From contig CDROCS010003444.1 of the NCBI GenBank assembly GCA_977020255.1, positions 62,001 to 126,000 of the forward strand: a DNA stretch of 64,000 nt. Direction: 5' to 3'. Shown one piece after another: positions 1 to 64,000 of this stretch. The position numbers were made by a program, and so were the translations under genes. The stretch comes from Obrimoposthia wandeli. Lineage: Eukaryota. Numbering within the stretch: position 1 is the stretch's first letter; each line of letters opens with the position of its first letter. Under the pieces are notes generated by a model. That model had not been told where the DNA came from and searched no databases. It saw only the letters and a program-made list of their open reading frames with translations.

Positions 1-774
1 ATTAATGGGAAAGCGGCACAAAATGCTGCGCGCACAATCAAACAGCGCCTTATTAATTTCGCAGCTGAACACTACCAAGTTGCTACCGATAAAATCAGCT
101 TCGCCAATAACCATGTAAAGCTTGATAACAAAGTCATCAGCTTTGTAGAACTAATACAACAGGCATATTTTGGCCAAGTTTCTCTGTCTAGCACTGGCTT
201 TTACAAAACGCCAAAAATATTTTATGACCGTGAGAAAGCGTCAGGCACCCCTTTCTACTACTATTCTTATGGTATGTCTTGCTCTGAGGTGATCATAGAT
301 ACCCTAACGGGCGAATACAAAGTGCTACGCGCTGATATTTTGCACGATGTAGGTGATTCACTAAACTCACGACTTGATATCGGACAAATTGAAGGCGGAT
401 TTGTGCAAGGAATGGGTTGGATGACCACCGAAGAACTGGTTTGGAGCGATGAAGGAAAACTGCTCACCAGTAATCCAATGAGTTACAAAATCCCTGCAAT
501 CACTGATATACCTAATGACTTTCGTGTGAAGCTGGTCGAAAATAGAAAGAATCCGCAAGATACTGTTTATCACTCTAAAGCGGTCGGTGAACCCCCTTTT
601 ATGCTGGCTATTTCAGTATGGTGCGCACTTAAAGATGCAGTTGCAAGCCTTGATAACTATAAAACACAGCCGCGTTTGAACTCCCCTGCTACACCAGAGG
701 CGGTATTGTGGGCTGTACAAGAAATATCTAATGGGCAAACTAATCTCCACCCACACGAACAGGTGAGCACTTGA
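1..774 (+). CDS. xdhB: xanthine dehydrogenase molybdopterin-binding subunit, C-terminal part (5' truncated by the window)
   Basis: Frame 1 is open from base 1 (INGKAAQNAARTIKQRL...SLSSTGFYKTPKI...PFYYYSYG) into the listed ORF 274-774, which has DIGQIEGGFVQGMGW and SKAVGEPPFMLA. Lies upstream of xdhC and guaD. Confidence 0.95.
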   Translation: MNGKAAQNAARTIKQRLINFAAEHYQVATDKISFANNHVKLDNKVISFVELIQQAYFGQVSLSSTGFYKTPKIFYDREKASGTPFYYYSYGMSCSEVIIDTLTGEYKVLRADILHDVGDSLNSRLDIGQIEGGFVQGMGWMTTEELVWSDEGKLLTSNPMSYKIPAITDIPNDFRVKLVENRKNPQDTVYHSKAVGEPPFMLAISVWCALKDAVASLDNYKTQPRLNSPATPEAVLWAVQEISNGQTNLHPHEQVST

Positions 775-1643
775 ACCCTCATTGGAGTAAAACTTTAGAT
801 CACTGCCAACAACAAGGCGAAGCTTGCGCGCTTGTCACTATTTTTTCCACAAAGGGATCTACGCCTAGAGAAAGTGGCAGTAAAATGCTTGTCACGCAAC
901 AGCAAAGCTTTGCAAGTATAGGCGGTGGGCATTTAGAGCACCAAGCAATAAAGCTTGCACGCAAAATGCTAAAGGAACAAAACAACCAAGCGTTTATCAA
1001 TAGCTTTTCACTAGGTCCTAGCTTAGGCCAATGTTGCGGTGGCAGCGTAGAGCTACTATTTGAAGCTTTTTACCCGCCTCAGCATCATGTCGTGGTTTTT
1101 GGCGCAGGACATATTGCCAATGCTTTAATTCCAATTTTAGGACAACTGCCTTGCTCGGTCACTTGGATAGATTCACGTGCAGCACTTTTTACTAGCGCAA
1201 CTGCGGATAACACCCACACTATTATTAGCGATGATGTTGTCGCTGAGGTGGACAAAATACCCAACAATAGTTATGTATTAGTCATGACACATAATCACCA
1301 GCTAGATCAAAATTTATGTGAAAGCTTACTAAACAGGCAAGACTGTAGTTTTATTGGGGTGATTGGTTCGAAAACTAAACAGAAAAAATTCAAACTGCGC
1401 TTACAGCACAAAAACTTCACAGCACAACAGGTAGATAGTATCTGCTGTCCTATAGGTTTGAGTAGCATGAGTGGTAAACTGCCCATGGAAATTGCGGTGA
1501 GTGTCAGCGCGCAATTTATCAATTTTTATCAAAGTAAAACCGCCGCAAATTTGACTTTGATTAACACTAAAAATAGCTCAGCTGTGCGCCGCCCTCTAGA
1601 GGCTGTCGTAAAGATAGCGAGCGATAATAAGACAAGGCTATAA
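771..1643 (+). CDS. xdhC: xanthine dehydrogenase accessory protein XdhC
   Basis: GSTPRE, SIGGGHLEH, LGPSLGQCCGG, FGAGHIA, VMTHNHQLD, IGVIGSKTK and CPIG motifs. TTG start overlaps the xdhB stop. Confidence 0.93.
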   Translation: MNPHWSKTLDHCQQQGEACALVTIFSTKGSTPRESGSKMLVTQQQSFASIGGGHLEHQAIKLARKMLKEQNNQAFINSFSLGPSLGQCCGGSVELLFEAFYPPQHHVVVFGAGHIANALIPILGQLPCSVTWIDSRAALFTSATADNTHTIISDDVVAEVDKIPNNSYVLVMTHNHQLDQNLCESLLNRQDCSFIGVIGSKTKQKKFKLRLQHKNFTAQQVDSICCPIGLSSMSGKLPMEIAVSVSAQFINFYQSKTAANLTLINTKNSSAVRRPLEAVVKIASDNKTRL

Positions 1644-1783
1644 TCGTCAAAATAGCAGTATTGACGGGTGTAAATGAGCATATTGATCTGGCTTTTAACG
1701 ACGTATTCTTAAGTGCAGTTATCGTGCCCTTCCGATAAGTTTTACATCACCCTCTTTAATCAACTAATAGTTAAGAGACTACT

Positions 1784-3085
1784 ATGAACAACACCTTTAC
1801 TGCTCACCGTGCAGCTATATTCCACTCACTTGCCGACCCCGATTTACAGGGAGTTGAAGGTTCATATCAATATTTCGAAGATGGTTTACTGATTCTTAAA
1901 GGGGGGTTAATTGAACAAATTGGCGATGCAAAATCATTAATTGCGCAAAACCCTACACTCGATATTACAGAGCACCACAACAAGCTCATTGTGCCAGGTT
2001 TTATTGACACTCATATTCATTATCCGCAAACGGGTGTTATTGCTTCCTTTGGTGAACAGCTATTAGATTGGTTAGAAAACTATACCTTTCCTGCAGAAGC
2101 AGCCTTTAATGATATACAACAATGCCGAGAAACAGCTGATTTTTTCTTGCAAGAGTTATTAAAAAATGGCACCACCAGCGCTTTAGTGTTTGGTACTGTT
2201 CACAAAGAATCCGTAGAAGCTTTTTTTGAAGCGGCAGACAGCCTAAAACTGCGCATGATTGCCGGCAAAGTAATGATGGATAGAAACGCTCCTGATAACT
2301 TAATAGACACCGCGCAAAGTAGCTACGATGACTCTAAAGAGTTGATTGAAAAATACCATCAAAAGAACCGCTTAAGTTACGCTGTCACGCCAAGGTTTGC
2401 ACCCACCAGTACCCCTGAGCAATTACAACTAGCTGGAAAACTACTCACTGAATACCCAGATTTATACTTACATACGCATTTAAGTGAGAATCAAGCAGAA
2501 ATTCAATGGGTTGCCGAGCTTTTCCCACAGAGTAAAGATTACCTAGATGTATACAATCAATACAATTTACTCACCTCTAAATCGATTTTTGCCCACGGAA
2601 TACATTTAAGTGATTGCGAATGCAAAAGATTGGCGCAAGCTAACTCATCCGTCGCTTTTTGCCCTACTTCAAATACCTTTCTTGGTAGTGGTCTATTTAA
2701 TTTAAACAAAATGCAACAGCACAAAGTTCAAGTTTCATTGGGAACAGATGTTGGCGGCGGCACTAGCTTTTCAATGTTACAGACCATGCAAGAAGCTTAT
2801 AAAGTATGTCAACTTAGTGACCATCAAATCACCCCTTTTAAAGCGTTCTATTTAGCCACGCTAGCTGGAGCACAAGCATTAGAGCTTGAAGACAAAATTG
2901 GTAATTTAACCGTCGGTAGTGAAGCTGATTTCGTTGTTTTAGACCTCGCATCGACACCTTTAATGAACTATCGCATGGGTAGTGCAAATACCATTGCAGA
3001 AAAGTTATTTGTATTAATGATACTTGGCGATGACAGAGCCGTAGAACAAACTTATAGCTTAGGTGAGTGTATCTATCAAAAATAA
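1784..3085 (+). CDS. guaD: guanine deaminase
   Basis: PGFIDTHIHYPQ, YAVTPRFAP, HTHLSEN, FCPTSN and GTDVGGG amidohydrolase motifs, in a purine-catabolism context. Confidence 0.95.
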   Translation: MNNTFTAHRAAIFHSLADPDLQGVEGSYQYFEDGLLILKGGLIEQIGDAKSLIAQNPTLDITEHHNKLIVPGFIDTHIHYPQTGVIASFGEQLLDWLENYTFPAEAAFNDIQQCRETADFFLQELLKNGTTSALVFGTVHKESVEAFFEAADSLKLRMIAGKVMMDRNAPDNLIDTAQSSYDDSKELIEKYHQKNRLSYAVTPRFAPTSTPEQLQLAGKLLTEYPDLYLHTHLSENQAEIQWVAELFPQSKDYLDVYNQYNLLTSKSIFAHGIHLSDCECKRLAQANSSVAFCPTSNTFLGSGLFNLNKMQQHKVQVSLGTDVGGGTSFSMLQTMQEAYKVCQLSDHQITPFKAFYLATLAGAQALELEDKIGNLTVGSEADFVVLDLASTPLMNYRMGSANTIAEKLFVLMILGDDRAVEQTYSLGECIYQK

Positions 3086-3117
3086 ACGTTTATCAAAAAT
3101 AAAAATAGCACCATTCT

Positions 3118-3138
3118 CCGCGTGTTATACACACGCGG
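3118..3138. repeat. GC-rich hairpin between guaD and the TetR gene
   Basis: ccgcgtgt-tatac-acacgcgg forms an 8-bp stem with no U-tail, so it is more likely an mRNA-stabilising element than a terminator. Confidence 0.45.
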
Positions 3139-3172
3139 ATTCAAATAGCCCCTTTGAGATATAAGTTTAAAT

Positions 3173-3793
3173 ATGACACGTATTCGCGAAAAAAAGAAAA
3201 ACATTATCTTAAACGCCGCCTGTGAAGAGTTTGCAAACCACGGCTTTGCGGGTACTAAAATAGTTGACATAGCTAACAGTATCAACCTACCTAAAGCGAA
3301 CATCTACTACTACTTTCAAAGTAAAGAGGTTCTGTATAGACATGTTTTAAATAGCTTTATTCAACCACTATTAATGGCAACCCAACCTTTTGATCAATAT
3401 GATCATCCAGCAGCTGCATTAACTGACTTTATTAAGCTTAAAATCGAAATATCGAAAAATCACCCATTTGCTTCAAAAGTATTCGCCAATGAAATTCTGC
3501 ACGGTGCACCTCACCTGCCCGATGACATTATTGAAAAACTAGTTCAGCAAGCAAGCTCTTCTTCAGCTAAACTACAACAGTGGATCGATAAAGGACTAAT
3601 GGACGATATTAATCCCTTACATTTATTATTTACGTTGTGGGCATCAACTCAAACTTACGCTGATTTTAGCTGGCAAATAAAACTGCACTTAAAATCCGAC
3701 GTCATAAGTGAACAAGATTATGACGAAGCAACACAAACATTAATAAATATAGTACTCAAAGGTTGTGGTATAACGACACTAATGGCAGAATAA
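3173..3793 (+). CDS. TetR/AcrR family regulator, RutR-like
   Basis: N-terminal HTH (EFANHGFAGTKIVDIA...KANIYYYFQSKE). C-terminal LLFTLWASTQTYADF is typical of RutR-type regulators next to purine/pyrimidine genes. Confidence 0.85.
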   Translation: MTRIREKKKNIILNAACEEFANHGFAGTKIVDIANSINLPKANIYYYFQSKEVLYRHVLNSFIQPLLMATQPFDQYDHPAAALTDFIKLKIEISKNHPFASKVFANEILHGAPHLPDDIIEKLVQQASSSSAKLQQWIDKGLMDDINPLHLLFTLWASTQTYADFSWQIKLHLKSDVISEQDYDEATQTLINIVLKGCGITTLMAE

Positions 3794-4114
3794 CACTCAT
3801 GAGCTAATTTGAATCTCTCCTCAACATAGCATTCCAATATATTAAAGCTAATATAAACATAATTAGAATCTAAAACACCCGATGGTTCGTAAATAATCAT
3901 ATAGATTGTTAATTACTGCTTTAGTGACTTTATGTAATCCTATTTTTAAGAGTTTATAAGATAACTACTATCGTAAAAATTTATATACGCTTATAACTAA
4001 AGTTCAGGTAATCAATATAGCTTTAAATACCCACACGTTTTGATTTTATTACTGTTCAAAGTAACTTAATAAATCAAACTTAAGATTTTTAATTCAAAGT
4101 TAATACATAATATT

Positions 4115-4426
4115 ATGACAGAATCAGAGTTTTTCTCTCAACTACAAAACCTCTCTTTACCGCAGTTAAGTAAGTTGCACGAGAAAGTTATTTTAAAGAT
4201 ACAGAAGATCAAGACCCTCTCTCGTGAAAAAGAGCAAGCGCTTAAACTTAAAAAAGAGCGGGATCGAGCTGCACGATTAGCCCTGCAACTCAGTAATAGT
4301 GACGATACAAGTACAAAAAAAGGTATTCTACCCAAAATACCCTCTAACAATTTTAATGTTAAAACAATGGCAGAAAGTTTAGATTTAGATTTGAGCTCTA
4401 TTATGCGTGAAATATCTAAGCGGTAA
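4115..4426 (+). CDS. small basic helical hypothetical protein
   Basis: 103-aa ORF filling an AT-rich gap, with a coiled-coil-like N-terminal half. No family securely recognised. Confidence 0.6.
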   Translation: MTESEFFSQLQNLSLPQLSKLHEKVILKIQKIKTLSREKEQALKLKKERDRAARLALQLSNSDDTSTKKGILPKIPSNNFNVKTMAESLDLDLSSIMREISKR

Positions 4427-4579
4427 CTATCAATCGATAGTTTCAGTTATTTAATATAACGTTCTGCAAATCTATATAAATGTTAATCATTATTATCACT
4501 AAGATAGTATTTTCTACACACTTAGCGATAACCTGATTTTATTAAATGATTGACTGTTAGAAAAGACCCTAGCTTAAAA

Positions 4580-5707
4580 CTAAGGGGTTGCGATACGATA
4601 TAAAACTTTATCATGATATCCGGTAATCACCGCGATAACACCGCTAAATTTTTCATTTAAAGAATCGCTGAGACTATCACAAATCAATGGCCTGCCATTG
4701 AGCTCCTTAAGCTTTGTTTTTGTTGCTAATACTATTAAATTCTCTTTGCCTACTTGCTCTAGTAACTGCGTAGAAAGCTGCTGATTGCCACGACCAATAA
4801 TGTGCCCTTGACCACCTATTATGGTAATAATTATTTTAGTAGGAGAGTTTTCAGTTAACGTTAGTAGTTCATTCGCGGTACAGTCTTTGGCAATCAATTT
4901 ACCCTCTTTAACTAAATCAACGCCTAATAAGGTATTATCTAACTGTAGTTCATGCATCACGGCTTGTACCGTTGTACCCGAGCCAATGATGTAATATGTA
5001 TCGTCTTCCATTTGCTCAACAACATCAGCAGCAATGTCTGCAATCACCAGCTCTTCAACTTCTTTACCAGAGCTTTTAACGTTTTGCAGATATCGATGTT
5101 CACTAGGCACTTGCAATTCCCCATAATACTTAGCTTTAACACGCCCTGCCCTAAATGCTTCTTCATCAATATCTCGCACTTCCTGATGCCCTAAAGTGAG
5201 CATATTACCCTCCACTAATAAGGCAACGATTTCGCCTGCCGCTTTAGGCGTGATAGCATACACTCCTGAATGTATTTTTACTCCTGCTGGAATGCCTAAA
5301 ACGCTGACTTGGTCTTGAACTACATTGGCAATATTACGAGCTGTACCATCGCCACCTGCAAACAGTAATAAATCGATATCACAAGCAAGTAACTGTAGTA
5401 CTGCTTGCTCAGTATCTACAGCGGTTGTTGCTCCCGACTCTATCTCACCTACCTCTATTGTTGTAAAGCCCATTGCTCTTGCTATATCAGCGCCCATTTC
5501 AGCTGGATATGTGTATATTTCAATATCTTTTCCAATAAGTACAGATAACGCCTGCTGTGTACGTTGTGAAGCCATCGGTTTTGCTCCCAATGCCAATGCT
5601 TTTTTTACAATCTCTGCACCATCACTGCCCTTTAAACCAACACTTCCACCTAAGCCGGCCATTGGGTTGATCAACAAACCTAATTTGAATAACTTATTCT
5701 CTTTCAT
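4580..5707 (-). CDS. ATP-NAD kinase-like family protein (COG3199-like)
   Basis: INPMAGLGG, FAGGDGTAR, GIPAGVKIHSGVYA and IGGQGHIIGRGNQQ motifs. Probable start is the ATG at 5707 (MKENKLFK). Confidence 0.85.
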   Translation of the reverse strand: MKENKLFKLGLLINPMAGLGGSVGLKGSDGAEIVKKALALGAKPMASQRTQQALSVLIGKDIEIYTYPAEMGADIARAMGFTTIEVGEIESGATTAVDTEQAVLQLLACDIDLLLFAGGDGTARNIANVVQDQVSVLGIPAGVKIHSGVYAITPKAAGEIVALLVEGNMLTLGHQEVRDIDEEAFRAGRVKAKYYGELQVPSEHRYLQNVKSSGKEVEELVIADIAADVVEQMEDDTYYIIGSGTTVQAVMHELQLDNTLLGVDLVKEGKLIAKDCTANELLTLTENSPTKIIITIIGGQGHIIGRGNQQLSTQLLEQVGKENLIVLATKTKLKELNGRPLICDSLSDSLNEKFSGVIAVITGYHDKVLYRIATP

Positions 5708-6371
5708 CGATATACCCAAGATTAACTAAAATTTCTTTATATACATACGCTGCAATTAGCACTTTACTGTCGTCTTCTTGATCTGAAAAAATAAAGCCGT
5801 GTTGATAAACGCCCGCCTGCGACATCTGGCTAGAACGTAAGATAACTGATACCAACAGCATCTGATCTACATTTGCTACTTTAAGCCGTAAGGTGATGAA
5901 GAATTCAGCGCCAATTTCTCCAAGTGATACAGGAGCCTCTACCCCTAAACCTTTAAGGGAAATATCGGTACAATAAACTAAATTTGGTATTTCATTTTGA
6001 TCAGCCAGCTTAACATCTTGATATTCTATAGCCACAGGTTGCTTCAAACTCACCCGCACATCTTTACGAATATTACTGACTTCTATGTTATTTGGATACG
6101 CTAAATGCCAATACGCATAAGGCTCAGGCATCAGCTTCAGAATGCGCGACATAAAAGTGCATATTTGCCCTTGCATCATGATATGCACTTTTACAACGCC
6201 CCCCTCTATATTAGAAGCTGAAAAAGCCGTCGATTTTTTAGGTGCTGTTACAAGAAGAGACTTCCCCTCGATATATCCGATTAACTCTAAGCCTATTTTC
6301 CGCTTTGGCGATTGCATTTGAATCACTAATTTGGATCCAATAGCAGGATTTATATCTCGCAACGAACTCAC
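5694..6371 (-). CDS. PilZ-domain / flagellar-brake-like c-di-GMP receptor
   Basis: RxxxR (RKDVR) and DxSxxG (DISLKG) motifs in the C-terminal domain, with a YcgR-like N-terminal barrel. Confidence 0.85.
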   Translation of the reverse strand: MSSLRDINPAIGSKLVIQMQSPKRKIGLELIGYIEGKSLLVTAPKKSTAFSASNIEGGVVKVHIMMQGQICTFMSRILKLMPEPYAYWHLAYPNNIEVSNIRKDVRVSLKQPVAIEYQDVKLADQNEIPNLVYCTDISLKGLGVEAPVSLGEIGAEFFITLRLKVANVDQMLLVSVILRSSQMSQAGVYQHGFIFSDQEDDSKVLIAAYVYKEILVNLGYIDERE

Positions 6372-6455
6372 TGAAATGGCGATATTGAACTCTCCAATAC
6401 ATCTTATTTTAACTATTAACTGCTAGAGGCCTCACTATGCTATGGGTGGACGCTA

Positions 6456-7586
6456 TTATACATCAAAGCCTATATTTGCTAATAAAGAGCGCTGTTCACT
6501 GTTATTTGTTGAAACTTTTAAAGCGCTAAACTCTCTGCGTATTGGGTAGTGCTTACGTAACAAATCAAATTTTTCCGGTTGGTCAGTTTCACTCAAAGTA
6601 ACCCTTAGCGCTCTATCATCAACAAAAGGGTCATAGATCAACTTCATTGTTGCCGTCGCATCTATACTTTCTGTTAGCTCAATACTGGTAATAGCCGGTG
6701 CCGGTAAATAATCATCTAAGCTGTCTTGAAGTTCTATATTCAGAAGTTTACAAAAAGCTACTTTAAGCATGTAAGTTCCACGTACCTTTCCCTCTAAGCT
6801 ATAACCTGCTATATGCGAAGTAGCAATAGTAACTAAATCGGCTAAGTGCTTATCAACGATAGGTTCATACTCCCAAACATCAAGTACTGCTCTAATATCA
6901 GTTCTCTGCTTTAAAAATGACAATAAATCAGCTGCTTTAATAGCCGGCCCACGACCAGCATTTAGTATTATAGCATTCGGTTTTAATAACTTTAGCTGAT
7001 CTTTTGTCACTAAATGATGCGTCGGCCAAGCACCGCCCTTAATCAAGGGCGTGTGCATGGCAATAATATCGGCATTTTTAAAACAAAACTCTAGCTCACT
7101 GAACCCTATTTCTTGCTGCGCTCTAGGAGGGTCATTTAATAGCAGTTTCTTGACGCCTATTGCTTCTAGACGTTGCTGTAATTTACGCCCCACATTACCA
7201 ACCCCGATAATCGCGATCGTTTTATCGATCAACGATTCGCCGCTCATAGCCAGTATTTGCGAAAGACAGCATAAATCGTATTCGACAACACCATCTGCGT
7301 TACACCCTGGGGCATTGCTAAAAGTGATGTTATTTTCCTTTAGGTAGTGTTTATCTATATGATCTGTACCTATCGTGGCACTACCCACAAACTTCACCGA
7401 ACTACCTTGTAATAATTGCCTATCAACTATAGTAACTGAGCGCACGAGTAAAACATCAACTCCTGTTAATTGATCAGCTGATAAAGATCGTCCATCTACT
7501 CTTTTAATCGAGCCAAACTGCGAAAACATTTCATTAACCATGGGGATGTTTTCATCGGCGACTATCGATAACTTTCTATTTTTCAA
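6456..7586 (-). CDS. pdxB: erythronate-4-phosphate dehydrogenase
   Basis: IVADENIP, LLVRSVT, GSATIGTDH, NAPGCNA, DVWEYEP and HIAGYSLEGKVRGT motifs. Confidence 0.96.
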   Translation of the reverse strand: MKNRKLSIVADENIPMVNEMFSQFGSIKRVDGRSLSADQLTGVDVLLVRSVTIVDRQLLQGSSVKFVGSATIGTDHIDKHYLKENNITFSNAPGCNADGVVEYDLCCLSQILAMSGESLIDKTIAIIGVGNVGRKLQQRLEAIGVKKLLLNDPPRAQQEIGFSELEFCFKNADIIAMHTPLIKGGAWPTHHLVTKDQLKLLKPNAIILNAGRGPAIKAADLLSFLKQRTDIRAVLDVWEYEPIVDKHLADLVTIATSHIAGYSLEGKVRGTYMLKVAFCKLLNIELQDSLDDYLPAPAITSIELTESIDATATMKLIYDPFVDDRALRVTLSETDQPEKFDLLRKHYPIRREFSALKVSTNNSEQRSLLANIGFDV

Positions 7587-7661
7587 TGCATTTTCTCTTT
7601 TTCAAGCAAACTGACAACTGATAATTTAATAAAGACGTTAGATAATAATTGCTTTATTGCG

Positions 7662-8033
7662 CTAAATCTTACGTGATTGACCTTGCTCATTTATCGCGAC
7701 AAAAGTAAAACGCCCTTCCGTAACCTTAACAACTGTTTCACTGTGATGTCTTTGTACCCAAACTTCAACATTGACCGATATAGAGGTAGTACCTGTATGT
7801 ACGATTTCGCAATAGCAACTTACATCATCTCCCACGTAGATTGGTTTAAGAAATGACATCGCATCCACCGCAACCGTCACTACTCTTCCCTTGACAACCT
7901 GAGCGGCAAAATTACCACTGGCAACATCCATTCTCGCCATAATCCAGCCACCAAATATATCACCATCGGGATTAGCATCCGCGGGCATTGCAAGGGTGCG
8001 TAAAGCTGGAATGCTTTTAGGTAAAACAGACAT
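7662..8033 (-). CDS. yciA: acyl-CoA thioesterase (hotdog fold), YciA type
   Basis: LRTLAMPADANPDGDIFGGWIMARMD and VVTVAVDAMSFLKP motifs. Confidence 0.9.
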   Translation of the reverse strand: MSVLPKSIPALRTLAMPADANPDGDIFGGWIMARMDVASGNFAAQVVKGRVVTVAVDAMSFLKPIYVGDDVSCYCEIVHTGTTSISVNVEVWVQRHHSETVVKVTEGRFTFVAINEQGQSRKI

Positions 8034-8404
8034 GAATAGTCAATCCTCTCTCTAATAATTGCATTTATTTGCAAGATAATGGATTTTAACATTATGCCCT
8101 AGAGTATCCATTAATAATCACCTTTTCTTCCATCTACTTACCCACTCTGGCATGCCTCTAACGCGCTTTATTTTTTATTCGACAGTTAGCCTGTAGCGTG
8201 TTATATAGTTATAAAAACTAATAGCCTATCCCAGCATACAGCCCAAGACAAAGACATAACTAAATGTATCTGAATATACACGCCTGCATTTTTTCTGATT
8301 AGCAGTAGCTATTGGTAATTATTAGGAAGTGTTTGGGATTAAAATACCACTTTTACACTTGACAATACTATTTTTTTAATTTTTAGTTACAAGGTATCCT
8401 TAAA

Positions 8405-9409
8405 ATGCAAAACCCTATTATCGTTGAAGTTGTTAGAAACAACATCGTTGAATCTTTTCATAGAGGCAGCGCAGTTGTTGTTGATGTAAAAGGTAATGTC
8501 GTTTTTTCAATCGGAGATATTGAGCGAGATATTTATCCAAGATCTGCTTTAAAACCACTTCAAGCAATCCCTATCATTGAATCTGGAGCAGCTGAAAAGT
8601 TTGAATTATCAGCTAAAGAGATTGCTTTAAGTTGCGCTTCACATAACAGTGAGCCAATGCACGTAGATACTGTCAATAAATGGCTACAAAGGTTAGATTT
8701 AGATGCCTCAAACTTAGAGTGTGGCAAAGCATTACCTAGCTATGAAAAAGCCGCTCATCATATGATTGCACAAGGCCAGCAGGCTAGTAAAGCACACCAT
8801 AATTGTTCTGGTAAGCACTCTGGAATGCTGACATTAGCTCGCCATTTATTACCCCAAGTACAAGGCTACAGTGCACACTCTCATACGGTGCAACAAATAT
8901 GGATGAAGACTTTAACCGAATTAATTGGTGAAGATGTTGCCAAAATGCATTGGGAGCAAGATGGTTGTGGCCTTCCAGCTATTTATATGCCAATGCAAAA
9001 ATTAGCATATGCTTTTGCCTTATTTAGCGATCCTGATAACCAGCCAGGGGCTAGAGGAGCCGCCATGAGTAAAATTTTAGCATCTATCGCCGCCCATCCA
9101 GAAATGCTAGCCGGATCAGAGCGCTGCTGTAGCGCTGTGATTAAAGAAACAGCGGGAAAGGCTATCGTAAAATTAGGAGCAGAAGCGGTATATGCCGGTG
9201 TTATTCCAAGCTTAAAACTTGGCTTCGCGCTAAAAATTGATGATGGAACTATTAGGGCAAGTGAAGTAGCGCTAGGCGCACTTCTTAAAAAAATCGGGGC
9301 GGTCACAGAGCAAGAACAGCATAATTTAGTTGATTTCTTCCAGCCCGTTATACGTAACTCTTTAAATGCTGTAACAGGAGAAATTAGGGCATCTAAAGCT
9401 TGGTCTTAA
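8405..9409 (+). CDS. L-asparaginase, Rhizobium etli-type (class 3, 'asparaginase II')
   Basis: ESFHRG, PRSALKPLQA (RSxxK), SCASHNSE, HNCSGKH, DGCGLP and KLGAE motifs. Confidence 0.88.
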   Translation: MQNPIIVEVVRNNIVESFHRGSAVVVDVKGNVVFSIGDIERDIYPRSALKPLQAIPIIESGAAEKFELSAKEIALSCASHNSEPMHVDTVNKWLQRLDLDASNLECGKALPSYEKAAHHMIAQGQQASKAHHNCSGKHSGMLTLARHLLPQVQGYSAHSHTVQQIWMKTLTELIGEDVAKMHWEQDGCGLPAIYMPMQKLAYAFALFSDPDNQPGARGAAMSKILASIAAHPEMLAGSERCCSAVIKETAGKAIVKLGAEAVYAGVIPSLKLGFALKIDDGTIRASEVALGALLKKIGAVTEQEQHNLVDFFQPVIRNSLNAVTGEIRASKAWS

Positions 9410-9427
9410 AACCAAACTGTTGAAGCG

Positions 9428-9452
9428 AGCCTATTATCAAAATGCAATAGGC
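9428..9452. terminator. probable hairpin terminator between convergent genes
   Basis: gcctatt...aataggc inverted repeat between the asparaginase stop and the GGDEF-EAL stop. Confidence 0.45.
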
Positions 9453-9546
9453 CCTGCTGGCTTCAATATTATTTAGATCTACTGTGAATCTAGTTACTGG
9501 AATTTTCCACAATATAATTGGAGATAACGCAGCACAACACCTACTT

Positions 9547-12432
9547 CTATTCTAATTGCAAACCTGTGGTTGTTTTCATTTCTTCTAATTCTGTTTCTTC
9601 TAATTCTGTTTCTTCTATTTCTGCTTCTATTTCTGCTTCTGCTTCTGTTTCTGCTTCTGCTTCTATTTCTGCTTCTATTTCTATTTCTATTTCTGCTTCT
9701 GCTTCTGCTTCTGCTTCTGCTTCTGCTTGTATAGCATGAATCAAAGCTTCCGGCTGCACTGGCTCAGCTGAGAGAATTTTTGCGATAATTGCTGACTGAT
9801 TTTGTAACAAAATTATCATTTCATCTGCTTTAATAGGCTTAGTATAGAAGTATCCTTGGCCTACATCACAACCAAATTTTTGTAATACTGCAATTTGATC
9901 AATCTCTTCAATTCCTTCTGCTACAACTTTCATACCTAGGCGATGAGCCATTGAAATAACCGATTCTGTTAGCGCAGCATCTTTTTCTTTATCAACAATA
10001 CCTGTAATGAAACAGCGATCTACCTTCAGAGTTTTCACAGGAAAACGCGTTAGGTAATTTAACGAACTATAGCCGGTACCAAAATCATCAATACTTAATG
10101 ACACGCCCAAAGCTAAAAGCTTATTGAGGATAGGCAAAACAATGTCAAACCTTTCAGCTAATAGAGTTTCTGTGATTTCTAACTCTAGTAATGCAGGATT
10201 AAGATCTTCCGTTGCCAATACATCTCTCACGACACCTACAATATCATCATTATTTAACTGCCTCATAGACAAGTTAACCGCCATCGTTAAAGGCTGATCA
10301 GATTCCTGTTGAAACCTTTTTAAATCTTTACACGCTTGATATAGTGCGAATTCACCCATTTTTTGAATAGCGCCAATCGTTTCAGCAGCACTAATAAATT
10401 CATCTGGTCCGACATAACCCAATTTAGGGCTTTGCCAACGCATCAAGGCTTCGAAACTACACACTGTATAATCAGATATTTTATTCTTAGTTTGATACAC
10501 CATATAAAGCTCATCATTATCTAGTGCGGTGCGAATTTCTGACTCTAGCTCTAACTTACGCTGACTTTTCTTCTCTAATTCTTCATCAAAAAAACTGTAG
10601 CAATTTCGCCCTGAGTCTTTAGAGAAGTACAACGCAATATCAGCGTTTTTAAGCATTGTGGTTTCATCACTACAATCTAGTGGAAAACGTGAAACACCCA
10701 TACTAACCGTCACAAACAGCTCTTTCCCTTCTAAGGTAATCGGCTGAGTAATCACATCTATGGCCTCATCGATCAATACCACTATCTCAGTTTTTTCTTC
10801 ATAAGGTAGAAAAGCTAAAAATTCATCACCACTCATATGACAAGCAGTGCCTTTTTGATGCATAACTTGATTCAAGCGACTGGCAACCGTTTGCAAAAGC
10901 TGATCACCTATCGCATGACCAAACCGGTCATTTACAGACTTAAAGTTATCTAAATCAAGGTATATTAGTGCTACGTTAGTTTCGTTCCTTCGCGCTTCTA
11001 CCAACTCTTTTTGCAGTAAAATCGAAGAATTACGTCTATTAGGGAGATTAGTTAGAGAATCATAGTAAGCTTGCTTATACAATCTAGCTTCCGCTTTTTT
11101 ACGATCCGTTATATTTTGCGTAATGATAATAAAGCTATCATCTTGATCATTTTCTAGCGTCATTTTACTAATAGAAAAGGAAAACCACTGCTGCTGAGCT
11201 TCATCACAACGCTCACAATACCAGTTTTCGCCTAGATTCAACGTGACAAGTATTTTATCTAAATCTGGTTTTAGTAAATTGTGCGGTTTTGAATCAACTA
11301 ACACAGTATTAGGCGATATATTTATAATTTGCCCAGTACCATCCAATAATTTACGGTTAGCATATTCTGTTACCCAGCGCCCATTGGTAACAATAACACT
11401 ACTAGGGCTTTGCTCAATGGCATGTGATAGCTTAGAAACACTGTGCTGCGCAACTACTTTCTCTTCTTCAAACAAATATGCGCGACGAATGCTGATTCGC
11501 AACACTAACAATCCGAGCAAGGCGACGGCTAAAACGACTAAAGTGGCAAATTGCATACGTGTGAACCACACGTCCCACAGCTTATTATATTGGATAGACA
11601 CCACAACGTAGCCATTAAAGTTAGGCACTTTTTTAGCACTAAAAAAGATATCACCCTCGGGGGTGTTGGCGCTGCCTAAACCTACCGTTTTATCATCGAT
11701 CAAAGCCAATTCAGGAATCAAATCTGGTGCTATGCGTGCGGTTCCAAAACTTTGCAAGAAGGATTTTTTCTCAGGATAAGAAGCATAAATATACCCTCTA
11801 TCGTTACTCAATAAAACTTTAGCATTATCAATTGATACCGCTGATTTATTCCAAATGCCATCCGGCCCGATAATTTGATAAGCGGCCGCTAGATAACCCG
11901 TAACTTTGCTATTTTCGTCAAAAATAGGCACCCTAAGCGGCAGATAGTGCTCTCCAAAAGATGTCATTCGAAAAGGTAAACCTACCGAGGGTAAATGAGT
12001 GTCTTTATGATCGAATAGTCGAATCCAGTCTCCGCCCTCATAAATCCCTTCAGCAATCACCACTTTATTATCTGCATCTAAAATAGCGACCGCTTTCATT
12101 TGCTTACTGACACGAGATAGCTCACTAATTACATCTTGTGCATGTAATGAAGCCACTGTAGTCATATCGAATTTTGCAGCTGTTGTGAGTAAAACATCTT
12201 CTTGAAATGTTAAAAAACGAGACATTTCTTCTGTTAAGGAATTCGCATGGGGAGATAAAGCACTTCTAGATTTAAGATAAATGCTATTCCAAATACTCAG
12301 ACCAACGACAATCAAAGCGAGTATCATTAATGCAACAAGCCCAAAATATAAAAGTCTAAACCATCTACCTTTTTTGTTGCCAAAATAATTTGGTAAAAAT
12401 TTATTAGGTCGTGAAATCTCTACTAATTTCAT
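9547..12432 (-). CDS. membrane sensor (periplasmic Cache-like + PAS) GGDEF-EAL protein
   Basis: Two TM segments flank a periplasmic domain. DSLTNLPNRR, YLDLDNFKSVNDRFGHAIGD, SGDEF, FEALMRW, LELEITE, IDDFGTGYSSL and VVAEGIE motifs are present. Confidence 0.93.
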   Translation of the reverse strand: MKLVEISRPNKFLPNYFGNKKGRWFRLLYFGLVALMILALIVVGLSIWNSIYLKSRSALSPHANSLTEEMSRFLTFQEDVLLTTAAKFDMTTVASLHAQDVISELSRVSKQMKAVAILDADNKVVIAEGIYEGGDWIRLFDHKDTHLPSVGLPFRMTSFGEHYLPLRVPIFDENSKVTGYLAAAYQIIGPDGIWNKSAVSIDNAKVLLSNDRGYIYASYPEKKSFLQSFGTARIAPDLIPELALIDDKTVGLGSANTPEGDIFFSAKKVPNFNGYVVVSIQYNKLWDVWFTRMQFATLVVLAVALLGLLVLRISIRRAYLFEEEKVVAQHSVSKLSHAIEQSPSSVIVTNGRWVTEYANRKLLDGTGQIINISPNTVLVDSKPHNLLKPDLDKILVTLNLGENWYCERCDEAQQQWFSFSISKMTLENDQDDSFIIITQNITDRKKAEARLYKQAYYDSLTNLPNRRNSSILLQKELVEARRNETNVALIYLDLDNFKSVNDRFGHAIGDQLLQTVASRLNQVMHQKGTACHMSGDEFLAFLPYEEKTEIVVLIDEAIDVITQPITLEGKELFVTVSMGVSRFPLDCSDETTMLKNADIALYFSKDSGRNCYSFFDEELEKKSQRKLELESEIRTALDNDELYMVYQTKNKISDYTVCSFEALMRWQSPKLGYVGPDEFISAAETIGAIQKMGEFALYQACKDLKRFQQESDQPLTMAVNLSMRQLNNDDIVGVVRDVLATEDLNPALLELEITETLLAERFDIVLPILNKLLALGVSLSIDDFGTGYSSLNYLTRFPVKTLKVDRCFITGIVDKEKDAALTESVISMAHRLGMKVVAEGIEEIDQIAVLQKFGCDVGQGYFYTKPIKADEMIILLQNQSAIIAKILSAEPVQPEALIHAIQAEAEAEAEAEAEIEIEIEAEIEAEAETEAEAEIEAEIEETELEETELEEMKTTTGLQLE
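9580..9726 (-). repeat. coding tandem repeat: 19 hexamers (GCA/ATA/ACA + GAA) followed by 2 x 15-mer
   Basis: Encodes AEAEAEAEAEAEIEIEIEAEIEAEAETEAEAEIEAEIE-ETELE-ETELE-E at the C-terminus of the EAL protein. Confidence 0.95.
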
Positions 12433-13451
12433 AAAAAATTCAAATCCATTTACTTTCTTTAAGGCATAAAATGCCGCTATTAAATATCAAAGGCAGTTTA
12501 TCTACGACTCCCTTTGAAAATAAGATTCACGTTCTATAATAATGTTAACTAAGTGCCATCGCTATTTTGTTAACTGATCCGCTGAAATGGAATGCTAAAT
12601 TCACCGCAAATTATTTTATAAATAAAACTACCACTCTTGTAGAATTGAGTGTTTGGGTTTTATACCCTCAAGAATGAAAATAAAACTTAATTACTACGTA
12701 CATTCACCAAACAAGCTAATTGTCCCAAGAAAAAAAATTAGCATCATAATAAACAATGTATCTATATCTCAAAAACTGTAATGAAACACAGAACCTTCGG
12801 TAATTACCTAGCATCAATTAATTTGATCATGCTTAATTACTATCGACTATATTAACAAAATGTTTAACTATATACGAATACACTGAATATTTAACTCGTT
12901 AGACCCGCAAATCCTTTTTAATCAAAGTCATGCAATATTAGAAAAATACGCAGATAATAGTATTATCAGTAGTAAAACCCGCTGAAGAGGTCATGAGTTA
13001 TACCTTTAAGGGGCTTATCAAAATGACGACCACCGGGCACAAACTAATTCGCTTGAAGCATCGCTCGTTGTTTAAATCACTGCTACAGCTGTATTCCCCA
13101 TCAATTTATCTGCACTAAAATGAAATTTATGATCACGGTCAATAATCAGTAGCCATCCTACCGCTTGAGAAATGACTTTAATGTTTTTAACCTGTGCTAA
13201 CCAAAATCACTTCGCCCGTTGGATTACATCAATAATCATATTTATTTAACTCCTGTGCCTAATCCATGGCTTAATTCTACTGACCTCATAATGTTTAAGA
13301 TATAACCACATGATCCCTAGATTTTTCCTGCTTTAAAAGCACATAGCCTTATCCTTCAAGAGAGCAATTGAGTGATCTGCACCTATCCGACCACGATGCA
13401 TTATTCTAACTCACGTTAACTGATACCGTGTTTACCAAGCCAACTAATTAC

Positions 13452-15959
13452 TTAGAGGTTAACTTTCTCCGCTTTAGCCTTTTCGGCTTTAGCAATGTGT
13501 ACACTAGCCTGAGCAACTGAATCGGGGTTTAATGAAATTGAGTCGATACCACACGCCACTAAAAATTCAGCAAACTCAGGATGATCAGAAGGTGCCTGCC
13601 CGCAGATTCCTACTTTACAACCACACTCATGAGCAACTTTGATCAATTGTGCAATCATACGTTTAACGGCCTCATTTCGAGCATCAAATAAGGTTTTTAA
13701 TTCAGTTGAATCTCGGTCTATGCCCAACACAAGTTGAGTTAAATCATTACTGCCAATAGAAAAACCATCAAAACGCTGAGCAAACTCTTCTGCCAGAATA
13801 ATATTTGCAGGTATCTCACACATGACATAAACCTGTAACCCGTTAATACCTCGGGTTAGCCCCGCTTCTTCCATCACCGCTAGTACTTTGTCTGCTTCAT
13901 CTGGCGTTCGACAAAAGGGGATCATAACGATGACATTGTCAAAGCCCATTTTCTCACGTACTTTCACAATTGCCTGACACTCCAACAAAAAAGCTGCGCG
14001 ATAACGCTCATTGTAATATCGTGAAGCACCACGTAAACCCAGCATTGGATTTTCTTCCGCTAATTCAAAAAACTCGCCAGCTAATAAGCCACGATATTCG
14101 TTAGATTTAAAATCTGACATTCGCACAATAACAGGTTTGGGATACTGCGATGCAGCAATTTTTGCGATACCAAGTGCCAAATTATCAACAAAATAGTCCG
14201 CTCCTGTTTTATAGCCTTGACATAACTGGTTAATTTTTTTCCTTACCCCACTATCGGTCACTTTTTCGCGATGTAGTAATGCCATAGGGTGAACACCTAT
14301 TTGGCTGGAAATAATGAACTCTATACGCGTTAAACCTATGCCAGCAACAGGCAAAGACCACCATTTAAATACACCGTCAGGCATCGCTGCATTGATCATA
14401 ATATCTGTGCTAGTGTGCGGTATTTCGGCTAAATTAACCTTATTGGTTTCAAAAGCTAATTTCCCTTCATAGACAATACCAAGTGCTCCTTGGGCACAAC
14501 TTAAGGTCACTTCTTGACCATTTTCGAGCACTTGAGTAGCATTTTCACAGCCAACAATAGCTGCTATTTTTAGTTCTCGACTGACGATAGCAGCATGACT
14601 GGTTGGCCCACCAGTATCGGTAATTATACCAGCAGCTTTACGCATTAAAGGTAACCAGTCAGGATCTGTTCTTTGAGTAACTAACATTGCCCCTTCAGGA
14701 AAAAGCTCTACATCTTCTGAGCTAACGACTTTAAACACTTTACCAGTGGCAATGGCGCTACCGACACTAGCGCCTTCTACTAATATTTTTGATTCTTCTT
14801 TCAGCTTATAATTGACTAATATCGCATGATCTTTTTGTGACTCTACCGTTTCAGGACGCGCTTGCACAATGTAGAGCTGTCCTGAAACACTATCTTTAGC
14901 CCATTCCATATCCATAGCTTGGCCGTAATGCTGCTCTATTTTTAACGCCCAGCTTGCCAATTGCAGTATTTCATCCTCTGATAAAACTAAACTATTGCGT
15001 TCTGCGATACTCGTTGCCAGAGTGACGGTACTTGTTTCACCTTTACAGATATCCTGCATTTCATCGGCATCTGCAAAGCACATTTTCTCTAATTTACTAC
15101 CGCACTTTTTTTCAATAATCGGAATATATTTGTGCTGTTTTTGACCTGCTAATTTTTTTTCGTTCTTTTCTAATAGAGATTTAAAAACCATAAACCTATC
15201 TGGAGTCACGCTACCTTTTACTATCGTTTCGCCCAATCCCCAAGCACCATTGATTTCTACGACTCCATTAAAGCCTGTTTCGGTATCAATGGTGAACATC
15301 ACCCCCGCTGCTTGGGAATTTATCATGTGTTGGACACCAACTGACAAGGCGACTTTCTCATGCTCAAAGCCCTGCTCATCTCTATATATAATGGCTCTGT
15401 CGGTATAAAGCGAAGCAAAGCATTGTTTACATGCGTTCAGTAAATTATCGATGCCAATGATGTTTAAATAACTTTCCTGCTGTCCTGCAAAGCTTGCTTC
15501 GGGTAAATCTTCTGCTGTTGCTGAACTTCTCACCGCGACGCTAGCCATATATGAATCTTGGTTTACTAGCTCATTTTGATTTAGTTTGTTCTTTTGACTT
15601 TGTTGTATTCTCGTTGATAGCTCTTGATATGCTTGAGTAATGGCACTGCTTTGCTGCTTAGTAAAATCTCCATTAGCAATTAATGTCCTAATCGCACTGC
15701 CAGTAATGGCCAACGTTTGTCGACCGGATTCATATGCATCAATATGGTATTTGATTTGCGTATTGAGTTTATTTTGTTGTAAAAACTCAATAAACAATTG
15801 TGCGCTAGTCGCAAAGCCAATAGGGACCGGCACTTCAGATTTACTCATATTTACAATCATTTCACCTAAGCTCGCATTTTTTCCGCCCACTTGTCCAAGG
15901 TTGGCAAGGCTTAACTGATCAAACCAAAATATATATTGGTCTCGTTGTTTCGACTGCAT
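13452..15959 (-). CDS. ppsA: phosphoenolpyruvate synthase
   Basis: VGGKNASLGEM, AVRSSATAEDLPEASFAGQQE, QARPETV, GGPTSHAAIVSRE (catalytic His), GFSIGSNDLTQL and GICGQAPSD. Likely start is the ATG at 15959, after an AAGGA RBS. Confidence 0.96.
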   Translation of the reverse strand: MQSKQRDQYIFWFDQLSLANLGQVGGKNASLGEMIVNMSKSEVPVPIGFATSAQLFIEFLQQNKLNTQIKYHIDAYESGRQTLAITGSAIRTLIANGDFTKQQSSAITQAYQELSTRIQQSQKNKLNQNELVNQDSYMASVAVRSSATAEDLPEASFAGQQESYLNIIGIDNLLNACKQCFASLYTDRAIIYRDEQGFEHEKVALSVGVQHMINSQAAGVMFTIDTETGFNGVVEINGAWGLGETIVKGSVTPDRFMVFKSLLEKNEKKLAGQKQHKYIPIIEKKCGSKLEKMCFADADEMQDICKGETSTVTLATSIAERNSLVLSEDEILQLASWALKIEQHYGQAMDMEWAKDSVSGQLYIVQARPETVESQKDHAILVNYKLKEESKILVEGASVGSAIATGKVFKVVSSEDVELFPEGAMLVTQRTDPDWLPLMRKAAGIITDTGGPTSHAAIVSRELKIAAIVGCENATQVLENGQEVTLSCAQGALGIVYEGKLAFETNKVNLAEIPHTSTDIMINAAMPDGVFKWWSLPVAGIGLTRIEFIISSQIGVHPMALLHREKVTDSGVRKKINQLCQGYKTGADYFVDNLALGIAKIAASQYPKPVIVRMSDFKSNEYRGLLAGEFFELAEENPMLGLRGASRYYNERYRAAFLLECQAIVKVREKMGFDNVIVMIPFCRTPDEADKVLAVMEEAGLTRGINGLQVYVMCEIPANIILAEEFAQRFDGFSIGSNDLTQLVLGIDRDSTELKTLFDARNEAVKRMIAQLIKVAHECGCKVGICGQAPSDHPEFAEFLVACGIDSISLNPDSVAQASVHIAKAEKAKAEKVNL

Positions 15960-16640
15960 ATCCATTTCCTTTTTCATATTTAAATTAAAGACTATAAACT
16001 CAACTTGAAACATAGCGAAAGCACTCTTAAACCGCTGCAAATTAGGGTAATTAGCGTTACTAATTTTTATCCCAATTGACTTTTATACACCTCTCCATAT
16101 TTAACAAAATAAGCTCCGTAACAAAAACCTAACAAAGAGTATCTGGATTAAAACGCTTCTTCGATTTTACTAAGAACGAGTAAATAATGTGTGATCAGAT
16201 CAGTCCCTGCTGTGCATGCCGCCTCTTACTCATATTGCTTGATTTTTAATTGACTTAGTTTGAACATGTACTCAACTTCATAACCTTTAATCCTGTCATT
16301 GCCTATTCTCATCGACTGAACTCCACTGACAGCATTGATGAGCCGATTTAATTTACTATGATCCCTTCCACTACATCATTGAGAGACCTAGCCTGTCATT
16401 GTTACTAGTGTTCAGAGCACATGTCTTCTTTCTTTACCTGCCTAATAAAATCCATTAATAATATGTATAATTTATTATTACATGGCTAAAAAAACCATTG
16501 CTACGCTGCTTACACATATCCAATTAAATTTGGAATAGCCACTTAAGTGCCGATACCGAATATGCTCTTCCACTTTTTTGGAACTTTCATAACAACAATA
16601 TAGTGTAAGTTAGTTCTGCTTTAACAAAATTTATGTATCT

Positions 16641-16681
16641 TTGATAATTATCAATTTTTAGCCGATTTTTATAAATATAAT
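16641..16681 (+). promoter_or_regulatory. FNR/Anr box with a class II promoter
   Basis: TTGAT-AATT-ATCAA at 16641-16654 is a perfect consensus. TATAAT at 16676-16681 puts the box centre about 41.5 nt before a start near 16689. Confidence 0.75.
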
Positions 16682-16855
16682 TAGTGATGAATACTCGTGC
16701 CTACAAATTACATCTCAACAATTGTCGATACATTGAGATTTGACAAGCCACAACCAAATTAAAAAGTTTAGACTATCCATGAACAAGACAAAAAATCGCT
16801 AATTACTGATACCTGAGTCATGAATAATGAACGGAAGTACCTGAGCCATGAGACA

Positions 16856-16873
16856 GAAGAAGAAGAAGAAGAA
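16856..16873 (+). repeat. (GAA)6 microsatellite, preceded by a 14-bp direct repeat
   Basis: gaagaagaagaagaagaa. tacctgagtcatga at 16810 and tacctgagccatga at 16838. Confidence 0.8.
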
Positions 16874-17197
16874 AGGAATTCAAAGAATGTAAAACACTGA
16901 TGCATCAAGTATCTCAACGCTAGAGTAGCAGCTAATTATAGTAAACCGAACGGCCTATTAGCGACGTTTGCTTACTCATTAGTTCTGGATTTGTAATTAA
17001 AAAAAATTCATTTTCTTCCGCCAACTTTTACTGTGCAGCAGTACCTTAAATTGATCATTTGTGCTTCTCGCCAATAAAAGTAGATATTATCCAATAACTC
17101 AGTAAACTTTGAGAAACAACCCTTTTACACGTATTACGTTCCACTCCTACTCTGCGTGATAAATTAACAATGTACTCCGGCCAGTACACAAAAGCAG

Positions 17198-18154
17198 GTG
17201 AAAATGGCAACTTTTCTTTCTATCGCCCTTAACCCAACCATAGACATCTCGAGTGAAGCAGAAAAGGTTGCTCCGGTTCAAAAAATAAGAACTCACAACG
17301 AGAAATTTTTCCCCGGTGGTGGAGGCGTTAATGTTGCTAGGGTTATTGCTATGCTGGGAGGAACCGTTGAACTGTTATTTTTAGCAGGAGGTGCAACGGG
17401 GCCTATATTGCAAGAATGTCTGGATAAGATTGACATTGAATGTTGTAAAATTAACATTCAACAATCTACCCGGTTTGCCTATATGGTCTATGAACAAAAA
17501 ACCGGGTTGGAATATCGTTTTGTAACAGAAGGCCCGACTGTTAGTCAAAATGAACTCAATCAAGTATTAGAACACGTAGAAAAATTTGAAGGCGATTATA
17601 TTATTCTCAGTGGTAGCCTGCCGCAGGGAGTACCGAGTAACACCTACGCCTTGATAGCTGATATTGCTAGGCGTAACAATATTCCTTGCATTGTTGACTG
17701 CTCAGGAGAAAGTCTTAAATGTGTGCTAGAGACGGGAAATATCTTCCTTATTAAACCCAACCTTCGCGAGTTAGAAGAACTTGTTGGCAGCAGCTTAGAC
17801 CCGCTGTCTGCTCAAAAAGCTGCATTGGGGTTGGTGAGAAACGGATCTGTCCAGAATGTTGTTGTATCCATGGGCGCTACAGGGGCTTTTTTAGCTAACA
17901 AAGAAGGTACGTTATTTATCCCTGCCGGATCGGTCACTGTTCGCTCTGCTGTAGGCGCCGGCGATAGCTTTGTTGGGGCAATGGTCTACTCATTAGCAGC
18001 TGGTAACAGTATTCAAAATGCATTTAAATTCGGCGTGGCCGCTGGGGGAGCTGCGGTCATGACTCCGGGAACTGAGCTATGTAAACCAGAAGATGTATTT
18101 CTCCTCTATGAAGCTATTCTCAATGGTGTTCATAAAGCCGATGTATTGAGTTGA
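17198..18154 (+). CDS. pfkB: PfkB-family hexose-phosphate kinase (1-PFK / 6-PFK II type)
   Basis: IALNPTID, PGGGGVNVARVI, LSGSLPQG, IKPNLREL and SAVGAGDSFVGAM motifs. Exact substrate is not determinable from sequence. Confidence 0.85.
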   Translation: MKMATFLSIALNPTIDISSEAEKVAPVQKIRTHNEKFFPGGGGVNVARVIAMLGGTVELLFLAGGATGPILQECLDKIDIECCKINIQQSTRFAYMVYEQKTGLEYRFVTEGPTVSQNELNQVLEHVEKFEGDYIILSGSLPQGVPSNTYALIADIARRNNIPCIVDCSGESLKCVLETGNIFLIKPNLRELEELVGSSLDPLSAQKAALGLVRNGSVQNVVVSMGATGAFLANKEGTLFIPAGSVTVRSAVGAGDSFVGAMVYSLAAGNSIQNAFKFGVAAGGAAVMTPGTELCKPEDVFLLYEAILNGVHKADVLS

Positions 18155-18521
18155 ATTTTTTATTTCCATTGGAAAAAACTATAGAGTATCCAATTGCAAA
18201 TACTTATTCGCTACAAATAAGCTACCCTCTCCATATGCCAGCACTTTGAATGCTCTTCATTCAGCTAGTGCAAGACTGGTTGGAGTTGAGTTAGCTCATA
18301 TAACTAGCAAAACTGTTTGAATCCACTGGTAAATTTTCTGATAGCCAATTTCTAATTGGCTTGCTGAATGAATATGCTAGAGCTTGGCTTTTTAAGTTCA
18401 ATCGAAACCTTAGACACTACCAATATGACTCTACCTGTTTTAAATCTGAGAAAATGAAAAGTGAAAGGCTAGCAAGCATACTCAGTTTGCAAGTAGCTTT
18501 AACTATATTCTATTAATACGC

Positions 18522-19040
18522 TCATGCTTCTCGCTTAATTGAATTGTTACTATCTCTATAGTTTACCAATCCTTTTAATACGTGTTTGGCCGTCGGGGGT
18601 GGGTTCGACCCCATCTCTTGATGAGCTAATTCTAAGTGCTGTAAAAAATACTCAGATGGAGCCCGTCCAGAAAAGTCATCTAAACTGGGTGAAAACTTAA
18701 TACCGACAATACCACATATCGCTTTCTCCAATCCTTGCGGCCTCGCTTCGACAAGCTCAAAATCAAGTTGTTCTTCTTCTGATCTACCGCAAGGTGAATA
18801 CCAAAAACCGAAATCATCTAGGCTTCTTCGTCGATCACCTGCTAAGCAAAAGTGAGAAACTTCATGCAGAAGGCTTCTTGGGTAATTATCTCGAAAATAC
18901 AAAACGGCATTAGCACTCTCGGTTGGCGCTGCATAAAACGGTTCTTCAGCTCCTCCTTGTATGCTCAAGGTAGGTAAAATTTCACTAAACGCGTTTATTA
19001 AATACTGACAGCACTTATCATCGGTAGAATATAGAGTCAT
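18522..19040 (-). CDS. epmC: elongation factor P hydroxylase
   Basis: GGAEEPFYAAP, LLHEVSHFCLAGDRRRSLDDFGFWYSPCGR and VEARPQGLE match the YfcM/EpmC pattern. Confidence 0.85.
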   Translation of the reverse strand: MTLYSTDDKCCQYLINAFSEILPTLSIQGGAEEPFYAAPTESANAVLYFRDNYPRSLLHEVSHFCLAGDRRRSLDDFGFWYSPCGRSEEEQLDFELVEARPQGLEKAICGIVGIKFSPSLDDFSGRAPSEYFLQHLELAHQEMGSNPPPTAKHVLKGLVNYRDSNNSIKREA

Positions 19041-19189
19041 TTATTCATTTCCTAGTACAACTATCCCCTTAAATTGATCACAGCGTATATACTAATGCTG
19101 TCGAGTATTATTACTTCATATTAAAAGTGCATTGCTTTATGTTCGTCCATCGCCAAAGTAAAGCTTCGGCTATTCAACATTCTATCAAG

Positions 19190-19630
19190 CTAACAACGAA
19201 TTTTATCAACTCTGCGCTGATGCCTACCACCCTCAAAACTAGTGTTCAAAAAGGTATCAGTAATTTCTTTTGCCTCTTCTAAACTGACAAATCTGGCAGG
19301 AATTGATACAATATTTGCATCATTATGAGATCTTGCCAGTTTAGCTAACTCTGAATTCCAAGCTAACGCACAACGCACTCCTTGATGCTTGTTTACTGTC
19401 ATCGCAACACCGTTACCACTGCCGCAAATAATAATCCCTAAATCAAAACGGCCACTTTCAACCGCATCTGCAACAGGATGAACAAAATCAGCATAATCAC
19501 ACGATTGTGTATTATAAGGACCAAAATCTTTTGTCTCTATTTCTTGAAGTTCTAATTGAGCAATAATCTCTTTTTTGTACTCAAAACCGGCGTGATCACC
19601 ACCTAATGCAACTTTCATCGTTTGAACCAA
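19190..19630 (-). CDS. rpiB: ribose-5-phosphate isomerase B
   Basis: GGDHAG, ICGSGNG, ARSHNDAN and FEGGRHQRR motifs. Confidence 0.95.
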   Translation of the reverse strand: MVQTMKVALGGDHAGFEYKKEIIAQLELQEIETKDFGPYNTQSCDYADFVHPVADAVESGRFDLGIIICGSGNGVAMTVNKHQGVRCALAWNSELAKLARSHNDANIVSIPARFVSLEEAKEITDTFLNTSFEGGRHQRRVDKIRC

Positions 19631-19669
19631 AGTCCTTTTAATTGATAACGAGGGGAATAATCAGCTTCA

Positions 19670-20371
19670 TTATTGATACACAACCCATTGATTTTTATTT
19701 AACCACCAAGTGTCACCTGAACGCTGATCAATACGGGAGGCTACATAACCTTTTCTATCTTGATCTGCTCTTATCAAATGCACGTCATATTGTGATATGT
19801 CTAAATCACCAGTTTCCGAAAGCGCATTCCAGCCGCTCTTATCTGCTAACCAAGTTTCTCCTGATTGGCGATCAAAACGTATTAATACCCACTGCTTACT
19901 TGCGGTATAACTCGACACGATTCCAAAAGCGCCTTCAGGTGATGGCGCTATCGTTTCAAGCTTAGTTAAAATACTATTCAAAGAGCCTGAATTATTTGCA
20001 GCAGGTTGTTTTTGCGAACTTTGTACAGCACTGCCCGATACAGATTGAGAGGTAGCCGTTTGCACTTGTGAATTAGCGAGTATTAATTGGTTCATTTTCA
20101 ACATAGCAGCAGAATCACTACTCAGTTTAATCACTTGTTCTTGCAGTGCAGTCAGTTGTGCTTGAATGATAGAAATATTATCAGGTGCTGCTATTTGGTT
20201 ATTAGACGGCGCTTCGACTTTAGCAATCAATGGTTTCTGCTTAACTCCTGCATCAGATAGCTGCTCAACTGTTTCTTTAGCATCTGCTGCGGGTGCTTTT
20301 TGCTCGACTGCGGTACAAGCAATCACAGAAGCTGACACTAAACATATCGTTAAAGATTTAAATATCCTCAC
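19670..20371 (-). CDS. hypothetical lipoprotein
   Basis: Signal peptide ending VIA-C, a low-complexity linker, a coiled coil and a duplicated C-terminal R-x-D-x-x-SG-x-TW motif. Confidence 0.75.
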   Translation of the reverse strand: MRIFKSLTICLVSASVIACTAVEQKAPAADAKETVEQLSDAGVKQKPLIAKVEAPSNNQIAAPDNISIIQAQLTALQEQVIKLSSDSAAMLKMNQLILANSQVQTATSQSVSGSAVQSSQKQPAANNSGSLNSILTKLETIAPSPEGAFGIVSSYTASKQWVLIRFDRQSGETWLADKSGWNALSETGDLDISQYDVHLIRADQDRKGYVASRIDQRSGDTWWLNKNQWVVYQ

Positions 20372-20756
20372 TTCATACCCTCTATTAAATTATAATTTTC
20401 AAATTGTACTATAAGCGCAGCTATGCGAACACCAAAAACACTGGGCCTATGCATGTACCACTTTCGATGTGTTATTCAAAATTCATATTGATTTACTAGG
20501 TAAATTAATTATCAGAATAATTTATGGTTTTTCTGTTTGCACTACTCATACTTCTTCAATGGTTTTTTAAAGCACCGACAGCTAGAGCGAAACCCTGCTA
20601 AACAATTTTAGCGAGAATTTTCAATTTATGGCATTCATTTAATAGTTTCTATAGAGGCAACAAACTTTCCTACTTTTTGACGAATGAGCGGTATATTATT
20701 TTTTCTCCCTGTTATACTGCTTTTTTTGTAAAATTCAGCTTGGGAATGCCCTTTTT

Positions 20757-21899
20757 ATGTTTCATGGAATTAAAGATTCTATTAACGAACAGCACAACTA
20801 TTTAACATCAATTAAAGTAACCATTGTCGCTTGTTCTATATTGTTAACCGCTTGTGCATCTAAACCTGGCATCTCTAGTGCTGTTAGCTGGGATACTTTA
20901 AAAGGCTGGAAAAACGATAACCATAGTGAATCTATCACTCCATTATTGGCGCAGTGTCCAAAATTAATAAAAAAAGCTCCTAAGTGGCAAGTAGTTTGTA
21001 GCAAAGCGCAAACAATAGAGCCTAACAATAACGTTAAAGCTAAACTATTTATACAAAGAAACTTCCAACCACACCGTGTAGTGGGTAATAAAAATAGCAC
21101 TACTGGTTTAATTACCGGCTACTTTGAACCTTTGTTAAAAGGAAGCTATACAAAAACAGCTCGCTTCAATTATCCACTATATAAAAAACCAAAAGACTTA
21201 CTGCGAGTTTCTAATGCCGATAACCTCTTAGAAGTAACAAATAACAAAGCAAGAGGGCGAAACCTATTGGGCAATATTATACCTTTCTATTCTCGAGCCC
21301 AAATTGATGGCCCCAAAGAACCATTAAAAGGCCAAGAATTGTTATGGGTCGATAATAGCGATGATGCATTTTTTCTACATATACAAGGGTCAGGATTAGT
21401 CGAACTTCCAAATGGTGAAATTATAGGCGTCGCTTACGCCGATCAAAACGGCCATCCTTATCGTGCTATCGGTAGAGATTTAGTTGAGTTGCAAGCCATT
21501 GCGAAAGAGGATATCTCTCTACAGTCGATTAAAACATGGTTAACAAATAATCCAGTTAAAGGCGTGGCGATCAAAAACAAAAACCCAAGCTATATCTTTT
21601 TTAATCTTAGAAAAGACGTGGAAAAAGGCCCTAGAGGGTCACTCAACGTACCTTTAACTGCACAGCGCTCTGTTGCAGTCGATCGACGTATTATCCCGCT
21701 AGGCAGCCCTATTTGGCTTAGCACTACCCTTCCCGGGACTGACAAACCTTATCGCAGGCTAGTATTTGCTCAAGATACTGGCGGTGCGATTAATGGCCCT
21801 ATAAGAGCAGACATTTTCTTTGGTCGTGGCCCTAGAGCGAAAGAGTTAGCGGGAACAATGAAGCAAACTGGCTCGATATTTGTCTTAAAAATTAAATAG
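20757..21899 (+). CDS. mltA: membrane-bound lytic murein transglycosylase A
   Basis: LLTAC lipobox, ITGYFEP, FFLHIQGSG, NPSYIFF, AVDRRIIPLG and AQDTGGAINGPIRADIFFG. Start position uncertain. Confidence 0.93.
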   Translation: MFHGIKDSINEQHNYLTSIKVTIVACSILLTACASKPGISSAVSWDTLKGWKNDNHSESITPLLAQCPKLIKKAPKWQVVCSKAQTIEPNNNVKAKLFIQRNFQPHRVVGNKNSTTGLITGYFEPLLKGSYTKTARFNYPLYKKPKDLLRVSNADNLLEVTNNKARGRNLLGNIIPFYSRAQIDGPKEPLKGQELLWVDNSDDAFFLHIQGSGLVELPNGEIIGVAYADQNGHPYRAIGRDLVELQAIAKEDISLQSIKTWLTNNPVKGVAIKNKNPSYIFFNLRKDVEKGPRGSLNVPLTAQRSVAVDRRIIPLGSPIWLSTTLPGTDKPYRRLVFAQDTGGAINGPIRADIFFGRGPRAKELAGTMKQTGSIFVLKIK

Positions 21900-21900
21900 A

Positions 21901-21931
21901 AGCAACCTGACCTTTTAATTCGCAGGTTGCT
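21901..21931 (+). terminator. hairpin after mltA
   Basis: agcaacctg...caggttgct 9-bp stem followed by attt. Confidence 0.55.
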
Positions 21932-22408
21932 ATTTGAGATTAACAGGCTATATGTACTTACTTTAAATTTTATACTGTAGTAGATAGCTGTTGTCATATA
22001 GCGCTTTCTATATTTAATTTAGCCCAATTTGTTTTTATAAATACACGTCATGCAAACACTTAGTTTTTAAACTAAACTTGTTTACAAGAGTACTTTTTGA
22101 AAATAACATCTTTATAAATATGGTCTGTGATTACTTAGTTACAGCCACCTTACAATGGCCTTCTAAATTTAAAAGTTGGCACTGATAAAGCCTTCTAGCA
22201 CCGAGAAATATTTTTAAAAAAATGTTTGTTCGCAATGAAATAAGCCTAGTGGAAACTCAACTCAAAACTGCATTATTGATTGACGTATGTTGAGCCTGTA
22301 ACGAATTGACTGTTATGTTAACTCGAAACTCCTCATTGAACGGACAGTAAAAACGTATTAATACAAAAATTGATTATCATCGACTAATTACATTGCCCAC
22401 ACTATTTA

Positions 22409-22999
22409 TTAGTCAACTAATTCGATCTCTAAGCTATTCAGCAACCTGACCGCTTCGTGTCGGCTAAACTTAGCTCCTTTAATGCGATTATTTTCAATTT
22501 CAATATCATAATTTAACGCTTCACTAAAGTCCGCTGCCGTTAAATTTGTACGGCTGAATAAACTTCCTGTGAAATCACTGTAACTAAAGTTGGCATGATT
22601 AAAATCCCCTTCCCTAAAATCGACTTCATAGCAACGACAATCCAATAGCTTTAAACGCTGTAACGTTAAACCATAAAAGCTACTGTCGTTTAGCACGCAG
22701 CTATCAAAGCTAACGAGGGAGTCAAGTGCCACGCTTGGCCAACTTACCAGCGTCCAATCAATGCCTAAAAGCTTACATTCTTTGAAGCTTGTCTCTTGTA
22801 AGCGAGTTCCTTTAAACCGAACTAAACTTAAATTGCAGTTCACAAAATCACATTCTAAAAACTGGCAATTATTGAAATTAGCCTCACTAAAATCACAGCT
22901 TTCAAAACGACAATCCTCAAAGGTTAGCTCATTAAAACTGTTACTCAATGCGTTGGTTTTTTTAAACTGTTGTGCGTAATAATCGTTTTGTGCAAACAC
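22409..22999 (-). CDS. pentapeptide repeat protein
   Basis: Regular (S/A/C)-(D/N)-(F/L)-x-x repeats along the whole length (CDFSEANFNNCQFLECDFVNCNLS...ANFSYSDFTGSLFSRTNLTAADFS). Confidence 0.9.
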   Translation of the reverse strand: MFAQNDYYAQQFKKTNALSNSFNELTFEDCRFESCDFSEANFNNCQFLECDFVNCNLSLVRFKGTRLQETSFKECKLLGIDWTLVSWPSVALDSLVSFDSCVLNDSSFYGLTLQRLKLLDCRCYEVDFREGDFNHANFSYSDFTGSLFSRTNLTAADFSEALNYDIEIENNRIKGAKFSRHEAVRLLNSLEIELVD

Positions 23000-23072
23000 T
23001 AATTTTCACTCCTAATAAATTTGATATCAAACGTTCGGATTACTGGAAAGTCATTGAATAACTATTTATGAA

Positions 23073-23477
23073 CTACCTATTAAAAATTACTGGCAATTTT
23101 TGTTGATGCCACTGCACTATCCCGCCTTGCATGTTATAAACTTTTTCAAACCCTAGCTGCTGCATAAGCTGCAACGTTTTTGCACTGCGCACACCACTGT
23201 GACAATATAGTAAATAGCGCTTACTTTTATCTAATTTGCCTATATCACTGGCAAATGAAGGAGCATAAAAATCAATTCTCTGTGCTCCATCAATATGCGC
23301 TTGTAAATACTCCCGCTCAGTTCTGACATCCAGCAAAGTAATACTGTCATTTTCTGATTGCTGATCCAAAAAAGACTTTGCTGACTCTACGGGGATGTTT
23401 CCATAGCGATCTTGCGCTGAAACAAGTGACGTCACGGAAAGCAACACACTAAATACACATATTTTAAAAACTTTCAT
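23073..23477 (-). CDS. exported rhodanese-like domain protein
   Basis: Signal peptide, LLDVRTEREY, HIDGA, YCHSGVRS and YNMQGGI. Confidence 0.9.
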   Translation of the reverse strand: MKVFKICVFSVLLSVTSLVSAQDRYGNIPVESAKSFLDQQSENDSITLLDVRTEREYLQAHIDGAQRIDFYAPSFASDIGKLDKSKRYLLYCHSGVRSAKTLQLMQQLGFEKVYNMQGGIVQWHQQKLPVIFNR

Positions 23478-23759
23478 TGTCCTTCCTTCACCGTTATTGA
23501 ATCAAATTTGCACCGTTAGGCTTTAATTAGTTTATTTCATGTACTGCATATCAGTACAATTATAATAACCGCAACCTATACATTTAATTACTCTTGCTAG
23601 TTTATATTCACCGACTTATAGCCTCAAACTAAAATATGAGTTAATGATATATTTTTAAAAAATTTTTCAAATAGGCTAACGCTAAACTTCTTGTTAAATG
23701 ATTATAACTATCTAGAAGCAATAGAAAATACTACAATGTAAACCCTTTAATACTTACTT

Positions 23760-24779
23760 TTGTCACCTAACTTTATGCCTAGTTCAAAAACTCTGTTGCT
23801 CAAACAAAACTTACATCCTAGTAACATACATAATACCGGGTATGACTTCGCGAAATTATTAGCTGCACACGCGGATTTAAAGCCATTTTTAATCGAGAAA
23901 GAGCCTCGTGATACTCGTATTACTGCAGCTGATAAGCACTCAACCACTTTAAATTTTGCAGATCCCAATGCTGTTATCGCTCTAAACACTGCACTTTTAA
24001 AAACTTATTATCGTATAAAACATTGGCAATTACCTGCAGGATACCTTTGTCCGCCTATCCCTGGTAGAGTCGATTATATTCATTATTTGGCGGATTTATT
24101 GAATGCTGCGAATCAGCATCAAGAGATTGACCATACTAAGATCACTGCGCTAGATATTGGTACTGGGGCAAGTTGCATTTACCCTATTTTAGGCCAGCGT
24201 TGCTATCAATGGCAGTTCATTGCTAGTGATATTGACCCTGTTTCAGTTGCCTGTGCGCAGCAACTATTAACAGCTAACCAAGGTTTAGCTAAAAAAATTA
24301 GTATTCGGCTGCAGCCTGATGCCAAGCAGTTTTTTAGTAGTATTATTGATAGACAGCAAAAAATAGACATCACTTTATGTAACCCGCCTTTTCATGCTTC
24401 TTTAGCCCAAGCGTTGGCAGGAAATAAGCGAAAAAGAGATAATTTAGCCAATAACCGCTCTGTAAACGCAGCAGCCAAATCCACTAAGAATACCTTAAAT
24501 TTTGGCGGGCAAAAAGCAGAACTCTTTTGTGATGGCGGTGAGTTAGCTTTTATAAAAGGCATGATTGATGAAAGCACCCTTTTTAAACAGCAAGTTTTAT
24601 ATTTCACTTGTCTTGTCTCTAAAAGCCTTCATTTAAAACAATTAAAAAAGCAATTATCTGTAGTTAAAGCAGTTGATGTACAAGTTATAAAAATGACACA
24701 AGGACAAAAAACTAGCCATTTTATTGCCTGGTCGTTTTTGAGTAATGAACAACAGGCTCAATGGTTCGCCAATAAGTAA
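23760..24779 (+). CDS. rlmF: 23S rRNA m6A1618 methyltransferase
   Basis: YLCPPIPGRVDYIH, LDIGTGASCIYP, CNPPFH, LNFGGQ and MTQGQK motifs. Confidence 0.95.
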   Translation: MSPNFMPSSKTLLLKQNLHPSNIHNTGYDFAKLLAAHADLKPFLIEKEPRDTRITAADKHSTTLNFADPNAVIALNTALLKTYYRIKHWQLPAGYLCPPIPGRVDYIHYLADLLNAANQHQEIDHTKITALDIGTGASCIYPILGQRCYQWQFIASDIDPVSVACAQQLLTANQGLAKKISIRLQPDAKQFFSSIIDRQQKIDITLCNPPFHASLAQALAGNKRKRDNLANNRSVNAAAKSTKNTLNFGGQKAELFCDGGELAFIKGMIDESTLFKQQVLYFTCLVSKSLHLKQLKKQLSVVKAVDVQVIKMTQGQKTSHFIAWSFLSNEQQAQWFANK

Positions 24780-24865
24780 ACATTGCGTTAGTTTGCAATA
24801 GAATAATTTATGAAAACCAATTTTAATGAATAAACTCTATTTTTAAATATTAGGAGGTAATTTAA

Positions 24866-26098
24866 ATGACTATCGATGCAGGTATAGGCGGAAGCGATGC
24901 TACGACTGAATTAGCAAAACTTGAGAATCAATGTGCAGACATCGCCACTATAGATACAGCAGAGTTTAAGTTGCGCATTGTAAAGGCGCAACAATTAATG
25001 CGAGAAAATAACATTGCTGCAATGTATCTAAATGCAGGCACTAATTTATTTTATTTTACTGGAATGCGCTGGAATAGTAGTGAACGTATGGTTGGTGCTA
25101 TTTTGCCAGCGCATGGAGAGTTGGTTTTTATCGCTCCGCATTTTGAAAAAGGCACCTTATTACAGTTCATGAACGTTGCCGGTGAAATAGTAACCTGGCA
25201 AGAGCACGAAAGCCCTTATGCTCTGTTTTGCCAAACTCTCACAAGCATGGGTATCACTGAAGGTAATATAGGCGTTGATGAATCGACCCCTTTCTTTATT
25301 AGTAACGGCATTGATAGCATCAAGAGCATCGATAACAATTTCACATTAGTGAGCGCCAAAATTATTACAGCAGGCTGCAGAGCTACCAAGTCCACTGCTG
25401 AGTTAGCACTCATGCAAAAAGCCAAAGATATCACTTTAATCGTGCAAAAAGCCGCTGCACGCATTTTATATGAAGGCATTACAACCAAAGAAGTGAGTGA
25501 CTTTATTCACGCTGCTCACTGCAAGTTAGGCGCCGTTAAAGGTTCTTACTTTTGTATTGTGCTGTTTGGCAAAGACTCCTCTTTCCCCCATGGCGTCAAA
25601 ATCAGCAATCCGCTAAAAAATAACGATATGGTGTTAATCGATACAGGCTGCACCATAGGCGATTACATTTCAGATATAACCCGCAGTTATGTTTTTGGTA
25701 AGCCTTCAGACATACAAAGAAAATCATGGAATATAGAGAAAGTAGCACAACAAGCTGCTTTTGATGCAGCTGTGATTGGCGAGCCTTGTGCAAATATCGA
25801 CATAGCCGCTAGAGAATATATAGCATCGCAAGGGATGGGACCTGACTACCAAACACCAGGTTGTCCTCACCGTACAGGCCATGGCATAGGATTAGACATT
25901 CATGAATGGCCTTATCTAAATAGAGCTGAAACCACCCTTTTAGCCGCTGGCATGTGCTTTTCTAACGAACCTATGCTGGTAATACCCGATCAGTTTGGCG
26001 TGCGTTTAGAAGATCATTTCTATATGACAGAACATGGTCCTGTGTGGTTTACGACACCGTCACAATCTATTGATAACCCTTTTAATTATCAAGCTTAA
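24866..26098 (+). CDS. M24-family Xaa-Pro peptidase
   Basis: Creatinase-like N-domain, SFPHG, IDTGC, YISDITR, HRTGHGIGLDIHE, SNEP and GVRLED. Confidence 0.92.
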   Translation: MTIDAGIGGSDATTELAKLENQCADIATIDTAEFKLRIVKAQQLMRENNIAAMYLNAGTNLFYFTGMRWNSSERMVGAILPAHGELVFIAPHFEKGTLLQFMNVAGEIVTWQEHESPYALFCQTLTSMGITEGNIGVDESTPFFISNGIDSIKSIDNNFTLVSAKIITAGCRATKSTAELALMQKAKDITLIVQKAAARILYEGITTKEVSDFIHAAHCKLGAVKGSYFCIVLFGKDSSFPHGVKISNPLKNNDMVLIDTGCTIGDYISDITRSYVFGKPSDIQRKSWNIEKVAQQAAFDAAVIGEPCANIDIAAREYIASQGMGPDYQTPGCPHRTGHGIGLDIHEWPYLNRAETTLLAAGMCFSNEPMLVIPDQFGVRLEDHFYMTEHGPVWFTTPSQSIDNPFNYQA

Positions 26099-26132
26099 TT
26101 CTTTAATTTATTATTAGATCAAACGCTGCATT

Positions 26133-26175
26133 TGCTAATCATAATTGTTAATCTTACAAACAATTATGATTAGCA
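26133..26175. repeat. perfect 17-bp inverted repeat between convergent genes
   Basis: tgctaatcataattgtt - 9 nt - aacaattatgattagca. Confidence 0.8.
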
Positions 26176-26346
26176 TAAATTACTCGTTTCAGATGGGATT
26201 TACCGCTCATTTTTAACGGTGCTTTTTATTACCCTATTAAATGCGCTACTTACTGCAACAATAGGTACACTATTTACGCCCCCCTAAAAATGTACCAGCG
26301 CTTTAATTACAGGCGCATTTTACAGTTTAATACTGTATATTTTTCA

Positions 26347-26619
26347 TTAATTGCTGTCATGGAGATTAGATACAATATCGAGGATGGATTCTCTATCGAT
26401 CTGTTTAACATTTAATACTAATATTAATTGAATGAATAAATCGGCACCCATAATCCCTCGATTTATTTTATTCCTTAGATTTGCACTGGTTTGTACAGTT
26501 CCAAGTTCAAGCAAAGATTGGCTCAGATCTTCATATCTAATTTTACGCTTTGACATTTCGGATTTAATGATCCGACTAATCAATTCTCTATAGTCAACAT
26601 CTGAGGATGGATCGGTCAT
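26347..26619 (-). CDS. DUF6471-like small putative HTH protein
   Basis: IKSEMSKRKIRYEDLSQSL...QTSANLRNKINRGIMGADLFIQLI resembles DUF6471 (recognised from memory). Likely ATG at 26619, after an AAAGGTG RBS. Confidence 0.7.
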   Translation of the reverse strand: MTDPSSDVDYRELISRIIKSEMSKRKIRYEDLSQSLLELGTVQTSANLRNKINRGIMGADLFIQLILVLNVKQIDRESILDIVSNLHDSN

Positions 26620-26835
26620 AAAATGTGCACCTTTAATGTAGATAGTAGTGATAGGAAATGCTTCAAACATTACCATTAAGTTATCATTATCATAAAATGT
26701 AACTTATACTTTACAAAAAACTAAAATAAATTACAAAAATGAGTTATTTTTACTTTACAGATCGTATAAATTATATAATATAAGCTAAATCAACGCACGT
26801 CGAGTGTAATGATTAAATTTTTAGGAGATGCACAC

Positions 26836-27225
26836 ATGACTTGGGACCTTTCAACAATCGAAACGTCACTATCACAACAAAACCAATGGGTAGTTCACAG
26901 TGAAAATGACTGTCTATTTATTACCAACGAAGATGGGCTCGATGCTTATATTGCGGTAAGTGGTGCGCAGATTGTTGTCGAATCAATTTTATTTGCCGCC
27001 GCGACGGTCAGCGATACCACCGCGCTCAATGAGCACATTCTAAAGACTCACCAAGTTTTTCCTTTAACCACTATCGGTATTACCAGTGTTGAAGGTGATG
27101 ATTATTATATGGCATTTGGTGCTCTGTCATCGCAATCTAAAGAAGAGAGCCTCATTATTGAGGTGGAAACTTTATTTGATAATGTTGCAGCTTTCTTAGA
27201 TGCCTATGAAGATTATTTAAAGTAA
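26836..27225 (+). CDS. yjfI: DUF2170 / YjfI family protein
   Basis: QIVVESILF, ILKTHQVFPLTTIGI and YYMAFGALS. First gene of the yjf-like operon, with an AGGAG RBS before ATG 26836. Confidence 0.85.
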   Translation: MTWDLSTIETSLSQQNQWVVHSENDCLFITNEDGLDAYIAVSGAQIVVESILFAAATVSDTTALNEHILKTHQVFPLTTIGITSVEGDDYYMAFGALSSQSKEESLIIEVETLFDNVAAFLDAYEDYLK

Positions 27226-27238
27226 GAGGAATCAGTAA

Positions 27239-27925
27239 ATGAGTGTATGGAAAAGATTATTAAGCGCTGTTAAAGGCGGAGTAAACGAAGCAGCTGAATC
27301 CGTAGCCGACAATCAAGCTCTACGTATTTTGGATCAAGAAATACGTGAAGCTAAAGAAGAGTTAAGAAGCTCTGATCACGCCCTCACACAAATTATGGCA
27401 AAACGTAAACTAGCACAAAAAAAAGTGGCTAGCTTTCAACAGTCTGTCAGTGAATATGAAGGGCATGCAGGTGCTGCAAGTGAAAAAGGAGATCAAGCAT
27501 TAGCGTTAGACTGCGCTCGCAAAGTCGTTGATTTAAGAGCGCAGATGGATTCAGAGCAACAATATGTTGATCAGTTCACTAATTCTGAAACAACTTTACG
27601 CGCGAACATCAGTCAGGCAAAAAACAATTTGCGCCGTATGGAACAGCAAGTTGACATGGTGAAAGCCACTGAATCCGTACAAAAAGCACAAGCCGCTGTA
27701 TCATCTAGGCACTTAGGTGCTAACGGTAAAATGAAAACGGCCGCTGAATCTTTAACGCGTATTCAAGATCGCCAAAATCAGCGCCAAGCTGAAATGGAAG
27801 CGGCCTCTGAATTAGCGGCTGATGAATCAGGAGACGAACTAGAAAAACGCTTACAAGGTGCTGGTATTACTGGAGGTAATACTTCTGCTGATGATGAGCT
27901 AGCTAGGATACTTGGTAAAAAATAA
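27239..27925 (+). CDS. yjfJ: PspA/IM30 family protein (YjfJ-type paralogue)
   Basis: Amphipathic N-helix (MSVWKRLLSAVKGG), RILDQEIREA, a long coiled coil and a C-terminal DELARI. Confidence 0.9.
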   Translation: MSVWKRLLSAVKGGVNEAAESVADNQALRILDQEIREAKEELRSSDHALTQIMAKRKLAQKKVASFQQSVSEYEGHAGAASEKGDQALALDCARKVVDLRAQMDSEQQYVDQFTNSETTLRANISQAKNNLRRMEQQVDMVKATESVQKAQAAVSSRHLGANGKMKTAAESLTRIQDRQNQRQAEMEAASELAADESGDELEKRLQGAGITGGNTSADDELARILGKK

Positions 27926-27928
27926 TTT

Positions 27929-28972
27929 ATGTTTCCTTTAAACAGTATCCGTAGGGTTCTAATTAAGTATTTCATAGATTTGCGATGGCATAGTATTTTT
28001 ATTGCCATCGCACTGTATTTTGCCGCAAGCTGGCTCATTTTAGCAGCTTGCGGTGAAACAGCTATTACCGAAGGTGCTACTTTTATTTACTGGATAATGG
28101 TAACAGCATCAACGGTGGGCTATGGAGATTTTTCTCCTGAAACGGTGCAAGGCAAGTATGCCACGGCTTTATTCGTCATCCCCTTTGGACTTAGTTTATT
28201 TGGTTTAGTGATTGGTCGCATCGCTACTTTTGTCTCGTATCAATGGCGAAAAGGAGTTAAAGGTTTGAAAGCACTGAATTATCAAAATCACATATTGATT
28301 ATAGGCTGGAATGGCAACCGGACTTTGCAATTAATACGGTTACTTTTGAAAGAGATTGAAGATAGTCATTCTGACCAAAAAATCGCGCTGTGCGTGAAAG
28401 CAGAAATAGAAAACCCGCTGCCTGATAAAATTGGCTTCGTTAAAACCACCAATTTTAGCAATAACGAAGAAATGCATCGCGCATCTGTTGCACAAGCTAG
28501 TTGCATTATCATCGATAATCCAGAAGACGATATTACCATGACCACCGCGTTGTATTGCAGCGGCCAAAATGCAAGTGCGCATACCATCGCCTATTTCAAA
28601 GATGAACACTTAGGGAGCTTGCTAAAAAGCCATTGCCCTAATATTGAATGCTTACCTTCTATTACTGTTGAAATGCTGGCTAAAGCCGCTATGGATCCAG
28701 GCTCTAGTGTACTGCATCAACAGTTATTAGATTCAAATAATGGCATGACGCAATACTCTATAACCTATCGCGCAACACAAGCGATTGAATTCGAAAAGCT
28801 ATTCCATGAATTTAAACACCAATACAACGCAACTTTAATCGGTGTTTCTATTGATAAACCAGATAACATTGAGCTCAACCCTGCATTAAATAAATCTATT
28901 ACACCTGGCTGTGTTTTGTTTTATATTGCTGAACAGCGTATCAAGCAGATTGAATGGCATGACATTACATAG
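27929..28972 (+). CDS. two-TM potassium channel with RCK (TrkA-N) domain
   Basis: TASTVGYGD selectivity filter, followed by the HILIIGWN RCK domain. Confidence 0.92.
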   Translation: MFPLNSIRRVLIKYFIDLRWHSIFIAIALYFAASWLILAACGETAITEGATFIYWIMVTASTVGYGDFSPETVQGKYATALFVIPFGLSLFGLVIGRIATFVSYQWRKGVKGLKALNYQNHILIIGWNGNRTLQLIRLLLKEIEDSHSDQKIALCVKAEIENPLPDKIGFVKTTNFSNNEEMHRASVAQASCIIIDNPEDDITMTTALYCSGQNASAHTIAYFKDEHLGSLLKSHCPNIECLPSITVEMLAKAAMDPGSSVLHQQLLDSNNGMTQYSITYRATQAIEFEKLFHEFKHQYNATLIGVSIDKPDNIELNPALNKSITPGCVLFYIAEQRIKQIEWHDIT

Positions 28973-28987
28973 CATGAGGAATGGTTA

Positions 28988-29641
28988 GTGTTTAAAAAAT
29001 GGTTCGCTAAAAAAGAAACAACTGAAATTAAAGATATTGCACCAGAAATAATGGGCTTAAGGATAGGGGGTGCCTTTGAGCTAGATAGCTTAAAGCTGCG
29101 CTTAATTGAACCTGATTTAATTATTGAGGGTGCCGCCACTACTCACTTAATTCAAGCCGTTGGCGTGGTTAAGTTAGACGACTCCAGCACTGTACTGCGC
29201 TATTACACTGATGATGATGCTTTTATACAAGTATTACTTGAAGGCGGCATGACTGAAAACCATATCAGTGACGTTAAACTTTGGTACTACTACGATACCC
29301 AAAGCATCAGCACCCAAAGCCAATGGGATAGCGTGCTAGAAAAATCTGTTAGCCAATTACAAATTCAGCTTGAAGGTCACCGCTTTGACCCTGTTTGGCA
29401 AAACGCCGCCGGTGAAACAGCAGCACCTGTCGCCATGACTGAAAAAACCTACACACAGCAAGACACTACCTCACAAACTGATCAATTTAGCATGTTATAT
29501 GAACGAGAAATTAAAACGGATTTCTTTGAGTATGTGATGTTCAGTGCTGAAGAAAAAATCATTGAGAACCGTGCTGATCGCTGTTTAGTTAAAACAACTG
29601 GCTTTGATTTACAGCCTGCTGACATCGAAATTATAGGCTAA
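28988..29641 (+). CDS. yjfK: DUF2491 / YjfK family protein
   Basis: MGLRIGGAFELD, IQAVGVVKLD, LRYYTDDDAFIQV and QFSMLYER, at the expected operon position. Confidence 0.85.
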   Translation: MFKKWFAKKETTEIKDIAPEIMGLRIGGAFELDSLKLRLIEPDLIIEGAATTHLIQAVGVVKLDDSSTVLRYYTDDDAFIQVLLEGGMTENHISDVKLWYYYDTQSISTQSQWDSVLEKSVSQLQIQLEGHRFDPVWQNAAGETAAPVAMTEKTYTQQDTTSQTDQFSMLYEREIKTDFFEYVMFSAEEKIIENRADRCLVKTTGFDLQPADIEIIG

Positions 29642-29830
29642 ATTTTTAACAATAAGCAGCAAGGTGGTGTAAAACTCAATCTACAGTTCATAACAACGCC
29701 CATGACTACTCTTTATGTGAAATGGAAGTGGTGCTTGTTTTTAATCATAAGATCACTTTACAACTTTTAGCTAAATACTTAAAATTAATACCTATTATTG
29801 AATATCGTTTTTATTACAGGAGTAACATTT

Positions 29831-30247
29831 ATGGAAGACATTCAAGCTTCACTACTAGGCCTTGTTGATTTTGCGAGCTATTTTGCAGTATCTATTGTTT
29901 TACTGTTAGTTTTCAAAGTTGTTTACACCCTAATTACTCCGCAAAATGAATGGAAACTGGTTAAAGATGAGCAAAATACTGCTGCCGCCATTGGTTTTAT
30001 GGGTGCTGTGATCGGTTTTGCTTTGGCGTTAGCCAGTGCTGCTTCAAATTCAGAATCATTGATTGATTTTATCATTTGGGGAATCGTTGCCTTAATCGCA
30101 CAAACTATCGCTTTTGCTATGGTTCGTTTTATCTTCATGCCTAAAATTGTACAGCGCATTAATGATGATGAAGTATCAGCAGGTATAGTATTGGGCGGCA
30201 CATCTATCGCTGTAGGTTTGTTAAATGCTGCATGTATGACTTACTAG
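29831..30247 (+). CDS. yjfL: DUF350 / YjfL membrane protein
   Basis: Four TM segments, YTLITPQNEWKLVK, NTAAAIG and GLLNAACMTY. ATG 29831 follows a CAGGAG RBS. Confidence 0.9.
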   Translation: MEDIQASLLGLVDFASYFAVSIVLLLVFKVVYTLITPQNEWKLVKDEQNTAAAIGFMGAVIGFALALASAASNSESLIDFIIWGIVALIAQTIAFAMVRFIFMPKIVQRINDDEVSAGIVLGGTSIAVGLLNAACMTY

Positions 30248-30260
30248 TCAGGAGTTAACA

Positions 30261-30875
30261 ATGAAAAGGACGCAAAATATAGATTTAACGGCGATGCGAA
30301 AAGCGCCAAAAATGTTTGCTTTTAAACCGCTGGCTTTTGCCGTTACTGCCGCAACACTGGTTGGTTGTAGTGATGACACTCAAGAATCTCAAGTGTATCG
30401 TACCGTGGATGATTGCGTATCAGGTAATCCTGATCAAGCTCAACAGTGCGAGCTAGCGTATAAGCAGGCAGAAGCAGAAGCGATTAAAAGCGGACCGAAA
30501 TACAGCAGTTTAGCGGCTTGTGTTGAGGATTTCGGTGAACAAAACTGTAATTCTTACACTTCTCAAAACAACCAAAGTTTTTTCATGCCATTTATGACCG
30601 GTTATTTAATCAGCTCATTAATTGGTGGTAATAACTATCGTTCAGCCCCACTTTACACCTCCTATTCACGTCGCTCTCCCGCTTACGGAAAATGGACGTC
30701 AACTGACGGTAATTTATTGGGTAGTGCTAATAGCAATAAAGTGAGAGTAAGCAGTAACGATTTCAAGCCAAAACCAACCGTAAGACGTACTATGTCTCGC
30801 GGAGGCTTTGGCTCTACTATTGCGGCTAAATCTCGCTTTGGTGGCAAATCCTCGCGCAGTAGTTGGGGTGGTTAA
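30261..30875 (+). CDS. yjfM: DUF1190 / YjfM lipoprotein
   Basis: LVGC lipobox, Cys pairs (DDCVSG...QCE, ACVEDFGEQNC), FFMPFMTGYLIS and a C-terminal SRGGFG...SSWGG. Confidence 0.9.
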   Translation: MKRTQNIDLTAMRKAPKMFAFKPLAFAVTAATLVGCSDDTQESQVYRTVDDCVSGNPDQAQQCELAYKQAEAEAIKSGPKYSSLAACVEDFGEQNCNSYTSQNNQSFFMPFMTGYLISSLIGGNNYRSAPLYTSYSRRSPAYGKWTSTDGNLLGSANSNKVRVSSNDFKPKPTVRRTMSRGGFGSTIAAKSRFGGKSSRSSWGG

Positions 30876-32039
30876 GTGTTCAGATCTATTGTAAAAGAAC
30901 GCCCTCACTGGCGTGATAGTGCCAGTGAATATGGCTTCAACTTCCATACTATGCATGGTGAAGCTTATTGGGATGAATCAGCCTATTATCAGTTTTCGCT
31001 ACAACAAATTGAGAGAGATATAGAAGCGCCAACTGAAGAGTTACATCAGATGTGTCTCGAAGTTGTTAATAAAGTGGTTAGCAATGAACAGTTGCTTAAA
31101 AAATTTCAAATTCCTGAAACCCATTGGGATTTTATTCGCAATTCTTGGCTAGCCAAAGAAGGCTCTTTATACGCCCGTATTGATTTAGCTTATGGTGGCT
31201 CAGGACCTGCTAAACTTTATGAAAATAATGCAGACACTCCCACCAGTTTATATGAAACAGGCTTTTGGCAATGGCTTTGGTTGCAAGATCAAGTGAATGC
31301 TGGCCAGTTGAGCCGCAAGGCTGATCAGTTTAATTCTTTACAAGAAAAGCTGATCGCACGTTTTTCACAATTGCGCCTAGAACATCCCGCACAAACTTTA
31401 TACTTTTCTTGTTGTAAAGATACCGACGAAGATCGTGGGACGGTTCAATATTTGGAAGATTGTGCCAGCGCAGCAGGTATTGAATGTAAGTTTATTTATA
31501 TTGAAGATATTGGTTTATCTGCCGATGATTGTTTTACGGATCTAGATAATCTAAAGATTAGTTGGATATTTAAGCTATACCCTTGGGAATTCATGTTACG
31601 CGAAGAGTACGCTAGTACTTTGATAGAGAATAATACTTCATGGTTAGAGCCTCCATGGAAAGCAATATTATCCAACAAAGCACTACTGCCTATGCTCTGG
31701 AAAATGTTTGAAAACCACCCCAATTTATTGCCCAGCTTTTTTGAAGATGAGCTAGCCAATAGCCAACTTAAAAATTATGTTAAAAAGCCTATTTTTGCCC
31801 GTGAAGGCGCCAATATTAGCATTAGCATTGATGGCAAAGAAACTTACTCGTCAACAGGTCCTTACGGCGATGAAGGCTACATTTACCAAGACTATTATCC
31901 TCTTCCCGCCTTTGGTGATAATTTTACTTTAATTGGCTCTTGGCTCGTTAACGATCAAGCAGCGGGGATTTCTGTTAGAGAAGATAAAAACAGGATAACC
32001 CAAGACTTGTCTCGTTATATGCCTCATATTATTTTATAG
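30876..32039 (+). CDS. yjfC: glutathionylspermidine synthase-like ATP-grasp ligase (YjfC/YgiC)
   Basis: YWDESAYYQF, LYARIDL, KLYENNADTPTSLYE, FKLYPWE, LSNKALLP, KKPIFAREGAN and IGSWLV. Confidence 0.93.
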   Translation: MFRSIVKERPHWRDSASEYGFNFHTMHGEAYWDESAYYQFSLQQIERDIEAPTEELHQMCLEVVNKVVSNEQLLKKFQIPETHWDFIRNSWLAKEGSLYARIDLAYGGSGPAKLYENNADTPTSLYETGFWQWLWLQDQVNAGQLSRKADQFNSLQEKLIARFSQLRLEHPAQTLYFSCCKDTDEDRGTVQYLEDCASAAGIECKFIYIEDIGLSADDCFTDLDNLKISWIFKLYPWEFMLREEYASTLIENNTSWLEPPWKAILSNKALLPMLWKMFENHPNLLPSFFEDELANSQLKNYVKKPIFAREGANISISIDGKETYSSTGPYGDEGYIYQDYYPLPAFGDNFTLIGSWLVNDQAAGISVREDKNRITQDLSRYMPHIIL

Positions 32040-32043
32040 ATAG

Positions 32044-32193
32044 CATTAGTGTCCGGTTTATTTTTTGTTGTTCTTTAACTCATTGATTTTACGTTAACCA
32101 CAAGTGTTTTTTGGCTAAGAAACCCAATTACCTATGCTAGAAGCCACAAATCAATGAATTAGAGTGCTTACACTTTTTAACCGGACAGCAATG
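32044..32193. mobile_element. ~150-bp palindromic MITE-like element (family 2)
   Basis: Terminal IRs cattagtgtccggtt (32044-58) and aaccggacagcaatg (32179-93) match at 13/15. Inner IRs at 32077-89 and 32148-60 match at 12/13, each 33 nt from its end. TA lies just outside both ends. Confidence 0.65.
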
Positions 32194-32240
32194 TATAGAA
32201 ATATTCATTAACTGTTCGCCGCCAACAAAAGAGCTTTACC

Positions 32241-32804
32241 ATGTCTTATGCAACAACCTCTCTACCTTTTAAACAACAGATAAAAATTGTTTTCGCGTTG
32301 TCTTTGATACTCGCGATTATAGAAATAATCAACATCTTAACAGCAAGAACACTTAATCAGTTCGGATTAGTTCCCCGACAGTTAACAGGCTTAATTGGCA
32401 TATTAACAGCTCCATTACTCCACGGCAGTTTGTGGCATTTTTTCTCTAATATAGTTCCCTTTGCACTGTTCAGCTTCCTATTACTACAGCATGGTACTAG
32501 GCGATATTTACAAGTCACTCTTATTTGCACTGTCGTCAGCGGTTTGTTAGTTTGGTTCTTTGCTAGAAGTGCCATTCATGTTGGTGCAAGTGGCTTAATT
32601 TATGGGTACTTTGGCTTCTTAATACTTGCAGGGTTTCTATCCAAAAAAATCAAGCTTATTTTAATATCTCTATTTGTTGGCATAAGCTACGGTACTTTAG
32701 TCTTTGGTATTCTTCCAGTAAGTCGTTTTATTTCGTGGGAGAGCCATTTATTTGGCTTAATTGTCGGTTTGCTTTGTGCTTACTGGATTCATAAACGTAA
32801 ATAA
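32241..32804 (+). CDS. rhomboid family intramembrane serine protease
   Basis: APLLHGSLWHFFSN, HVGASGLIYG (catalytic Ser) and SWESHLFG (catalytic His). Confidence 0.92.
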   Translation: MSYATTSLPFKQQIKIVFALSLILAIIEIINILTARTLNQFGLVPRQLTGLIGILTAPLLHGSLWHFFSNIVPFALFSFLLLQHGTRRYLQVTLICTVVSGLLVWFFARSAIHVGASGLIYGYFGFLILAGFLSKKIKLILISLFVGISYGTLVFGILPVSRFISWESHLFGLIVGLLCAYWIHKRK

Positions 32805-32822
32805 TTGGAAATATATGATCGA

Positions 32823-33243
32823 TTACGCAAATTTCACACCGGTTAGCGCACTTATTGGCGGCGCTTTAATCGGTACTTCATCGGTAATATTACTATTAGT
32901 GAATGGTAGAATTAGCGGCATTTCAGGTATTACGAACCGACTCCTTGATTGGCCTCGTTTGAAAACACTTTGGGCTTGGTTATTCCTAATAGGCCTTTTA
33001 TTAGGTTCTTGGTTTAGTTTCAAAGCGTTGTCTTTGCAAGCCCCTGTTATCGATACTAGCTGGATATTAATCATCGCTTCTGGACTACTGGTGGGCTTTG
33101 GCAGCAAACTAGGCTCTGGGTGCACTAGCGGCCATGGAGTTTGCGGCATAGGGAGGTTCTCTGTTCGTTCAATTGCAGCGACGGTAACTTTTCTAACTAC
33201 TGGTGCTATCAGCCTATTTTTAATCACACTTTTTACTCAATAA
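32823..33243 (+). CDS. YeeE/YedE family sulfur transporter subunit
   Basis: GRISGISGI, GLLVGFGSKLGSGCTSGHGVCGIGRFSVRS. Likely start is the ATG at 32823. Confidence 0.9.
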
Positions 33244-33265
33244 AAATCACTTTTGGACACCTTCT

Positions 33266-33718
33266 ATGGCTTTGCTTAGACCTTCATCGTTGCTTTATTA
33301 TATTAGTGTTACTAGCTGCGGCTTTTTATTCGCTACAGGCTTACAAATTTCAGCTATGGCTAACCCTCAAAAAGTATTAGGCTTTCTTGATGTAACAGGC
33401 CGCTGGGATCCAAGCTTGATTTTAGTACTATGCAGTGCATTATTAATATTCTCACTTGGTTTTAATTTTTTAATAAAACCCAAAATTTTGCAAAGTAAAA
33501 CACCTTTGCTCGCGGATAAATTTCATTTACCAATAAAACAAAATTTAGATGCTCCTCTGCTTATAGGGGCTGCTGTCTTTGGCATTGGCTGGGGTATTTC
33601 CGGGTTATGTCCGGGCCCTGCACTGGTCAATCTAATTCACGTTGATCTAAAAGTTATAGCATTCATCATCGCGATGCTTGTAGGGATGAAGATTGCTGGG
33701 GCTGTTAAATCTAAGTAA
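33266..33718 (+). CDS. YeeE/YedE family partner membrane protein
   Basis: SAMANPQKVLGFLDVTGRWDPSL and FGIGWGISGLCPGPA. Confidence 0.88.
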   Translation: MALLRPSSLLYYISVTSCGFLFATGLQISAMANPQKVLGFLDVTGRWDPSLILVLCSALLIFSLGFNFLIKPKILQSKTPLLADKFHLPIKQNLDAPLLIGAAVFGIGWGISGLCPGPALVNLIHVDLKVIAFIIAMLVGMKIAGAVKSK

Positions 33719-33749
33719 CTTGCACTTTGTAAAATTTGAAACTCAATAG

Positions 33750-33786
33750 GCTATCTTGGCTATCGCATGGCGATAGCCAAGATAGC
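33750..33786. repeat. perfect 17-bp inverted repeat, probable terminator
   Basis: gctatcttggctatcgc-atg-gcgatagccaagatagc, starting 32 bp after the stop. Confidence 0.85.
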
Positions 33787-34151
33787 TATTTCAAGCTAAG
33801 TTTAAGACTTTCTATCTCACTCCTCCTTATCAACAGTAAATCACAACATATTTTTAAAGCATGCGTAGAAATCACACTATTTTTTCACTCCAAATTAGCT
33901 GATTGACTCTATTCCTGACGAAATTTTTGTTCTTCTTAAACTTTTGTTTAAGCTATTTATGTTGCGATTTTTACGACTAATCAAACTCATTTCGCACAGT
34001 AAACCCTAACTTCTTATGATAAATAAATTATTCAATTGCGCTTTAGTTTGATCATATGAACATTTACAGGGCTTTTATCTACAATTATTTGATCAATTTT
34101 GATTGTTTATTTTCGTTCGATCATCTTGCTTTTCAAACTCGGGATGGGTTA

Positions 34152-34196
34152 GTATCATTTGACTGTCATTAAAGTGTCATAATGTTTAACTACTCT
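34152..34196 (+). promoter_or_regulatory. Pho box (PhoB site) of the ugp operon
   Basis: gtatcat (34152), CTGTCAT (34163) and GTGTCAT (34174) recur at 11-bp period, followed by a -10-like tactct at 34191. E. coli ugp is a known Pho-regulon member. Confidence 0.8.
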
Positions 34197-34348
34197 ACAG
34201 CTCGTAAAGTGCAACTTTTTACTTGTTACACCCAGAGCAGTTGAAACGTAATAAGATCTGTTGATCCTTAAACTAGATACTTAATAACAACTTTAGCTCG
34301 ATCAAAACTAACAATAATTTAAATGACAGCTTATAAGGGAGAGATCCA

Positions 34349-35656
34349 ATGCTTAAGAGAACATTAATTGCAGCTTCAGTGACTGCAGCGTTACTTTCAG
34401 GTGCAGCAAATGCCGCAGTTGAAGTTAACTGGTGGCATGCAATGGGCGGCACTAATACTGAAAGAGTTAACAAGATCGCCGCTGATTTCAATGCATCACA
34501 AGCAGATTACCAAATCAATGCTGTCTATAAAGGTAACTATACCGAAACAATGACAGCTGCAATCGCCGCTTTTAGAGCCAAAAAGCAGCCGCATATTGTG
34601 CAAGTGTTTGAAGTGGGAACTGCCACTATGATGGCTGCAAAAGGCGCTGTTTACCCGATAGAACAGGTAATGAATGATGCGGGTGTTAAATTAAATAAGG
34701 CAGACTATTTACCGGCAGTAATTTCTTATTACCAGACGCCTGAAGGTGAATTACTTTCAATGCCTTTCAACAGCTCTACTCCTGTGCTTTGGTACAACAA
34801 AGATGCTTTCAAAAAAGCAGGCGTTGATAATGCACCTAAAACCTGGGATGAAGTTGAGTCTACCGCTAAAAAACTTGTTGCTAGCGGTATGAAATGTGGT
34901 ATCGCCGTGGGTTACCAATCATGGGGATTGATTGAAAACTACAGCGCTTGGAATAACTTGCCTATTGGTACTAAACAAAACGGTTATTCAGGCCTTGATA
35001 CTGAACTTACTTTCAACAACAAAAACGTAACGGCTAACTTGCAACGCCTTAGCGATATGCAAAAAGATGGTAGTTTCGCTTATGGTGGTCGGCGCGGTGA
35101 AAGCTTAGCAATGTACACTAGTGGTGAATGTGGTATGTGGATTAACTCTTCTGCTTACTATGGTTCTATCAAGGGTCAAGCAAAGTTTGATTACGCACAA
35201 GCGATGATGCCTTTTGATTCAAAAGTAGCAAAAGCACCGCAAAACTCTATCATTGGCGGCGCTACATTGTGGACGCTAAAAGGCCATGATAAAGATAGCT
35301 ACAAAGGCGTTGCAAAATTTATGCAGTATTTATCTTCTGCAGAAGTGCAAGCTTGGTGGCATCAAGAGACGGGCTATGTGCCTATCACTACTACTGCTTA
35401 CGAGCTTAGCAAAAAACAAGGTTTTTACGATAAAAACCCGGGCACTGATACCGCTATTGCACAGTTAAGCTTAAACACGCCAACTGAAAACTCTAGAGGC
35501 TTACGTTTCGGAAGTTTCGTACAGATTCGCGATATCATCAATGCGGAAATGGAAAAAATCTGGAATGGTTCAAAAACAGCTCAAGAAGCAATGGATGACG
35601 CAGTAGCTCAATCAAACAAGCTATTACGCAAGTTTGAAAAAGCTAATAAGCAGTAA
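34349..35656 (+). CDS. ugpB: sn-glycerol-3-phosphate ABC transporter substrate-binding protein
   Basis: WWHAMGG, YKGNYTETM, IVQVFEVGTATMM, SMPFNSSTP, IIGGATLW and WHQETGYVP. Confidence 0.95.
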   Translation: MLKRTLIAASVTAALLSGAANAAVEVNWWHAMGGTNTERVNKIAADFNASQADYQINAVYKGNYTETMTAAIAAFRAKKQPHIVQVFEVGTATMMAAKGAVYPIEQVMNDAGVKLNKADYLPAVISYYQTPEGELLSMPFNSSTPVLWYNKDAFKKAGVDNAPKTWDEVESTAKKLVASGMKCGIAVGYQSWGLIENYSAWNNLPIGTKQNGYSGLDTELTFNNKNVTANLQRLSDMQKDGSFAYGGRRGESLAMYTSGECGMWINSSAYYGSIKGQAKFDYAQAMMPFDSKVAKAPQNSIIGGATLWTLKGHDKDSYKGVAKFMQYLSSAEVQAWWHQETGYVPITTTAYELSKKQGFYDKNPGTDTAIAQLSLNTPTENSRGLRFGSFVQIRDIINAEMEKIWNGSKTAQEAMDDAVAQSNKLLRKFEKANKQ

Positions 35657-35675
35657 AGCATAATTGATCGCAGCA

Positions 35676-35701
35676 ACAGCCTATTTAGAAAGATAGGCTG
35701 T
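35676..35701 (+). terminator. hairpin after ugpB
   Basis: acagcctat...ataggctgt 9-bp stem, with T-rich sequence downstream. Confidence 0.6.
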
Positions 35702-35943
35702 GGTTGTTTTTATCATTTTCCTTTTTACACACACTTTAAAATATAGTTAATAAATTCAATATCCCTTGTGGATTTGCAACAGTTAAAAATGCACAATGCT
35801 GCGCAGTAAAATAACTATTTTTATTTACCTGCTTGGCTCAGTTACAGCTGTATAAATACTTATTCTTTAAAACTATTACAAGTGGAAGATTGATTTTATG
35901 CTTCCGAATATTCACTCAACTTTGTTAAAACCTTGGTATTGCA

Positions 35944-36825
35944 ATGCATAAACGTGTCCATTACAACACATCGTATTTACCTTATTTATTGGTAGCACCA
36001 CAAATAATTATCACCGTATTATTTTTTATCTGGCCTGCTATGCAAGCCCTGTATCAGTCTTTTTTATTAGAAGATGCCTTTGGCTTATCTACTGAGTTTG
36101 TCTGGTTCGATAATTTCGTAGAGCTATATGATAGTGAAAATTATTTAAATTCATTCACCAGAACCGCATTCTTTTCAGTTGCGGTTGCCGCACTTTCCAT
36201 GGGTTTCGCATTATTTTTTGCAGGGTTAGCCGATAGAGTAATTAAAGGTTCCCATACTTATAGAACCTTGCTCATTATTCCCTACGCGGTAGCCCCCGTG
36301 CTAGCGGGTACTTTATGGTTGTTTTTGTTTAACCCAACGCTGGGCATCATCCCTTATTTTCTAGAGTTTGTAGATATAAATTGGAATCATAAACTCAATA
36401 GTAGCCAGGCAATGAGCTTAGTTATTATTGCTGCTGCTTGGAAACAAGTTAGCTACAATTTTTTATTCTTTGTCGCCGCTATGCATTCTATTCCGAAATC
36501 TTTAATTGAAGCCGCTGCCATTGATGGCGCAGGGCCGATGCACAGATTTCGCACTATTATTTTTCCATTGATTTCACCCACAACTTTCTTTTTATTGGTC
36601 GTCAATATCATTTACGCCTTCTTTGATACGTTTGGCATCATTCACGCCATCACTGGTGGAGGGCCTGGTAATTCAACTGAGATACTCGTTTACAAAGTAT
36701 TTAATGATGGCTTTGTCGGGCTTGACCTCGGCGGTTCTGCTGCGCAGTCAGTTATTTTAATGTTTATCGTTATTTTACTCACGGTAGTCCAATTTAAATA
36801 TGTAGAGCGCAAGGTAGAATACTAA
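35944..36825 (+). CDS. ugpA: G3P ABC transporter permease
   Basis: [25 protein letters not shown] and the EAA motif [10 protein letters not shown]. Confidence 0.95.
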
Positions 36826-37664
36826 TGATTGAAAACAGACCAATAACGACTTTTGTTAGTCATACTGTGTTGATTTTAGGGGTAGCATTAATTGTATTCC
36901 CTATCTGGGTAATGCTGGTAGCTTCCAGCCATGACGCTTTACGGCTAACGCAAGTACCGCTACCGCTGCTACCCGGTGATCAATTTTGGATCAACCTCAA
37001 ACTACTTTTTAGTGGCAAAGGTTTTAGCGCTCCTATTCACTTAACACTGATGAACAGTTTGGCTATGGCGCTGATGATTTCGATTGGTAAGATTGTGATC
37101 TCGATCATTTCTGCCTTTGCGATTGTCTACTTCAAGTTTCGCTTTCGTATGTTCTTTTTTTGGATGATATTCCTCACTTTAATGCTACCGGTTGAAGTGC
37201 GAATACTGCCAACTTATGAAGTAATAGCTAATTTTGGTATGCTCGATAGTTATGCTGGCTTAAGCATTCCGCTGATCGCTTCTGCAACTGCCACCTTTAT
37301 GTTTAGGCAAACCTTTATGACTATCCCTGATGAGTTAATGGAAGCCTCTAGAATCGATGGTGCAGGTCCAATGCGCTTTTTCTTTGATGTGGTTATTCCT
37401 ATGTCGAGAACCAACATAGCCGCTTTGTTTGTTATTTTATTTATATTTGGCTGGAACCAGTATCTGTGGCCACTACTTGTGACGACAGATCCTGATATGT
37501 ACACAGTCGTAATGAGCATTAAGCAAATGCTGGAATCTGGAGAGAGTGAACCTAAGTGGCACTTAATCATGATGACAGCCCTTGTCGCAATGCTGCCACC
37601 TATTTTAGTCGTTATTTTTATGCAGAAAATTTTTGTTAAAGGTCTGACGGATTCGGAGAAGTAA
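36825..37664 (+). CDS. ugpE: G3P ABC transporter permease
   Basis: MLPVEVRILPTYEV, PLIASATATF, EASRIDGAGP and WNQYLWPLL. Confidence 0.95.
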   Translation: MIENRPITTFVSHTVLILGVALIVFPIWVMLVASSHDALRLTQVPLPLLPGDQFWINLKLLFSGKGFSAPIHLTLMNSLAMALMISIGKIVISIISAFAIVYFKFRFRMFFFWMIFLTLMLPVEVRILPTYEVIANFGMLDSYAGLSIPLIASATATFMFRQTFMTIPDELMEASRIDGAGPMRFFFDVVIPMSRTNIAALFVILFIFGWNQYLWPLLVTTDPDMYTVVMSIKQMLESGESEPKWHLIMMTALVAMLPPILVVIFMQKIFVKGLTDSEK

Positions 37665-37666
37665 TA

Positions 37667-38719
37667 ATGTCAACTATCACCATGCAACAACTGAAAAAGT
37701 CATACCAAGATACCGAAGTTATTCACGGTATTAATATAGATATTGAAGAAGGCGAGTTTATTGTTTTAGTCGGTCCATCTGGCTGCGGTAAATCAACACT
37801 ACTACGGATGGTCGCTGGGCTAGAAAGTATTACCTCTGGAGAAGTCAAAATTGACGATAAGGTCGTTAATGATTTAGAGCCAAAAGATCGTGGTATTTCA
37901 ATGGTCTTTCAAAACTATGCCCTTTATCCCCATATGTCGGTATATGAAAATATGGCCTATGGCTTAAAGCTAATGAAAATGCCTAAGGATGAAATTGAAA
38001 AGCGTGTCCAAGACGTGGCTAAATTACTGCAAATTGAAGAGTACTTACAACGTCGTCCTAGTCACCTTTCTGGCGGCCAACGTCAACGGGTAGCCATGGG
38101 TCGTGCCATTGTACGCAATCCCAAAGTATTTTTATTTGATGAACCGCTTTCTAACTTAGACGCTAAGTTGCGTGTACAAATGCGTATGCAGATTAAAACA
38201 TTACAACAAAAACTTGCTGTTACAACGATATACGTAACTCATGATCAAGTTGAAGCGATGACAATGGCCGACAGGCTAGTAGTGTTAAATAAAGGTATTG
38301 CGGCTCAAATTGGCACACCGATGGAAATTTATGACGATCCTAAAGATCAATTTGTCGCGGGCTTTATCGGTTCTCCCGCCATGAACTTTTTAGATTGCGA
38401 AGTTTCTGATAAAAGCATACAAATAGGCCAACAGAGCATCGCTACACCTGAAAATGTTACCCAACGTGGCAAACTAGTGCTAGGCATAAGGCCGGAACAT
38501 TTCAATCAAGCGCCTTCTGATTTGCAAGGCACAGTACAGATGATTGAAAAACTAGGCGCTAACATTTTATTGTACATAAAAATGGAAAACTCTGAGCAAC
38601 CTGTTGTGATTCAATGCGATAATCAGCTAGATATCAAAATTGGCGATATTTACAGCCTCAGCTTTGATGCACAGAAACTATATTTCTTTGATGCAAACAC
38701 TCAGCAAAGAATTTATTAA
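37667..38719 (+). CDS. ugpC: G3P ABC transporter ATPase
   Basis: GPSGCGKS, LSGGQRQRVAMGR, FLFDEPLSNLDAK and YVTHDQ. Confidence 0.93.
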   Translation: MSTITMQQLKKSYQDTEVIHGINIDIEEGEFIVLVGPSGCGKSTLLRMVAGLESITSGEVKIDDKVVNDLEPKDRGISMVFQNYALYPHMSVYENMAYGLKLMKMPKDEIEKRVQDVAKLLQIEEYLQRRPSHLSGGQRQRVAMGRAIVRNPKVFLFDEPLSNLDAKLRVQMRMQIKTLQQKLAVTTIYVTHDQVEAMTMADRLVVLNKGIAAQIGTPMEIYDDPKDQFVAGFIGSPAMNFLDCEVSDKSIQIGQQSIATPENVTQRGKLVLGIRPEHFNQAPSDLQGTVQMIEKLGANILLYIKMENSEQPVVIQCDNQLDIKIGDIYSLSFDAQKLYFFDANTQQRIY

Positions 38720-38720
38720 A

Positions 38721-38883
38721 TAGTTCTCATCCAGAAATAGGGCCGTAACGAGGGCGACTCAATGGTTCAAGATGTGTGCTACTAGATATGGGCGTTTGGT
38801 TATTCCAAATAACTATATCTAGTGGTGCTCAGATTGATCCAGTGAGCCGGACGCAGTAGGCATCTGTTTCTGGATGGGAACTA
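38721..38883 (+). mobile_element. 163-bp MITE-like element (family 1, copy A)
   Basis: 20-bp terminal IRs tagttctcatccagaaatag / ctgtttctggatgggaacta (2 mismatches), TA at both ends, and an internal actagatat/atatctagt stem. A second, inverted copy lies at 58899-59043. Confidence 0.9.
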
Positions 38884-38901
38884 AATACATTGGAATAACG
38901 C

Positions 38902-39624
38902 ATGCTAACTTCAAAAATCATGGGACATCGAGGGCTATCAAGTTTAGCACCTGAAAATACTTTATCAGCATTAAAGCTAGCCGCTGAGCAAGGTTATCAA
39001 TGGGTTGAAATAGATGCTATCGCCTGTGGCGATGGCACTATTGTTATGTGGCACGATAACAGTGTTGATCGCTGCTCTGATGGCACAGGTTTGCTTAGCG
39101 AGCACAACGCAACCAGCATAACCAAACTCGATTGTGGCGCTTGGTTCTCTGATGAGTTTCGCGGCGAAAAGATGGCCACTATTGAAGAGGCCATCCTGTT
39201 AATTCAATCTTTAGGTTTAGGTCTTAATCTAGAATTCAAGCTCTATGAAAACAGCCCACAAAAAGTGGTTGCGCCTGTATTAGCGCTGTTACAAAAGCAT
39301 TGGCAAAACTTTGATAAATTGATTATTTCAAGTTTTGATCAAGCCGCTCTAGAGTATTGCCATACTCATCAGCCTCAATTACAACTGGGCAAGTTATACG
39401 ATAAAATCCCTGAAAACTGGCAAGCTGAAATGCAGCGTATCAACGCTGTTAGCTGTCATTGTAATTACAAACCATTGCAACAAGCGCAAGTAGAGGCTGT
39501 AAAAGCGGCTGGATATGAGGTTTATTGTTATACGCCAAATGATCCTGAGCTAGTAAAAGCGCATTGGGATTGGGGTGTGGATGCGATGATTACTGATTAT
39601 CCGCAAAGATATAATCACGATTAA
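38902..39624 (+). CDS. ugpQ: glycerophosphodiester phosphodiesterase
   Basis: MGHRGLSSLAPENT, VEID, WHD, LNLEFK, YCYTPN and MITDYP. Confidence 0.92.
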   Translation: MLTSKIMGHRGLSSLAPENTLSALKLAAEQGYQWVEIDAIACGDGTIVMWHDNSVDRCSDGTGLLSEHNATSITKLDCGAWFSDEFRGEKMATIEEAILLIQSLGLGLNLEFKLYENSPQKVVAPVLALLQKHWQNFDKLIISSFDQAALEYCHTHQPQLQLGKLYDKIPENWQAEMQRINAVSCHCNYKPLQQAQVEAVKAAGYEVYCYTPNDPELVKAHWDWGVDAMITDYPQRYNHD

Positions 39625-39668
39625 GCGCTAATATTTACATTTACAATTTTTAACAGAGCAGGAAATTT

Positions 39669-40439
39669 TTGAAACTCAACGGTAGACAAGAATTAATATT
39701 AGCGCAATTAAGCGGCAAAGAATTTGTCAGTGTTGAATCACTGTCGTTGCATTTTGATATGGCAGCACAAACCATTCGCCGCGATATAACGAAATTGTGC
39801 GATTTAGGTCTCGCGAGAAGACATCACGGCGGGGTCGGTAAGCTGCCTAGCGCTGAAAATTTATCTTTTGGCAACCGCCGTGTTATTAACGCCAAAGAGA
39901 AAGAACTTATCGCGCAGCGCATTGCCAGTTTCATTCCGGATAATGCTTCAGTCTCATTGGGAATTGGCACCACAATGGAAGCAATTGCCAAACAATTAAG
40001 GCCTAAAAAAGGGCTGAAAATAATCACTAACAACCTGAATGTTGCCAGTATATTTTTCCAACAAAGCGATATTCAAGTACTCGTTAGCGGTGGCAATTTG
40101 CGCCCAGCAGATCAAGATTTAGTCGGCGAGCAAACCGTACAATTTTTTAATAGCTTCTATGTCGATTTCGCTATCATCAGTGTCGGTTCATTAGATATTC
40201 AACGTGGCTTAATGGATTTTGATCGCGATAACGCCACCATTACACAAGCTATCTTAAACAATAGTGAGCATAGAATATTGGCTGCTGATATGAGTAAGTG
40301 GAACAAAAAGGCATTTGCTAAAGTCGCTGACTTTTCCAGCATAGATCATTTTTTTACCGATCAAATGGACAATCCCGTTATCGTGGGTCAGTTACAGCAG
40401 CAAAATATAGAGATAACCACCTGCACCAAGGATATATAA
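39669..40439 (+). CDS. DeoR/GlpR family transcriptional regulator
   Basis: AQTIRRDITKL HTH, RRHHGG, LGIGTTME, ITNNLN and LAADMSK. Confidence 0.9.
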   Translation: MKLNGRQELILAQLSGKEFVSVESLSLHFDMAAQTIRRDITKLCDLGLARRHHGGVGKLPSAENLSFGNRRVINAKEKELIAQRIASFIPDNASVSLGIGTTMEAIAKQLRPKKGLKIITNNLNVASIFFQQSDIQVLVSGGNLRPADQDLVGEQTVQFFNSFYVDFAIISVGSLDIQRGLMDFDRDNATITQAILNNSEHRILAADMSKWNKKAFAKVADFSSIDHFFTDQMDNPVIVGQLQQQNIEITTCTKDI

Positions 40440-40442
40440 GCA

Positions 40443-41264
40443 ATGCAACCTTCAATGCACCCCTCAATACAACCCTCTTCACCCCTGCCCTTAAAGTTAC
40501 CTCGTAAAATTGATAATATAAAGTTTGTGCTCAGTGATGTTGACGACACTATCACCAGTGGCGGTCAATTATTACCGCAGACCTATTTAGCAATGCATCA
40601 ACTTGTGCAGCAAGGGATTATTTTCATACCCATTACAGGCGGCTGTGCGGGGTGGTGTGACTCTTTTTCTAGATTGTGGCCAGCAGCGGCTGTCATCGGA
40701 GAAAACGGTGGCTTCTATCTTAAAAAGCAAGCTGATAACAGCATAGAGTACTCTTTCTGGCAGGATCAAAGCGAACGTGCTGCCAATACAACAAAGCTGT
40801 TACAACTGGCGGAAAAAGCACTAAAATTAGTACCTCAAGTTAAGTTAGCTAAAGATCAAGCATATCGCTTAGTAGATGTCGCTATTGATTACAACCAAGA
40901 TATATCAGGTATTAATCCACAGCAAATAGCACAAATTCTAGCGGTTTTTCATCAAGCGGGTGCCAATGCAAAAGCGAGTTCTATTCATGTAAATACTTGG
41001 ATCGGAGATTACAATAAAAAAGCGATGGCCTGTCACATGCTGGCCAAAGAGTACCAGTTAAGTGAACAGCAAATGCAGGAGCAAGTGCTGTTTATTGGCG
41101 ATTCATTAAATGATGAGACTATGTTCGAATTTTTCCCCAATAGCGTGGGTGTTGCCAATATTAAATCACAACTTGACCAACTAGTACATAAGCCAAAATG
41201 GATAACACAGCAGTCATTTGGTTTAGGCTTTGAACAGATGGTTGCTGCACTATTAGTAGAATAG
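40443..41264 (+). CDS. HAD-superfamily subfamily IIB hydrolase
   Basis: DVDDT (motif I), PITG (motif II), IGENG, SSIHVN, K (motif III) and FIGDSLND (motif IV). Confidence 0.88.
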   Translation: MQPSMHPSIQPSSPLPLKLPRKIDNIKFVLSDVDDTITSGGQLLPQTYLAMHQLVQQGIIFIPITGGCAGWCDSFSRLWPAAAVIGENGGFYLKKQADNSIEYSFWQDQSERAANTTKLLQLAEKALKLVPQVKLAKDQAYRLVDVAIDYNQDISGINPQQIAQILAVFHQAGANAKASSIHVNTWIGDYNKKAMACHMLAKEYQLSEQQMQEQVLFIGDSLNDETMFEFFPNSVGVANIKSQLDQLVHKPKWITQQSFGLGFEQMVAALLVE

Positions 41265-41313
41265 CGCGCTCGTTTCTCTTTTTATTCCGCTGAAGATTTA
41301 TTCTTCTAGCTGT

Positions 41314-41790
41314 TTATTCCTCTAGTAAGGAATCTAAAGCATAGCCGCGAAACGGCTTATCGGTACTGAGCACTATATGACTACTAAGGTTAACCATACC
41401 GGGAATAATATCTAATAGCTGATCGACTATCTGATTGAAGCGGATCATGTCGGCGGCGGCTACACGTAAAATCATATCAAAGCCGCCAGAGACAGTATAG
41501 CAATCGACTAATTCTGGAATTCCCTTTGCGCAGCGCAAAAAACTTTGAAAACCCTCGGTGCTTTGATCTTGCAACTTAACCGTAATAATAGCCATGACAC
41601 TGCGACAAGCACGCTCTAAATTTACGATGCCTATATAAGGACCTATTAATCCTAACTCTTCTAATTTTTTTACCCGGTTCAAACAAGAACTGGGTGACAG
41701 ATTTATTTTCTTCGCCAATTCTTGATTAGTTATTCTGGCATCTTCTTGCAGTAACGAAAGAATATTTCGATTGATTTTATCTAAACGCAT
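41314..41790 (-). CDS. Lrp/AsnC family regulator
   Basis: LDKINRNILSLLQEDARITNQELAKKINLSPSSCLNRVKKLE and CYTVSGGFD. Confidence 0.93.
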   Translation of the reverse strand: MRLDKINRNILSLLQEDARITNQELAKKINLSPSSCLNRVKKLEELGLIGPYIGIVNLERACRSVMAIITVKLQDQSTEGFQSFLRCAKGIPELVDCYTVSGGFDMILRVAAADMIRFNQIVDQLLDIIPGMVNLSSHIVLSTDKPFRGYALDSLLEE

Positions 41791-42069
41791 TTAATTTGCT
41801 CACAAACATATACTGTTATTTATTCCCGCTATCTTAAACTCTGGATTATCCCTGTCAAGCCCGTAGTGATTGACGCTTATTTTATAGACAGAAAATTTAT
41901 CCAAGCCTTTACCATAAAGCTTAAACAGAATTATATTCGTCATATTTAATTTTAAAGCTATATTATTTAAAACACGGGGTAATTTAGACAGCTCATTTGG
42001 CTGTAATTTAGCTATTATATTACAATATTATTTAATAAATTATTTCGCAATAAAGCGCAGGAGTTGCAA

Positions 42070-43128
42070 ATGCTGTTCATCCGCCCAAGTAAAGTTACCG
42101 ATATTGAGGCACTGCTTAACATTGCGAATAGCGTCGGCGATGGCATGACATCCATGCCATCTTGTGAAACAAGTTGGCTGCGCAAGTTACAATCCTCAGC
42201 ACAAGCTTTTAGCAATGCCGCCGCACCAGAACAAGCTTGTTATTTTATGGTGCTAGAAGATAGTGAAACAGGTGATATTGCAGGTACAACCGCTATTTAT
42301 ACAGGCCTTGGTTTGCAGCAACCTTTTTATTCTTATCAGCGCTCAACCACTGCGCATCAAAGCGATAGCTTGAATACCATCAAGCACAATGAAACACTCA
42401 CCTTAGTTGAACATTTTACAGGTGCCAGTGAAGTAGGGTCATTATTCCTACTGCCTAAGTACCGCCAACCTGGAGTGGGTCAAATGCTAGCGCGCGCACG
42501 CTATTTATTGATGGCCGATTCACAACATCGCTTTTCTGATAGAGTGATGGCAGAGCTTAGAGGCTGGTTCAATGAAGCAGATGAATCTCCTTTATGGCAA
42601 GCGTTAGGTAGCAAATTTTTTGATATGCCCTTTCAAGAAGCCGTCACTATTGCCGCGACTCAAGGACCTGACTTTATTACCGAGCTGATGCCGAAGCATC
42701 CAATCTATACCGATTTGTTGCCCCAATCGGCTAAAGAAGTATTAGGTAAGCCTAACAACTCTTCAGCCCCTGCGTTACGTATGCTTGAAAAAGAAGGCTT
42801 TAAGCATAAAGGTTTGATCGATCTGTTTGATGGCGGCCCATCGGTTGACATACAACTTAGCGAGATTAAAACCATCAAAGAAAGCCAAAAAGGTGCTTTT
42901 CAAGCTTGTTCTGCACTGGCGCAAAGTGATCAAGATTTTTATATATCTAACGGTAATTTAGAAGATTTTTGCCTGACAATGGCTAAGGGAAGAATTGCGG
43001 AAAACGGCAGTTTATTACTCGCCAATGAAACCATTGATCTATTAGCATTAACAGACACCGCACAAGTGCGATTTGTACCGGTTATGCAATCTAAAAAAGC
43101 CAACAATGTGAGCTCTCAAGCCGCTTAA
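42070..43128 (+). CDS. astA: arginine N-succinyltransferase family protein
   Basis: GMTSMP, YFMVLED, FYSY, SEVGSLFL, ARARYLLMA, VMAELRG, FWQ-like LWQALG, MPKHPIY and IDLFDGGP. ATG 42070 follows a CAGGAG RBS. Confidence 0.85.
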   Translation: MLFIRPSKVTDIEALLNIANSVGDGMTSMPSCETSWLRKLQSSAQAFSNAAAPEQACYFMVLEDSETGDIAGTTAIYTGLGLQQPFYSYQRSTTAHQSDSLNTIKHNETLTLVEHFTGASEVGSLFLLPKYRQPGVGQMLARARYLLMADSQHRFSDRVMAELRGWFNEADESPLWQALGSKFFDMPFQEAVTIAATQGPDFITELMPKHPIYTDLLPQSAKEVLGKPNNSSAPALRMLEKEGFKHKGLIDLFDGGPSVDIQLSEIKTIKESQKGAFQACSALAQSDQDFYISNGNLEDFCLTMAKGRIAENGSLLLANETIDLLALTDTAQVRFVPVMQSKKANNVSSQAA

Positions 43129-43148
43129 ACTATCTGCTGATAAACCAA

Positions 43149-43179
43149 ATTGAAGAAGTGACATTCACCTCTTCAATTA
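43149..43179. terminator. bidirectional hairpin between convergent genes
   Basis: aattgaaga.gtga-cat-tcac.tcttcaatt, flanked by A/T runs. Confidence 0.6.
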
Positions 43180-43298
43180 GTTTATTCTGTTTTATTTTTC
43201 ATTTTATTATTTTTGCTCAACACTTATTTATATTAAACCTTACCACTCTGATTTTTATATTCGCTTAATTTTATATAAAACAACGATTTAAAAAATAA

Positions 43299-43757
43299 CT
43301 ATAACGGCAAACTCAAACCCACTTTGGTTCGCTCCATCACCACTGACGTTTTATAGCGGCGTACATTACTGTCATTATAAAACAGTTGTTGCACAAACTG
43401 CTCAAAATCTTCCATATCTGTTGCGGTAACTATTAACACAAAATCAGCTTCCCCTGTTACGTAGTAGCATTGCTGCACTTGCGGTTCATTTTTTATGCGC
43501 GCTTTAAATTGTGCTAGGTGATTAATATGGTCACGCTCTAATTCTACCGAAATGATAAAACTCATCGATTGCCCTACGGCTTTTGGGGACACAATCGCGA
43601 CTTCTGCGCTAATCACATTATTGTCTCGTAATCGTTTCAGTCTACGTTGCACACTTGCACTGGATAACCCAACTTCATTGGCAATAAACTCCACTGACTT
43701 TCGCAAGTCAATTTGGAGAATTTTAAGAATTTGTAAATCCTGATTATCTAACTGCAT
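43299..43757 (-). CDS. Lrp/AsnC family regulator
   Basis: LDNQDLQILKILQ, VGLSSASVQRRLKRL and CYYVTGEADF. Confidence 0.93.
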   Translation of the reverse strand: MQLDNQDLQILKILQIDLRKSVEFIANEVGLSSASVQRRLKRLRDNNVISAEVAIVSPKAVGQSMSFIISVELERDHINHLAQFKARIKNEPQVQQCYYVTGEADFVLIVTATDMEDFEQFVQQLFYNDSNVRRYKTSVVMERTKVGLSLPL

Positions 43758-43943
43758 GTAGAACCTCTATTATGCTTTTATGTAGCAAATAACCGCTACT
43801 TAATATAATTCGATCATAATATTATTATTTACGATATATTCACAGCACAATAACTAATTAATTGATCAATAACCATCATTGGCATTTGTTACATTAGACC
43901 CATATTAATATTGATAATCATATAGACACCTTAAGGAGCTAAA

Positions 43944-45134
43944 ATGAAAAATAATCATAAGCCAGGCGCTGCCACACTCAGTATTTGGGGAGGTGAAACA
44001 GAGCACGAGCTTTATGAACGCGCTACTCAAGTTCCAGTAGTACACAGCGTTTCATTTGGCTATAAAGACATTGATACCTGGCATAATGTTGCGTTAGAAA
44101 AAGAAGAAGGTCATATCTATTCGCGTAACACAAACCCAACCGTTCGCGCTTTTGAGGATAAAGTAAGAGCACTGGAAGGCGCTGAAGCAGCGACTAGTTT
44201 TTCGTGCGGTATGGCGGCAATTAGTAATACTTTTGGTGCTTTATTACTACCTGGCGATCGTATTGTTTCTATCAAAGATAGTTACGGTGGTACCAATAAA
44301 CTCTTTACGGAATTTTTACCCCCTTTAGGTATTGAAGTAGTACTTTGTGATACCTCAAATCACGCAGAGATAGAAATGGAAGTGGCTAAGGGTTGTAAAA
44401 TGCTCTATTTAGAAACGCCAACCAACCCAACGGTTAAAGTACTTGATATACAACGTTTATCAAAAGCGGCTGCAGCTGTCGGTGCGTTAGTTGTAGTAGA
44501 TAACACTTTTGCCACGCCAATCAACACCAACCCTTTAGCTTTGGGAGCCGATATTGTTGTGCATAGCGCTTCTAAGTTCTTAGGCGGCCATGCCGATGCA
44601 CTTGGCGGTGTTGCTTGCGGGAGTGCGGTGTTAATTAAGAAGCTGTATCACTATCGTGAAATAAATGGTGCAACGTTATCGCCTATGGATGCTTACAGCT
44701 TACTGCGCGGCATGAAAACGCTAAGTTTGCGTGTTGAACGCCAAAACCAAAGCGCGATGACAATTGCAACATGGTTAGCTAATCACCCTGTGGTTGATCA
44801 CGTTAATTACCCTGGTTTAGAAACACATTTACATCACGATATAGCTAAGAAGCAAATGCGTGGTTTTGGTGGGATGTTAAGTTTTAGCGTTAAAGGTGGC
44901 CTAGAAGCTATAAAAGTATTTTTACCTAAACTGCAATATGCGCATATGGCGGCTAACTTAGGCTGCGTTGAAACAGTAGTAGGTCCTCCTGTTGTGACAA
45001 GCCATGTAGAATGTACTGCAGAGGAACGCGCTGCAGCAGGTATTCCTGAAGGGCTAGTTCGCTATTCAACAGGAATTGAAGAAGTAGAAGATTTGATTGC
45101 TGATTTAGAACAAGCACTCGCGTACATAAGCTAA
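43944..45134 (+). CDS. PLP-dependent cystathionine gamma-synthase/lyase family enzyme
   Basis: YSRNTNPT, FSCGMAAI, YGGT, ETPTNP, VDNTFATP, HSASKFLGGH (PLP Lys) and GLVRYSTGIE. Confidence 0.9.
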   Translation: MKNNHKPGAATLSIWGGETEHELYERATQVPVVHSVSFGYKDIDTWHNVALEKEEGHIYSRNTNPTVRAFEDKVRALEGAEAATSFSCGMAAISNTFGALLLPGDRIVSIKDSYGGTNKLFTEFLPPLGIEVVLCDTSNHAEIEMEVAKGCKMLYLETPTNPTVKVLDIQRLSKAAAAVGALVVVDNTFATPINTNPLALGADIVVHSASKFLGGHADALGGVACGSAVLIKKLYHYREINGATLSPMDAYSLLRGMKTLSLRVERQNQSAMTIATWLANHPVVDHVNYPGLETHLHHDIAKKQMRGFGGMLSFSVKGGLEAIKVFLPKLQYAHMAANLGCVETVVGPPVVTSHVECTAEERAAAGIPEGLVRYSTGIEEVEDLIADLEQALAYIS

Positions 45135-45166
45135 GCGTTTAAGTAAGCAGTAGTAAGTTAATACAA

Positions 45167-45224
45167 ATGTAGTGATCGTCAATGATCGCTACATATCAAA
45201 GAGTATGCATATGTACTCTTTGAT
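45167..45224. repeat. two tandem hairpins
   Basis: atgtagtgatc/gatcgctacat (45167-94), immediately followed by atcaaagagta/tactctttgat (45195-224). Confidence 0.7.
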
Positions 45225-45524
45225 AATACCATTCTCAATTAAGAAACATTGTTTGTGACTCTGTAAACTTAATAGTGCCTATGTGGTCTTCTGCGTGCAG
45301 CCCCTAATCATGACAGCCACTATCTAATCAATAAAACAAGCTTTTGATTACGTTTTTCACGTAGCGCGTATCCAGCAGCCAGTATCGGCGCTGTTTTAAA
45401 CATCAAATTGGCTTTGCATTACATCGCATTTCTTGTGGCTTTAATTTCAAGTGCTTTTACATAACCAAAAATTAAAACGAGATTGATTTCTCATAAAAAG
45501 CAAATGAGGTGAAGTGAGCCAGCT

Positions 45525-45548
45525 TTCAGTTCAGTTCAGTTCAGTTCA
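45525..45548 (+). repeat. (TTCAG)4.8 microsatellite
   Basis: ttcagttcagttcagttcagttca, just downstream of the marC stop. Confidence 0.8.
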
Positions 45549-45574
45549 CATTACTTGCACTGCCGTTGAATAGT

Positions 45575-46171
45575 CTACAACTGTAAGAAGCTTTTGATTC
45601 CCGTAAATACGATTTGTGCAGCCATTGCAGCCAACACCAAACCTGTAATTTTACTGAGAATATTCAAGCCAGTACGGCCTAATATTTTTTCAATACGTGC
45701 AGCTAAATGCAATAGTATTAACAGCGCCATTAAAGCACATAGCATACCTAGGATGCCATAAACTAGCTGCTCGCCTTTTAATTCTGCACCTATAACCAGT
45801 ATCGCACCAATCGTCGCTGGACCGATTATAGTGGGTATTGCCAGTGGCACAACAGCAACATCATCTATTGATTCAACCCCCGTTGCGTGGCTGCGCACGC
45901 CATCACTGACCAAACTGACTGCCGATAAAAATAATAGTGCCCCTGCTCCTATGCGAAAGGCATCCAAGGTAATACCTAAAATAGCAAAGAGCGATTCACC
46001 AAAAAACATCAAGACTAAACTGATGCACATGGCAGAGATGACGGCTCTGTTGGCAATATTCGCTCGTTCACCAACATTTTTTCCTTTTGTCAGCGACAAA
46101 AACATAGAAACGACAAAAAAGGGAGCGAACAAGAAAAAGAATTTAATTGCAGTTGAAAAGATGAGCGTCAT
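45575..46171 (-). CDS. marC: MarC family membrane protein
   Basis: LFAPFFVVSMFL, LGITLDAFRIGAG, VAVVPLAIPTIIGPATI and KITGLVLAAMA. Likely start is the ATG at 46171. Confidence 0.9.
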   Translation of the reverse strand: MTLIFSTAIKFFFLFAPFFVVSMFLSLTKGKNVGERANIANRAVISAMCISLVLMFFGESLFAILGITLDAFRIGAGALLFLSAVSLVSDGVRSHATGVESIDDVAVVPLAIPTIIGPATIGAILVIGAELKGEQLVYGILGMLCALMALLILLHLAARIEKILGRTGLNILSKITGLVLAAMAAQIVFTGIKSFLQL

Positions 46172-46331
46172 AAGAGATCCGAAATTTAGCAATTTTAATC
46201 TAATAAAATGTAAGAAGCGATTAGGTAATAATAGCAGATCAGTAGCCGTATAAAAAAAGGTAACAATATTCAAGATTTCTCCTGAAAACGGTTACCTCTT
46301 AACATGTACTATAATCGACTAATAAATACGC

Positions 46332-49300
46332 TTATTGTGCCAACACATTTTCTTCAGCCAGTGCTTGCGCTGCTTGTATTAGCTTAGGGTTATCTGAATT
46401 CAATAACTTTTTTGCTTTTAAAGTGGGGAATTCAACATCTATATCAACTACTCGCCCATCTCTACATACATTGATAATAGTATCCATACATGAAGATAGC
46501 AAAGAGTACTTTTCATCTGGTGCTGCAATGATAGTTTGCAAACCAAGGTCTGTCATAAAGCCTAATGAAGTCATAGTGTTTTCTGAATCAAGCTTGTTAA
46601 ATGCTTCATCAAATACCGACAAACTCATACCGCCTACTGCTCGCCCTTCAGGCCCTTCTTTAAGTCGATAAGAAGCGGCAAGTGCGGCTGCCATCGCCAC
46701 GTAAAACGGTACTTGGTGCTCCCCGCCTGAACCGGTTTTAATACGCTGCGTTAAGGTTGTTTTACGGTTGCCTTGCAGGTCCTTAATGACTAACTCAAAG
46801 TTGTAAAAGTTACGATAGTCTTGTAATAAACTACTTTCGCCTTCGCTTTTAAGTACATCATGAATTTTTTCTAGTGCATTATGGTAAGGCTTTTCAGCAT
46901 CGTAACTAATATCAAATAATGAGCCAACATTCGCTTGATCAATACGCGTATACGCTTCCACCAGCTCTAAAATATCTTTTAGCTCAGGGTTCGGTGTCAT
47001 TTCAAATCCGTATGTTTCCTTATGGAAAGGGCGGTTTTTAAGATGCTGGTTTAACTCTCTTATCAAATCCTTAATTTGATTAATTTGATCATTTAAGTGT
47101 GCGACAAAATCAGATCTGAAGGCTGCTTCAGCTTCTTTGCGAGCACTTTCTGCTTTAACTTTATACTCAGCTAGTTCAGTATCGATCAGCGCTTGTAAAG
47201 TTTCACTCACATAACCTTCTAGTTCAGCGTGTGAAGAATCGGGGCTGATTTTATCTAAACCTTGATGGGATAAACCGCCACCATGATACTGAGCTTTGTA
47301 TTGAGCAACTGCATCACGAACCGAGTATTTTTTCTTCTCATGCAATTGTAATTCAGATTGTGCTTTTTTGGCTGCCTCAAAAATTATTCTATCAAGCTCT
47401 CCTGCACAACTTTCATCTAGGTAGTCACGTTTTTCTTGGGCAAACTGTGCATTAAATTCTGCTTTTTTCTCACAAATAGTACGTGCTTGAGCATGCTCTT
47501 GTAGCTCTTGATCTAGTACTTCAAGTGCCGCGTTATCCTTAATCATGGCGGTACGTGCTTTCTGCAATTTATCCATGATATTTTTATGCTGCTGCTCTGC
47601 TTGTTTTTGCTGATCAGCTAGTTCTGCGATTTTTGCTTGGATGCCGGTATCGTCATGGTTTCTCAAATCTTCTATCGCTTGGCGATGCCCTGCTATCTCA
47701 GTTGCCAATTGAGTACGTTGATTCACCAATTCAAAAGTACTTTCTGTATTACCCACTAAGCTAGTGGTTAAATTGATAAGATTATCACGCAACTTTTCTA
47801 ATGTTTGATGACGCTGACCTAAACTGGTGAATTCAGCCACCATTACATCTACTTGCTTACCTTGCAATGCTAATTGATCACCGCGACGGCGCACTCCCAT
47901 AATGGGGGTTTGCTCGTGAATAGAAGTTGTTGATCCTTCTGTTTGCAACATACAGTCATACGTTAAAGCGCGTTCTTGCTTGAGCAACTCTGTTTCAGTT
48001 TCAACCGCAATAACACTTCCTAGCGCTCGGTTCATATAAGCTTGTGCATGCTCATTATCAGTATCGATAAAATGCGCTAGTGAATTAGGCTTGGTTCTTT
48101 TTAACCAATCACGTGAACGAGTGGTATTAATAATACGACAGCCTTTTAAATGGCGCCCTTTACGACGATATAAAGTAATTGCTTCTTTGACGTGATCAGC
48201 GTCAACAATCAAGGCCTCGCGGCGAGCACCCAAAAATGACTCGATGGCAATTCGCCACTTATCATCATTGATATCAACCATTTCACACACGGGTGTTGAT
48301 TCAATTCCGTAATCTGCCAATAGCGCCATTAATTCGCGCGTGTTGTGCCTTACCGGTGCTTTACCCTGCTTTAGCTGTTCTACTTGGCCTTTTTCATTTT
48401 GAATTTTACTGCGTAACTCATTGATACGAATGACTGATTCTTCAAATTTACGACCAATATCTCGGCGCACTGTATCTACTTGCCCCTTAAGCTGTACTAA
48501 CGTGCTATCAACTTCTACTGGCTCAGTGGGCCAGCTACTAGCCAGCATATCTTCCCCGCTGCGCCATAGCTCAACACATTTATTCAGTAAAGGTACAAAT
48601 TTTTCAGGCAGTAAATCTGCATGCTCAGCAAAACCGACCGTGGTACGCAGTAAATTGTAGCTGTTTTGTATTTGATCTTTTACGATACCCTCTTCATGTA
48701 ACTGAGCGGTAATCGTGGTTTCCAATGCTTTAATCTGATGAGCAGAGTTAGTGTTATTCAGTTGGGCACGGGCATTGGCAAGATCTTGCATCAAGTTATT
48801 TAAATCAGCCGATTGCTTTTCTAACTCACCTTGTAGCTTCGCTTCTTTCACTTGATTTTCTTCAAGGCGATCAGTAGAGCTTTCTTTTTTCAGGTCTGCA
48901 TTTTCAAAGCGGGTTTCGTGCACCACCCACTCATATTCAACTGCATTTTTGATATTACGCTGTATGCCAGTGCACAACTCTGTCACTTTGCCCAGCGCAT
49001 CTACTCTATTTGCAACCTCAGCGGTTTTTTCTTCCATTGCTCGGTATTCTTCAAGCGATTTTCTAAAAGCGCCTACGTGAACAACTTTCTCTTCTAATAC
49101 AAACTCACGTACAAAGCGAGTTGGGCTATCAATAGGTATAAATCGCAGCGCATTTTTAAAGTTTTTAATAAACTTCTCGTCATCATTAGGACGACTCATA
49201 TCCTCTGATAAATGACTAACTAAATCTTTTATGTAACGACTTACCCGCTTCTCTAAAATCATTTCAGGGCATTGCTTAAATAATGCTGTTTTTACCACAT

Positions 49301-49760
49301 CCCAGTCTTTTGGTAAGCGCCCCTTACCTTCTTTAACACTAAAGTCATCTAACTGCACTGAAAAATTAGGCAGTATAAAACGACCTAAAACTTCTTCATC
49401 TGGTGAGGCTGTATTGGCGCTAATGGCAATGCCTACACAGGTCTCAGTTGCGGTTTGAGTATCAAAAAAACTAAGCGCTAAATAAGAGATAGAATCTTCA
49501 CGAGCAGTGGCTTTTTTTCCTCCATCATCCATAAAACCTAAGCAATAGGTACGCAATGACCTTTCGCTTTTTTGCCCAGCCGATGCGTTAAAACTAATAT
49601 GGCGTTTATTACCACCTAGTAACACCGTTTGTATAGCATCGAGCAGTGAAGACTTACCAGAACCATTAGGGCCAACAATTGCCACGTTGCCTTTGATAGG
49701 GATTTCAACCGCCCCTAGTACATACCAATTTACCAGGACAATTCGATTAAGCTGTTTCAT
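46332..49760 (-). CDS. jetC: SMC-like ATPase JetC/MksB
   Basis: RIVLVNWY, Walker A GPNGSGKS, long coiled coils around a hinge, signature [11 protein letters not shown], Walker B/D-loop [11 protein letters not shown]. 1142 aa. Confidence 0.9.
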
Positions 49761-50514
49761 CGTTATTCTCCAATTCGGTATCTATCCGGCTGTCAGTTGT
49801 GCTTTGTGTAGTTTGTGCAAACTGCTCATCTAAATTTTCGCCTTCATTCGCTGTATCGGAATGATCTCCAAGCTCGCTGTCCTGAGCATCAAGCGCAGCT
49901 TCCTCATCGTTAGTTAGCGCATCTCGTGAGTTTTCTAAATCGCACAATAGCTCTATTTGTTTAATATGATCTTCAACAATCACTTGGCGAATAGTTGGCA
50001 ACACACTAAATAGTACGCTTTTAGGATTACTTTCGTCTACTTTGCCGCGCTCGATTAAACCGTGGCGCGCAAAGAGAGACAACAGCTCTTTTGTGCGCGT
50101 CTCGTTCGGAAGGTCTTTACCGGTTAATGTTTCAAACAATGAAAGCAACTCATCAGTGCTGGTAAAAGCTTTACCGTTTTCAATTTCAAAATTTTCAAGC
50201 TTTTGTTCGTACATCTGGCGCATACAGAGCAGTATCAACGATTCATCTAATTTGAGTTTTAAGTTACGCTCATGCCCTTGCGGTAATACACCTAGGTAAG
50301 CTTCATCAGGCTGGTAAATAAAAGACCAACCAATGGCTGCAAATAAATCTTTAAAATAATCAATATGCGCTGAAATCAAAAAATAACTCTGGCGATGCGA
50401 ACTGCGATCAGCGTGGATAAATTGATTAGTCATCAACAAATTAGCAGCGTGTATAAAATCTTCTTCTTGGTATTTTTCACTGCGACTAATAATCTTTTGT
50501 AAATCGCTTAGCAT
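49747..50514 (-). CDS. jetB: JetB/MksE (DUF4194-like) kite subunit
   Basis: [41 protein letters not shown] and VLPTIRQV, with an acidic tail. Overlaps both neighbours. Confidence 0.85.
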
Positions 50515-51932
50515 TACTTATTTCCTTGTTGCGTAGAAGAAATGATAAAGTCTCGGCACTCGACCATATTATCGACTTCTATATATTGATCTTTAAATTC
50601 GATTTTATAGCGATCATTGGTCGCTTTACCCTGTTTACCCAATGAAGCTAAATGTCGGATATAGCTAAAACAGATATAGTCTTCAATAGTACTTATCTCG
50701 AACTGACTGGCTTTTAGAGTAGTGTTTTTACCAAAGTGGCGAGCTAGGTATTCTTCTATTCTGTCTATTTTCACCTCGCGTCGCTCTTTGTACTGTTTAA
50801 AAAGCTCTCTTAATTCTATTACTTTAGGATCAATCACTTGCTGATGAATAACCCTAGGTGCTACTTGAATACGCCGTTTTATTGGAGAGCGGATACTACT
50901 AGGCGATAAAAACCCGACATTTTCAAGTTGGGTAATTGGCAGTTGCTGTAGCAGTGTTTCATCATTGGCAACTTGCTTGATTAACCGTGATAAGCGCGAA
51001 GCCATACCCGGTGTGGTTTTATCCATATAACGGATAGTATCTGCTACGCGTTTTTCTAGCTTGTAGCGGAAATCATCAATGCTATCAAGACGCTTATCAA
51101 CAGATTCAAAAATACGGATGATACGATTTATATGCGTATGCACCATAGATTCAGCATCTATATATTCATTTTCAAACTGCAGCTGATAGTGATGAATTAA
51201 CTTTTCTAGCTTGAGTGGATCAAACTGTAAATCACGCAGCATGGAAAGAATTTGGCGGCGAAAGCGAAATGGATTGTTCTTTGTTTTTAGCGTTTTATAA
51301 TCTGAAACGAGTATTTGCTCAACAAAGGTGTCAAAGAACTTCTTCACAATTTCTTGTGGGCTGTGTGATTGCGCCAAACTAATCTTTAGTTCACGCAGGC
51401 CCAATAACATATCGGTTAGATGAGCACTAAACTCAGACGATGCTTGCGCGGCCTCTTGTAATGTAATACCTCGCCCATCGGGATCATTAATCGCCGCTTC
51501 TAATGAGCTAAGTACATTGAGTACCGCACCACCATAAGAGCGTTTCTCCATTTTTGCGATAGAAACTAACGAGCGCAGTAAATAACTATTAGAAGGCGCC
51601 ATTAAAACATAGCTTTTGTAAATTTGCTGCTCTTCTTCCAGCCAGCCAGTGGACACTAGACGACGGTAAATTCTATTGGCATATTCTGCGGTTGATCTAG
51701 GAGGCTGGTAATCTTCTTCAATATCCTCCTCTTCTCGCTCCCAAATTCGCAAGCCAATGCGCACTACTGTATTTTCAATAGTTGAACGCACTAGGTCTTT
51801 CGCAATGAAAGGTTCTATCAAATCTTCATCGAAGAAAAGATCGGCCAATTCTACTAATACAGTTTGATATACATACCTGTTTTTACCCGATAGCGGGACA
51901 AACAAATCTTCTGGAAGCTTATTAAAAAGCAT
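50514..51932 (-). CDS. jetA: JetA/MksF kleisin-like subunit (DUF3375/DUF5716-like)
   Basis: [44 protein letters not shown] and [15 protein letters not shown]. First gene of the three-gene SMC operon, with an AGGTGA RBS. Confidence 0.82.
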
Positions 51933-52253
51933 CTATCACCTAGTTAGAAAGTTAAGATTTTTATGATGGTCTTGCCACACAATTTCAATAATGTGTACTT
52001 TTAAAACTTTATTTATTATTGGCAAACCACTTATTTATGGACAATTGAGCATTTTATTTAATTTGAATAAAAAGCCAAACAAAAATAATACGAGGATTTT
52101 AGCCTAGTCTTAGCTGACAAAAAAGACTTTAGACCATTGAATTAAATAAATTCAGGCTTGTTACATCTACAATCATACAGATGCAGTTCTTTAGCTTAAA
52201 AACACTCTATTTTTACGACAATTCTCTCAACATTTATCCTAAGACACTATGCA

Positions 52254-53024
52254 TTAATGCACAACTGCCAGATTCGCAATTAAGCGCTGTAAATCTTCCG
52301 GGGTATCAATGCCAGCGGGGGGTGATTCTATCGCTTTGGCAACGTGTATTCTATGCCCGTACCACATAGCCCGCAATTGCTCTAAACATTCGGTTTCTTC
52401 CACTGCCGCAGGCGCCCATGTTACATATTGATTTAGCAGAGCAACTTTGTAAGCGTAAATACCAATGTGTCTTTGCCAAACAAACCCTTCAGGAATTTCG
52501 TTAGGCAGTTGTGGCTGGTTAAAAGCATCTCGTGGCCAGGGAATAGGAGCACGGGAAAAGTACATCGCTAAACCATTAACATCCGTTAACACTTTTACAC
52601 TGTTCGGGTTCAGTAGCTGCTCTAATGCTTGAATTGGCTCACTCAATGTTGCAATGCTCGCCTGTGTTTGTCGCGCTAAATTTTCTGCCACTTGATTGAT
52701 AATTATAGCAGGAATTAAAGGTTCATCACCTTGCACATTAACGACGATTTCATCATCAGCTAATTGAAAATACTCGACAACTTCTTGCAGCCTATCGGTA
52801 CCTGTTGGGTGATTTTCACGGGTCATGCACACTGAAGCTCCAAAGCTGCGTGCCACTTTTTCAATGCGCGCATCATCAGTTGCTATAATGACTTTACTGG
52901 CATTAGATTGCATGGATCTTTCATAAACATGCTGAATCATTGGTTTGCCAGCAATATCAGCTAAGGGTTTGCCCGGAAATCGGCTAGATCCATAGCGAGC
53001 AGGTATAACAACCGTGAAATCCAT
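52254..53024 (-). CDS. kdsB: 3-deoxy-manno-octulosonate cytidylyltransferase
   Basis: [38 protein letters not shown] and LEQLRAMW. Confidence 0.97.
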
Positions 53025-53209
53025 TATTTTTTTAACCTCTCTTCCGTGGTTAAAGTGCGCGCCTGTGATTCTAGCATCACTGGTATTCCATCATTAATTG
53101 GATAAGCTAAGCCACTGCTACGACAGATAAGCTCGTTCGCCTGTCGATCCCATTCAACCGGTGCTTTAGATACCGGGCATACCAAAATATCTAATAACTT
53201 TTTATCCAT
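53024..53209 (-). CDS. ycaR: Trm112-family protein
   Basis: [15 protein letters not shown]...[13 protein letters not shown]. Sits between lpxK and kdsB as usual. Confidence 0.93.
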
Positions 53210-53319
53210 TGTTTATCTCTCATACTATGCAGCAAAATACTGCCTGTTATTTTTAAATAGAGCTGTAACACCTTCGTCTAAACAACCCAACGGGGATTTC
53301 CCGGTAAGATTCAGCTTCA

Positions 53320-54384
53320 CTAAATATTCTTTGCCTCTTGCAGCGAAGCTAACTTCCCAAGCATATTTCGCTTAAAAGAAGCGTCTATATCCGCTTTTAC
53401 TTTAAGATAATAACTGTTTTCTGGTGCATAGTTTACACACTTTACTGCATCTTTTTGTGTCATACAGATAATATGATTGCGTTCAACATTAGCTTTTGAA
53501 TTTCCATCAACTGTAAAGGCTTTATGTTGTGTCCTGACGAAGTCAAAATCAGCGACACTGTATTGGTGATGATCGTCAAAACTATGTTGCACTGCATCGA
53601 TGCCTAATTCATGTAAGCTATCATAAAACCTTTGTGGATTGCCTATGCCTGCTACACCGTGCACCATTGCTTGTTGCTCTTTTATTAATTTTTTAAAATC
53701 GGCCAAACTTATAAATTTTTGATCTTTAAGACGATACCAACCTTGTGCATGTATCTGCATACTGTAACTAGAGCTATGCTCGTTATTTTGCCCGCCATTA
53801 ACAATTACAAAATCTACACCATTCAAACGTTCAGCAGGTTCTCGTAGAGGACCAACGGGTAAACAGTGCCTGTTACCTAACCCTCTTTTCCCATCGATAA
53901 CCGCAATTTCTATGTCCCGCCCCATACGATAATGCTGCAAACCATCATCGCTGATTATTAAATCGCAATCGTTATTCGCTAATAAATACTGACAGGCGCG
54001 AACTCTATCAGGATCAATCACCAAATTAATTCCAGTACGCTTCACTATCATTAATGGCTCATCACCGCTTTGTGCGGCATCATCATTTTCTTGCACTTGG
54101 TGAGGAAAGTCTTTTCGAAGAGCACCATAGCCCCTGCTGACAACCCCTACTTTGTAGCCTTGTTGCTGTAACATTTCGATTAAATAAATACTTACTGGGC
54201 TTTTACCTGTACCACCGATACTAATATTACCCACAATAATAACAGGGCAATTCGCTTGCCACTGCTTTTTTAACGCCTGCTTTTTTTTAAGCTTTGCCAA
54301 TGTTATAAATAAGCATTCAAGCGGCCAAAACAGTAATATCCAAGTAGCCTTTTTGCGATACCAAGCGCTTGTTATCAACTTCAT
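53320..54384 (-). CDS. lpxK: tetraacyldisaccharide 4'-kinase
   Basis: VGNISIGGTGKSP, VSRGYG, GDEP, SDDGLQHY, LPVGPLRE and AGIGNPQRF. Confidence 0.96.
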   Translation of the reverse strand: MKLITSAWYRKKATWILLFWPLECLFITLAKLKKKQALKKQWQANCPVIIVGNISIGGTGKSPVSIYLIEMLQQQGYKVGVVSRGYGALRKDFPHQVQENDDAAQSGDEPLMIVKRTGINLVIDPDRVRACQYLLANNDCDLIISDDGLQHYRMGRDIEIAVIDGKRGLGNRHCLPVGPLREPAERLNGVDFVIVNGGQNNEHSSSYSMQIHAQGWYRLKDQKFISLADFKKLIKEQQAMVHGVAGIGNPQRFYDSLHELGIDAVQHSFDDHHQYSVADFDFVRTQHKAFTVDGNSKANVERNHIICMTQKDAVKCVNYAPENSYYLKVKADIDASFKRNMLGKLASLQEAKNI

Positions 54385-54836
54385 TAAGGGGATTCTATCT
54401 TTAAGGTTGTGATACTTAATTTACTAAAACCTAACTGCCCAGCTACATCCATTGTGGAGATAACAAATTGATGCGCTGTAGCGGCGTCTGCAGTGATCGT
54501 TAAATGTAATTTTTTATTGCTATCATTATTCTTGCCACTACTTACATGAGCTTGCATGGTCTTTTTTAAAGCATTTTTAATGGTATTTAAATCGTTACTT
54601 ATCAATACCACACCATTAATTGTAAAAAGACCATTCGCGTCGATCAATACTTCAACTGTATCAATCTCAGCTGGCTTTAAATCGCCGACTACCGCTTGCG
54701 GCAAATTAATACCCAAACGCGATTCTTTTGTGAAAGTCGTTGATACCATAAAAAAAATTAACAATAAAAATACGATATCAATCAGTGGAGTCATATTAAC
54801 GTCGATATCTTGGCGCAGGCGGCGCTGGAACTTCAT
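54384..54836 (-). CDS. exbD: ExbD/TolR family protein
   Basis: VNMTPLIDIVFLLLIFFMVSTTF and ITADA...MDVAGQLG. Confidence 0.92.
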   Translation of the reverse strand: MKFQRRLRQDIDVNMTPLIDIVFLLLIFFMVSTTFTKESRLGINLPQAVVGDLKPAEIDTVEVLIDANGLFTINGVVLISNDLNTIKNALKKTMQAHVSSGKNNDSNKKLHLTITADAATAHQFVISTMDVAGQLGFSKLSITTLKIESP

Positions 54837-54881
54837 TAAAAAAGGCTCTGTGATTGAGTGGTCATTTTAATCAAGTAGTAG

Positions 54882-55493
54882 TCAATCATGTTTCTCTCCG
54901 TGCATGCTATCAACAAGTCTTACCGCTTCTTGCTCCATTTCTAACACTAAAGAATCCACTTTTCGATGAAAGTAGCGATGAAAAATAAGTGTGGGAATCG
55001 CCACAAACATACCAGCTGCAGTGGTGATCAATGCCTCTGAGATCCCTCCAGCCAATACACCTGCGTTACCGCTACCTTCAAGCATAATGGTAGAAAACAC
55101 TTTAATCATTCCTATCACGGTACCTAATAATCCCAATAAAGGAGCTATTGAGGCTATAGTACCCAATGCTGTTAAGTTTCTCTCTAATTCATGCACCACT
55201 ATTGCCGCTGCTTCTTGAATACTCTCTTGCATGCGCTCACGAGAAAGAGCAGCACTATTTAATCCCGCTATAATAATGCAACCTAAAGGGCTCGCCATTC
55301 TAATTTCGTTCATCCTTTCGTGTGTCATTTGATCATTGTTTACCCATAGCCAAACACTTGACATCAACTCCTTAGGTGTAACATTTTTGCTGCGCAGTGT
55401 TATTAACCTTTCTAAGCTAATTGCCAGCGATAAAACAGAGCAAATAACGATAGGTATCATCAACCAACCACCTGAGAACAACACTTCTAACAC
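54882..55493 (-). CDS. MotA/TolQ/ExbB proton channel protein
   Basis: LGTIASIAPLLGLLGTVIGMI, LAGGISEALITTAAG and VAIP. Confidence 0.92.
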   Translation of the reverse strand: MLEVLFSGGWLMIPIVICSVLSLAISLERLITLRSKNVTPKELMSSVWLWVNNDQMTHERMNEIRMASPLGCIIIAGLNSAALSRERMQESIQEAAAIVVHELERNLTALGTIASIAPLLGLLGTVIGMIKVFSTIMLEGSGNAGVLAGGISEALITTAAGMFVAIPTLIFHRYFHRKVDSLVLEMEQEAVRLVDSMHGEKHD

Positions 55494-55864
55494 ACAAATT
55501 CTCCTTAATCAGCAGCCTTTGAAAAGACGCTTTATATAAAATCAATTAACTATCTTTAGTTAACACTGTTAATTTTTAGTGTATGCCGCTATAAACACTA
55601 ACGCACTTACACCTTACCTAACGTTATTGTTTTCTTATTCTCCACTCACGTAAACAGTTGCAACTCTCTGAAGAATAAATTTCAATGCACTCTAAGCTAT
55701 CATGTACATGACTTTGCAACAATTTTGACATTCCAACATAGTGAAAAATTTGGGACATTATAAAGAATTAGGCATCGCTTAGCTTGTTTAAAACACTTTT
55801 ATAATTGCTTTTTAAACACAAGCTTAAATTATCCGGCCCTGATAAAAAACAAATGAGGGCTATG

Positions 55865-58159
55865 TCAAGGCTGCCAATATCGACGCTGATTTTGTAAAAA
55901 ACTGCTTATTTCACAACCATTAGCCGTTGAACGCAACTCAATGCTCCCCTGTAAGTCGGTGCGATATACTGCGATATTAGCCGATTTTAGTCGCTCCAGC
56001 ACTTTTGCATGTGGGTGGAGGTAACGATTACCGTAACCACTACTTATTAAAGCGCTATTAAATTGCTCTGCTGCCAAAAAATCAGCATGGGTAGATGTAT
56101 TACTCCCATGATGACCAACGATCAGCACTTTTTCTTTTCCTCGCTCTTCATTTACCAGCAAGCGGCTCTCGATGCTTTTTGTTGCATCACCCATAATCAA
56201 TACTTTGCAGTGCTCGCTGGCTATTTCCAATACACAAGATTTATTATTCGACTTAGTTTCCATTGATACATCAGGCTGTCGATAGTAAAAGGAAACTCCT
56301 TGCCAATTCCATTTTCTACCACTTTGGCAAACTGCATTCGCCACGGATCCATCACCTGCTAACTCACTATCTAACTGCTCAATACGCAAAAAACGTTGAG
56401 CAGCCTTTAGACCACCACTATGATCATTATCAGTATGACTTATTATTAGCAGATCTAATTTCTTGATAGCTTGCTTAGCTAACAGTGGTTTTATCACCGC
56501 TTCAAAGTAGCTAAAGCCACTATCAAAAGCGGCACCTGTGTCGTACAACAAAGTACGTGAATGCGTCTCCACTAATACCGACAAGCCTTGGCCAACATCA
56601 ATTAAAGTTAGCTTGAACTGTGCCTTTGTAGGTCTTTCAATCACGGGTGGGTAAAGCATCAGTAATAATGCGCAAAGCCCCAGCAGTTTTATGCGTTTGG
56701 GTAGCGGCAACATAGCAGTAAAACAAGCTAATGTAATGAGTAGCATTAAAGGTACATCAATCACTATTATCTCAAACAGGAAGTACTCACTTAGCATGGC
56801 TATTTTCTGTAGCGCTATCCAAAAGTAATCCAAACATAATGCAACAAATTTTAACAATCCTAACCAGCCATATGCGGCTGTTAGTAATGCTGGAATAAGT
56901 AATAAAACTAACAGCGATATAAAGCTAATGGCAAACAAATTAATCAAAGGGGATAGCAGCGAAATTTGCTGAAAATACAATAATAACAACGGCATTAAGC
57001 CAAGCCATACTAACCATTGACTATGGATTAACAGCCATACTTTAGAGCCTCTGGTACGAAAGCCTTGCAGACAAATAAGACTCGCAACAGCAGCAAATGA
57101 TAACCAAAGACCTGGCTGCATAACACTTAAAGGTTGCCAGCTAATAATAACAATTAGCGCCAGCCACCAGCGCTGCCACAAACTAACTTTAGTGCCAAAA
57201 AAACTGCCTGCTATTAAAATAAATGCCATTAACCATGCCCGCTGCGTAGAAAGGCTCGCACCGACAAGCAACACATAAGCGAAACTGAGCAATAGCGCAC
57301 CAATTTCTGGCATTAACAACAACGGTAAAGGAAATTTTACAGCTCGTAGAAGCATCGCTAAAACAAAAAATACCCACCAGCCAATAGCAACCATAATACC
57401 TATGTGCAAACCACTAACTATGAGTAAATGCACGGTACCCGTTGCGCGCATTTGCTGCCATTGCAGCGGCGTTATTTCAGTTTTATCACCGAGCACCAGC
57501 GCCATCAGTGTGCTTTTTGAATTATCGCTTATCTCTAACTTTTGTAACCAGCGCTTGAGGGCATGCCGCAAACTAGCCAGTTTTACGGCATGCTTAGTGA
57601 TATGAACAATTTCACGAACGTAACCCGTAGCATTTATGCCATTGTTAATTGCCCAAAGTTTGCTATCAAACGCACTGACACTGTGCAAAGCACGAGGACT
57701 TTTAAGACGCGCAATTAGCGTTAACTTATCCCCTGCTTCAGGCTGATACTTTGAACGATATAAATTTAACGATACTTTCGATAATGTAAGAGACTCATCC
57801 GCACATTTAATTGAATCGATTTTTATAGAGAAACGACTATAACTAAAGCTGTTGCGCGGAATATCCACCACATATCCAATTAAAGTACAGTCTCTACTAT
57901 TGCGAGTATCATCAAACTGTTGAGACAACAGCAGATGGCCGTGTAACGCAGCGCTACAAAAAGAGATTAAATACAAGCTAAAGTAACGTACCATTTTTGA
58001 AACAACAGCAGATTTGAAAGATATTTTTTTATAATAGCAAGCAGTAAAAACAAAAAGTGCGACCCCAAACAAGAAGACCAACACTATAATACTCGGCAAG
58101 CGCTCAAGAAAAGCGGCATTAATAACGCCTGCAACATATAAAAAACTGTAAGCAAGCAT
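55865..58159 (-). CDS. comEC: DNA internalisation competence protein ComEC/Rec2
   Basis: HLLIVSGLHIG channel motif, beta-lactamase-like DVGQG, SHTDNDHSGG and GHHGSNTST. ATG 58159 follows a GGAGGGAG RBS. Confidence 0.93.
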   Translation of the reverse strand: MLAYSFLYVAGVINAAFLERLPSIIVLVFLFGVALFVFTACYYKKISFKSAVVSKMVRYFSLYLISFCSAALHGHLLLSQQFDDTRNSRDCTLIGYVVDIPRNSFSYSRFSIKIDSIKCADESLTLSKVSLNLYRSKYQPEAGDKLTLIARLKSPRALHSVSAFDSKLWAINNGINATGYVREIVHITKHAVKLASLRHALKRWLQKLEISDNSKSTLMALVLGDKTEITPLQWQQMRATGTVHLLIVSGLHIGIMVAIGWWVFFVLAMLLRAVKFPLPLLLMPEIGALLLSFAYVLLVGASLSTQRAWLMAFILIAGSFFGTKVSLWQRWWLALIVIISWQPLSVMQPGLWLSFAAVASLICLQGFRTRGSKVWLLIHSQWLVWLGLMPLLLLYFQQISLLSPLINLFAISFISLLVLLLIPALLTAAYGWLGLLKFVALCLDYFWIALQKIAMLSEYFLFEIIVIDVPLMLLITLACFTAMLPLPKRIKLLGLCALLLMLYPPVIERPTKAQFKLTLIDVGQGLSVLVETHSRTLLYDTGAAFDSGFSYFEAVIKPLLAKQAIKKLDLLIISHTDNDHSGGLKAAQRFLRIEQLDSELAGDGSVANAVCQSGRKWNWQGVSFYYRQPDVSMETKSNNKSCVLEIASEHCKVLIMGDATKSIESRLLVNEERGKEKVLIVGHHGSNTSTHADFLAAEQFNSALISSGYGNRYLHPHAKVLERLKSANIAVYRTDLQGSIELRSTANGCEISSFLQNQRRYWQP

Positions 58160-58339
58160 ACTCCCTCCCTTTGTTTTCAACTATTTAAAGCAATACATTC
58201 ACAATATTGATGCACCTTGATGAAATCTAATTAGTTTTAACAATTACTATGATATAAAATTAATTACATGCTCAATTTAACTAGCTAAAAGTTAACTCTT
58301 GTGCATAATATAACTCACTCGATTGTTAAAGTTTTCGCC

Positions 58340-58861
58340 ATGCCTCGTAAATTCATAAAAAAGTACATGCCTAATGAGCAAAGCTTAAGAAACACTCCGT
58401 CACTGCGCTGGCTCAGCAAATATTTGCAGCACCCCTCTTTATGGCACTTAAACCGAAGATCTGTTTCTAAAGCTTTTTTAGTGGGTATTTTTTGCGCTTT
58501 TTTACCGATTCCTATGCAAATGCTAGCTGCTGCTATATTTGCAATTTGTGTTCGTTCTAACCTTGCAGTATCTGTTAGCTTAGTTTGGATTACTAATCCT
58601 ATCACTATTCCACCCATTTTCTATTTCACTTATAAAGTAGGCACTTTTTTACTCAACAGCCAGCCGCTTGAAAATGAGATGTCCTTTAGTTATGAATATT
58701 TAATGTCAGAATTAACGGCGATTTGGTGGCCATTGATCAGCGGTTCGTTATTTTGCGCCACCGTCTTTTCAATTACAGCCTATTTTTCAATTAACGCATT
58801 TTGGGTATGGCACGTACGAAGTAGTTGGAAAAAGCGTAGATCAGACAAAAAAAATCAGTGA
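58340..58861 (+). CDS. DUF2062 membrane protein
   Basis: MPRKFIKKYMP, LWHLNRRSV, AFLPIPMQM and WITNPITIPP. Confidence 0.9.
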   Translation: MPRKFIKKYMPNEQSLRNTPSLRWLSKYLQHPSLWHLNRRSVSKAFLVGIFCAFLPIPMQMLAAAIFAICVRSNLAVSVSLVWITNPITIPPIFYFTYKVGTFLLNSQPLENEMSFSYEYLMSELTAIWWPLISGSLFCATVFSITAYFSINAFWVWHVRSSWKKRRSDKKNQ

Positions 58862-58880
58862 ATTATCACTGATTTTTTTT
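58847..58880. terminator. bidirectional intrinsic terminator
   Basis: aaaaaaaatcagtga-atta-tcactgatttttttt, between convergent DUF2062 and lolD. Confidence 0.8.
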
Positions 58881-58898
58881 GGCCTATTAACAATAGCA

Positions 58899-59043
58899 AG
58901 TTCCCATCCAGAAACAGATGCCTACTGCGACCGGCTCACTGGATCAACCTGAGCACCACTAGATATAGTTATTTGGAATGACCAAACGCCCATATCTAGT
59001 AGCACACATATTGAACCATTGATTTTTCTGGAAAATAGAACTA
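58899..59043 (-). mobile_element. MITE-like element (family 1, copy B, inverted, internal deletion of about 18-20 bp)
   Basis: Reverse complement of 38721-38883 with about 4 mismatches over ~125 bp. It lacks most of the tagggccgtaacgagggcgac segment and one end is degenerate. Confidence 0.9.
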
Positions 59044-59704
59044 GCGTGATCTCTTTTATAAGCGTTCTATCCATTCTTTGTGCTAACCGTTCATCATGTG
59101 TTACCACTACAAATGAAATCTGATATTCATCATTTAAACCATCCATCAAGGCTTGAATGTCTAATGCAGTTTGTCTATCCAAATTTCCAGTTGGCTCATC
59201 CATTAAGACACAAGCAGGCTTGGTGACTAGTGCTCTAGCAATTGCCACACGCTGCCTTTCTCCACCGCTTAACTGTGCGGGTTTATGTGTCAAACGGCTC
59301 TGCAAACCTACTGCTTCAAGCAACTGTGTAGACTTTTTAATGACCTCTAATTTACTCTCACCGGCAAGCAATAAAGGCATAGCCACGTTTTCTAAAGCAT
59401 CGAATTCAGGTAACAAATGATGAAACTGATACACAAAACCCAACTGCTGGTTACGCAACCGAGTACGCTTGCGCTCAGATGTTTGATAAAGAGATTCCCC
59501 TGCTATAAACACAGTGCCTGAAGTAGGAGACTCTAAACCGCCAATTGTGTTTAGCAAAGTTGTTTTGCCCGAGCCTGATGAACCCATAATAGCAACGCGT
59601 TCACCCTTAGCTACTGAAAAAGAGACGTTATTTAGAACATTTAGTTCTCTTCCTGCTTCTTTAAAGGTACGAAATACTTCATGACATACTAATACATCAC
59701 TCAT
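58922..59704 (-). CDS. lolD: lipoprotein-releasing ABC transporter ATPase with a MITE-derived C-terminal extension
   Basis: GSSGSGKT, GFVYQFHHLLPEFDALENVAMP, LSGGERQRVAIARAL, MDEPTGNLD and VVTHD. Codons 222-260 read through the repeat element. Confidence 0.93.
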   Translation of the reverse strand: MSDVLVCHEVFRTFKEAGRELNVLNNVSFSVAKGERVAIMGSSGSGKTTLLNTIGGLESPTSGTVFIAGESLYQTSERKRTRLRNQQLGFVYQFHHLLPEFDALENVAMPLLLAGESKLEVIKKSTQLLEAVGLQSRLTHKPAQLSGGERQRVAIARALVTKPACVLMDEPTGNLDRQTALDIQALMDGLNDEYQISFVVVTHDERLAQRMDRTLIKEITLVLFSRKINGSICVLLDMGVWSFQITISSGAQVDPVSRSQ

Positions 59705-60938
59705 AACGCAAAGCCTCAGCTGGCTGGGTACGGGATGCTTTGAATGCCGGATATATTGTCGCTAAAAAGCTAATTGAAAAAGCCACAATGACGATCACTA
59801 ATACATCTTCCCAAATAAGTTGTGATGGTAAATCACTTATAAAATATACATCTGGGCTTAGTACTTGTATGCCAAAAAGCCGCTCAAAAAATTCCACTAA
59901 ATCACTAATTGTCAACGCTAATACGATTCCAAGAATAGTACCTAAAAAAGTACCTAAGCTACCAATCACTATCCCTTGCACCATAAATATACGCATGATA
60001 AGCCCTTGAGTTGCTCCCAATGTGCGCAGTATTGCAATATCAGATTTCTTGTCAGTAACCACCATTACCAAAGTGGAAACGATATTAAAAGCTGCTACAA
60101 ACACGATTAAAAAGAGTAACAACCCTACCATACGCTTTTCCATTTGAATCGCTTGAAATAAGTTGCCCTGAGTGCGTGTCCAATCAGATATTTGAAAAAT
60201 ACCATCTAACTTAATTGCTATATCACGCACCGCAACTGGCGCTTTGAATAAGTCATCAAAAGTAAGCCTTATTCCTTCAACCCCTTTCATACGCTTTATT
60301 CTAGCGGCATCGCCAATATGAATATAACCTAATGAACTGTCTAATTCAGCACCCACTGAAAACGTACCTACCACCGTAAACCGCTTTAAGCGTGGCGTTA
60401 CTCCAGCAATGCTAACGGATGCTTCTGGCAAAACTAATGTTACTTTATCATTAAGGTTCACACCGAGTTGCGCCGCTAAAAGATCGCCTAAAATGATATT
60501 AAAAGAACCTGCTTTCAAATTCTCCCAACTACCTGATGCTATGTGCTGAGTAACAATAGAAACTGCTTTTTCCGCTTGTGGATCAACTCCCTGCACAAAA
60601 GCTGGCTTAACTTGGCCATTATTGACAAGCATACCTTGTGCCTTTATAAAAGGAGCACTGGCTATAACGCGCTTATCAACAGAAATTTGCTTAGCTAAAC
60701 TTTGCCAATCACTGATAGTACTGTCATATCCGGTAATAGTGGCATGGGGAACCATACCTAAAATTCTACCGCGCAATTCACGATCGAAACCGTTCATAAC
60801 AGAGAGAACCACAATAAGTGCGGCGACACCCAACATCAGTCCCAACATTGAAACTAAAGAGATAAAGGAAATGAAATTATTGTTGCGCTTAGCTGCAGTA
60901 TATCGCAGGCCAACATACAAAGAGAATGGTTTAAACAT
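59697..60938 (-). CDS. lipoprotein-releasing ABC transporter permease (LolC/E/F type)
   Basis: LRYTAAKRNNNFISFIS, VLSVMNGFDRE, DWTRTQGNLFQAIQMEK, AAFNIVSTL and TIYPAFKAS...PAEALRYE. Confidence 0.93.
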   Translation of the reverse strand: MFKPFSLYVGLRYTAAKRNNNFISFISLVSMLGLMLGVAALIVVLSVMNGFDRELRGRILGMVPHATITGYDSTISDWQSLAKQISVDKRVIASAPFIKAQGMLVNNGQVKPAFVQGVDPQAEKAVSIVTQHIASGSWENLKAGSFNIILGDLLAAQLGVNLNDKVTLVLPEASVSIAGVTPRLKRFTVVGTFSVGAELDSSLGYIHIGDAARIKRMKGVEGIRLTFDDLFKAPVAVRDIAIKLDGIFQISDWTRTQGNLFQAIQMEKRMVGLLLFLIVFVAAFNIVSTLVMVVTDKKSDIAILRTLGATQGLIMRIFMVQGIVIGSLGTFLGTILGIVLALTISDLVEFFERLFGIQVLSPDVYFISDLPSQLIWEDVLVIVIVAFSISFLATIYPAFKASRTQPAEALRYE

Positions 60939-61317
60939 GGTGGCGAATTAGAACATATATATTAGCCTAACCCTAACGAAATCAATAAAAAATAGCGCTT
61001 TTAAGAACAACTTAACAAATTGGCTTTAATTCATTAATAATACAATGCTAAAAAGCAACACCGCTCTTTTTATATTTTTTATAACAGCTCTTTTTGCAGC
61101 GTATTTTTTATCCACTGCGCAAAGACACTAACCCGTTTTGGTAATAACTATGCGCATGCGTAAACAGCACTAGTCAGCATTTCTTCAGATTCAAAGGCAT
61201 CTAAAACAGTGGTTAGACCACCTTTTCCAGATGAGCATCAAGCTGATAAACTATAATCCAAAATCTATCAGCTTAATAACTTTTGCTTGCTACTTTTCAA
61301 ATTTCAACTTATGCTTT

Positions 61318-62703
61318 TCAACTCTCTCTAAACCAGCTAGTACCTTCGCGCGTATCTTTAAGAACTATCCCTTGGCCTAACAACTCATCTCTGATGCGAT
61401 CTGATTCAGCAAAGTCTTTATTCGCACGTGCTGTTTTACGATCGATAATTAGCTCATCAATTTGCGCTGCTGTAATTTCCCCCTCTTTCGCCTCACCTTG
61501 TAAAAATGCTTGCGGGTCTTGCTGTAACAACCCAAGACTTCCCGCTAATTCAAGCAATTGATGAGCTAGCGCAGGCGCTGTTACTAATTTCTGGCGCGTT
61601 GCTGTATTTAGCTCGTTGACTAATTCAAATAATACTGCAATAGCTTTTGGAGTATTAAAATCATCGTTCATTGCCGCTACAAAATCACGCTTGTAATGAT
61701 TATCTAGTGCCCCGGGTATTGCTTGCACATTACGTAGTGATTGATAAAAACGCTCTAACTTGATTTGCGCTTCTTTTAGTGAGTTTTCTGAATAATCAAT
61801 GTAGCTGCGATAGTGCACGCTGGTCAAAAACAAGCGCACTACTTCTGCATTGTATTTATCGAGTACATCCCGGATGGTGAAAAAATTACCTAACGATTTA
61901 GACATTTTCTCCGAGTTTACTCGCACCGCTCCTGCGTGCATCCAAAGATTGGCAAATGTACAACCATTCGCCGCTTCTGATTGTGCTATTTCATTTTCAT
62001 GGTGCGGAAACGGTAAATCAGGGCCTCCACCGTGAATATCAAAATTATCACCCAAACAATGCTTAGACATGGCAGAGCATTCAATATGCCAACCCGGGCG
62101 GCCATTACCCCATGGAGACTCCCAGCTAACCTCTCCTTCTTTAGCTGCTTTCCAAAGGACAAAATCAATCGGATTTTCTTTTACATCGTTAATCATTACA
62201 CGAGCTCCAGCGCGTAACTCATCAACGTTTTTATTGGTTAGCTTCCCGTATTCAGCAAATTTATGCACTCTATAATAAACATCGCCATTGCTGGCAGGAT
62301 ATGCATAACCTTTGTCTATTAATGTTTGTGTTATCTCAATAATGCCTTTGATATGCCCTGTAGCACGTGGTTCTTGATCAGGTGGCAATACAAACAGGCG
62401 TTTTTCATCTTCATGCATCGCGCCAATCATGCGTTCTGTTAGCTGCTCCATACTTTCGTTGTTTTCATTCGCGCGATTAAGAATTTTATCATCGACATCG
62501 GTGATATTACGTACATAATTAACCTTCCAGCCTTGAGAGCGCAAAAAACGGGTAATAACATCAAACGACACCATCACTCTTGCATGGCCTATATGACAAA
62601 AATCATAGACGGTCATGCCGCAAACATACATACTGATTTCGTTATTAACAAGTGGTTTAAAAGGCGCTTTTTGCTTAGTCAAAGTATCGTATATTTGTAA
62701 CAT
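61318..62703 (-). CDS. cysS: cysteinyl-tRNA synthetase
   Basis: YVCGMTVYDFCHIGH, DFVLWK, GRPGWHIECSAM, DIHGGG and KMSKS. Confidence 0.98.
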   Translation of the reverse strand: MLQIYDTLTKQKAPFKPLVNNEISMYVCGMTVYDFCHIGHARVMVSFDVITRFLRSQGWKVNYVRNITDVDDKILNRANENNESMEQLTERMIGAMHEDEKRLFVLPPDQEPRATGHIKGIIEITQTLIDKGYAYPASNGDVYYRVHKFAEYGKLTNKNVDELRAGARVMINDVKENPIDFVLWKAAKEGEVSWESPWGNGRPGWHIECSAMSKHCLGDNFDIHGGGPDLPFPHHENEIAQSEAANGCTFANLWMHAGAVRVNSEKMSKSLGNFFTIRDVLDKYNAEVVRLFLTSVHYRSYIDYSENSLKEAQIKLERFYQSLRNVQAIPGALDNHYKRDFVAAMNDDFNTPKAIAVLFELVNELNTATRQKLVTAPALAHQLLELAGSLGLLQQDPQAFLQGEAKEGEITAAQIDELIIDRKTARANKDFAESDRIRDELLGQGIVLKDTREGTSWFRES

Positions 62704-62983
62704 TTGATCCTACTTACAGGCTGTTTTAAGAGGCTGGCATTATAAACAAAATATAAGATTGAGCCTATAAAAACGATAGGCTCAATTGAAAAAATAGTTA
62801 CAAAAAATTTTTGAGCATCCAGCTTTGCCTTCATAAAGGATGTTCCTGTATTTACAAAGCCCATTAACTCAAATAATTGACACGACAGATATAACCCTTT
62901 ACAGCTACCTACCCTAAACTTAAGCAGCAATTATGAGCGTCCAAAGCAAGTAGCTTCCCTAGCTTTTTTTAAATTTAATCCAT

Positions 62984-63907
62984 TCAGGGCAGGGTAAATA
63001 CAGCAGCAATTTGTGATGTTAAACGGCTACTCTCTGCTGCAAGCACGAACTGTTTATCCCCTTTCCACACAATAGATTCCCATTGAGCATAAGGTTTAAT
63101 GGTGTAACGCACTGCACTTTGCCAATTTAAAGAATGATCTTTAACATCAACTAACCAAATGAACGAGTGACCAAAAACAGATTTTTGAGAATATCCTAAA
63201 AGTATCAGCTGTTCTGTTTTAGCATTATAATCAGCAGCAGTAATCAAGCCTTCAACAGGAAAGCTCGCCTCTGGTGAAAGCGTTTGCTCTGACTCGTGTT
63301 TGCTAACTCGATATAACTTGGTTTTAAAATCTTTACGGTTTTTACTAAACAGCCACAATTCATCTCCCACCACAGCTAAAGCTTCACTATCAAAATTATG
63401 CTTTCTTTGCGGCAAATAGTTTTGCTTATCTGCATAAACTATTTGTAAAGCACGACTAGATACACTTTCTTTGTTCACAGCGGAGTTCAAATCTCTTTTA
63501 GCGATTTTATATATATCAACGCTTTGCCTTATATCAATATTGTTACCCGTATCCGCTATATAAATATAATGATCATCTTCAGCGAGTTCTTCCCAATCTA
63601 AATTATATGCGTTTTTAATATCGATACTTTTTTTTAGCTTATAGGTACTTTGATCAAATCCGTATAGAGTTGCCTCACCGCCACTATCGTTAACCCCCCA
63701 ATACAGATCTTTGGAAGATGCTAGCCCCGACACTTCATTGAGTACTGAATTTAGCTTTACTTTTTTTATTGCTTTAAGCGTTTCAACCTTAACCTTAGCT
63801 GTAATTTCAGACGCAATAACCTGCTTATAATTAACAACAGCGGCAAGCGCCACAGTAAATAATACTATTTTTTGCAATTTTGACTTAAGCCTTAAGCTTT
63901 TTAACAT
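62984..63907 (-). CDS. secreted hypothetical beta-propeller-like protein
   Basis: N-terminal hydrophobic signal. EVSGLA, VNDSGG, DWEELA, YIADTGNN, NFDSEAL and GLITAAD resemble SdiA-regulated/phytase-like propellers. Confidence 0.7.
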   Translation of the reverse strand: MLKSLRLKSKLQKIVLFTVALAAVVNYKQVIASEITAKVKVETLKAIKKVKLNSVLNEVSGLASSKDLYWGVNDSGGEATLYGFDQSTYKLKKSIDIKNAYNLDWEELAEDDHYIYIADTGNNIDIRQSVDIYKIAKRDLNSAVNKESVSSRALQIVYADKQNYLPQRKHNFDSEALAVVGDELWLFSKNRKDFKTKLYRVSKHESEQTLSPEASFPVEGLITAADYNAKTEQLILLGYSQKSVFGHSFIWLVDVKDHSLNWQSAVRYTIKPYAQWESIVWKGDKQFVLAAESSRLTSQIAAVFTLP

Positions 63908-64000
63908 AACCTTCCTTGAATAGGGTCTGAAGTATTTTTCAATAAAAATACCACATTATAAGCTTGCCTTTGCAATTTTATCTCATCGCTGATTTTAATT

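Follow-up and report, generated by a model that had tools for sequence, protein, structure and literature searches.

A Wadjet-type JetABC operon without its nuclease as the probable sole condensin in most of an Oceanospirillales family

The window analysed here, 64,000 nucleotides of one contig (C3444) in the Obrimoposthia wandeli assembly, carries a jetABC operon whose product is probably a Wadjet-type complex turned, after loss of the nuclease, into the sole SMC-type condensin of its bacterial host, a member of a marine lineage. In the accepted view, bacterial chromosomes are organised by Smc-ScpAB, or by MukBEF in one gammaproteobacterial branch. In the genomes that carry this operon, no SMC, Muk or Mks-type complex other than JetABC was found. 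It also seems fairly likely that in these genomes (at least 150 species genomes, plus at least 8 from a second lineage) Smc-ScpAB was, for a second time and independently, naturally replaced with an SMC complex of Wadjet origin, one that is still Wadjet type I by sequence, works beside ParB and would be a living intermediate on the way from Wadjet to a MukBEF-like system.

The operon and its surroundings

The three genes form a kleisin-KITE-SMC operon, transcribed from jetA through jetB to jetC (Table 1). Open reading frames, Pfam and PADLOC agree with the preliminary description, which had reported three coupled genes, with overlaps of 1 nt (jetA/jetB) and 14 nt (jetB/jetC), and intact ATPase motifs. 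In JetC, the Walker A motif GPNGSGKSS (residues 30-38), the signature SGGEHQ (about residues 1011-1016) and the Walker B motif FDEAF (residues 1050-1054) show no variation across 32 clade members, and Pfam recognises the domains AAA_29, SMC_hinge and SbcC_Walker_B. PADLOC typed the three subunits as JetA1, JetB1 and JetC1.

Table 1. Coordinates and assignments of the operon and its neighbours in the window
Feature	Position	Strand	Description
jetA	50514..51932	-	472 aa kleisin, DUF5716/PF18982 type; Pfam PF18982 E 1.9e-95; PADLOC JetA1 PDLC00443 724 bits
jetB	49747..50514	-	255 aa KITE; DUF4194 E 3e-19; PADLOC JetB1 PDLC00489 335 bits
jetC	46332..49760	-	1142 aa SMC-type ATPase; PADLOC JetC1 PDLC00503, 1781 bits over full length
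kdsB-jetA spacer	51933..52253	-	321 bp; candidate promoter region
kdsB	52254..53024	-	TIGR00466 E 1e-94; upstream housekeeping neighbour, context, outside the system
marC-family transporter gene	45575..46273	-	PF01914 E 2e-39; downstream neighbour, context

The profile of the JetC clade matches the solved JetC 8as8 (E 4.5e-24) and also 8dk2. Neither JetA nor JetB has a PDB match at the sequence level; the top Foldseek matches of an AF2 model of JetA (pLDDT 71) are JetA and MukF kleisins (9qe0_E, 9gm7_C, 7nz2_C1, 8q72_E). The DUF4194 core of JetB is followed by a C-terminal tail of acidic, low-complexity sequence (about residues 205-255), and the protein scores below the cut-off of the Pfam MksE model (25 vs 27 bits), which does detect the E. 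coli control. Judged by these sequence assignments, jetABC supplies all the subunits of an SMC holocomplex from the Wadjet type I lineage, within the subgroup with a DUF5716-type kleisin, and without the JetD Toprim nuclease.

The flanks are as tight as had been described, with kdsB just upstream, marC just downstream, and neither space for jetD nor a remnant of it at the locus. The Pfam match of MarC begins at residue 36, which places the true jetC-marC gap at about 60-160 nt, and GC content stays between 0.38 and 0.43 all through the operon region. The spacer probably holds the operon's own promoter: on the minus strand it has two stretches that match a sigma-70-like pattern (52078-52051 and 52044-52015), in a region whose match count is not above chance.

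The preliminary description had also placed the operon at a Muk-equivalent locus, and it quoted correctly that mukFEB lies a few genes past kdsB in E. coli (ycaI-msbA-lpxK-ycaQ-ycaR-kdsB-ycbJ-elyC-cmoM-mukFEB). The equivalence itself does not hold. Among the relatives compared, jetABC is family-wide, but kdsB adjoins jetA only in the window and in L009, a relative with 97% identity, and the arrangement is confined to one genus. In the rest of the nearest subclade, the gene upstream of the operon encodes a giant LapA-like adhesin; linkage of jetC to marC is limited to that subclade (JetA 82-97% identical) and absent from other genera, and the operon neighbours of more distant genera are unrelated. 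Since the adjacency of kdsB and jetA is not conserved, the likeness to the E. coli order is best read as a coincidence.

Distribution, descent and the loss of smc

We followed the operon through 190 species genomes of a Nitrincolaceae-like family (Oceanospirillales), many of them MAGs. A single jetABC orthologue, 61-97% identical, occurs in 156 of the 190, and the same pattern of JetABC presence and Smc absence recurs in a second family-level lineage (at least 8 sampled genomes). About 9 family genomes showed no JetA and no Smc; in at least two of them (G106 and G019) jetC fragments lie at contig ends. The JetC tree recovers the same subgroups as that of the housekeeping marker CysS, and JetA and CysS identities rise together (Spearman rho 0.61). 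The JetC clade of Smc-less genomes is supported as monophyletic (SH-aLRT 99), and its branches are short. Among its closest neighbours in that tree are JetD-linked operons of genomes that do have Smc. Elsewhere in the order, PF18982 operons without JetD fall on separate, distant branches, and their genomes have Smc. Thus, the operon is no sporadic island: its three-gene form was fixed in an ancestor of most of this family and of the second family-level lineage, and was then inherited vertically. The base of the CysS tree does not separate one replacement from two, or from an old transfer between these lineages.

The nuclease is missing well beyond the locus. The JetD domains PF09983 and PF11795 (DUF3322 and DUF2220) gave no match above threshold in the whole 1.35 Gb assembly, an absence that counts for little alone in an assembly that is fragmented and mixes a eukaryote with several bacteria. 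JetD was not a neighbour of jetC at any of the loci examined (in 11 close relatives, at 18 loci of the family and at 5 of the second lineage). Anywhere in the genome, JetD occurs in 14 of the 190 family genomes, never at the jetABC locus, and is absent from 176; 143 of the 156 carriers have no jetD at all, which speaks against a cognate copy elsewhere. In G001, the JetD belongs to a second, DUF3375-type jetABCD located 0.78 Mb away. JetD was found in 1 of the 15 clade genomes of an order-wide sample. A decayed defence island, which we also considered, is ruled out by the single orthologue in most of the family and by the JetD counts.

Smc was detected in 20 and ScpB in 17 of the family genomes, all within one block of about 25 small JetA-less genomes, and no family genome has both JetABC and Smc or ScpB (Smc, 0/156 carriers). 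The order sample shows the same, with Smc in 276 of 301 genomes vs 0 of the 15 clade genomes, and G188, a relative with a 97% identical JetA, is likewise without it. Complete chromosomes yielded no ScpA and no MukB; across 101 genomes, the MukB search (PF04310) returned only P-loop noise (<=25 bits, in short ORFs), and the E. coli control passed. ParB, by contrast, is retained in the JetABC genomes, so segregation probably still proceeds via ParABS. One or two evolutionary events, not 156 independent ones, lie behind this mutual exclusion, so that Fisher p-values overstate its weight. Some bacteria tolerate the loss of condensin, and the loss of Smc and the retention of JetABC may not be causally linked.

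A physical trace of the loss is visible in the chromosome. Smc-bearing relatives have the gene order ccmI-smc-zipA; in four JetABC genomes (G001, G002, G003 and G123) zipA begins about 60-70 nt past ccmI with no smc between them, and in G443 zipA also comes after ccmI, with a space too small for smc. In the assembly itself, ccmI (161541-162773) and zipA (162837-165710) are directly adjacent on contig C3917, which best-hit identity suggests to come from the same bacterium as C3444. Hence smc has been cleanly excised between ccmI and zipA in JetABC-only genomes, and scpAB is gone too.

Selection on the operon was estimated from the window and L009. The dN/dS values are 0.015 for jetC, 0.028 for jetA and 0.068 for jetB, compared with 0.044 for kdsB, 0.079 for lpxK and 0.095 for comEC. 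Far from being relaxed, purifying selection is strong on jetABC, and on jetC and jetA it is stronger than on kdsB or lpxK.

Alternative roles

The preliminary description had seen in JetABC a nuclease-less condensin acting on the chromosome, and this core is now supported more strongly than it was proposed; an accessory role as in P. aeruginosa does not apply, since these genomes lack both Smc-ScpAB and MukBEF and smc has been deleted from between ccmI and zipA. It is unlikely that JetABC is such an accessory condensin beside a main organiser invisible to these searches, or in a lineage that tolerates having none. MksBEF is "usually" or "typically" found alongside Smc-ScpAB or MukBEF (PMC11329512; PMC7485682), with mild phenotypes (PMC7485682; PMC11329512; PMC4255302); this coexistence is a typical rather than a strictly defining trait, and no carrier here shows it with Smc. 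With ParB kept, ParABS may do most of the segregation, and 17 of the 151 family genomes searched have a second MksE-type KITE, but this second Mks-like system is sporadic and missing from the other 134. Smc, ScpA, ScpB and MukB were not found in carriers, and dN/dS values of jetC and jetA below those of the LPS genes kdsB and lpxK fit a core function better than a dispensable backup.

Quite improbable is also the idea that JetABC still serves mainly as a sensor of plasmids or other foreign DNA, either with a JetD-unrelated effector in trans or by nuclease-free trapping or silencing of small circles, perhaps on DNA brought in by ComEC. The subunits do have Wadjet type I sequences, the nearest homologue of solved structure is the JetC of a plasmid-cleaving complex, a JetD-unrelated nuclease or effector encoded elsewhere is compatible with homology searches, and under the total-extrusion model it is JetABC by itself that senses circle size (PMC10586767). 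However, no conserved fourth gene adjoins jetABC among the loci compared across subclades, where the neighbours vary and are housekeeping or unrelated (marC, kdsB, LapA-like adhesin, cbiX, bolA, a LysR-family gene, DUF3422, a response-regulator PP2C phosphatase). Defence systems are typically sporadic and fast-evolving, whereas this operon is near-universal, single-copy, vertical and as conserved as CysS. The filter on ComEC-borne DNA, raised in the preliminary description, finds no support: comEC lies 4 kb upstream of the operon in the window, but the linkage is limited to one genus. A sensor would, moreover, leave unexplained why Smc-ScpAB is absent exactly where the operon is present.

That this is an ordinary Wadjet island whose jetD was recently lost or sits on an unassembled contig is very improbable: the fragmented mixed assembly would allow it, but complete chromosomes of relatives have no JetD or have it only in a separate, complete second system, the three-gene form is common to at least 143 species genomes and the second lineage, and the locus has neither space for jetD, nor a remnant of it, nor relaxed selection.

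Proposed role and relation to known SMC complexes

As the sole condensin, JetABC would assemble from a JetC ATPase dimer, the JetA kleisin and JetB KITE subunits, load on the chromosome and, by analogy with JetABC and MksBEF elsewhere, extrude loops as an ATP-driven dimer of motors. Without the nuclease, the DNA would not be cut, and sister chromosomes would instead be compacted and individualised. In this way the complex would have succeeded Smc-ScpAB, in an independent parallel to the replacement of Smc-ScpAB by MukBEF.

Wadjet type I, JetABCD, is known from B. cereus Q1, E. coli GF4-3 and P. aeruginosa PA14, and also goes by the names MksBEFG or EptABCD. The operon described here shares with it the three core subunits, their order and translational coupling, the kleisin fold of JetA and the JetC match to 8as8 and 8dk2. 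It differs in that JetD is missing from the locus, the assembly and 143 of the 156 carriers, in its DUF5716/PF18982 kleisin (vs DUF3375 in the JetD-linked second system of G001), and in being core, vertical and slow-evolving rather than sporadic.

Compared by operon form and description, P. aeruginosa MksBEF is likewise a three-gene Muk-like SMC operon without MksG/JetD. It is thought to derive from JetABCD through nuclease loss and to act on the chromosome (PMC10586767; 10.1101/2020.05.18.101659), which it organises (PMC10586767). There, however, it is a backup beside a retained Smc-ScpAB, which here has been deleted. From the sole-condensin status, the empty smc site and the purifying selection, we infer a comparable action on the chromosome for JetABC.

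Like MukBEF of Enterobacterales, Vibrionales and Pasteurellales, JetABC comes from a kleisin-KITE-SMC operon and appears to have taken the place of Smc-ScpAB within a gammaproteobacterial lineage. Structurally, MukF ranks among the best matches to JetA, and in this genus the operon sits after lpxK-kdsB, near the E. coli mukFEB position, although that adjacency is not ancestral. In contrast, JetC has no match to the MukB N-terminal domain (PF04310) and is shorter (1142 aa vs about 1486 codons in the 4461 bp of E. coli mukB), and ParB is kept whereas ParABS is missing from most MukBEF lineages (10.1101/2020.05.18.101659). The likeness to Smc-ScpAB lies in the presumed role, that of a single SMC-type chromosome organiser beside ParB. 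The partners differ, being JetA and JetB rather than ScpA and ScpB, JetC reaches just 58 bits on the Smc model TIGR02168 (cut-off 567), and in this family the two systems occur in mutually exclusive fashion.

The route from Wadjet through JetD loss to MksBEF and MukBEF has so far been a hypothesis of recent reviews and preprints (PMC10586767; 10.1101/2025.03.10.642339). It now gains a testable natural example: a clade whose only SMC complex still types as JetA1/B1/C1, a Smc-retaining group inside the same family (its branching order is uncertain), and JetD-linked operons among the nearest gene-tree relatives. This makes it possible to approach which changes turn a defence motor into a chromosome organiser, whether loading takes place at ParB-parS or at random, and whether the discrimination of small circles is still present. 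For annotation, a defence-system finder that tolerates partial Wadjet hits would wrongly label such a core housekeeping operon as defence. The group with this probable replacement includes culturable genera.

The operon, its neighbours and the missing nuclease

The minus-strand operon jetA-jetB-jetC (see the table) encodes a complete holocomplex with intact ATPase motifs and no nuclease. The preliminary description had noticed three coupled genes with intact Walker A, signature and Walker B motifs, which is borne out by the reading frames (overlapping by 1 nt and 14 nt), by Pfam and PADLOC typing of the subunits, and by the motif alignment. In JetC, the Walker A lies at residues 30-38, the signature SGGEHQ at about 1011-1016 and the Walker B FDEAF at 1050-1054, all of them unchanged across 32 members of its clade. 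A profile of the clade's JetC proteins matched the solved JetC chains 8as8 (E 4.5e-24) and 8dk2 in the PDB, and nothing closer; the profile was needed, as the single JetC sequence gave no match at E 1e-10. At the sequence level neither JetA nor JetB found relatives in the PDB, JetA not even by profile, and the best Foldseek matches of a JetA AlphaFold model (pLDDT 71) are the kleisins JetA and MukF.

Genes of the operon and its upstream neighbours (window positions; dN/dS for the window against L009)
Gene	Position	Strand	Product	Pfam	PADLOC	dN/dS
jetA	50514-51932	-	472 aa	PF18982 "Wadjet protein JetA", E 1.9e-95	JetA1, 724 bits	0.028
jetB	49747-50514	-	255 aa	DUF4194	JetB1, 335 bits	0.068
jetC	46332-49760	-	1142 aa	AAA_29, SMC_hinge, SbcC_Walker_B	JetC1, 1781 bits, full length	0.015
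exbB						0.027
kdsB						0.044
lpxK						0.079
comEC						0.095

The contig (C3444) belongs to an assembly of 1.35 Gb and 6912 contigs, in which a eukaryote is accompanied by several bacteria. In public databases the operon is closest to those of Oceanospirillaceae/Nitrincolaceae MAGs and of the Osedax symbiont Rs2, whose JetA proteins are 82-97% identical. Cultured isolates exist in the genera Neptunomonas, Marinobacterium, Amphritea and Nitrincola of this clade. We compared the operon across the Nitrincolaceae-like family of the relative G001 (190 species genomes, many of them MAGs) and in 301 genomes sampled evenly from the order, where a second family-level lineage also carries jetABC. 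The C-terminal tail of JetB (residues ~205-255, window 49747-49900) is acidic and of low complexity, and the jetB frame spans 209-270 aa across the family, against 209-219 aa in the second lineage and the JetD-linked relatives. In the genome G049, jetB occurs as two ORFs of 123 and 115 aa (L048:5406-6040) and cysS is likewise in two pieces; this split jetB reflects a frameshift or a sequencing mistake in the G049 assembly.

Upstream of jetA the window carries comEC, exbB, exbD, lpxK and kdsB, the last separated from jetA by 321 bp, while a marC-family gene and a Cys/Met PLP enzyme gene follow jetC; composition, previously called host-like, is uniform across the region. Among the relatives' loci examined, L009 (about 97% identical) is the only one that shares with the window a kdsB just before jetA, and marC follows jetC only in the nearest subclade. 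The remaining members of that subclade have a giant LapA-like adhesin in the place of kdsB, and in close relatives the adhesin directly upstream of jetA reaches ~3000 aa or more, with LapA, Calx-beta and VWA domains (L010:74-9688, L011:35-9688, L019:698-9604). More distant family loci have unrelated neighbours, such as a LysR-family gene, DUF3422 or bolA, and no conserved fourth gene emerged when neighbours were checked by Pfam and PADLOC. The operon had been placed at a Muk-equivalent locus: the E. coli gene order invoked is correct, but the kdsB-jetABC adjacency is not conserved across the family, and since L009 alone keeps it, this position is rejected as ancestral. We read the genus-specific likeness to the kdsB...mukFEB arrangement of E. 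coli as a coincidence.

The lack of jetD, reported from the window alone, extends much further. The two JetD domains, PF09983 and PF11795, have no match above threshold in the entire 1.35 Gb assembly; no gene lies between jetC and marC in 11 close relatives, and no JetD-sized gene follows jetC at 18 loci spread over the family. A JetA match is present in 156 of the 190 family genomes (at most 2-3 of them weak or partial; orthologues 61-97% identical), so that the operon is far from sporadic, whereas any JetD domain occurs in only 14, never at the conserved jetABC locus. The JetD of G001 is part of another jetABCD, which is complete, has a DUF3375-type kleisin and lies 0.78 Mb from the conserved operon; this second system (L022:10895-18776, at ~3.86 Mb on G001:C1) has an extra 378-aa ORF between jetC and jetD (L022:12082-13218) with no Pfam or PADLOC match. 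In the second lineage, JetD is absent both beside jetC and genome-wide. The separate JetD system of G001, the family-wide three-gene form, the rarity of JetD and the second lineage together lead us to reject a recent loss of jetD or a missing contig.

Complementary distribution of JetABC and Smc

Smc (TIGR02168), ScpA and MukB were not found in five relatives of this bacterium, complete chromosomes included, nor was Smc in G188, a genome whose JetA is 97% identical; JetABC is the only SMC-type complex found in carriers, which retain ParB. Within the family, Smc occurs in 20 genomes and ScpB above the cut-off in 17, all of them inside one contiguous block of ~25 small genomes (G147-G171), which is also the only large block of the family without JetA. 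No family genome has both JetA and Smc, and about nine have neither, at least two of these having jetC fragments at contig ends. MukB matches in 101 family genomes amounted to P-loop noise, with the E. coli control passing. A second MksE-type KITE occurs in 17 of 151 family genomes; 13 family genomes (G048, G063, G134, G143, G100 and others) carry an extra MksE-type KITE (46-117 bits on PF21980) without a PF09983 JetD, and may hold second Mks-like systems of another type.

Of the 301 genomes in the order sample, 276 have Smc, and the 25 without it include all seven sampled JetA-positive family members and all eight members of the second lineage, whose jetABC and the family's operon are sister groups. 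Genomes with more distant, JetD-linked PF18982 operons (L028, L030, L031) all have Smc. Fisher tests of this exclusion are formally extreme, although they count species while the history comprises one or two events. One genome of the sample (G350, 3.8 Mb) has neither an Smc nor a PF18982 JetA match and a strong JetD match (E 3.6e-56); either its assembly is incomplete or it represents a further lineage.

The site where smc would be expected is empty as well. Genomes of the Smc-retaining block have the order ccmI-smc-zipA (L062-L064); in four JetABC-family relatives (G001, G002, G003, G123) zipA starts ~60-70 nt past ccmI, and G443, of the second lineage, has zipA so soon after ccmI that a 3.5-kb gene could not fit between them. 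The best ccmI match in our assembly (C3917:161541-162773) is 69% identical to that of G001, and the best zipA match, a single open frame, begins ~60 nt downstream (C3917:162837-165710); we infer that this contig and that of the operon come from one organism. The C3917 ZipA, apparently ~958 aa in one frame and conserved at both its N- and C-terminal ends, would have a very long linker (other ZipA frames of the assembly measure 317-432 aa, and that of G001 exceeds 479 aa, with a low-complexity middle).

Three Smc genes do occur in the assembly (on C4666, C6803 and C506), each adjoining its own zipA. As they lie on other contigs and their proteins share at most 45% full-length identity with the family's Smc, they belong to other gammaproteobacteria of the mixture; together with the smc-free ccmI-zipA junction on C3917, this speaks against their being this bacterium's own. 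GC content does not discriminate. The assembly has five distinct zipA loci, of which three adjoin smc, and thus contains no fewer than five different gammaproteobacterial genomes (C4666, C6803, C506, C253, C3917, C3444) in addition to eukaryotic low-GC contigs.

Proposed role and likeness to known condensins

JetABC is a dimer of loop-extruding motors, to which the nuclease is recruited via the JetC "larynx" and probably the JetB N-terminal helix (10.1101/2023.11.03.565488), and the nuclease-less MksBEF of P. aeruginosa extends cis contacts and supports segregation (10.1101/2020.05.18.101659). We consider it likely, reasoning from these precedents and from gene content, that JetABC here works on the chromosome as a loop extruder and has replaced Smc-ScpAB in its function. 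An accessory role in cells that have no main condensin appears unlikely, and a defence sensor with its effector encoded in trans slightly more so; both explain the complementarity with Smc less well. A recent loss or an assembly artefact, which shares this weakness, is very improbable.

The operon is not a full Wadjet system, whose defining nuclease JetD was tested for and is absent, and by sequence the complex is neither MukBEF nor Smc-ScpAB. It does fit the loose category of MksBEF, as a nuclease-less Muk-like condensin, but unlike the studied example it is the sole condensin, has another kleisin subtype and is encoded by a family-wide core operon. MksBEF usually coexists with Smc-ScpAB or MukBEF (PMC7485682, PMC4255302, PMC11329512). 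In the literature we found no report of a lineage with JetABC/MksBEF only, nor of these genera with MksB, in a search whose scope did not include the 2011 MksBEF survey, so an earlier mention is possible. That survey, by Petrushenko et al. (Mol Microbiol 81:881), is said to be the original one defining MksBEF.

Selection and descent

Relaxed selection is not seen: between the window and L009 all three jet genes are under strong constraint (see the table), more distant pairs being saturated at synonymous sites. The JetC tree unites the family and the second lineage in a clade (SH-aLRT 99) whose terminal branches are short. Its neighbours, in unresolved order, are the JetD-linked operons and a single JetD-less operon on a long branch (L029); further out stand a DUF3375-type JetABCD and a mixed group with JetC proteins of 1203-1243 aa. 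In a CysS tree built from the same genomes, a 100/100 clade, unresolved at its base, unites the family with the Smc-retaining block and the second lineage. The two trees recover the same subgroups, and JetA identity to the window rises with CysS identity (rho 0.61), which indicates that jetABC has been inherited vertically since at least the family's radiation. As the node below the clade has JetD-linked systems on either side, a loss of JetD on its stem would be most parsimonious, on a JetC tree whose root is not established.

The distant PF18982 group with the 1203-1243-aa JetC (L032-L034, L036, L037, L039-L041, from the order sample) also includes JetD-less operons with housekeeping neighbours (upp, an MscS gene and an ion-channel gene among them), in genomes that have retained Smc, a pattern suggestive of further independent losses of the nuclease that gave accessory complexes. 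The KITEs encoded by the order's distant PF18982 operons that lack JetD match DUF4194, and not the Pfam MksE.
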